In this document: positions 1 through 64,000 of the stretch, piece by piece | How the letters are laid out: every line of letters starts with the position of its first letter | Position numbering within the stretch: the stretch's first letter is position 1 | Assembly: GCA_965240325.2 (NCBI GenBank) | Contig: OZ251252.1 | Coordinates: 886,025 to 950,024 of the forward strand | Source: Rebecca billardiae RCC1528 | Taxonomy: Eukaryota; Protista; Haptophyta | Direction: 5' to 3' | Length of the DNA: 64,000 bases | Notes under the pieces: generated by a model | The model's input: only the letters and a program-made list of their open reading frames with translations | Told to the model about the DNA's origin: nothing | Database searches by the model: none | Program-made: the position numbers and the translations under genes

Positions 1-2168
1 AGCGCGGACGCGGCCGCGGCCGCGCCGGGCTCGCGGCCTCCGCCGCCGTGCCCGCCACCGATCGCTGCGTGCTGCGCGTGCTGCTGCGGCGCTGCCGCCG
101 GCGGGGCGAACCACACCTCCGCCGCCCAGCCGCCGTCCGCGCCCGCGCCCTCCGCGCCGCCCGCGCCCCCCGCGCCGACGCCCTCGTCGAGGCGCGGCGG
201 CGGCGCGCGCACGCTCACAACCGCCGACGCCAGCGGGCGCAGCGCCGCGGCGACGTGCGCGTCGGCCGTGCCGGCGAGCCACGCGCGCGCGCGCACGCCG
301 CCGCCGTCCGCCGCGAGCCTCCGCTCCCGGACTGGCGGCTCCCGGACTCGCGGCTCCCGGACTAGCGCGCGCCCCGCCGGCGCCGCTGTGAGCGCGTGCA
401 GCAGCGGCAGCTGCCATGCTGAGACCGACGGGAGAACGGTCGCCCAGTGCGAGAGCGGCGGGTGCGGCGCGTGCGCGTCGCTCGGCCGGCGGGCGGCGGC
501 AGCGCCACCGCCGCCACGCCGCCCGCCGGAGTCCGAGCTGTCGGCGTCGAGCGGCGGCGCGCGCTCCGGCGCGGCGCCGCGCTCGCGCGCCGACCCGCTG
601 CCACTGCCCCACAGACGGCCGAGGCCGCCGCCGCCGCCAGGGCTTGCTGAGCTCGTCGGGTGGGGCTGGGGCGGGCTGGACCGGGCGGCGGCGGCACGCC
701 GGCCGGGCCGGCCGTGCGCGTCGGCGGCGGCGCACGGCCTGTCGAGCAGCGCTCGCAGCAGCAGCACGACGCCATCGCTGCCTGCGCCGCCGGCGGGCGC
801 GCCGCCGGGCGGCTGGCTCGCCGACGGTTCGGCGCCGCGCTCGCGCGCGCCGCCGCGCGCCGCGAGGAGCGGGCGGCCGGGGCGCAGCGGGCTGGGCGCG
901 GCCGCGGCGCCCTCGCCGTCGGCACCCGCGCCGCCCGTGCCGCCGCCGCACCCGCCCGCCCCTCCGCCCGCCGGCTGCGCGCACACCAAGACAGACCCCC
1001 CGGCCAACAGAACTCGACACAGTCGAAGCAGCGCCTCGCAGCCGCACCGCACGCGCGCCTCCGCGCCGCCGGCGGTGCCGCCGCCGAGGGCGGCGGCGAG
1101 CTGCAGCAGCGACGGGCCGTGCGCCCAGCCCAGCGCGTCCGCCTCCTCCTCGCACGCCGCCGCGGCCCCGCCCGAGATTGCAATCTCGGCCCCGCCCGAG
1201 ATTGCAATCTCGGCGGCCGCCCGGTCGCGCGCCGCGTGCCGCGCAAGCGTCGCGCAAAGCCCGGCGTGCAGCGGCGCGAGCGCCGCGCCGGTGGCGGTGG
1301 CGACCGCGTCGTCCGCCGCGCCGACCTCCGCGCCGGCGCGCGGCGCGCGCGCGCCGCCCGCCGAGATTGCAATCTCGGCGGCCGCGTCCGCCATGGCCGA
1401 CGCCCAGATTGCAATCTCGGCGGCGAGGGCCGCGTTGAAGGGTCGAGCGGGCGCGACGGCGGCGACGCACAGCCGGCCGCGCCACGCGCTGACGACGGTG
1501 GCCGGGCTGCGCAGCAGCGACGCCGCCTCGAGCACCGCGTCCGCGCCGTCGCCCACGCCCGCCTCCGCCGCGTCAGGCAGCGACGCGCAGCGCGCGCCCG
1601 CGGCGGCGGCGTGCGGCGCGGCGGCGCTGGGCAGATGGTGCAGTAGCGCGCGCCAGTCGGGTGGCGGCGGCGCGTCGGCGGGGCAGAGGACGCGGCCGAC
1701 GCGCCAGCCGAACGCACCCTCATCCACCAGCTGCACCACGTAGCACGCCGCGCACGCCGCGCGCGGCGCGGGCGCGCGGCGCGCGCGCTCGCGCGCCGGC
1801 GACGTGCGCGCCGCGGGCGCCGCGCGCGCCGCGGCGTCGGACGACGCGGCGGCGGCGGAGGCGGCGGCGAGCTGGCGGTTGCGCGCGGCGACGGTGCTCT
1901 TCAGCCAGTGCGCCTGCGCCTCGCCCTCGTCGTACGCGCGCCGCGCCCCCTCGTCGCCCAGCACCGCCCACGCCGCTCCGACTCGCACGAACGCCGCCGC
2001 CGCGCCGTCGGCGGCCGCGCGGTCCGGGTGGAGGCGGAGCGCGCGCGCGCGGTACGCGGCGCGGATCTCGGGCGCGGAGGCGTCGGGCGTGACGCCGAGC
2101 GCGGCGTAGTGGCTCAGCTCCGCCGCCACCACGCCCGGGTCGAACGGCGCGTCGCCGCCATCCGCCAT
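1..2168 (-). CDS. DnaJ/J-domain protein with long uncharacterised C-terminal region (3' end beyond window)
   Basis: Manual translation from ATG 2168: MADGGDAPFDPGVVAAELSHYAALGVTPDASAPEIRAAYRARALRLHPDRAAADGAAAAFVRVGAAWAVLGDEGARRAYD. This is a J-domain with the HPD motif. The frame stays open to position 1, so it is missing from the ORF track. Confidence 0.85.
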   Translation of the reverse strand, partial: MADGGDAPFDPGVVAAELSHYAALGVTPDASAPEIRAAYRARALRLHPDRAAADGAAAAFVRVGAAWAVLGDEGARRAYDEGEAQAHWLKSTVAARNRQLAAASAAAASSDAAARAAPAARTSPARERARRAPAPRAACAACYVVQLVDEGAFGWRVGRVLCPADAPPPPDWRALLHHLPSAAAPHAAAAGARCASLPDAAEAGVGDGADAVLEAASLLRSPATVVSAWRGRLCVAAVAPARPFNAALAAEIAIWASAMADAAAEIAISAGGARAPRAGAEVGAADDAVATATGAALAPLHAGLCATLARHAARDRAAAEIAISGGAEIAISGGAAAACEEEADALGWAHGPSLLQLAAALGGGTAGGAEARVRCGCEALLRLCRVLLAGGSVLVCAQPAGGGAGGCGGGTGGAGADGEGAAAAPSPLRPGRPLLAARGGARERGAEPSASQPPGGAPAGGAGSDGVVLLLRALLDRPCAAADAHGRPGRRAAAARSSPPQPHPTSSASPGGGGGLGRLWGSGSGSARERGAAPERAPPLDADSSDSGGRRGGGGAAAARRPSDAHAPHPPLSHWATVLPSVSAWQLPLLHALTAAPAGRALVREPRVREPPVRERRLAADGGGVRARAWLAGTADAHVAAALRPLASAVVSVRAPPPRLDEGVGAGGAGGAEGAGADGGWAAEVWFAPPAAAPQQHAQHAAIGGGHGGGGREPGAAAAASA

Positions 2169-3249
2169 GCTCGCAGGCGGGCGGACGCGCTCCGCGGGCG
2201 GGACGGCCGCGCTTGCCGCAAGTCGAGCTCCGGCGCGGCCCACGCGTGCCGAAGCGGGCTGGTCAGTCAGATTTGCACGCACGATGGCGGCGAACATCGG
2301 CCGCTCCGAGGGATGCGCCCGCGCGGCGGGGACAGGAGCCTGCGTCACGGCGAGGCCATGGCCGTGGGCTCTGACTGCCGTCTCGGGCTGCCGCCCCGGG
2401 CCTGCACGGCGAGCCTGCCCGCGTCGCGCCACGCCTCCTCCACCTCCAATGCGCGCAGCACGCGACGAGTCCTGACCGGCGCGGCGGCTAAGCGGCCTGC
2501 GACGGCCAGGCGGCCGCGACACGGGCCGGCGCGCCCGCGGCGCGGCGCCTGACGCGCCGCGCCTGACACCGGCTGCTATTATTGCCATCGTTGGGCGCCG
2601 CGGTCGTCCGCGCCGCTAGTTCTTTCACTGGCGCTAGCAGCAGCAGTAGTATCAGTACGGCCCGTGCCTCGGAACACTCGCGCGGTGTTGACACGCATCA
2701 CGCCTGCTCCGGCCAGGCCGGGGCCACCAGCAATCCGCGGGGCGGCCGGGCGGGTGAGTTCCGGCCGACTCCTGACGCGATTACTCTACGCCATCCATAT
2801 CATGCGTTCATTCGTAGTCGTCATCATCAGCATCATCAGCTACTGCTTACTAGCAGCGCACTACGCGGTACTCGGTACGGAGCAGTAGTGACGGTTGCGA
2901 ACTATGATGACTACGTCGTATACTACGCATAGTGCATAGCGGCGGCGGCAGCGCGCTGCGACGCTACTCATCGGCGTCTGATATGACGACGATGGTCTTA
3001 TTGCGCGCGTTCATCATCGCAGCGCGCAGGCGGCGGCGGCTGCGTCTGCGACCGCCGCTGGCATCGTCCGCGGCGGCGCTCGCCGCGGCCAGGCCACGCC
3101 ACGCGGGCACTCGCCCACTTCACCGCCCTGGCGCGGCGGCTGCCTCAAGCGCCTGGGCGCGCTGTGCGCCCGCCGCCGGCTCGCCCGATGCGCAGCCAGC
3201 CCAACACGCCGCCGGCACCGCGCACAGCGCACCCAGCGCGCGGCTGCAG

Positions 3250-6200
3250 CTACCGCCTGCCGCCGCTCTTGCGCGCCATCGCCTTGCGCTTGTTCGCGTC
3301 CAGCTCCGCCTTGCGCATGCGCGTGGCGCCCGGCGTCACCTCGAGTAATTCGTCACTCGCGACGTACGCGATCGCCTCCTCGAGCTGGAAGGTGCGCGGC
3401 GGCGAGAGGCGCACCGCCTCCTCCGCCACCACGCTGCGCATGTTGGTCAGGTGCTTCGCCTTGGTCGGGTTCACGTCGAGGTCCGCCTCCTGCGTGTGCT
3501 CGCCTATAATCATCCCGCAGTACGTGGGCGCGGCGGGCTCGACGAAGAGCGTGCCGCGCGCCTCGATGGAGGAGAGAGCGTAGCCGGTGGTGGTGCCGTC
3601 GGCGGTGGAGACGAGCGCGCCCTTGCGCGCCGCGCCGAGCGGCCCCGCCCAGGGGCCGTACTCGCGGAACGCGGTGGTGAGCACGCCGGTGCCGCGCGTG
3701 TCCACGTGGAACCTTCCGCGGAAGGACAGCATGGCGCGCGCGGGCACCACCATCGAGAGCTGCGTGCGCCCGAGCGCCGCGTCCATCGCGCGCACCTCGC
3801 CCTTCTGCGCGGTGAGCGCGTCGATCACGCCGCCCACGTGCTCGTCGTCCACCTCGATGAACACCTGCGGACGGGCGGCGCGGCGCCGCCGCCGCGCGTG
3901 GGCACGCGGCGGGGCGCGCGGGGCGGCGGCGGTGCGGCGCAGCGTGCGCGCGCGCCACGCACGTCTTCGTACGGCTCGAGCTTGCGCCCGCCCTCGCCCT
4001 CGCGCGTGACCACCTTGGGCGGCGAGATGCACATCTCGTACCTGCGCCCGGCACGCGGCGCGCACACGCGCACACGCACGCACGGGCACACACGCGGACA
4101 CGCACGCGCGGGGCGCACGCAGGGCGGGGCAGGGGGCAGTGAGTGAGGCGGCGGGCGGGCGGGCGGCGCGCGCGCACGCAGCGCGCACGCAGCGCGGCCG
4201 CCCCCCCCCCCCCCCCCCGCGCAGCCCAGCCCAACGGCCAGCCCGGCCGCCCAGCCCATGCCCAGCCAGGCGCGCCCCGCGCGGGCTGCCCTGCGGCGCG
4301 GAGCACCCGCGCCACCACGGCCGTCGCCGCGCGCCACCACGGCGCCGCACCCCTCCCTGCGCAAGTTCTCGACGAGGACGCCCAGCTGCATCGCGCCGCG
4401 CCCCAGCACGTCTATGCCCTCGGGGTCTGTGGCGCACGGCTCGTGCACGATGGAGACGTTGCTCTGCGCCTCGGTGAGGATGCGCTCCTTGAGCTTCTGC
4501 GAGGTGAGGTGCCGCGACGCCGGGTCCTTGCCGGACAGCGGCCCGGAGTTGGGCAGGACCGTCATCCGGACGGTGGGCGGGTCGATGGCTGGCGCGGGCA
4601 GCGCGCGCTCGACGGCGGGCGCACACACGGTGTGCCCCACCGTGGCGTCGCCCAGCCCCGCCAGCGTGACGATCTCGCCCGCCGCCGCGCTCTCCGCCGC
4701 GACCTGCTGCAGCGCGTGCCGCACGAAGAGGCTCACCACGCGCCCGTCCTCCACCACCGCGCCCCCGCCTTCGCCGCCGCCCGCGCCAGCCCCCGCGTCC
4801 GCGGGCCGCAGCGCGCGCACGCGCTCGCCCACTCGCACGGTGCCGGCGCCGATGCGCCCGGTGAGCAGCCGCCCGAGGTACGGGTCGTGGCCCATCATGG
4901 TCACCACCTGCGCGGGGGGTGGGGTAGCGGCGGGGTTCGGAGCCGGCCGCGGCGGCGGCCGATGCCTGCCAGGGCGGCGCACGCGGCCGGGCGGCGATGG
5001 CGCGCGCGCGCGCGCACACGCCACGCCGCGAGCGCGCGCGCGTGCACCATGGCGAACGGCGCCGCCGGGTCCGCGTCCGGCGGCGGCACGTGCGCGAGGA
5101 GCCGGTCGAGCAGCGGTGCCATCCGCCCCGCGTGCCGCGCGCCCCACCCCTCCGCGCCGGGCGGCTCCTCCGTCGCCCAGCCCTCCTTGCCTGAGGCGTA
5201 CAAGATCGGAAAGTCGAGCTGCGCGTCAGAGGCCTGCGCGCAAGGGCGGGGGGGGGGGGGGGGGTGCGGAGTGCGCGCGGCAGCGCACGGCGCGCGCGCA
5301 CGGGTGAGCGCACGCAGGGCGCAGTGGCGGGGCGGGCGGGTTGGTGGGGCGAGCATCGGCAGTGGGCTCGGTGCGCGCACGGCCACCGCCGGCGTCCCCC
5401 CCGGCACCGCGCACGCCCCGCCTACATGCGCCCCACCGCGCCGGCTGCCTGCGGCGCCCGATGGCAGCGGGGTGGCAGGCTGGCGCCGCGCCCCCGCCCT
5501 GCGCGCGCACACGCGCAGCCCCAACGCGCCAGCCCTGCGCGTGCGCCCACGCACCCCCAGCGCCACCATCGTGTCGAAGATGTCGTTGACGGTTTCGTCG
5601 ATGCGCGCGGAGTCGCGGTCGACCTTGTTGAGAACGACAAGCGGCCGCAGCTGCGCGGCGATCGCCTTGCGCAGCACGAACTTGGTCTGCGCCATCACGC
5701 CCTCCGACGCGTCCACCAGCAGGCACACCGCGTCCACCATGCCCAGCACGCGCTCCACCTGGGGAGGGGGGGGTGTGTGTGCGTGTGCGTGTGCGTGTGT
5801 GCGTGCGCGTGTGTGCGTGTGTGTGCGCGTGTGTGCGTGTGTGTGCGCGTGTGTGTGCGTGTGAGCGCGTGTGTGTGAGAGAGAGAGAGGGGGGAGGGGG
5901 GAGGGGGGGAGGCCCGCGGTGTGGTCGGGCGTGCGCGACTGCACACCACCACCGCGCCACCTGCCACCGCGCCACCCCGCGCGCGCGTGCACGCGCACGC
6001 GCGCGCCGCCGCACCTCCCCGCCAAAGTCAGCGTGGCCGGGCGTATCGACAATGTTGAGCCGCGTGCCGCGCCAGAGGATGGAGGTGACCTTCGACATGA
6101 TCGTGATGCCGCGCTCGCGCTCCTGCGCGTCCGAGTCCATCGCGCGCTCGTCCAGCTCGCCCGACGCGCCCGTCAGCTCGCACTGCGCGAGCAGGCGGTC

Positions 6201-6413
6201 GACCAGTGTCGTCTTGCCGTGGTCGACGTGCGCGACGATCGCGACGTTGCGGATCTCCGGGGCGGCGGCGGGGGGGCGGGCCGGCGCGGAGAGGAGGCGC
6301 GGGCGGGCAGCCGGGGGCGCCGCGGCGCAGTGCGGCGCGTGCCGCCGCGCCGAGCGCGCGCAGTGCGGCAGCGCGCGCCGCAGCGCCGCGCCCATCTGCG
6401 TCATCGTCGCCAT
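3250..6413 (-). CDS. typA: TypA/BipA translational GTPase, organelle-targeted, 6 exons
   Basis: Motifs [64 protein letters not shown] and C-terminal [15 protein letters not shown]...ELLEVTP. Exons 6413-6015, 5758-5555, 5233-5048, 4907-4351, 4041-3963, 3864-3250 are joined by GT-AG introns in consistent phase. The Arg/Ala-rich N-terminus resembles a transit peptide. Confidence 0.95.
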
Positions 6414-6657
6414 CGTCGACGATCGAAGACGGTCGATGCAGCCGCCGGCCGCGGCCGCGTGGCCATCGCCGTCGTCGTCGCCCGGAGTCCAACGGCAAGT
6501 TTGAAGTTATTACCATTTTCAATTTATTCCGCCGCCGCGTTATTCGCTCATCCTCTTTTTTTAATTGCTGATGGGCGGCGGCGGTTGCCGTCAGCCCGCG
6601 GGCGCGTGCGGCCCGGCGCGCGCGCGGCAGTCCGGGCAGTCCGGGCAGCCCTGCTCG

Positions 6658-7940
6658 TCACTCCTCGAGCTCGGCCGTGCGCAGGCAGTGCAGCGCGGCG
6701 GGCAGGAACGTCTTGCGCGTCGCTGAGCGGCGCAGCGTCGACAGCAGCAGAGGGCCGTCCGCCGCCGAGCCCGCGCCGCCGCCGGCCGCTGCCCCTGCCG
6801 CGGCCGCGGGCGGCGCAGCGGGCGCAGCCGACACCTCCGCAAAGCGCAGGCCAAAGCCGCCGTCGCCGATGCCCTGCCGCTGGTACAGCGGCTCGGCCAG
6901 CAGGGAGTCCGGGAGCGAGTCCGGGCTGGCCTCGAGCGCGCGGGCGAGGGCGCGCGCGAGCGCCGCGCCGTGCGCGCCCGAGCCCGCCGCGGCGGCGATG
7001 GCGACGCCCTTCAGCCCTTCGAGCACGTCCGGACTCGGCACGCCCGGACTCGGCAGCGGCGCGGTGCCGTCGGCGGCAGCGGCACCACCATCGACGCCCT
7101 CGCCGCCCGCGGCGCCCGCGCCCTCGCCGCCACACCCACGGGCCTCCTCCGCCCCCGCTGCGCCCGCGCCGCCCGCGCCGCCGCCCGCGCGCTCGCGCGC
7201 GGCCGCGGCCGCGCGCAGCACGCGCGGCTTGTCGTCCGCCGCCGTCATCGCCACCACCACCGCCACGCCCCGCTCCGCGCCGAAGCGCGCGAGCACGCCG
7301 TGCAGCGCGGCAGCGGGCGAGGCATGCGGCGCGGTGCGCGCCGCGCGTGCCAGCAGCTCATGCATCGGCGCAAACACAGCGGCGACACCGAGCCCAACTG
7401 CCGCGCCACCGCCCCCGCCGCCGGTGCCACTGCCGCTGTCGACGCCGCCGCCCGCCGCCGCCGCCGCCGGCCGCAGCGCGGCGGCGCCCTCGTCAGCCCT
7501 CGGGCTAGGGTTGGGGTTAGGGTTGGGGTTAGGGTTAGGGTTAGGGTGAGGCCGCAGCGCGGTGACACCCTTGTAGTCGAGGGCGAGGAGGTCGGCCGCT
7601 GAGAGCGCGCTCACGTCAAAGCGCGCGTCGAGCAGCCCGCCCGCCAGCGCCTTCACCGTGCGGAACCCGCCCGCCGCCGCCGCCTCGGGCACGGCGGCCT
7701 TCCGGAGCCATTTTGCATGCGCGGCGGTCGCGCGCGCCGACTCGGCGCCGCCGAGCGCCGCGGCCGCGCCAAGCGGCTCACGCGCGGCCGCGTCGGCGCT
7801 GCCGAGCGCGGCGAGCACGCGGTGCGCGGCGCGCAGGTCACGCGCGGAGAACTTGTGCTGGTCCGCCGCGAAGCCGCGCGTGTCCACCGCGATCGCGCCG
7901 AGCAGCAGGCAGCGCGCCGTCTGCAGCGCCGAAGCGGCGT

Positions 7941-7983
<43 letters not shown>

Positions 7984-8739
7984 GCCGCCGCCGCCGCCGC
8001 CGCCGGCGGGCTGTGCGATCGCGGCGGGCAGCGCCTCGAGCGCCTCGACGACGAGGGTGGAGGCCGAGCCCGCCGCGACGTCGATCGCGCGCAGCGGCGC
8101 CTCCGCGTGCGCGCCCTCGTCGCTGTGGTGGTCCACAATCGCAACGACGCGGCCGCCCAGCATGGCCGCCGCCGCGCCGTCAAGACGGTTGTGGTCAGTT
8201 AGGACGAGGTCGAAGGGGGCGGCGTCGGGGTGCGCGGCGCGCCAGCGCTGCAGCACCTCCGCACTCAGCTCGTCCCAGAACAGCAGCTCCGCCGGCGCGC
8301 CGTCGCCGCTGCCGTCCAGGTCGAAGCCGCAGTGTCGGAACAGCAGCCGCGCGTCGGCGCGCAGGCGGAACGCGCGGCGCTCGAAGGGGATGAGCGGCAC
8401 GACGAGCGGCGCGGCGGCGAGGTCGGCGGTGGTGGGACCCAGCGGGCCCTCCCCGCCACCGACCCCCGCCGCCGCCGCCGCCGCGCGCGCGTACGCCATG
8501 CACGCCGAGGATGCGAGCGTGTCAATGTCTCCCGCCATGTTGCCCAGGACGAGCGTCGGGCGCGGGCCGGCGAAGCCCGGTGGCGGGCCGGCGAGGAGGC
8601 GGCGCTTGGCGTCGGCGAGGAAGGCGTGCATCCCGGAGCGGGGCGGCCCGGCCGTGCCGCACGCCGCGCCGCGCGCTCGGGCGGAGAGGAGGGCGAGCTG
8701 CGCGCACGTGAGCAGCCGCGCGACGCTCGCTGGCCGCAT
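6658..8739 (-). CDS. DHH-family phosphoesterase, exopolyphosphatase PPX1/PRUNE-like
   Basis: Motifs LVLGNMAGDIDT, LVLTDHN, VAIVDHH, GSASTLV, LLGAIAVDT and DLLALDYK. Start could be 8808 or 8739; the latter gives MRPASVARLLTCAQLALLSARA, which is signal-peptide-like. Confidence 0.85.
7504..7549. repeat. Interstitial telomere-type (TTAGGG/TTGGGG) tract within the DHH gene
   Basis: gctagggttggggttagggttggggttagggttagggttagggtga. Confidence 0.95.
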
Positions 8740-9124
8740 CAAGGCGCCTCCGAGTCGACGACGACCGAGAGCCGCCGACGAGGGAGGGGAGGGCATTGGC
8801 ATTGGCATTTTCGGTCATATTCGCACCTGCTACTTTTTTTTTCGTAGTTCGAGAGAGTTCCGCCTCTGATTTCTGCCGATCACTGCGAGGATGCTGCGAC
8901 GAATTTCCTCGCGCGCGAGCGGCGCTCGGACCCGCAGACGGCCGCAGACAGGGTCCGCGCCCTCGTGCCCGGCAGCGGGGCCGCACGCCGGGTAGCGGCC
9001 GCGCTGCACACGCGCCATGCACCCTCTGCCCACCGCCCCGCACTGGCGCCGCGTGCGCTCGCGCATGGATCAGCGGCGGCGCGCCATGCGGCAGACTGAG
9101 GTTGAGACTGATGAGAGGGGCCGC

Positions 9125-9661
9125 TCAGCGGTCGATGCGCCGCTGCACCGCCGAGCCGAACTGGTCGATGTCCTGCGTCGCCATGTCGGCCTTGCTCACG
9201 CCGTACCGCACGCACAGGTTCTCCATCTGCGGCGAGACCACCGACATCTGCCCGGCGCAAAACTTGCCCGCCTTCCCCGAGCGCGAGTCGATCGCGTATT
9301 GCAGCGCGCGCTTCTTCTCGTAGTCGGAGCGCGCGCCGACGCCCTGGTACGCGGCGTCGTCGAGGTCGATGCCCTGCTTCCACGTCCCCTCGCGGATCTT
9401 CTGGTCGCGCGCCTCGGACGCCGCCTTGTACATCGTGTACGACGCAGACGCCGGCTCGGGCCGCGCGCCGAGCGCGCCGAGCGCGCCCGCGGCCAACGCC
9501 GCGCACGCGGCTCGCCGCGGCAGCTGCGCCGGGGCGCGGGTGCTCGGGCGAGCCGTGCGCGCGCCCACGCGCCCGTCCGCCGTGCGCGCCAGCGCGACGA
9601 GCGCGAGCGCGCAGACGAGCGCGCGATGCCGCCCCGTGGTGGCGCGCTGCTGGCCGTGCAT
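9125..9661 (-). CDS. Putative thylakoid-lumen protein of unknown function (signal + transit + twin-arginine peptide)
   Basis: Hydrophobic ALVCALALVALA is followed by RRAACAALAAGALGALGARPEPASA|SYTMYK (RR, hydrophobic stretch, AxA cleavage site). The mature part is about 100 aa of normal composition with two Cys. Confidence 0.7.
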   Translation of the reverse strand: MHGQQRATTGRHRALVCALALVALARTADGRVGARTARPSTRAPAQLPRRAACAALAAGALGALGARPEPASASYTMYKAASEARDQKIREGTWKQGIDLDDAAYQGVGARSDYEKKRALQYAIDSRSGKAGKFCAGQMSVVSPQMENLCVRYGVSKADMATQDIDQFGSAVQRRIDR

Positions 9662-9825
9662 CGCGCAGGGCCTGCCTGATGCGCGCCGGTTGGGCGTCGA
9701 TGGCCGCCAGGGAACCTTTGCGACGACGAAAGGGCCGGATTCCGCTTACCGGATCGGAGAATCTTTGGCCGCCGCTCGGCGCTGATTGGCCAGCCACGCC
9801 GAGCGCGCGTGCGCAGCCGCGCGGG

Positions 9826-9866
9826 CGTGAATGCACGCGCGTGAATGCACACGCGTGAATGCACAC
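9826..9866. repeat. 14-bp tandem repeat (gcgtgaatgcac[g/a]c) x3 upstream of the lumen-protein gene
   Basis: Seen directly. A CCAAT box (ctgattggcc at ~9783) lies between the repeat and the ATG. Confidence 0.8.
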
Positions 9867-10385
9867 TCACACGTCCGCCCGCGGCCGCACCGTCCCGGCG
9901 CCGGCCCGTGCAGCCGCGGCACGGGTGGCCTGCAGCGGCAGTCAGGACTTCCTGGCCGCGTCCCGGCAGCGCGCGGCCGACCGTACTCCGAATTCCGCGC
10001 GGGCGCAGTGTTGCACGGATGGTGGCTTGACAGTCGGTGCACGGCGCCAGACGGCGGTGGATCCGGTCAACTCGCCGCCACCACAGACGGGCGGCGGCGG
10101 CTCAGGCAACTGACGCTGGTTCGGTGAGTCGCTGTGGGCAGCGCACGCCCAGCCTTTAGGCCGCGCCGCGCGCACGGTCCGGTCTGCTCGCAAGCGGGTC
10201 CGGGGCCGCAGTGCAATGCCGCGTGCGCCCGGTAATAAGTCGCGGTACTATAGTGGCAGTTCTTGTCGTCAGCAGCAGCGCGCACTACCGCCGGCTAGTA
10301 AGGCTGCAGCATCATCAGCGCACGGCGCGCGCGCACTACAGCACGACTGCTAGCTCGCTACTGCTATACTTATCGTGCTGCTGCG

Positions 10386-20126
<9,741 letters not shown>

Positions 20127-20354
20127 CGCTCAAAACGCGACTGCGGGGCCTGCGCGGAGGAAACAGTCGAAGGCCCGGGCGGCCGCGGCCGTCGTTTTCG
20201 GCCCACCGCACGTAGTGTGCAAACGGGATTTGGCATTTCATGCGTTCATTTGGCCCGCGCGCCTTTTCCTTTTCGCTAAATTCGCCGCGCACCCCCGCCT
20301 GGCATCAAAGCTGCGGGAACGGCGAGCGTGCTTGGCGCTCGCCGCTCGGCGGCC

Positions 20355-21461
20355 ATGATGACGGCCGCGTGGCGCGCGCTCGGCGCGCTCCTCGCGCTGG
20401 GCGCGACGCCCTCGTCGGCGCTCGCGCTCCCGCCGGCCCCGCGGGCCTCCGCCACCCCCGCGGACCCCCTCTCCGCCGTCGCCACCGCCGTGCTGCGCGC
20501 GCTGCTCGCCGAGTGCGGCGGCGCGAGCGTCGCGGTCGACGGCGCGCACCGGCTGCCGCGCGGCGCGGTCGACGCGGTGCGGATCGGCGGGCGCGCGTGG
20601 CGCTCGCACGGCGGGCTGTCGTGCCGCTCGCTCGACCTGCGCGTCGGCGAGGCGCGCGTCGAGCCGCTCGCCCTCCTCGCCCAGCGGCGCATCGTGTTCG
20701 CCACGCCGGCCTCAGGCGCGGCCGTGGTCGAGTTTGGCGCGGAAGATTTTGGAAACTTCCTCACGCACCCGCTGGTCGGGCCGGCGGTGGAGCTGCCGCC
20801 GCTGCGCGACGTGCCGGACGGCGCGCCGCCCGAGGCCACGGCGCGCGCGCGGCTCGAGTGCGCGCGCCGCGGCGCGCGCGTGCGCCCGCCCGCCGCTGAA
20901 TTCAACGCAGCGCTCACGACGCCGGCGGCGGCGCGCGCGCTCCCAGTGCGCGTGCGGCTGACGCCGTCGGCGGCGGGCAGCGCGCGCGCGTTCGACGTGC
21001 ACGTCACGCCCGCCCACGCCGCCGCGCGCGCCCCGGACGCCCGCCCGCCGCCGCCCCTCGCCCCCGCCGCGCTCGAGGCCGTGGGCGCGCGCGTCGCGCT
21101 CTGGCTGGGTGGCCTCTGCGTCGATCTCGACGGCTGCGAGATCGGGCCGATCCGGGCGCTCGAGGTGCTGCCGCCGGGCGCAGGGCTGGCGGGGGCGGGG
21201 GGTGGCGCCGCGGGAGCGAGTGGTACGCCGCAGGTGGCGGCGGCGGCGGCGCCAGCCGCTCGCAGTGCGCCGCGGCGCGTCACGATGCGCTCCGCATCGC
21301 AGCAGCAGCAGCAGCAGCAGCAGCAGCGGCGGCGGCGGCGGCTGCGGTCGCGCGCCGCCGATGACGACGAGCGCGCGCCGGCCGCGGCTGGCGCGGCGCT
21401 GCTCCGCTTGACCATGCAGCTGCGCGTGGTGCGGTTCCCGTCGCTCCCGCCCAAGTTCTAA
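20355..21461 (+). CDS. Signal-peptide protein, DUF2993/LmeA-like, probably plastid-targeted
   Basis: MMTAAWRALGALLALGATPSSALA signal. The core VRIGGRAWRSHGGLSCRSLDLRVGEARVEPLALLAQRRIVFATPASGAAVVEFGAEDFGNFLTHPLV resembles cyanobacterial DUF2993 proteins (from memory). Confidence 0.55.
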   Translation: MMTAAWRALGALLALGATPSSALALPPAPRASATPADPLSAVATAVLRALLAECGGASVAVDGAHRLPRGAVDAVRIGGRAWRSHGGLSCRSLDLRVGEARVEPLALLAQRRIVFATPASGAAVVEFGAEDFGNFLTHPLVGPAVELPPLRDVPDGAPPEATARARLECARRGARVRPPAAEFNAALTTPAAARALPVRVRLTPSAAGSARAFDVHVTPAHAAARAPDARPPPPLAPAALEAVGARVALWLGGLCVDLDGCEIGPIRALEVLPPGAGLAGAGGGAAGASGTPQVAAAAAPAARSAPRRVTMRSASQQQQQQQQQRRRRRLRSRAADDDERAPAAAGAALLRLTMQLRVVRFPSLPPKF

Positions 21462-22730
21462 GCCGTCCGGGCGGCGGCGGTATGGGGCGGAGGCGGCCCG
21501 ACCGCCGCCGCCCGGACGTCAGTCAAGTCGCGTACAGGCAATCGCGGGCAATAAGAAGTCAGAGACGATCTCACGGCTAGCCTCGGTTTCTTAGCCGTTC
21601 GGTAGCCCGAGCGCCTACGGTGTCTCAGTTTCTTAGGCGGTAGGTCCGCCCGCCGCGCAGGCTCGGGGGGCGCACGGGGCGCGGGGCAGAGCCCGCGGCG
21701 CCGCCGCTGAGTCTGTTTAGTGTTTTGAGTTAGCGGCCCGGCCGGCGACCAGGCCAGACGAAAATGTATTTATTGCTGATATATGGGCCATTATATTATT
21801 TGGAGCGCATCAACAAATACGGCCGCCGCCTGCCCGTTGCATACCACGCGTCGCGTTAATATATCACAGCAGCAACGATTTATTTTTTATAAAGCGGCGG
21901 CCGTTAAGGAAACTCCGCCGCCAGCAACAAATAATGAATTTTCGCGGCCGTTATAAGTTTATAACGGCTGCATCCAGCCGTCGCAGTCCGGGCAAATCCC
22001 GAGAGAGTCGGTCGGAGCTCGGGCCGCGACGATCGCGCTAGTACTGTAGTATACACGTGCATCATAGTCAGCACACTATAAGAAACGCCGGCGGACTACG
22101 TCGTCCCCGGGCTCGGACGTCAAGTGGTCCGCCCGGACGGGGCGAGGCGCAGTCGGCCCGTCGCGGGGATGACGCGCGGCGCCGCGGCCCGATGACTTAG
22201 ACTACGAGTACATACAGGCCATCAAGTTATCCCGACTTCTCCTGATGATGACGGACGACTCCTGGCCAGTGCACCGCAGCATCCGCCATATATGCAATTT
22301 AACATATCATCAGCATATATATAGATCGAGATGATGATCAGATCGAGCTAGCAGTAATAATAATAATCGGAACCAGCCCGAATCTGCAGCGGCTAGCCCT
22401 CGATCCGACTTTGAAGCAGTAGTTCACACTGCTACGTCGGTCGGCCACTGTTCGGCAGATCCGCGCACAGATAGCGCAAGCCCCAGTTTCTTAACGTAGT
22501 GACATCAGCTCCTTATTGCCCGCGATTGCCTGCTGTAGTAGCATATATCATCATGAATCATGTTGCCATGGCGGGCGGGGCCCCGCGGCCCGCGCTTTGA
22601 CCCCGCCGCGCCGCGGCTCTGCCGCGGCGTGCCTGAGTGAGCGGCGCCGGACGCGGCACGGCGCGCGCATTGCATCCGCCTTGGCCCTTGCTCGGCCATG
22701 CGCCGCACGCTGCCCGGTCAGGGGCCCAGG

Positions 22731-23448
22731 TCAGGGGCCCAGGTCAATGAGCGAGAGCTCATCGCCGAGTGCGTTGGCAGCGACCCCGCCCCCGCCGCCG
22801 AGGCCGCTGCTTGCGGGCGCGCGCGCCGGCGCCGCGCCGCTCGCGCCGGCCGCCGCGGCGCCGCCAGTGCCGCCACCGCCACCGATTGACAGGAGTAGAT
22901 CGGCGTCGAAGGGGTTGGTGGAGACGGGCGGCGGCGCTGCGTTGTTCGCGCGCGTGGACACAGCGCCACCAGCGCCGTCGCCGCCGCCGCCGCCGAGCGT
23001 CAGCAGATCCGCGTCGAAGGGGTTTGAGCTGGCTGCCGCTGCCGCTGCTGCCGCTGCTGCTGCCGCTGCTGCTGCTGCCTCCGCTGCCGCCGAGCGCGGG
23101 GCGCCCGAGTGCGCGTGCGCGGCGGGGGGCTGGCTCCGCGGCACTGACGCGGGCGGTGCAGCGCCGCTGCACGCCGCGGGCCCCACCGCGCCCGCGCCCG
23201 CCGATGCGCAGACGGGGGCGATGTCAACCGCCCAAGTCGGCAGCGGCTCTGCGGCCGTGGGCGGCGCGCTCGGCGGCGGCTGCGCGCTCGGCGCGCCACT
23301 GCAGCCGCCCGCACACACGGGCGTCACGTCCGCCGCCCACGGCGGCAGCGAGTCGGCACCCGAGGCGCGCGGCTGCGCACCCAAAAGCAGCAGCTCAGGG
23401 CTCCCCGGCGGACCCGAGGCGCCGGGCGGCGCACCGCCGCCGCCGGTC

Positions 23449-23495
<47 letters not shown>

Positions 23496-24410
23496 CGCAC
23501 CATCGGCGGTGGCCGAGGCGCGCGCATAGCCGTCCACCTTGTCGCCCTGCGCGACGGCCTGCTGGTAGTCCTGCCGCTGGCGCCACAGCTCGGTGCCCGG
23601 CGGGTGCACCGCGCAGCGGTACCCGCGGAGGTCACACACGCAGCGCTGCCCCTGCCCCTGCTGCTGCTGCTGCCGCTGCCGCTGCTGCTGCTGCTGCGCG
23701 CGCGCCGCGGCGGCGGCGCTGGCCGCCTCCGCCTCGGCGAGCAGCCTGCGGTGCGTCTCCGCCGCGCTCTCCGCCGCCACGCGCGCCGCCTCCGCCGCCG
23801 CCTCCGCCGCGGTGCGCGCCGCCGCGCCCACGGTGCTTGCGGCGCTCTCCGCCGCGCGGCGCGCCTCCGCGAGCAGCTGCTGCGCGCTGGGCGGCGCGGC
23901 GGGGTGCGCGCGCGGCGCGGGGCCAGCGCGCGCCTCCGCGCCGCCGCCGGCGCCGCAGCCGCCGCAGCCGCGCCCGCTCTGCGCGCGCGCCGCGTGCACC
24001 GCCGCGGCGGCCGAGTCGACGGCCGCGTTGGCTTGGCTCCGGCCGGCGCCGCCGAGCTGCTCGCCGCGCGCGCGCCGCGTGACGGCGGGGTCGCGCTCGA
24101 CGCGGAGGAGGAGCATCGGCCCCGCCGCCTTCACCAGCGCGCGCGCCGCCTCGAGCTCGGCGCCGAGCACGTGCGTGCCGTCAATCTCCCGGACGAGATC
24201 GCCCGCGCGCAGCAGGTGGCGGTCGTCCGCGGCGTCGGACGCGGCGACGGCGGCGACGACGACGCCGAGCTCGTCGGCGCGGAGGTCGAAGCGGAAGCGC
24301 GCGCTGCTGTCGCGCAGGAGGTACACGCTGAGCACGCTCGGCGCGCCCTCCGCCGGCGTCGCCTCCGCGCGCGTCGCCTCCGCCAACGGCTCGAGCACGA
24401 GCGCATCCAT
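22731..24410 (-). CDS. PDZ-domain protein with C-terminal NPF motifs
   Basis: N-terminal VYLLRDSSARFRFDLRADELGVVVAAV...LLRAGDLVREIDGTHV...ARALVKAAGPMLLLRVER is a PDZ fold. The C-terminus has SNPFDADLL, TNPFDADLL and SLIDLG. Confidence 0.8.
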
Positions 24411-24601
24411 CGCGCAGGGCTGCGCCTCCGGGCTCCCGCGGAGCAGCCGGAGCTGCTGTAGTTCCAGCCGCCGCGGTGTGCCGCGACAAACCGGCAGCCC
24501 TGTCGGCACCCGGCGCCATCGATTTCGTCAGCGCAAGCGAAGGCGACGCAGGGCATCCTCCAGCGCTTGAGCTTGCGTTGTGCATGGGCGCATCGCGTGC
24601 C

Positions 24602-26473
24602 ATGGTGGCAGGCACGTCCGCGCGCGCGGCGGCGCTCGCGCTGCTCGCGGCGTGCGCGGCGGTGTTGCCGCGCGCGGGCAGCGTGCCCATGCTCCCCGTC
24701 GAGGTCCCGCTCCAGCACCCGCCGCTCCGCCTGCCGCCCGGCGCGCCCGGCCCGCCGCTGGTCGCCGTGCTCCACCCGGGCACGTTCAAGACGGGCAGCT
24801 CGACGCTGCAGTCGGCGCTGATCGCGAAGCGGCACGCGATGGACACGGCGGGGATGGTGCACCGCGGCAATCACTCGCGCGCCGCCACCGACGGCCTCAG
24901 CGCCATCCTCGCCGGCGCGAACGCCACCGCGGACGACGGCCCGGCGGTCGTGCTGCCGCGCTTCAGGGGCTTCTGGCGCGGCGCGCTCAACCACGCCAAC
25001 CTGGCGACGTACCTGCAGTACAAGGAGCCGGAGCAGACGTGGCTCGAGCTCACCGACTTCCTCTCCTCCGCCGCGCGCAACCGCTCGCACGTCCTCCTCT
25101 CCTCCGAGTTCCTCGTGCAGCCGGGCACGCCGAACGCGCCGCTCATCCGCGCGCTGCAGCCGACGTGGCGCGTGCACGTCGTGCTCGTGTACCGCCGCTT
25201 CTTCGAGTGGCTCGTGTCGGTGCACTACCAGAAGTTCCACTTCCGGGAGAAGCTCTCGGAGCGCGCGGCCGACTTCCTCACGCTCGTCGAGTTCCTCGCG
25301 CCCGCGCACGTGCGCAAGGAGAGCGAGGGCGTGTGGACGGGCGCGGCGTACGACCGGTACCGCCGTTTCCCGGAAGTGTCCGTGTCCGTGCTCGACATGC
25401 ACGAGACGACGGACGCGCCGGGGCGCGGGCGGCACAACGGCTCGCTCGTGCGCGCGTTCGTGTGCGACCACCTGCCCGGCCCGTGCGCCGCGCGCGCGTG
25501 CGACTGGCTCGCCAACTCCGAGTCCGGGCGCAAGGTGGCCAACATCCGCGCAAATGCGGGTAAAGCGGGTGAGCACATCCACTATGTGGAGCTGGCGTTT
25601 GGCGCCGCGCGGCACAACGGCACGGTGCGCCACGACATCGGCGAGAGGCGCTCGACGAGCCTGGTGTTCCACCTCAAGCGCACGCTCGTCAACGCCACGC
25701 TGCCCATCACCTGCATCAACGAAACTTCCAGAGACTTCCTGTGGGAGCTCTCGCGCGCGGAGGAGGCGCGGCTGCTGCCCGCCCGGCACGACGAGGCCGC
25801 GCTGCGCGCGCGCTTTGAGGCGTACGCCGCGCGCGGCAAGCTGTGCTCGGTGGACGTGGAGGCGGCGCTGCGCAACGAGACGGTGCGCGCGGTCTTCCGC
25901 GACCTGATCCAGCACCAGCCGCGCAGCCGCAACGCCACCGAGGTGCGCGCGGCGCGCGAGGCGGCCGCGCGCGCGCGCGCCGCCGCCTGGCGCAACCGCA
26001 CGGCGCAGCAGCCGGGGGGGGGCGCGCCGGGGGCGCACCGGCGGCGCTCGCGGCCGCGCGCCGCCGTGGCCAGCCGCACGAGCCGCGCCGCGATCGACGC
26101 GGCGCGCGTGCGCGCGCGCGCCGCGCTGCACAAGCGGTACACCGAGTTCGTCGACGAGGGCGCCGTGCCCGCCGGCGGCTTTGAGAACCGCTCCGAGCCG
26201 AGGCCGTACGCCTACGAGCCGGAGGCGCTGCAGGCGCAGTACTCCTCCGCCCTCCCGGACTTCGCCCTCCCGGACTCCGCCCTCCCGGACTCCGCCCTCC
26301 CGGGGAGCGGGGGGAGGGGCGGCGCGGCGGGCGCAGGTGAAGGGGAGGGCGAAGGCGGGGGCCTGACGCCGGGCATGGGCGGCGGCGCGGGGCTCGTGCC
26401 CCCAGCCGTGCTGCCGCCCGCCGCCGATGCCGTGCTCGCGGCTCCACTCGGTGACGGCGGTGCCGGGCGGTGA
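24602..26473 (+). CDS. Secretory-pathway protein with P-loop sulfotransferase-like fold
   Basis: Signal peptide AAALALLAACAAVL, 5'-PSB-like VLHPGTFKTGSSTLQ, 3'-PB-like VVLVYRRFFEWLVSVH, and many NxS/T sequons. Confidence 0.7.
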   Translation: MVAGTSARAAALALLAACAAVLPRAGSVPMLPVEVPLQHPPLRLPPGAPGPPLVAVLHPGTFKTGSSTLQSALIAKRHAMDTAGMVHRGNHSRAATDGLSAILAGANATADDGPAVVLPRFRGFWRGALNHANLATYLQYKEPEQTWLELTDFLSSAARNRSHVLLSSEFLVQPGTPNAPLIRALQPTWRVHVVLVYRRFFEWLVSVHYQKFHFREKLSERAADFLTLVEFLAPAHVRKESEGVWTGAAYDRYRRFPEVSVSVLDMHETTDAPGRGRHNGSLVRAFVCDHLPGPCAARACDWLANSESGRKVANIRANAGKAGEHIHYVELAFGAARHNGTVRHDIGERRSTSLVFHLKRTLVNATLPITCINETSRDFLWELSRAEEARLLPARHDEAALRARFEAYAARGKLCSVDVEAALRNETVRAVFRDLIQHQPRSRNATEVRAAREAAARARAAAWRNRTAQQPGGGAPGAHRRRSRPRAAVASRTSRAAIDAARVRARAALHKRYTEFVDEGAVPAGGFENRSEPRPYAYEPEALQAQYSSALPDFALPDSALPDSALPGSGGRGGAAGAGEGEGEGGGLTPGMGGGAGLVPPAVLPPAADAVLAAPLGDGGAGR

Positions 26474-27219
26474 CGACGACGATGTGACGACCGCGTCGAC
26501 CGCCCGGTCCTGCGCGGCTGCTCGGGCCGCCTGGCGCGCGTGCCGTTCGCTGGATAGGTGCAACGCGGTGCGGGCACCGCGCTGCCACCGCCTGCCATCG
26601 CCGCAGCCTCTGCGTCTCCCGCACGGCCAGCAGCGGGCGCGGTCACATCAGTTACACCACTGGCACTAGTCACTACGGCTACGCACGACGGTATCAGCAG
26701 CAGCACGGTCCGGACTACGTCGGACATCATCGTAGCCGCAGCCTAGTGACTACGCGCGATATGCATGACGACTCACGATATGACGACGAGCACTCGGACC
26801 GCCGTCAAAAAGTCCATCGTGGCCCGGCGGCGCGACGTCGTCATTAGACTATTTACTGTGATGAAGTACGTCGCCACTCGCAGATCATTATTCGCCGCAG
26901 CGCCTGCCAGCAGCAGCGCGCTGCCGGCACGCCCGCGGGGCGGCCCGGCGCGGCGATGGGGCGTCTGCACGAATGCAGCCACCATCTCGTCGAGCGTGCA
27001 CGCCGACGGTTGCAGACGCGTCGCCGGCGGGCAGCGCGGCCAGCAGGCCACGCGCCACGCAGCGCCGCACGGCCCCAGAGTCGATCACACCCGCCGGCTG
27101 GCAGCCGCGCGCGCGCTCGGGGGCGCACGGCAGAGGCGCGGCGATGCGACGCGGCGGCGAGATGTGGCGGCGGCGTGCGCCGGTCGCCCGCATCGGGCGG
27201 GCTGGTGCGGCGGCCGTGC

Positions 27220-27429
27220 TCACCTGAAGCGCGCGGGCGACGTCCCCTGCGCCGAGTCGGCCGGCGGCTGCGGTCGGATGCCGATGCGCTCGGCGGCGGA
27301 CTTGCCGTGGTGCGCGCCCTTGTCGGATGGCGGTGTCTGCTTGCCACGCCCGCCGCGCTTGTGCGCCTCGTCGAGCTCCGCTCGGTCGTCCGGCTTGAGC
27401 TCGATGCGCGTCGGCGGCCGCTTGAGCAT
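27220..27429 (-). CDS. CDC26: Anaphase-promoting complex subunit CDC26 (APC12/Hcn1)-like, ~69 aa
   Basis: MLKRPPTRIELKPDDRAELDE matches the CDC26 N-terminal signature ([20 protein letters not shown]). The stop codon overlaps a possible donor (AG|GTGAGC), so the C-terminus may be spliced. Confidence 0.8.
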   Translation of the reverse strand: MLKRPPTRIELKPDDRAELDEAHKRGGRGKQTPPSDKGAHHGKSAAERIGIRPQPPADSAQGTSPARFR

Positions 27430-27631
27430 GGCGCACGCGCACTCCCCCCCCGCTATCCCGACGATGGCAGCGCACGTTGGCCGGGGGGCCGGCGCAATTT
27501 TCCGCGCGCTGCCGCGCTCCCTTTTTATTTGCTGAGCAGACGACGCGATTATTTCATTCGTCGACACAACCGCAGTAGTCCAGTACGTGCCGTGATGTGT
27601 CCGATGCGCCTGCCCCTCGGCCAGCCCCGCC

Positions 27632-28324
27632 TCAGCCATCGGGCCCGGAGCGCGTCTGCTCGCCAGCCCGCCCGTCATCTCCCCCTGCGCGCCCCACGCC
27701 CTCCTCCTGCCCGCCACCGCCACCGTAAGTCCCGCCCGGCCGCAGCGCCGCCGGCCGGCTGTCAAACTCCTCCGCGGCGGCGATCCAGCTGGGCGCGCTC
27801 GCGGCGGGCACCCTGGAGGCGAGGAGGAACTCCGTCACGCCATCGAAGTGCACGCCGTGCCCCACCACGCAGCGCCAGCGCACGAACACCGCGCGCGCGT
27901 GCAGGCACGGCACGAGCGGGCGGACGTACTCGAAGCGCGCGCCGGGCGCCAGCCGCGCAAAGGCGTCGTAGTGCGCCTTGATGGCGCGCTGGCCGGAGAT
28001 GGGCTGCGCGTCGGGGGCGCGGCCCGCGGCGTACAGCCGGGCCTCCGGCTCGAAGAGCGACGCGTCCACGCTCCCCGCGTTGAGCGAGTCGAAGAAGGCG
28101 TTGACGACCGCGCGCATGTCCGCCTCCGTGCGCTGCGCCTCGCGCGGCGCGACGCTCACGCTGATGGCCGCGACCGTCGCGGCGAGGGCCCAGGCGAGCA
28201 CGCACGCGAACGCGCCGGCGAGCAGCTGCCGACCGTCCGGCGGCTTCACGCTGCGAAGCACCGGCCTGCTGCGCTGGGCTCGCTGGGCAGCCTTGGCCGG
28301 CGGGAGCACGGCCATTGTCGCCAT
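27632..28324 (-). CDS. Membrane-anchored SnoaL-like/NTF2-fold protein
   Basis: TM segment LLAGAFACVLAWALAATVAAISV, then MRAVVNAFFDSLNAG..SLFEPEARL...PISGQRAIKAHY...VFVRW...FDGVTEF. Confidence 0.7.
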   Translation of the reverse strand: MATMAVLPPAKAAQRAQRSRPVLRSVKPPDGRQLLAGAFACVLAWALAATVAAISVSVAPREAQRTEADMRAVVNAFFDSLNAGSVDASLFEPEARLYAAGRAPDAQPISGQRAIKAHYDAFARLAPGARFEYVRPLVPCLHARAVFVRWRCVVGHGVHFDGVTEFLLASRVPAASAPSWIAAAEEFDSRPAALRPGGTYGGGGGQEEGVGRAGGDDGRAGEQTRSGPDG

Positions 28325-29627
28325 GGATGCATGACCTGTTGCTGCCCCTTGTTGCGTCCGGGCGGCGGCCGGCGGGGCGGCCGGCCCGGGCGGGCGGCCG
28401 CCAGTGGCAGTGGCAGCCTCACCCAACGCGCTTGGCTTTGGGGCATTGGGCGTTATTGGGTAGCTCGCTTCGCGGGCGAGATTTCGAGGGCAGAGGCCGT
28501 CTCGCATACCGCAGACCTCACCGGAAGACCCCCCGAACGGCCGCCTCGTGCACGCGCCGTGCCGCCGCTCGACCCGCCGTGGCCACACCAAGGGCCTAGC
28601 CACACTGGGCACGGATCAGGATGGGTGGGTGGCTGCAGAGTGCAGGGCGACGCCGCTTGCGGTCGACTGCACGAACAGACAGTCTCGCATCATTCTCGCG
28701 CGTGAGGCGGTGGTCGGGGGCGCCAGAGACCACCTTGGCTGTGGCTCGAGCTTGCTGACTAGCACGGGCTCGACAGGCCCCTGCCGGCTGAGCCTCGTCC
28801 GAGGGCAGAGCCTGGCTGCCAGGCTGGCTTTCAACGGTGTGGTCCGAAAAAGCCGGACAGTGAGGTGCACGTCCGGGCGTCCGCCTCGACCATGGTTGTT
28901 GTTGCGCGATGCCGCGACAGATGGAAGACTGCGGTTGGCCCCTTGCCGTGACATGTAGACGCGCATGCTCGGTCATCGGGTTGGCTGGGTGGGTTTGTGG
29001 GGCCCACGAGGCGGCGGCCATCGTAGTTCTTCAAAGCCGGGGGAGGGGTTTGATGCGCATCTCGAGCGAATCTGGAATCTTCGCCAGCAGATTTTCGCCG
29101 GGTGCCCACACCTGGACGGGTGCTCGCGTCAGATTGCCGAAATACGAACCAAAAACCAGCCCATGCAACTTTTCATGCAACTTTTCAATCGCACCGCATT
29201 CGTCGTATGTCGTTCCGAAACACCTACAAGGGTGCAGGGTTGCTCATTGGGGCGGGTGACTCGTCATCACCGAAGCCCGGGATGACCCCGATATGTGATT
29301 GCTATGGCGATATAATCATCTGCCATTTCGTGCATGGGCATCTACCCCCAACATACCCGACCAGGCTGAGGAGTCCAGAAGTCCAGAGCAGCACATCGCG
29401 AGAGTTTTCGGGCAATACTACCATGACTGGCTCGTCAATCCCGAAATCGGCCAACCGGCGCTAATGCCGCGGTGGTAATAGATGCGTTTAACCAGATGGG
29501 CCGGGAGAGAAACGAGGGAAGATGACGAATCGGCCTTCCCGCCTTGTTCCCGCACCGGCCGTAGTCTGGGAAGCGAGGTGCCCCGAGCTCGGAAAGGCAT
29601 CCGGGCGTGCATCGCCGGCTGTTGATC

Positions 29628-30750
29628 ATGCCGCGCTCACGCTCGCACTCGCGCTCGCGCTCGCGCAAAGTGACGCCTGACATAGAGTCTGGCCTGCCGG
29701 CCGCGGAGCCCCCGGCCGACGAGCCACCCGCCTGCTTCATCTGCTTCGACACCGGGCCGGCCACAATCGTCGACGGCCGGCCGCGCGACATGCCGCGCAC
29801 CGGCCTGTGTCAGTGCACCACGCTCGCTGTGCACCTCAAGTGCCTCGAGTCGTTCGTGAACACGTCGGAGGACGTGGGCACGTCGTTCCAGACGCGGCTC
29901 TGCTGCCGCGTGTGCAAGGCGCCCTACCGCGTCACGCACCACATCCGCCACAGCCCGGCCACGGTCGCGCTCAGCGCCGCCGCCGCCGACCACAGGACCT
30001 GCTCTGAGCGCGCGCTCGTCCTGTGCATCCGCGACCCGCATCGGGCGCACAGGGTGGCGTCGTGGATACGGGGTTCGTTCCTCGTGCTCAGCGTGCTCGC
30101 CGTCGTGCTCCTGATCCTCTCCGCCTACTTCTCGTGGGGGGGCGATGCCATTGGGTGCGCGCGCGCGCGTGCGCGCGCTGCCGCCGCCGCCCCCGGCGCG
30201 GCGCGACGCGCCGGCGGCCGGGAGGCGCCCGCCCCTGTCTGACCGGCGTGGGCACGCGCGCGCGCACCGCCGCGGCAGGTTTGGCACGTGGGGCATCCTC
30301 CTGCCGCTCGCGCTCGTGTGCGTGCCGCTCAGCGCGTGCGGGCCGGGCCCGCGCCAGCTCGAGCGCTGGTGGCGCGAGCGGCGCGCGCGGGCCGCGGCGG
30401 CCGCCTCTGCCGGTGGCACGATCCCAGTGGTTGGGCCGGCGCCCGAGACGGCGCGGATCGAGCTGCGCGAGCTGCCGTTCGCGCGGTTCGGCAGCCCGCG
30501 CAGGTCACGCACCGACGCGCCCGCGCGGCCGCACCGCCACCGCCGCCCCCGCAGCCGCACACCCTCGGGCTCGCGCTGGGACCGAGAGCTGCGGAGGCAA
30601 GCGGCCGCGCGCGGCACCGCGCTGCCGCCGACGGCGACCGCCGCCCCGCCGCCCGCGCCCGCCGCTGCCGCCGCATCCGCCCACGGCAGCCCTTTGTCGG
30701 GGAGGTCGTCCGTGGGGCCCGCGCCGGCCACGGCGGTGCTCGAGGACTGA
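29628..30750 (+). CDS. RINGv (C4HC3, MARCH-type) membrane E3 ubiquitin ligase, 2 exons
   Basis: CFICFD...LCQCTTLAVHLKCLESFV...CRVCKAPY followed by two TM segments. Intron 30155-30278 (GT-AG) restores the frame. Confidence 0.85.
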
Positions 30751-31455
30751 CCCGCACCCGGCCGTCGTCAGATGATCGGGAGTCGGGATCTGGTCCGACG
30801 TTCAGTCGGCTCGGATGCCGTCGTCGCGCCCGCCGCGGCCCGCGGCCGTCGCGTGCCGACGGCGGCTGTGTGCAGGGCGGGCGCCCGCCAAGCCAACAGC
30901 GTTCGTTAGCCCAGCGTAGTCGTAGTACTTATATTCACATATCAGTATATTAAGCAGACGGCGCGCCTCGTATCATCAGTAGCGCATGCAGCAGGTATAT
31001 TTAGTACTCCGTGTCCGTCACCGGCCCGCAGACGGCCCGACGGCGGAAGCGGACCAGTCCGCCGGCGCGACGGCGGCGCGCGGACTGGCTGGCCGACGTG
31101 ATGCGCGCTGACGATATAGCATCGATCGTCATCATCAGCAGCGAGCAGCCTATCGTCGGTCGTGATGCCGGCTGCGCCTGCGCAGTGAGCCGCACGCGTT
31201 ACGATGCCGATGTCACGATGTGCCACTTCGGCACTGCTCTGCTCCGTACTGCGCGCATATCACTGCGCTTATGTGATCATCGCGTCGACTCCGCCTGAAC
31301 GGCGGTGCGAGCGCGGCGCTGCTGGCGAGGCGTGCACTCACACTGCCCAGTTCCACGCGAGCAGTACCAGAGACTGCCGCCTGAGGCGGACGCAGCCTGT
31401 CCACGTAAGCGCAACCGCCCCGGGGCGCTCGGCAGAGGCGGCCGCGTACCGCAGC

Positions 31456-31818
31456 TCACGCCCACTGGCCTCCACGCGGCGCCGAGCCGGCGCTGCTCGG
31501 GGCGGCGCGGTACGACGGGTGTCTGCTCTCGCCGAGCGCGCGGCCAAGCTCGCCCATCAGCGCGCCCATCTCGGCGTCCGCGCGCCCCAGCAGCCCGCCG
31601 AGCCCGCCGTCCAGCAAGCCGCCGCGACGCTGGGCGTCGGCCTCCGCCGGCGCGGTGCGCTGCTCCTTGACGACGCGGCCGTCGGCGTACTGCCTCCACG
31701 TCGTGTACAGCGTCTCGCACCGCTGCTCGCCCGTCTGCGGGTCGGGCTCGCACCGCGTCGACGCCGACTCGGACACGGCGACGGGCGCCTCCTCTTCCTC
31801 CCTGCTGCCGCGCTGCAT
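31456..31818 (-). CDS. Small hypothetical protein (120 aa)
   Basis: MQRGSREEEEAPVAVSESASTRCEPDPQTGEQRCETLYTTWRQYADGRVVKEQ has coding-like composition and is divergent from the next gene. Confidence 0.6.
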   Translation of the reverse strand: MQRGSREEEEAPVAVSESASTRCEPDPQTGEQRCETLYTTWRQYADGRVVKEQRTAPAEADAQRRGGLLDGGLGGLLGRADAEMGALMGELGRALGESRHPSYRAAPSSAGSAPRGGQWA

Positions 31819-32011
31819 GCTGCGTCTGGGCTGGGGCACTGCGCGGATGCGGCCAGCTGCCAGGCCTGGGGAGTCTGGACGGCGGGTGGACGTGAGAGCG
31901 CGCAGCCGCTCCGGCCCAGTCGAAGACGAGCCGCGCTCGTCATCAGCGCGGCGTCGGGTGGCGCGCGCACGAGGCGCGACCGGCGGAGGCGGCGCGGGCC
32001 GCGACGGGGCG

Positions 32012-32434
32012 ATGGCGGGCGAGCCAGCGCTCACGATGCTCATGCCGGCCAGCGTGGCCGTGAGCTGGGCCGCGCTGCTCGCCGACGGGCTGCGGCCGCG
32101 CGGCGCGCTGGTGGCGGCGATCTTCTACTGGGGCTGGGCGCTCAAGAACTGGGTGGCGGGGCCCTTGCGCGGCGACGCGGGGCTGTTCACCTTCGCGGCG
32201 TACGCGTACGCCCGCCACGCCGCGTGGTCCGCCGGCTCGCTCACCGTGTGCGCCGCCATCGTCGCCGCCAACTACGGCGCGCCGGCGCTGCTGTTTGCCC
32301 CAGTGCCGACCGCCAAGCTCGCGCGCAAGCTGAAGAAGTCGGAGGCGTGGGTGCGCGTGTTCCGGGCGTACTGCGTGGCGGCGGCGTCGTACTGGGCCGC
32401 CGTCGCGCTCGGGCACCACCGCGAGTCGCACTGA
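32012..32434 (+). CDS. Small multi-pass membrane protein of unknown function (140 aa)
   Basis: Several hydrophobic, aromatic-rich segments (AAIFYWGWAL, GLFTFAAY, VCAAIVAANYG, YCVAAASYW). Confidence 0.7.
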   Translation: MAGEPALTMLMPASVAVSWAALLADGLRPRGALVAAIFYWGWALKNWVAGPLRGDAGLFTFAAYAYARHAAWSAGSLTVCAAIVAANYGAPALLFAPVPTAKLARKLKKSEAWVRVFRAYCVAAASYWAAVALGHHRESH

Positions 32435-33182
32435 CGACGCCGCCCGACGGCGCGCGCAGAGGCCCCCGCGCCACTGCCCACTCTCCCTGAGGCCCTCTGT
32501 CTGAGTGCGCGCGGGGCCGAGCTCCGCTGTCGCACTCGCTTCACGCGAGTGCAGTGCTGGGCCCGCCGAGGCCCGACGGCGGCGCAGTCCGGGGGGAAGT
32601 ACTAGACATGCGCGAGGCCGCCCGTGGCGAACGGGCCACGCCGCAGCCTACGTCTGATTGGCTCTGTCCCAGCGGCGGCAGCGTGCTGGCAACTAACTCA
32701 AGTCTCAACGACAACGTCGTTATGTACTGTGTACTAGTGATGTACAACGCGCGGGCCGAACGCCAACGGCTGCCGGGCGCCAAGTGCCGGTGACGAGACG
32801 TGCGAGCCAGAGCCGTCAGCTGTCCGAAGCAAGCGTCCAGCTGGACGCGTGTGCGAGAGTGGCATGTCCCCGCCGTGGGGGGCATGGCTGCCGATGAAGA
32901 CGGGCGGACGCTGGCGCGGGCCCACATGCCGCTTATCCGTACCATACGGCTTACCGCGTTCGCAGTCTGCCCAGCAGATCTAGCCGGTTCGGCCAGCGGC
33001 GGCCACCCGTCGTCACTTCGGCGCCGCCCGAGCACCGGACTCAAAAATGTCCGTCGAGACTCGACGGAGGCGCCAGCCAGCGCGCGTCTCGGCGCGAGGC
33101 CGACGTCGCAGCAGCAGCGCCCGGGCCGCAGCTCACCACCCGCACACGGTAGCCGCACACGCGAGGGGCGCGCACCGCACCG

Positions 33183-35004
33183 ATGCCACGCAAGCGCGAC
33201 GACGACTCGGACGACGAGGTGGAGCGGCGGCGCAAGAAGCGCACGCGCGAGGTGCGCGCGCCCTCGTGAGCCGCAGCCGCTGCTGCCGCCGCGCCGCGCG
33301 TGCCGCGCGCGCCGAGCCGCGCGCGAGCGCGCGCGCCGGCGGCGGGGGCGGGCGCGCGCGGCACAGCTCGCACCGCGGCCGCTGCGCGTGCGCGGCGCGC
33401 GCGTGCGCACGCGCGCGCGCGGCGCCGCGCGGCCGCCGCTCGCCGCCGGCGTGCGGCGCGCTTGGAGGCTGTCCGCACGGCGGCCGCGGCCGCGGCGGCG
33501 GCGGCGGCGCGCGGCGCGCGGCGCGCGCGCGGCGAGTGTGGCGCGTGGGCTCGTGCCGCGCTGCCGCCCGCGCTCACGCCCAGCCGCATCCGCCCATGCG
33601 CGTGCTCGCCCCCGCGCCGCTGCTCGTGCGCCATTGCTCCCGCCGCCGCCGCCGCGCCGCACCGCGCCGCCGCGCCGCGCCGCCGCGCCGCGCCCGCGCG
33701 CCGCCGCGCCACGCAGCGCCGTCGCGACGACTCGGGCGGCTCGGACGACGGCGGCAGCGGCGACGACGAGCGGCGGCGCTCGCGCAAGGCCCGCTCGCGC
33801 CGCCGCCGCGACGACGGCTCGGACGACGACTCGGACGACGGCGGCCGCGAGCGCCGTCGCTCGCGCCGCCGCGATCGCGACGACGGCGGCGGCGACCGGG
33901 GCCGCCGCCGCTCCGCCGACGCGGACTCGGACGCGGAGGGGCGCGAGCGGCGGCCCCCGCCGCCGGCGGGTGGCGGGGCTGGCGCGTACCGCGGGCGCTC
34001 GCCCTCGCCGCCGCCGCGCGACCGCGCGCCGCCGCCCCCGCCGCGCGACGGCGGTGGCTACGGCGGGCCGGCGCGCGGTGGCATGCACCCGGGGGGCGCG
34101 GCGCCGCTGCCGTCCGCGCCGCCGCCGCCGCCCGGCGGGTACGGTGGCGGCGGGCTGGGCGGTGGGGGCGGGTACGGCGGCGGCGGCGCGTACGGCGGCG
34201 GCGGCGGCTACGGCGGCCCGCCCGGCGGCGCGCCCGCGTACGGCGGCGGCGGTTACGGCGGTTACGGCGGCGGCGACGGTTACGGCGGCGGTTACGGCGG
34301 CGGCGGGTATGGCAGCGGCGGCGGCGGCGGATACGGCGGCGGCGGCTACGGTAGCGGCGGCGGCGGCGGCGGTGGGCCGGAGGAGTGCCGCGACTTCAAG
34401 GTGCGCCCGCGCCGCGGCGCGCGCACGCGCGCGTGCGCGCGCCTGCCCGCTGCGCGGCCGCCCTCGGCCGTGCGCGCGCCCCAGCGGCCGCCGCGCGGCT
34501 CCGGCCCAGCCGCGCGCCGCCGCGCGCCGCGTGCCCCGCCCCGCCCGGGCTCACACGCACGAAGCCCGGCCCCGCGCCGCCGACCGCCTCGCCCGTCGCG
34601 GCGCAGATGGGCCGGTGCCAGCGCGGCAGCAGCTGTCGTTTCTCCCACGCCGGCGCGCCGCCCGGCGGCGGCGGCGGCGGCGGCGGGCCGCGTGCTCCGC
34701 TCGGTGGCGGCGGTGGCGGCGGCGGTGGCGGCGCGGCGGGCGAGCCCCCGCTGTGCTTCGACTATCAGCGCGGGCGCTGCCACCGCGGCGACCTCTGCCG
34801 CTTCCGCCACGTCGAGAACTCGGGTGCGCGCGTGCGCGCGTGCGGTGCGTGCGCGCTGCCGGCTGCGCGCTCGGCGGCGGGGCGGCGCGTGCGCGTGGGC
34901 GCGCGTGTGAGTGTGCCGCGCCGCCCTCGCGCAAGCTCACCGCCCCTCCGCCTCGCGCCCGGCGCGCGTGCGTGCGCTCCGATTGGCGTCGGCGCCGCCG
35001 AGTA

Positions 35005-35040
<36 letters not shown>

Positions 35041-35231
35041 TTTTTTGGTGACGATGACAGCGGCCGTGGGCGCGGCGGCGGCGGGCGCGGCGGCGGGCCG
35101 CCGGACGTGCCGTTGCCGCCGCCGCCGCCGCCGCAGCCCGCGGACGGCGACGGCGGCCTGCCGCCGCCGTCCGAGCTGCCGCCCAACCCCGCGCGCGAGG
35201 ACGGCAGCGCCGACGGCGGCGGCGGCGCGCC

Positions 35232-35275
<44 letters not shown>

Positions 35276-35364
35276 AGGAGGGCGAGGGCGGCGCCGCCGG
35301 CTTTGCTCTGCTCGACGAGGATGAGGAGGAGCCCGCGGACGAGGACAACTTCCGCCGGCGCTGA
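33183..35364 (+). CDS. Gly-rich, Arg/Asp-rich tandem CCCH zinc-finger RNA-binding protein, 4 exons
   Basis: Exons 33183-33251, 33717-34400, 34607-34823, 35006-35364. Fingers ECRDFK|MGRCQRGSSCRFSH and LCFDYQRGRCHRGDLCRFRH, GGYGG repeats, and an NLS-like RRRKKR. Confidence 0.85.
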
Positions 35365-36703
35365 GCTGGGTGGGTGGGAGTGGCGCTGTGGGCGCAAGGC
35401 GGGGGCGGGCGCCGCGTGCGAGAGCGAGCCGCCGGGCCGCCGGCACGCGGCGTGCCGCTCCGGACCCCGGGCTGCAGCCGGCTACGGCGCTGCAGCAAGT
35501 GGCTGCGCCGCCAACGGCTGCGCAGGCTTGCCCGCCCTGGCCGCACGCGGCCGGCTCGTCCGTTGGCGGCGCAGACCGGGCCGCCGATCGATGCTTCGCC
35601 GGTCGGCCGCGCGCGCCGGTCGGTCGGTCACGGCCGGCGCCTCGCCCTCTGCCGCCTGGCCGCCGCGCTGGCAGCGGCATGCACTCACTACTCAGATGCA
35701 GAGTGCCGGCTTCGTCGGGGCTTGCCGCCCGCCAAGGCGCCAGCCCGGAGCCCCGCGCCGGGTCTGAGGCGCGCCCGGGCCGGGCCCGGCGGCGCGGCCG
35801 GCCATTTCCTGAGGGCGTGCTGCGGCTGACGAGACAGCTCCTGTCGCGTCCATCCGCGCGGCGCGCGCGTTCCGCGCGCGCGCTAGTTTATTCGTGCCAC
35901 GCGCCGACGCCGCGGCCGGGGCGCCGCCCGGTCTAACAGTTTCGTAACGTCGTCATCATCATCAGCAGACATCATCACATCGCACGCGGCGCCACGGCGG
36001 TATTGATGATCATGATGATAATTGAACTCGCTCGGCCGAGCGCGCGAGCCTATATATATATAAAATAAATATTAGTATTATTATTATTATTGATGATAAT
36101 TATTATATATATTATAATAATACTACTTATTAATATATTTTATATAATATATAGTTCCGGCGGGATCAGCAGACGTGAGACGATCGGTAACTCAGCTGTC
36201 TCCGATAGGCGATTAGCGATAGTGCTGGCTGTAGCCTGTTTGACTTTATTAATATTAATATAGTAGTCTGTACGTACAATCCGTCAAATACGATGATACT
36301 GTACTGCTGCTGTCCGATATATCGGTCGTCGTCCTGCGAGTGGCCCAGTAGAGTCGTGTCGTATCGTTACTCGCACGAGCGGCGCCGCAGGGCCTGGCAG
36401 GCCAGAACCGTCGGACCGTCCCGGCACGGCCACGCGCCCGCACCCGGGTGCCCGCGGGTCAGCGCGGACGGGCGGCCGCGGCGCCGCACAGTGCGCGTGG
36501 CTCGACAGAGCTGGCTGGCACGCCGCGGCGCGTGAGAAACTAGGCGCGGCCGGTGGCTCCGCGGGCTCGCTGAGCCTCGCGCGACCGGGAGGGGCGTGCG
36601 CAGAAGGAGCACCCGCGCGTGTAGTACGCCGCCGGGTGGCGGCGGCTCTGAGTGCGCTGAGTGCTGAGCGCTCTGACGGTCTGCGAGAGGGCGGCGCGGC
36701 GGC

Positions 36704-37180
36704 TCAGGCGCCGCCGATGAGGTGGTGCGGGCCGAGCACGAGGTTGAGGTGGCTGCCCATCACCACGCCGCAGCTCTCGAGGCTCGCGCCCTCGTCGAGC
36801 ACCTTCCCGTCGAAGATGAGCCGCTGCACGTCCTCGTCGATCCCCTCGGCAAAGTGGATCTTGGACATGACGGCGTGGACCGAGTCGGTGGCCTGCACGC
36901 GGAGGGAGACGGTCTTGCCGGTGGGGCGGTCGATGGTGATGTCCATGCCCGAGACGGCGTGCGGGCCGAGCACCAGGCTCAGGTGGTCGCCCTCGTGCAC
37001 GCCGTAGTCGGCGAGCGTGTGGCTGTCGTCGAGCACCTTGCCGCCAAAGATGAGCCGCTGCGTGTCGTCGTCGGGGCCGGCGAGGTCGTGGATGCGCCGC
37101 TTGACGCCGGCAACCGCGTCGGTGGGCTGCACCCACAGCTCGAGCGTCGCGCCCGTCGGCCTGTCCACGGTGATCTTCAT
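36704..37180 (-). CDS. Tandem di-ubiquitin-like protein (158 aa) ending ...LIGG-A
   Basis: Two beta-grasp units: MKITVDRPTG...QRLIFGGKVLDDSHTLADYGV...LSLVL and MDITIDRPTGKT...QRLIFDGKVLDEGASLESCGV...LNLVL. Confidence 0.9.
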   Translation of the reverse strand: MKITVDRPTGATLELWVQPTDAVAGVKRRIHDLAGPDDDTQRLIFGGKVLDDSHTLADYGVHEGDHLSLVLGPHAVSGMDITIDRPTGKTVSLRVQATDSVHAVMSKIHFAEGIDEDVQRLIFDGKVLDEGASLESCGVVMGSHLNLVLGPHHLIGGA

Positions 37181-37270
37181 CTGCTCGGGCGGTCGGGGGT
37201 TGCGGTGTTGTGAGGCTGGGCGTGCGCGGCCGGGTCTGCGCTTTTCGCGTGTTCTCGCGTGCGCGAGAGC

Positions 37271-37325
37271 TGATTGGCCGGCGTCGGGATGGCCCAACCA
37301 GGGCCCAGCTCCATCCGCCAATCAG
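37271..37325. promoter_or_regulatory. Pair of oppositely oriented CCAAT boxes upstream of the di-UBL gene
   Basis: tgattggcc at ~37272 and gccaatcag at ~37317. The same motif occurs upstream of other genes (9783, 32655). Confidence 0.45.
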
Positions 37326-37630
37326 CGCGCGACAAACTGCCTTGGCCTGCTTGCCGCTGACGAAGCGAGCCAGTGATTTACGGCTACCTCGGTGAGTATC
37401 TCCCTTGCTTGAAGCCTGGAACGGGGGTTGACCTATGAGCGGGCTCCACCCACTTTACCCGCGGCCGGCCTTGGAAATAATGAAAGTGTGGTAAGTAAGT
37501 GCCGAGCGGGATGTCTGCTCATATGACGAACACATCCTCGCCGGCCAAGGCCCGCGTGCAGCGCGCCGCCACCGGCACCGCGCTGCGCCGCTGCGGGACG
37601 CGGACGGCGTGCGCAGGCCGTGCGTGCGCC

Positions 37631-39292
37631 TCAGAACGGCGGCGGTGGCAGAGGCGGCGGCCCGGCCGTGCGCGCGGCCTTGTGGGCGCCAAACGCGCCG
37701 CCCGCGCCATCGAGCCCCACGCCGTCGCCCTCCTCCCCGCCGCCCTCCTCCTCGCCCTCGCCCTCGCCACCGCCGCCGCCGCCCTTGGGCGCGCCGCCGC
37801 CGCCGCGCTTGGCGCCCGCCTGCGCCTTGAACTTGCCCACGCGCTCGATCGAGTGCCGGTACGGCGCGCTCGGGTCGAGGCGCGCGCGCCCGGCGGCGAG
37901 CTCGTCGGCGGAGGGCAGCGGCGCCTCGCAGTAGCGGGAGAGGTGCGCGCCGCGGTAGCCCTCCCTGCGCCCGCCGCCGCCGCCGCCGCCGCCGCCGCTC
38001 GCGGCGCCGCCGCCCGGCCCGGCGGCGGCGGCGGCGCCGGCGGCTGCCACGCCCGCGCCGCCACCGCCGTGCAGCAGCGCCGGCGGCGGCGGCGGCAGCG
38101 GCGGCAGCGGCGGCAGCGGCGGCGGCGGCAGCCCCGCGAGCACCCCGCCCGCCTCCGCGCCGGCACCACCGCCAGCCCCGCCCGCCAGCCCCGCGCGCGC
38201 CAGCAGCGCCATCGCCTTCTTCTTGCGCCGCACGTCGCGCTTGCGCTTCTGCACGAACCACTCGTGTACTTTCTCTGGCGGCAGGCCAGTCTGTAGCGCG
38301 AGCGCGCGCTGCGCGGGCGGCGTCGGGTGCGGCGCGGCGATGAAGGCGCCGAGCAGCACCGCGCCCACGATGCGCTCGTCCATCTCCGACTGCTTCTGGC
38401 TGCGGCGCGCACACAGCACACCACGGCCGCGGGCACGCACGGGCACGCACACACGGGCGCACGCGCGCACACACACGCGCACACACGCACACACACACGC
38501 ACACACACGCACACACACACACGCACGCACGCACACACACACACACACACGCACGCACGCACGCACGCACGCACACACGCACGCACACACACACGCACAC
38601 GCACACACACACACACACGCACGCACGCACGCACACACGCACGCACACACACACACGCGCACACGGGCACGCACGCGCGGCGGCGGCGGCGGCGGACGCG
38701 GCGGCGGGCAGCGCGCATCTCATGAGCCCGCCGCCGCGCACGCCGCGTGCGCACGCGCGGCTCTCGGCGCCTCGCGCGCGCGCGGCGCGCCAACGCACGC
38801 GAGCTTGCGCCCCATCTCCTGGAGTTCACGGCCCAGCCCGTCCGCGCGCCGCTCGAGCGCCTTGGCCTCGCGCGGCGTGAGCACGGCGGCGGCGCGGCTG
38901 CCGCCGCTGCCCGACCGGGCGCCGCCGAGCTTGGTGCCGCCCGGCGCGCGCGCGCGCTTGGTGGGCGTGGTGGCTGCGGCGGCCGTGGGCGGCGCCGCCG
39001 CCAGCGCCACCGTGCCACCGCCCGCGCTCGCCAAGCCCGCGGCCGCCGCCGCGTGCGCGGCGCCGGCGGCGGCGCCGGGCGGCCGGGATGCAAGCACGTC
39101 GTTGGACAGCGACGCGAGGTCGGTGAAGTGCGCGCTCGGCGGCGCGAGCGCGGGGTCGGCGGCGGGGAGCGTGGGGAGCATGGGCGCGCTCGAGAGCGCC
39201 GCGTGCGCGCCGAGCGGCGCGCACGCGCCCATGCCGCCGCCGCCGCCGCCCAGCCCCGAGTGGTGCGCGCCGCCGTCGCCCAATGGCTCCAT
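37631..39292 (-). CDS. Homeodomain-like transcription factor, 2 exons
   Basis: Exons 39292-38799 and 38399-37631 (GT-AG intron rich in CA/GT repeats). The segment [40 protein letters not shown] has homeodomain helix 1-3 spacing. Confidence 0.75.
38445..38675. repeat. Compound (CA)n/(CGCA)n microsatellite in intron
   Basis: Seen directly. Similar intronic tracts occur at 5773-5890, 43805-43860 and 60730-60790. Confidence 0.9.
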
Positions 39293-39488
39293 TGCTGCTG
39301 CCGCGAGAGGGCGCCGCCCCCTGCCGCCGCGCAGCCGCGCTTCGTCAACGCGGCGATCGCGCGCCGAGAGTCCGGGAGCGTTGCCGGCGCTTGCGCACCC
39401 GGACTGAGGACGGCGCCTTGCTCGGTGGGGCAGGGAGGTCGCCGCCAGCGTGCGAGACGCTGCGCCTTGACGCGCGCCCCGCGGAGCC

Positions 39489-62033
<22,545 letters not shown>

Positions 62034-63160
62034 GCCGCGCGGCGCGCAGTCCGAGCCCGCCGCCGCCGTGCGCGCGCTGCGCCGGCCGGCGGCGCGCGGC
62101 GGCCGCGCGCGGCGAGGCCATCAGCACGCCGGCGCCGACCGGACGGTAGCCGTCGCACGCGGGCGGGCGGGGAGCCGCCGCTCGGCAGGCTGCCCGCGCC
62201 GTGGTGGCCACTGGCCGGAAGTAGCGCGAACCTAGCTTCCAAATACGCGAGAAGTAATAATAATTATTATTATAAGTGCTGATATGATGGTTATTCGTGC
62301 GCGAATTGTCAAGCGTGAACTCGCGTCACGAATGATGGGCCGAATGTGAATTAATGTGATGAGTACGCAGCGCCGAATGATGCTGATGAGCGGTTTTTGG
62401 GGCGATGGCCGACGCGACGGGAGTGGTGGGTTTGGCAGTCCGCGGCGGTTATCGCGTTATGACTGCCGCGTCGCTGCTCCGCCGCCGCCCGTGCCCCTCC
62501 CCGCTAGGTGGGCGTATACCTGGCCGGACGCGGGCTCGGCGCTCGCAGCGGCATCGCCGGAGTGACCGCACGGTGACGAGATGTGAGTCGGAAGCAGCTC
62601 GCCTTTGCGGCGCGGGTACCAAGCGGAAAGTGAGCGTACCTGCAGGCGGGCCGACCCTCGGCGTGACAGGCGCACCTTCGGGGCCGGTCAGGGCAGCCCA
62701 CGTCGTGCAGCCGACCGCTTCCGCCGCGACTGCCCCCCGGCGCACCCTGCCCCGGCCGACGCCTGAGCACAGCGGTCCCGCCCGGGCCCGGGGCCCCCGG
62801 GCGGCAGGCCGCGGCGGCGCCGGCACACTCACGGACAGCCAGCGGCGCTCCTCCGCCTCCTTCGCTCCCCGTTCCTCGTTGTCCCCCCCTGGCGTGGTGC
62901 GCGTGCATCACGCTCGAACTCTCACGATGCTGCTTCGGCGTCCTTCTGCGGCGGCATCCGACGGTCGTGCGCACTGCGAGGCGGAGCGCGAGGTGCTGGG
63001 CACTGCCGTCCGTCGTGCTCCCTCCTCCCCATGGCCCACTGCTTTACTCGAGGGGAACGCTCAGCGCCTTCTGCTTCTCTCATCCGCTCGTGCGCGACCA
63101 CGCTTGTGCTGGGTGTCCTTCTGAGGCGTCCGGTGGCCGGGCGCACATCGGGGGCGCACA

Positions 63161-63982
63161 TCGGGGTGGTAAGTGAGGTGCCGGTGCGCTGCCGTCCGTC
63201 GTGCGCGCTCCTCGCTCATCTCCACCTGCTTCGCTCGAGCGTGGGCGCGCTCGGCGCTGTCTGCCTCGCTCGCGCGCGAGCGCATTTTGGCGCTGGACGA
63301 GACTCGTGCGCATCCATGCTGCTTCTGCGTCCATCGGCAGCGTCCGGCGGCTGGGCGCACGGCGGGGCGGCGCCAGCGGGCGTGTGTCGGGCACGCTCCA
63401 CGCTCCTCACCAGCTGCTGCGCGCTCGCGGGGGCGCGCTCAACAACACGCTCCTCACCAGCTGCTGCGCGCTTGCGGGGGCGCGCTCAACAACACCTTCT
63501 GCCCTTCGTCCGAGCTGGAGCGCATGTCGGCGGCGCGGGCAGTGAGCGCACACATGCTGCTTCGGAACGTCGGGGTGGTAAGCGAGGTGCCGGTGCGCTG
63601 CCGTCCGTCGGGCGCGCTCCTCGCTCATCTCCACCTGCTTCGCTCGAGCGTGGGCGCGCTCGGCGCTGTCTACCTCGCTCGCGCGCGAGCGCATTTTGGC
63701 GCTGGACGAGACTCGTGCGCATCCATGCTGCTTCTGCGTCCATCGGCAGCGTCCGGCGGCTGGGCGCACGGCGGGGCGGCGCCAGCGGGCGTGTGTCGGG
63801 CACGCTCCACGCTCCTCACCAGCTGCTGCGCGCTCGAGGGGGTGCGCTCAACAACACGCTCCTCACCACCTCACCAGCTGCTGCGCGCTCGCGGGGGCGC
63901 GCTCAACAACACCTTCTGCCCTTCGTCCGAGCTGGAGCGCATGTCGGCGGCGCGGGCAGTGAGCGCACACATGCTACTTCGG
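63161..63982. repeat. ~409-bp tandem duplication (2 copies) with an internal ~46-bp sub-repeat
   Basis: Copies start tcggggtggtaag at 63161 and 63570 and are near identical. The sub-repeat acgctcctcaccagctgctgcgcgct...ctcaacaac occurs twice per copy. Confidence 0.9.
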
Positions 63983-64000
63983 CGTCCCGTTCTCGGCCAT

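Follow-up and report, generated by a model that had tools for sequence, protein, structure and literature searches.

The gene for an exopolyphosphatase-type enzyme of the haptophyte Rebecca billardiae RCC1528 carries, within its single exon, a run of telomere hexamers bracketed by two copies of the same host segment, which raises the questions of how chromosome-end sequence came to lie inside a conserved enzyme gene and of whether it is read as protein. All coordinates given here without a contig are those of the window, the whole 64,000-nt stretch that was analyzed (contig OZ251252.1, positions 886,025–950,024 of the plus strand, assembly GCA_965240325.2), whose GC content is 74–88%.

The host gene occupies positions 6658..8808 of the minus strand as a single ORF of 716 codons, and Pfam matches and homologues identify its product as a DHH/DHHA2 phosphoesterase (exopolyphosphatase of the PPX1/PRUNE type); an ORF alone is weak coding evidence at 78% GC. 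Pfam recognizes the DHH domain (PF01368; E = 3e-7, 31.2 bits against a cut-off of 28.1), and along its entire length the protein is colinear with Diacronema lutheri KFE25_004774 (P0001, 43% identity) and P0002, whose genes are both single-exon in their own contigs; these homologies place the organism as a haptophyte with affinity to the Pavlovales. The catalytic motifs are invariant in the alignment (A1: D94, D96, D205-H206-N207, D226-H227-H228, D309, D411-Y412-K413 and R698-K699), and the best solved relative is the yeast exopolyphosphatase PPX1 (2QB6, E = 1e-15). The DHHA2 domain (PF02833) is present in all four homologues compared (P0001 to P0004), whereas the corresponding half of the host protein falls under the Pfam threshold; it aligns with P0001 and P0002 up to the C-terminal RRSATRKT motif, and with all four homologues across the N-terminal part of DHHA2. 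Like yeast PPX1 and human PRUNE, the host protein contains DHH, DYK and C-terminal RKT motifs, and it is colinear with proteins of the PPX1 kind, but it differs from them in having several low-complexity loop expansions, among which is the Pro-Asn insert described here. Compared with the homologues there is also an extra low-complexity expansion, (GCGCCC)n at around 7940–8000, read as GAGAGAGA, and a Gly/Ala-rich insert of about 50 residues (6960–7230) precedes the conserved GLKG motif.

The telomere tract and its flanks are organized as follows:

7469–7493, minus strand: distal copy of the duplication, sense ACGAGGGCGCCGCCGCGCTGCGGCC, coding for (D)EGAAALRP; the derived copy, with G or C at all four differing sites.
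7494–7498, minus strand: filler CAGCC, between the distal copy and the degenerate unit.
7499–7504, minus strand: degenerate unit CTCGGG (plus-strand letters), preceding the clean telomere hexamers.
7505–7546, minus strand: seven telomere hexamers, CTAGGG, TTGGGG, TTAGGG, TTGGGG and three times TTAGGG (plus-strand letters).
7547–7549, minus strand: junction TGA (sense TCA), linking the tract to the proximal copy.
7550–7574, minus strand: proximal copy of the duplication, sense ACAAGGGTGTCACCGCGCTGCGGCC, coding for (Y)KGVTALRP; ancestral-like, with A or T at all four differing sites.

The two 25-bp copies are identical at 21 of their 25 positions and lie at an offset of 81 bp, that is, 27 codons. 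Their first 13 bases match exactly and the four mismatches (C/T, G/A, G/A and C/T) are all transitions, compared with an expectation of around 24% transitions among chance mismatches at this base composition; every time, the G or C is in the copy at 7469 and the A or T in that at 7550. The original prediction had given the same values for the copies, their transitions and the period, and its extent for the tract (7504–7549) was about right, with the clean hexamers covering 7505–7546 and the TGA the last three bases. This TGA is a single T-to-G change away from the ...GGGTTA ending found at 6 of the 17 clean loci described below, and the GCCCTCG at 7496–7502, in the filler, repeats the GCCCTCG at 7485–7491, at the end of the distal copy. 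The G-rich telomere strand is on the plus strand and, therefore, the C-rich strand is sense and is read CCT-AAC, as (Pro-Asn)6-Pro-Ser; the minus-strand translation gives the encoded order DYK-GVTALRP-H(PN)6PSPRA-DEGAAALRP.

The hexamer in the exopolyphosphatase gene is the species' own telomere repeat, placed at an internal site. The 72-Mb, 41-contig assembly has TTAGGG arrays at contig ends, which the tract at 7505–7546 matches at 92–96%, and the tract is located about 56 kb from the end of its contig, in a locus that a DNA search found to be single-copy in the assembly. Likewise, TTAGGGTTAGGG with one mismatch has an expectation of 0.00 in shuffles of the window. It could be argued that the run is a native Pro-Asn coding microsatellite that resembles a telomere by chance, as both the gene and the genome are rich in GC-rich coding microsatellites (e.g., the (GCGCCC)n at around 7940–7975). 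This is very improbable, because the hexamer is exactly the telomere unit of the species and is present as three perfect units in a row, hexamer repeats with A/T are rare in this genome, the run is absent from all the homologues, and it has a flanking duplication like those of 17 other telomere tracts. An assembly or read artefact joining telomere sequence to the gene is hardly credible, since a chimeric join would not yield a structure with copies diverged by four transitions, variant units and a conserved frame.

In each of the four homologues the segment that is duplicated in the host gene is single, and there is no Pro-Asn run; at the insertion site they read DYKQTDGGGLRVGVAAIF (P0001), DYKATALPAAAGPAA... 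(P0002), DYKATRA-DG-ALRVGVAAVF (P0003) and DFKATAG... (P0004). Because all four share this organization, the insertion is derived and specific to the lineage of R. billardiae, the empty site being seen at the protein and codon level and in homologues of which the nearest is 43% identical. The Pro-Asn run with synonymous codon variation that, according to the original prediction, an old protein repeat would have left in orthologues is absent from P0001 to P0004. The DNA of P0002 at the site is TAC AAG GCG ACC GCG CTG CCC GCC GCG; the proximal copy of the host gene retains the ACC GCG CTG of P0002, and the distal copy has GCC GCG CTG, followed by GCG GCG GCG as after the single copy of P0002. 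From the ACC GCG CTG of the proximal copy and the GCG run after the distal copy we can infer that the ancestral gene corresponded to the proximal copy joined to the sequence now found after the distal copy. Three of the four changes in the distal copy are non-synonymous.

Among the five proteins, DYK and the conserved VGVAA strand are separated by around 5 to around 60 residues, and the insert probably sits in a length-variable loop between DYK and the first conserved DHHA2 strand. This assignment derives from the alignments and from the match of the next strand to yeast PPX1, because the AlphaFold model, generated from a three-sequence alignment, was unusable (mean pLDDT of 36). A word search for a protein from this species' transcripts, using the 181 residues around the site, retrieved only two more distant homologues.

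We evaluated flanking duplications with a sample of 72 internal telomere tracts, gathered using three search patterns that avoid terminal arrays and including five tracts from the window, in which we scored non-simple flanking direct repeats (score of at least 10) in comparison to 800 random sites. A non-simple flanking duplication was found at 18 of the 72 tracts (25%) and at 34 of the 800 controls (4%; p = 2e-8); when simple repeats were not filtered out, the enrichment was weak (5/34 tracts versus 33/579 controls). In one of the 18 loci (L089, C18:1812286 and 1812355), two telomere tracts lie 69 bp from each other within a perfect tandem duplication of at least 50 bp that includes the tract itself; this duplication arose later and does not mark a break site, and leaving the locus out reduces the count to 17/71. 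As for the exopolyphosphatase gene, a flanking repeat scoring as high as that at this site was found at 2.5% of the 800 random control sites, and 21/25 repeats within 150 bp are not rare in this low-complexity DNA. By itself, its duplication is therefore only moderately significant, being suggestive but not decisive; what makes it convincing is the combination of mismatches that are all transitions, a single copy in the orthologues and the enrichment of duplications across the whole class of tracts.

A clean layout of duplicate, telomere and duplicate was apparent at 17 loci, with duplications of 10–50 bp and inserts of 18–78 bp consisting of plain telomere repeats. Around 75% of the sampled tracts from the genome are without a clear duplication, and the type of scar is not uniform. 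The variable length of the duplications argues against the action of a transposase or a fixed endonuclease and fits breaks with variable overhangs. Insertion of a transposable element was also discarded, given that the duplications (10–50 bp) are not of fixed length, the inserts are plain telomere repeats and the tail shared by some tracts has few copies. This shared tail, AACCCYAGCCCGAG, has only five occurrences in 72 Mb; it was likewise rejected as a mobile element or a telomerase RNA (CCCTAGCCCGAG), because its five occurrences genome-wide correspond to three telomere-tract ends and two unrelated sites, none of them resembling an RNA gene.

The reading that we favor, and consider probable, is that the tract is the scar of an old break repair. 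According to this, a double-strand break would have occurred in the single exon of the exopolyphosphatase-type gene, with both ends keeping the same 25 bases; around eight telomere hexamers would then have been added to one of the ends, by telomerase extending the 3′ end and with a few filler bases, before the ends were rejoined. The net gain would amount to 81 bp, or 27 codons, without any stop codon, as the C-rich strand would have landed as sense in the CCT-AAC register, leaving an in-frame Pro-Asn loop. The gene would have stayed functional because the insert lay in the putative length-tolerant loop between DYK and the first conserved DHHA2 strand, and afterwards the distal copy and the tract, free of constraint, would have drifted towards G and C.

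We lean towards telomerase as the agent that supplied the repeats. At several clean loci the repeats continue in register the G-rich end of the duplication, which is G, GG, GGG or GGGT (e.g., ...GTGGG/TTAGGG, ...GGGT/TAGGG and ...GTGG/TTAGGG, with the junction at the slash). Additionally, the tract finishes with ...GGGTTA directly before the second duplicate at 6 of the 17 clean loci, and with ...GGGTGA at the exopolyphosphatase site; the in-register starts and the ...GGGTTA endings are what templated synthesis would be expected to give, and the latter may mark the end of the telomerase template. Although the numbers are small, both the in-register starts and the ...GGGTTA ends favor telomerase over the random capture of telomeric fragments. 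At the exopolyphosphatase site, the 11 bases of filler and degenerate sequence between the duplication and the clean repeats mask the register of the junction.

The same repair scar could also have been made without telomerase, with telomeric DNA captured from a loose fragment or acquired by template switching from a chromosome end. The GCCCTCG repeat in the filler (7485–7491 and 7496–7502) looks like the nearby-template copying that is typical of polymerase-driven end joining, and chromosome-end DNA may be close, the window being the last 64 kb of contig C36. However, neither the in-register starts at other loci nor the ...GGGTTA ends at 6 of 17 would be expected from random fragments, and similar register evidence implicated telomerase in vertebrates (PMC2246262); we consider that capture or template switching is a rather unlikely source of the repeats, and retain addition by telomerase. 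The short sequence CTCGGGC is found directly ahead of G-strand repeats at window positions 7499–7505 and around 56779–56790 (56.78 kb), as well as in L066 (C10:3289066), and three tandem CTCGGG units are present at the opposite end of the L042 tract; these bases could be either decayed telomere units or copied from telomerase RNA.

The original prediction had the insertion as an older one, and the divergence of the locus agrees with this. The copies of the duplication in the exopolyphosphatase gene differ at 16% of their sites, and variants account for three of the seven clear units (one CTAGGG and two TTGGGG). By comparison with the tract at 59.7 kb in the window, which has a perfect 21-bp duplication, and with a coding tract on contig C39 composed of 13 perfect units (L110, see below), the exopolyphosphatase scar is old. 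Two of the unit changes are synonymous (CCT to CCC), and they are uninformative about selection because TTGGGG is the commonest variant in non-coding tracts too.

If the insert, or most of it, were spliced out as a small new intron, the protein would be without the Pro-Asn loop. The sense strand of the locus does contain possible donors (GT at 7568 and 7566), several branch-point-like CTAAC motifs and possible acceptors (AG at 7505, 7499 and 7489); moreover, a 78-nt option, GTCACC...GACGAG, would yield DYKG-GAAALRP, near the ancestral sequence, and many other tracts of the genome are in introns just past the 5′ splice site. Nevertheless, the donors recognized by their exon context are GTGCG or GTGTG, whereas the sole GT donor that keeps the frame, GTCACC, is without a G at +3. 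The better donor, GTGTCA (7568), would produce an intron of 64, 70 or 80 nt; with any of these lengths the frame would be shifted and the conserved DHHA2 half lost. None of the options restores the ancestral sequence exactly, as the matching positions of the duplicates have AAG/GG and GAG/GG, and the genes for P0001 and P0002 are intronless. Besides, a period that is a multiple of three and a stop-free frame, as in the five other coding cases, would be unneeded if the insert were spliced. GC-AG introns were considered and rejected as well: several options are in frame, GC dinucleotides being ubiquitous here, and none has a consensus donor. Removal of the insert as an intron is thus improbable, and from these signals we predict that it is retained in the mRNA.

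Many intronic tracts are situated 15–60 nt downstream of a 5′ splice site (GTGCG...), as seen for L041, L056, L066 and, in the window, for the tracts at 59699–59780 and 60018–60069. In L056, a 46/50 duplication includes the splice donor itself, which has been doubled.

Retention of the insert brings up how often telomere tracts run through coding DNA and in which frame. Tracts were classified using the third-position GC periodicity of their flanks and each case counted as coding was then checked by translation, given that this measure is noisy: it missed the exopolyphosphatase site on one flank and miscalled L041, which is in an intron, and L075, which is probably non-coding. Of the 72 tracts sampled, six are embedded in coding DNA:

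Window, 7.5 kb: DHH/DHHA2 gene, (PN)6 PS.
Window, 56.7 kb: 4577-codon HECT ubiquitin-ligase frame, Pro-Asn frame.
Window, 57.6 kb: same 4577-codon HECT ubiquitin-ligase frame as the tract at 56.7 kb, Pro-Asn frame.
L042: coding frame, (PS)4(PN)6.
L049: coding frame, Pro-Asn frame.
L110 (C39:66715-67436): acidic low-complexity protein, 13 perfect units, (PN)13.

In all six, the sense strand is the C-rich one and the frame is CCT-AAC. There are four stop-free combinations of strand and frame, and finding six of six in the same one has a probability of around 2e-4 if they are equally likely, or of around 0.003 allowing for the general bias towards a C-rich sense strand. For the three coding tracts that show clear duplications the period is 81, 90 and 96 bp, in each case a multiple of three, as it is at 5 of the 14 non-coding clean loci. 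These results support a filter of survival by frame, in which the Pro-Asn reading alone seems to persist in exons. Translation and the comparison with homologues both agree with the in-frame insertion and duplication, read as CCT-AAC (Pro-Asn), that had been proposed for the exopolyphosphatase CDS, and the idea that the insertion survived in an exon because it kept the frame now has genome-wide support, from the shared strand and frame of the six tracts and the periods of the three duplicated ones. Candidates for what such a filter removes are stop codons, hydrophobic repeats of Leu-Thr, Leu-Gly or Arg-Val, and G-rich sense strands. We put at slightly better than even the broader proposal that this alga repeatedly acquires new protein sequence from telomere repeats added at internal breaks, with at least six genes carrying in-frame (Pro-Asn)n loops and a selective filter acting on strand and frame.

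In L110, where the flanking duplication is 18/19 with a period of 96, the tract and its flanks are read in frame as WGHWGHAR-(PN)13-HWGQAR; this is a fresh counterpart of the exopolyphosphatase insert. Of the tracts adjoining coding DNA, 39 have a C-rich sense strand and 12 a G-rich one (binomial p = 2e-4), with strand calls that matched the exon context in all nine checkable cases. Four of the five tracts in the window are within one giant HECT ligase gene.

In primates and rodents, the repair of double-strand breaks has left short interstitial telomeric sequences (Nergadze et al., 2004, 2007; PMC2246262), where the flanks show no change, a deletion, filler or, in a minority, a duplication (PMC2246262); this last class comprises 4.6% of the rodent and 16% of the primate loci, and telomerase was implicated by repeats that start in register with the end of the break (PMC2246262). 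Features in common with the exopolyphosphatase tract are the species' own telomere hexamers at an internal site, their absence from orthologues, flanks that are sometimes duplicated or accompanied by filler, and a larger number of variant units in older tracts. In contrast, the haptophyte tract is in a coding exon, in frame and apparently translated; additionally, the duplications are more frequent in this genome (around 25%), which has a GC content of 74–88%, and longer (10–50 bp). The internal telomere tracts of vertebrates are repair scars described as non-coding. We found no mention of coding or translated telomere tracts in the literature searched on interstitial telomeric sequences.

In a second type of locus, TERC-ITS, the telomere-like repeats adjoin sequence that was reverse-transcribed from telomerase RNA (PMC2246262, PMC8537989). 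The exopolyphosphatase gene is reminiscent of this organization in that its G-strand repeats are directly preceded by a few non-telomeric bases, CTCGGGC, which recur at two other tracts; however, no telomerase RNA gene was found in this genome, and CTCGGGC may consist of decayed repeat units. Intron gain has been modeled in Daphnia as a result of break repair or of the tandem duplication of an AGGT site. The likeness to the exopolyphosphatase locus is in a duplicated host segment bracketing a filler that could supply both donor and acceptor, but here the duplicated segment is without a GT/AG pair at matching positions and there is no exactly restoring intron.

The exopolyphosphatase tract would then be a repair scar that lies within a conserved enzyme gene and is apparently translated, an outcome shared by no fewer than five further genes, all in one and the same frame. 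If this is true, it would represent a simple and datable route for a repair enzyme to write new disordered peptide loops into proteins, and would make of this alga a natural system to examine the frequency of telomere addition at internal breaks and what selection lets persist. Annotators of this genome should take care not to mistake its Pro-Asn runs for introns or for assembly errors.

Internal tracts are unevenly spread among contigs. The search patterns had 13 matches on contig C31, of 1.18 Mb, and several on each of C33, C36 and C39, and there are around five internal-tract matches altogether on the nine largest contigs (C1–C9). At the end of C36, the last 600 bases of the window (63400–64000) contain no telomere array, only a repeated unit of around 400 bp; the chromosome end of this contig may thus be unassembled, and the window may be subtelomeric.

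Follow-up and report, generated by a model that had tools for sequence, protein, structure and literature searches.

Conjugated proteins built of two ubiquitin-like (UBL) domains in tandem, here called di-UBL proteins, have been reported in vertebrates and in the Bil systems of bacteria (PMC9722776; PMC11354881), and according to a review ISG15 is known only from vertebrates (PMC9722776). Translation leaves the Gly-Gly of FAT10 free, and BilA, a two-UBL protein, is trimmed by a protease dedicated to it before being conjugated through the C-terminal Gly (PMC11354881). The vertebrate tags, ISG15 and FAT10, and the bacterial ones are both tied to antiviral defence. FAT10, a mammalian di-UBL modifier, is activated by UBA6 and its internal junction is uncleaved; ISG15 is induced by interferon and infection and has an E1, an E2 and an E3 of its own (UBA7, UBE2L6 and HERC5). 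Two ubiquitin-family units also stand side by side in ubiquitin-RUB fusions, in which unit 1, canonical ubiquitin, is released by cleavage and unit 2 resembles NEDD8 and has the tail ALRGG. Literature searches beyond vertebrates and bacteria, protists included, turned up no relevant description of a tandem UBL modifier.

The subject here is an open reading frame (ORF) of a haptophyte-like alga, lying in a 64-kb stretch of DNA that as a whole is referred to below as the window. If its product proves to be a conjugated di-UBL tag, it would be an independent case from a marine alga, implying that the design evolves repeatedly from ubiquitin, and it would give access to defence or stress signalling at the post-translational level in a group with blooms ended by giant viruses. 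If it is not conjugated, it would be a further ubiquitin-fold protein, specific to its lineage and of modest importance. The modifier idea rests at present on one sequence.

The locus, its coding evidence and its surroundings

At 36704-37180 on the minus strand of the window is an intronless ORF of 158 codons and a stop, a complete CDS as judged by the reading frame, Pfam and GC by codon position. Its product begins MKITVDRPTG and ends LVLGPHHLIGGA directly before the stop. The Pfam ubiquitin family (PF00240) matches in two stretches with an E value of 4.3e-31 and 106.9 bits (cut-off 25.4), the better of them covering residues 3-71 with a model of 72 positions, and Rad60-SLD matches with an E value of 2.2e-22, best over residues 79-148. 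The two divergent UBL units of the first-pass annotation are accordingly two full-length ubiquitin-family domains, a result well outside the reach of chance.

The length of the ORF is by itself no evidence for a gene, as long ORFs come cheaply at 80% GC: mean GC of the window is 79.9%, and the same locus is crossed in other frames by a 163-aa and a 198-aa ORF. Set against these overlapping frames, it is only the di-UBL frame that has domain matches and a gene-like composition by codon position. GC at its first, second and third codon positions is 0.70, 0.40 and 0.975, and that of the flanks is 0.67-0.75 overall (0.675 in the 200 nt upstream of the CDS and 0.745 in the 400 nt downstream). A coding scan by sliding stop-free windows of 60 codons, with thresholds of GC3 >= 0.9 and GC3 minus GC2 >= 0.4, marks 36731-37210, which coincides with the ORF and is the sole strong block of coding composition between approximately 32.4 and 38.2 kb. 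Preferred codons make up 73% of the di-UBL codons, versus 72% in the window's other coding-like blocks (3,889 codons). The protein is absent from a collection of 15 billion proteins, and so the gene seems to be unannotated so far.

The 47 in-frame codons 5′ of the ATG have GC3 of ~0.69 and GC2 of ~0.65, that is, no codon periodicity, and there is an in-frame stop at 37322-37324; together these place the start of the CDS at the Met that matches Met1 of ubiquitin. They bear also on the suggestion that the ORF belongs to a larger gene as its terminal exon, its UBLs serving as a C-terminal module as in OASL. The gene that comes to mind is the next one upstream on the same strand, with its homeobox exon of TALE/KN type at 38201-38410 (Pfam Homeobox_KN, E 5e-6). 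That exon is a point in favor, but the Met of unit 1 is exactly at ubiquitin position 1, the stop intervenes, the codons between stop and ATG lack coding periodicity, and two CCAAT-type boxes lie between, so that a larger gene has very little probability. The boxes are an exact inverted pair of GCCAATCAGC at 37269-37278 and 37317-37326, 89-146 nt 5′ of the ATG and 38 nt apart. There are three exact copies of this motif in the 64 kb, the third being at 9781-9790. GCCAATCAGC matches the NF-Y-type CCAAT box, and the pair may be promoter elements of the di-UBL gene. At the other end, approximately 350 nt past the stop codon, the stretch at 35901-36351 is the most AT-rich of the window. Its GC falls as low as 28%, and in it are small palindromes, AT/ATA microsatellites and, on the minus strand, an AATAAA; it is a candidate 3′ end or terminator region.

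The neighborhood has other features. Beyond the homeobox exon, a (GCAC/CA)n tandem array occupies 38433-38676 and yields Cys-Val runs in spurious ORFs, and a coding-like block at 27761-28270 (minus strand) has a SnoaL-like domain (Pfam SnoaL_2, E 2e-6). On the opposite strand a giant multi-exon gene for a HUWE1/UPL1-type HECT ubiquitin ligase extends over approximately 43831-62012 (plus strand), with DUF913 at 43831-44400, UBM at 56732-56971 and HECT at 60212-62012. It is of housekeeping type, and that it starts ~6.6 kb from the di-UBL gene is probably coincidence. The small gene cluster is flanked on both sides, at 33285-35273 and 39574-43546, by stretches of 83-89% GC with degenerate CGG/GCG-type repeats and GC-only tandem repeats of 18-39 nt. 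No second copy of the di-UBL is present within the window and there is no Rfam match at the locus. A mobile-element origin was considered and rejected, since neither inverted repeats at the ends nor direct repeats at the flanks were found apart from low-complexity GC matches.

The two units, their relatives and their origin

Unit 1 is formed by residues 1-78 (36947-37180, minus strand) and unit 2 by residues 79-158 (36707-36946, minus strand). With a canonical ubiquitin repeat (P0021:1-76) as reference, both align without gaps over positions 1-71, with 46% identity to ubiquitin for unit 1 and 44% for unit 2; identity between the units is 56-58%. The gapless alignment bears out for both units what had been noted of single residues: Ile44, Lys48 and Val70 are kept, together with the entire QRLIFxGK stretch that includes Arg42, and Leu8 is replaced by Pro. 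The sequence Arg72-Leu-Arg has become Gly-Pro-His-x-x-x, with loss of both Arg72 and Arg74. Unit 1 ends LVLGPHAVSG and its tail is two residues longer than that of ubiquitin; the linker GPHAVSG (residues 72-78; 36947-36967, minus strand) has Ser-Gly, and no Gly-Gly, before Met79. The tail of unit 2 is longer by three residues. It ends LVLGPHHLIGG, and the Gly-Gly is masked by one Ala (tail GPHHLIGG plus Ala, residues 150-158; 36707-36733, minus strand), the Gly-Gly codons being at 36710-36715, the Ala codon at 36707-36709 and the stop at 36704-36706. Both ends are thus as the first-pass annotation had read them, as is the replacement of RLR by a longer tail that contains His, the increment of three residues being that of unit 2. 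The His content of the protein is rather high (10 of 158 residues); His is common to both units at three positions, ubiquitin 31 and 66 and the tail, and the tail of unit 2 has His-His.

AlphaFold2, supplied with a 26-row alignment, predicts two beta-grasp domains with pLDDT of about 70-79. Unit 1 has strands at residues 2-6, 12-16, 41-45, 48-50 and 66-71 and a helix at 23-34, and unit 2 has strands at 79-84, 90-95, 119-123 and 144-149 and a helix at 101-112; in both, the predicted secondary structure has the order strand-strand-helix-strand-strand-short helix-strand. The pLDDT is below 50 for linker residues 73-77 and tail residues 151-158, and both segments are predicted to be flexible or disordered. 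How the domains are oriented relative to each other is undefined, hence the low pTM of 0.41.

Searches of protein sets, metagenome contigs, viral contigs and the ESM Atlas found no orthologue. Against a set of 5.8 billion proteins the whole protein retrieved only P0001, which is 99% identical, and matches at the level of ubiquitin, and neither unit 2 alone nor a two-unit profile found anything specific. In a scan of 1.84 billion representatives, the 150 top-scoring matches listed were, except for P0001, long poly-UBL proteins, which come to the top because repetition raises the score; a 158-aa orthologue scoring below ~224 bits would rank beneath them, so this blank is a weak one. The best 80 loci in JGI metagenome contigs, searched with the protein and the two-unit profile, are at most 49% identical, and the 13 that were translated have ordinary ubiquitin-like units without DRPTG or GPH. 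IMG/VR viral contigs gave no orthologue, and the ESM Atlas, searched by features and by shape, gave generic polyubiquitin clusters only. The di-UBL appears to be lineage-restricted, as the first-pass annotation had supposed. Among the metagenome contigs, one (Ga0308146_1021151; L031:340-570) has polyubiquitin repeats joined ...RLRGG-A-MQIF..., with one extra Ala between monomers. Such an insertion is a marker of polyubiquitin genes in Cercozoa and Foraminifera, and it is unrelated to the di-UBL.

P0001, the sole closer sequence, differs by Val49Met and keeps the entire tail, Gly-Gly included. Its source is a 1,274-bp Logan contig (L001; run ERR14847148) that is colinear with the window from 37357 to approximately 36090 and shows no sign of being a transcript. 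Within the 477 nt of the CDS there are two SNPs, one silent and one replacement. Outside it there are one upstream SNP, an 11-bp indel of slippage type between the two CCAAT-type boxes and a change of microsatellite length in the AT-rich island. Most simply, L001 is another strain or haplotype.

Fifteen derived states relative to ubiquitin are common to both units: F4T, K6D, T7R, L8P, E18Q, S20T, I23V, Q31H, P37D, Q49V, E51D, N60G, I61V, E64G and T66H. Both tails have in addition the GPH insertion after LVL, and these shared features together point to duplication of a single, already diverged derivative of ubiquitin. The duplication was a tandem one of long ago. The ancestral unit probably ended GPH-x-x-x-Gly-Gly, and unit 1 probably dropped one residue and one glycine later, at what is now the junction. 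A fusion of ubiquitin with RUB/NEDD8 was rejected on account of the 15 shared derived residues, the shared GPH and the units being mutually closest at 56-58%, in a test that compared the units with ubiquitin and with each other and set NEDD8 apart by description only.

The age of the duplication can be gauged from silent sites. The same codon is used at 31 of the 42 identical degenerate residues, and 27.7 +/- 2.8 would be expected with silent sites fully randomized under the codon usage of the window. As observed and randomized sharing are about the same, silent sites are essentially saturated and the duplication is old. The nominal Nei-Gojobori dN/dS between the units, 0.8-0.9, was for this reason rejected as a measure of constraint: with silent sites saturated under strong codon bias it is uninformative, on the constraint of surface residues as on the rest. 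Other features are more telling. There is no indel between the first 74 codons (222 nt) of the units, despite ~89 substitutions, for which the probability is ~0.01 at one indel per 20 substitutions. All 15 positions of the ubiquitin core are hydrophobic in both units, and 12 of them in unit 1 and 11 in unit 2 are identical to ubiquitin, versus 36-38% identity elsewhere (Fisher p of 0.007 and 0.017). The frame, the fold core and the host codon usage have been preserved long-term.

These data meet the most skeptical reading of the locus, a silent or decaying copy of polyubiquitin or of a ubiquitin-RUB gene with an ORF that survives through the rarity of stop codons at 80% GC. What speaks for such a copy is that searches gave no orthologues, that the overlapping long ORFs leave length with little meaning, that the nominal inter-unit dN/dS is near 0.8-0.9, and that diversity relative to L001 is no lower in the CDS, with its 2 SNPs per 477 nt, than in the flanks. 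However, in a decaying copy the GC3 (0.975) and GC2 (0.40) would both have drifted toward the ~0.7 of the flanks in the time that 55% amino-acid divergence takes, codon preference equals that of the other coding blocks of the window, no frameshift has accumulated over the ~89 inter-unit substitutions, core residues are selectively kept, and the 15 shared derived states exclude the variant in which two ancestors were fused. Lack of indels, the kept core and the AlphaFold2 fold argue strongly against decay, which is very unlikely. The decaying ubiquitin-RUB fusion that the first-pass annotation had set against its own proposal is, on the same grounds of codon composition and preference, core, indels and shared residues, unlikely. 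The ORF looks like a real, native, single-exon gene.

Possible roles of the protein

The reading tentatively preferred is that this native two-domain protein derived from ubiquitin is used as a conjugatable modifier. The di-UBL would stay in one piece, since the junction reads Ser-Gly-Met and not Gly-Gly-Met. A hydrolase would remove the terminal Ala; activation of the Gly-Gly so exposed would follow, and then its linkage to target lysines, in the manner of ISG15 and FAT10. Residue 72 is a major determinant of selectivity between ubiquitin (Arg) and NEDD8 (Ala), and Leu8, Arg72 and Arg74 are read by the E1 for ubiquitin and by deubiquitinases. With Arg72 and Arg74 gone, Leu8 changed to Pro and the tail lengthened, the E1 for ubiquitin and ordinary deubiquitinases are unlikely to accept the di-UBL, and a separate enzyme of E1 type and a separate protease would be needed. 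Several features are like those of modifiers. The protein stands alone and is made up of UBL domains only, with a terminal Gly-Gly plus one residue; as in type I modifiers, the tail is flexible (residues 151-158, with pLDDT below 50) and its Gly-Gly is masked by a short extension. Gly-Gly is kept only at the true C-terminus, where the stop is one residue on, and is lost at the internal junction. The Gly-Gly and stop at this end, and the GPH common to both disordered tails, are the few features that speak for conjugation in particular.

The tail can also be seen otherwise. At such divergence, the chance of both glycines being retained was put by estimate, not calculation, at roughly 0.4-0.5; that glycine codons are favored in GC-rich DNA is counted against the Gly-Gly as a signal. 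The single residue after it may simply be inherited from the 3′ end of polyubiquitin, and a tail three residues longer with a Gly-Pro base may fit no E1 at all. A functional di-UBL that is never conjugated is thus a serious rival, held only a little less readily than the modifier. It would work by non-covalent binding, much as the tandem UBL of OASL does, for instance as an adaptor or decoy or by regulating proteins that bind ubiquitin or are linked to the proteasome, and its Gly-Gly-Ala would be an unselected relic of polyubiquitin. The evidence for a real gene under constraint fits it equally well, the residues read by the E1 for ubiquitin and by deubiquitinases are lost and the tail lengthened, and invention of a new E1 is, to our knowledge, rare. 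Tandem UBLs that have diverged and lack Gly-Gly occur commonly in uncharacterized eukaryotic and metagenomic proteins (P0004, P0006, P0139 and P0057), and one of the structural matches is the tandem UBL of chicken OASL (7sbi). Yet the GPH in both tails, the Gly-Gly at the C-terminus only and the stop one residue later are the pattern expected of an end that is used, and nearly all the stand-alone ubiquitin-domain-only proteins ending in Gly-Gly that we know of are conjugated.

Another way for the C-terminus to be used is for the protein to be a poly-UBL precursor, cut after the Ser-Gly of the junction and after the terminal Gly-Gly to give two monomers that act separately. Descent from a head-to-tail repeat of ubiquitin type is in keeping with this, as are the Gly directly before Met in unit 1 and the same GPH base in both tails, and the precursors of UFM1 and Atg8 are cut after a single Gly by proteases of their own. 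But hydrolases of ubiquitin type require Gly-Gly, and the tail of unit 1 is one residue shorter than that of unit 2 and has Ser as its penultimate residue; a precursor is unlikely.

For the conjugatable modifier there is a practical corollary. No Lys or Arg follows Lys126 in the protein, and trypsin would leave on a target a remnant of 31 residues, not Gly-Gly, so standard diGly proteomics would never detect conjugates of it. The fullest form of the proposal adds to ISG15 and FAT10 a third, independently evolved tandem-UBL modifier of eukaryotes, in a haptophyte-like alga: derived from ubiquitin, with an extended arginine-free tail containing His, served by its own protease and E1 paralogue, and conjugated, possibly under viral attack or stress. 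Taken with all these parts, it is doubtful.

Comparison with known tandem ubiquitin-like proteins

Among solved structures, linear di-, tri- and tetra-ubiquitin come nearest by sequence and by fold, with identities of 43-44%. Linear di-ubiquitin, or the polyubiquitin precursor, is the best match of all, over ~149 residues and with Foldseek E values of ~1e-19 to 1e-20. In common with polyubiquitin there are head-to-tail beta-grasp repeats, a Met starting each unit and one residue after the last Gly-Gly. In contrast to the identical or nearly identical repeats of polyubiquitin, those of the di-UBL are only 44-46% identical to ubiquitin. The junction is Arg-Gly-Gly-Met in polyubiquitin and GPHAVSG-M, with Ser-Gly-Met, in the di-UBL, whose tails have the GPH insertion and lack Arg72 and Arg74, and whose residue 8 is Pro instead of Leu.

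ISG15, the chicken OASL tandem UBL and FAT10 rank after the di-ubiquitin chains, at 21-25% identity. The likeness to ISG15 and FAT10 in the first-pass annotation therefore stands for architecture, in the tandem UBLs and their size, and falls for sequence; it is, so far as such identities tell, a matter of architecture and not of descent. ISG15 also has two tandem UBLs in a single chain of ~155-165 aa, its structures 1z2m, 7s6p and 3rt3 are among the matches, and it is an uncleaved precursor with a masked C-terminal Gly-Gly, as the Gly-Gly of the di-UBL is masked. However, there is no orthology, the tail is HHLIGG where that of ISG15 is LRLRGG, and the di-UBL was derived from ubiquitin independently.

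FAT10 (UBD) shares the tandem UBLs and a non-basic hydrophobic tail ending Ile-Gly-Gly, the FAT10 tail being CYCIGG. Its structural match, 7pyv_C, is 23% identical, below all the di-ubiquitin chains, and the di-UBL tail is longer and has an extra Ala after the Gly-Gly that in FAT10 is free.

Plant ubiquitin-RUB/NEDD8 fusions and diverged polyubiquitin-like genes are likewise two-unit ORFs of the ubiquitin family, of ~150-160 aa, and clusters of these kinds were among the nearest in the ESM Atlas feature search. Unlike the units of the fusions, those of the di-UBL are mutually closest, with 15 derived states in common. BilA, of the Bil anti-phage systems, is set apart by description, being bacterial and encoded in an operon with its own E1, E2 and DUB, and it is not derived from ubiquitin at the level of sequence similarity that the di-UBL has. 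By the tests run, the di-UBL is a member of none of ISG15, FAT10, polyubiquitin or ubiquitin-RUB. On present comparisons it is best placed within the ubiquitin family as something new, a tandem UBL of independent derivation whose extended tail is unusual.
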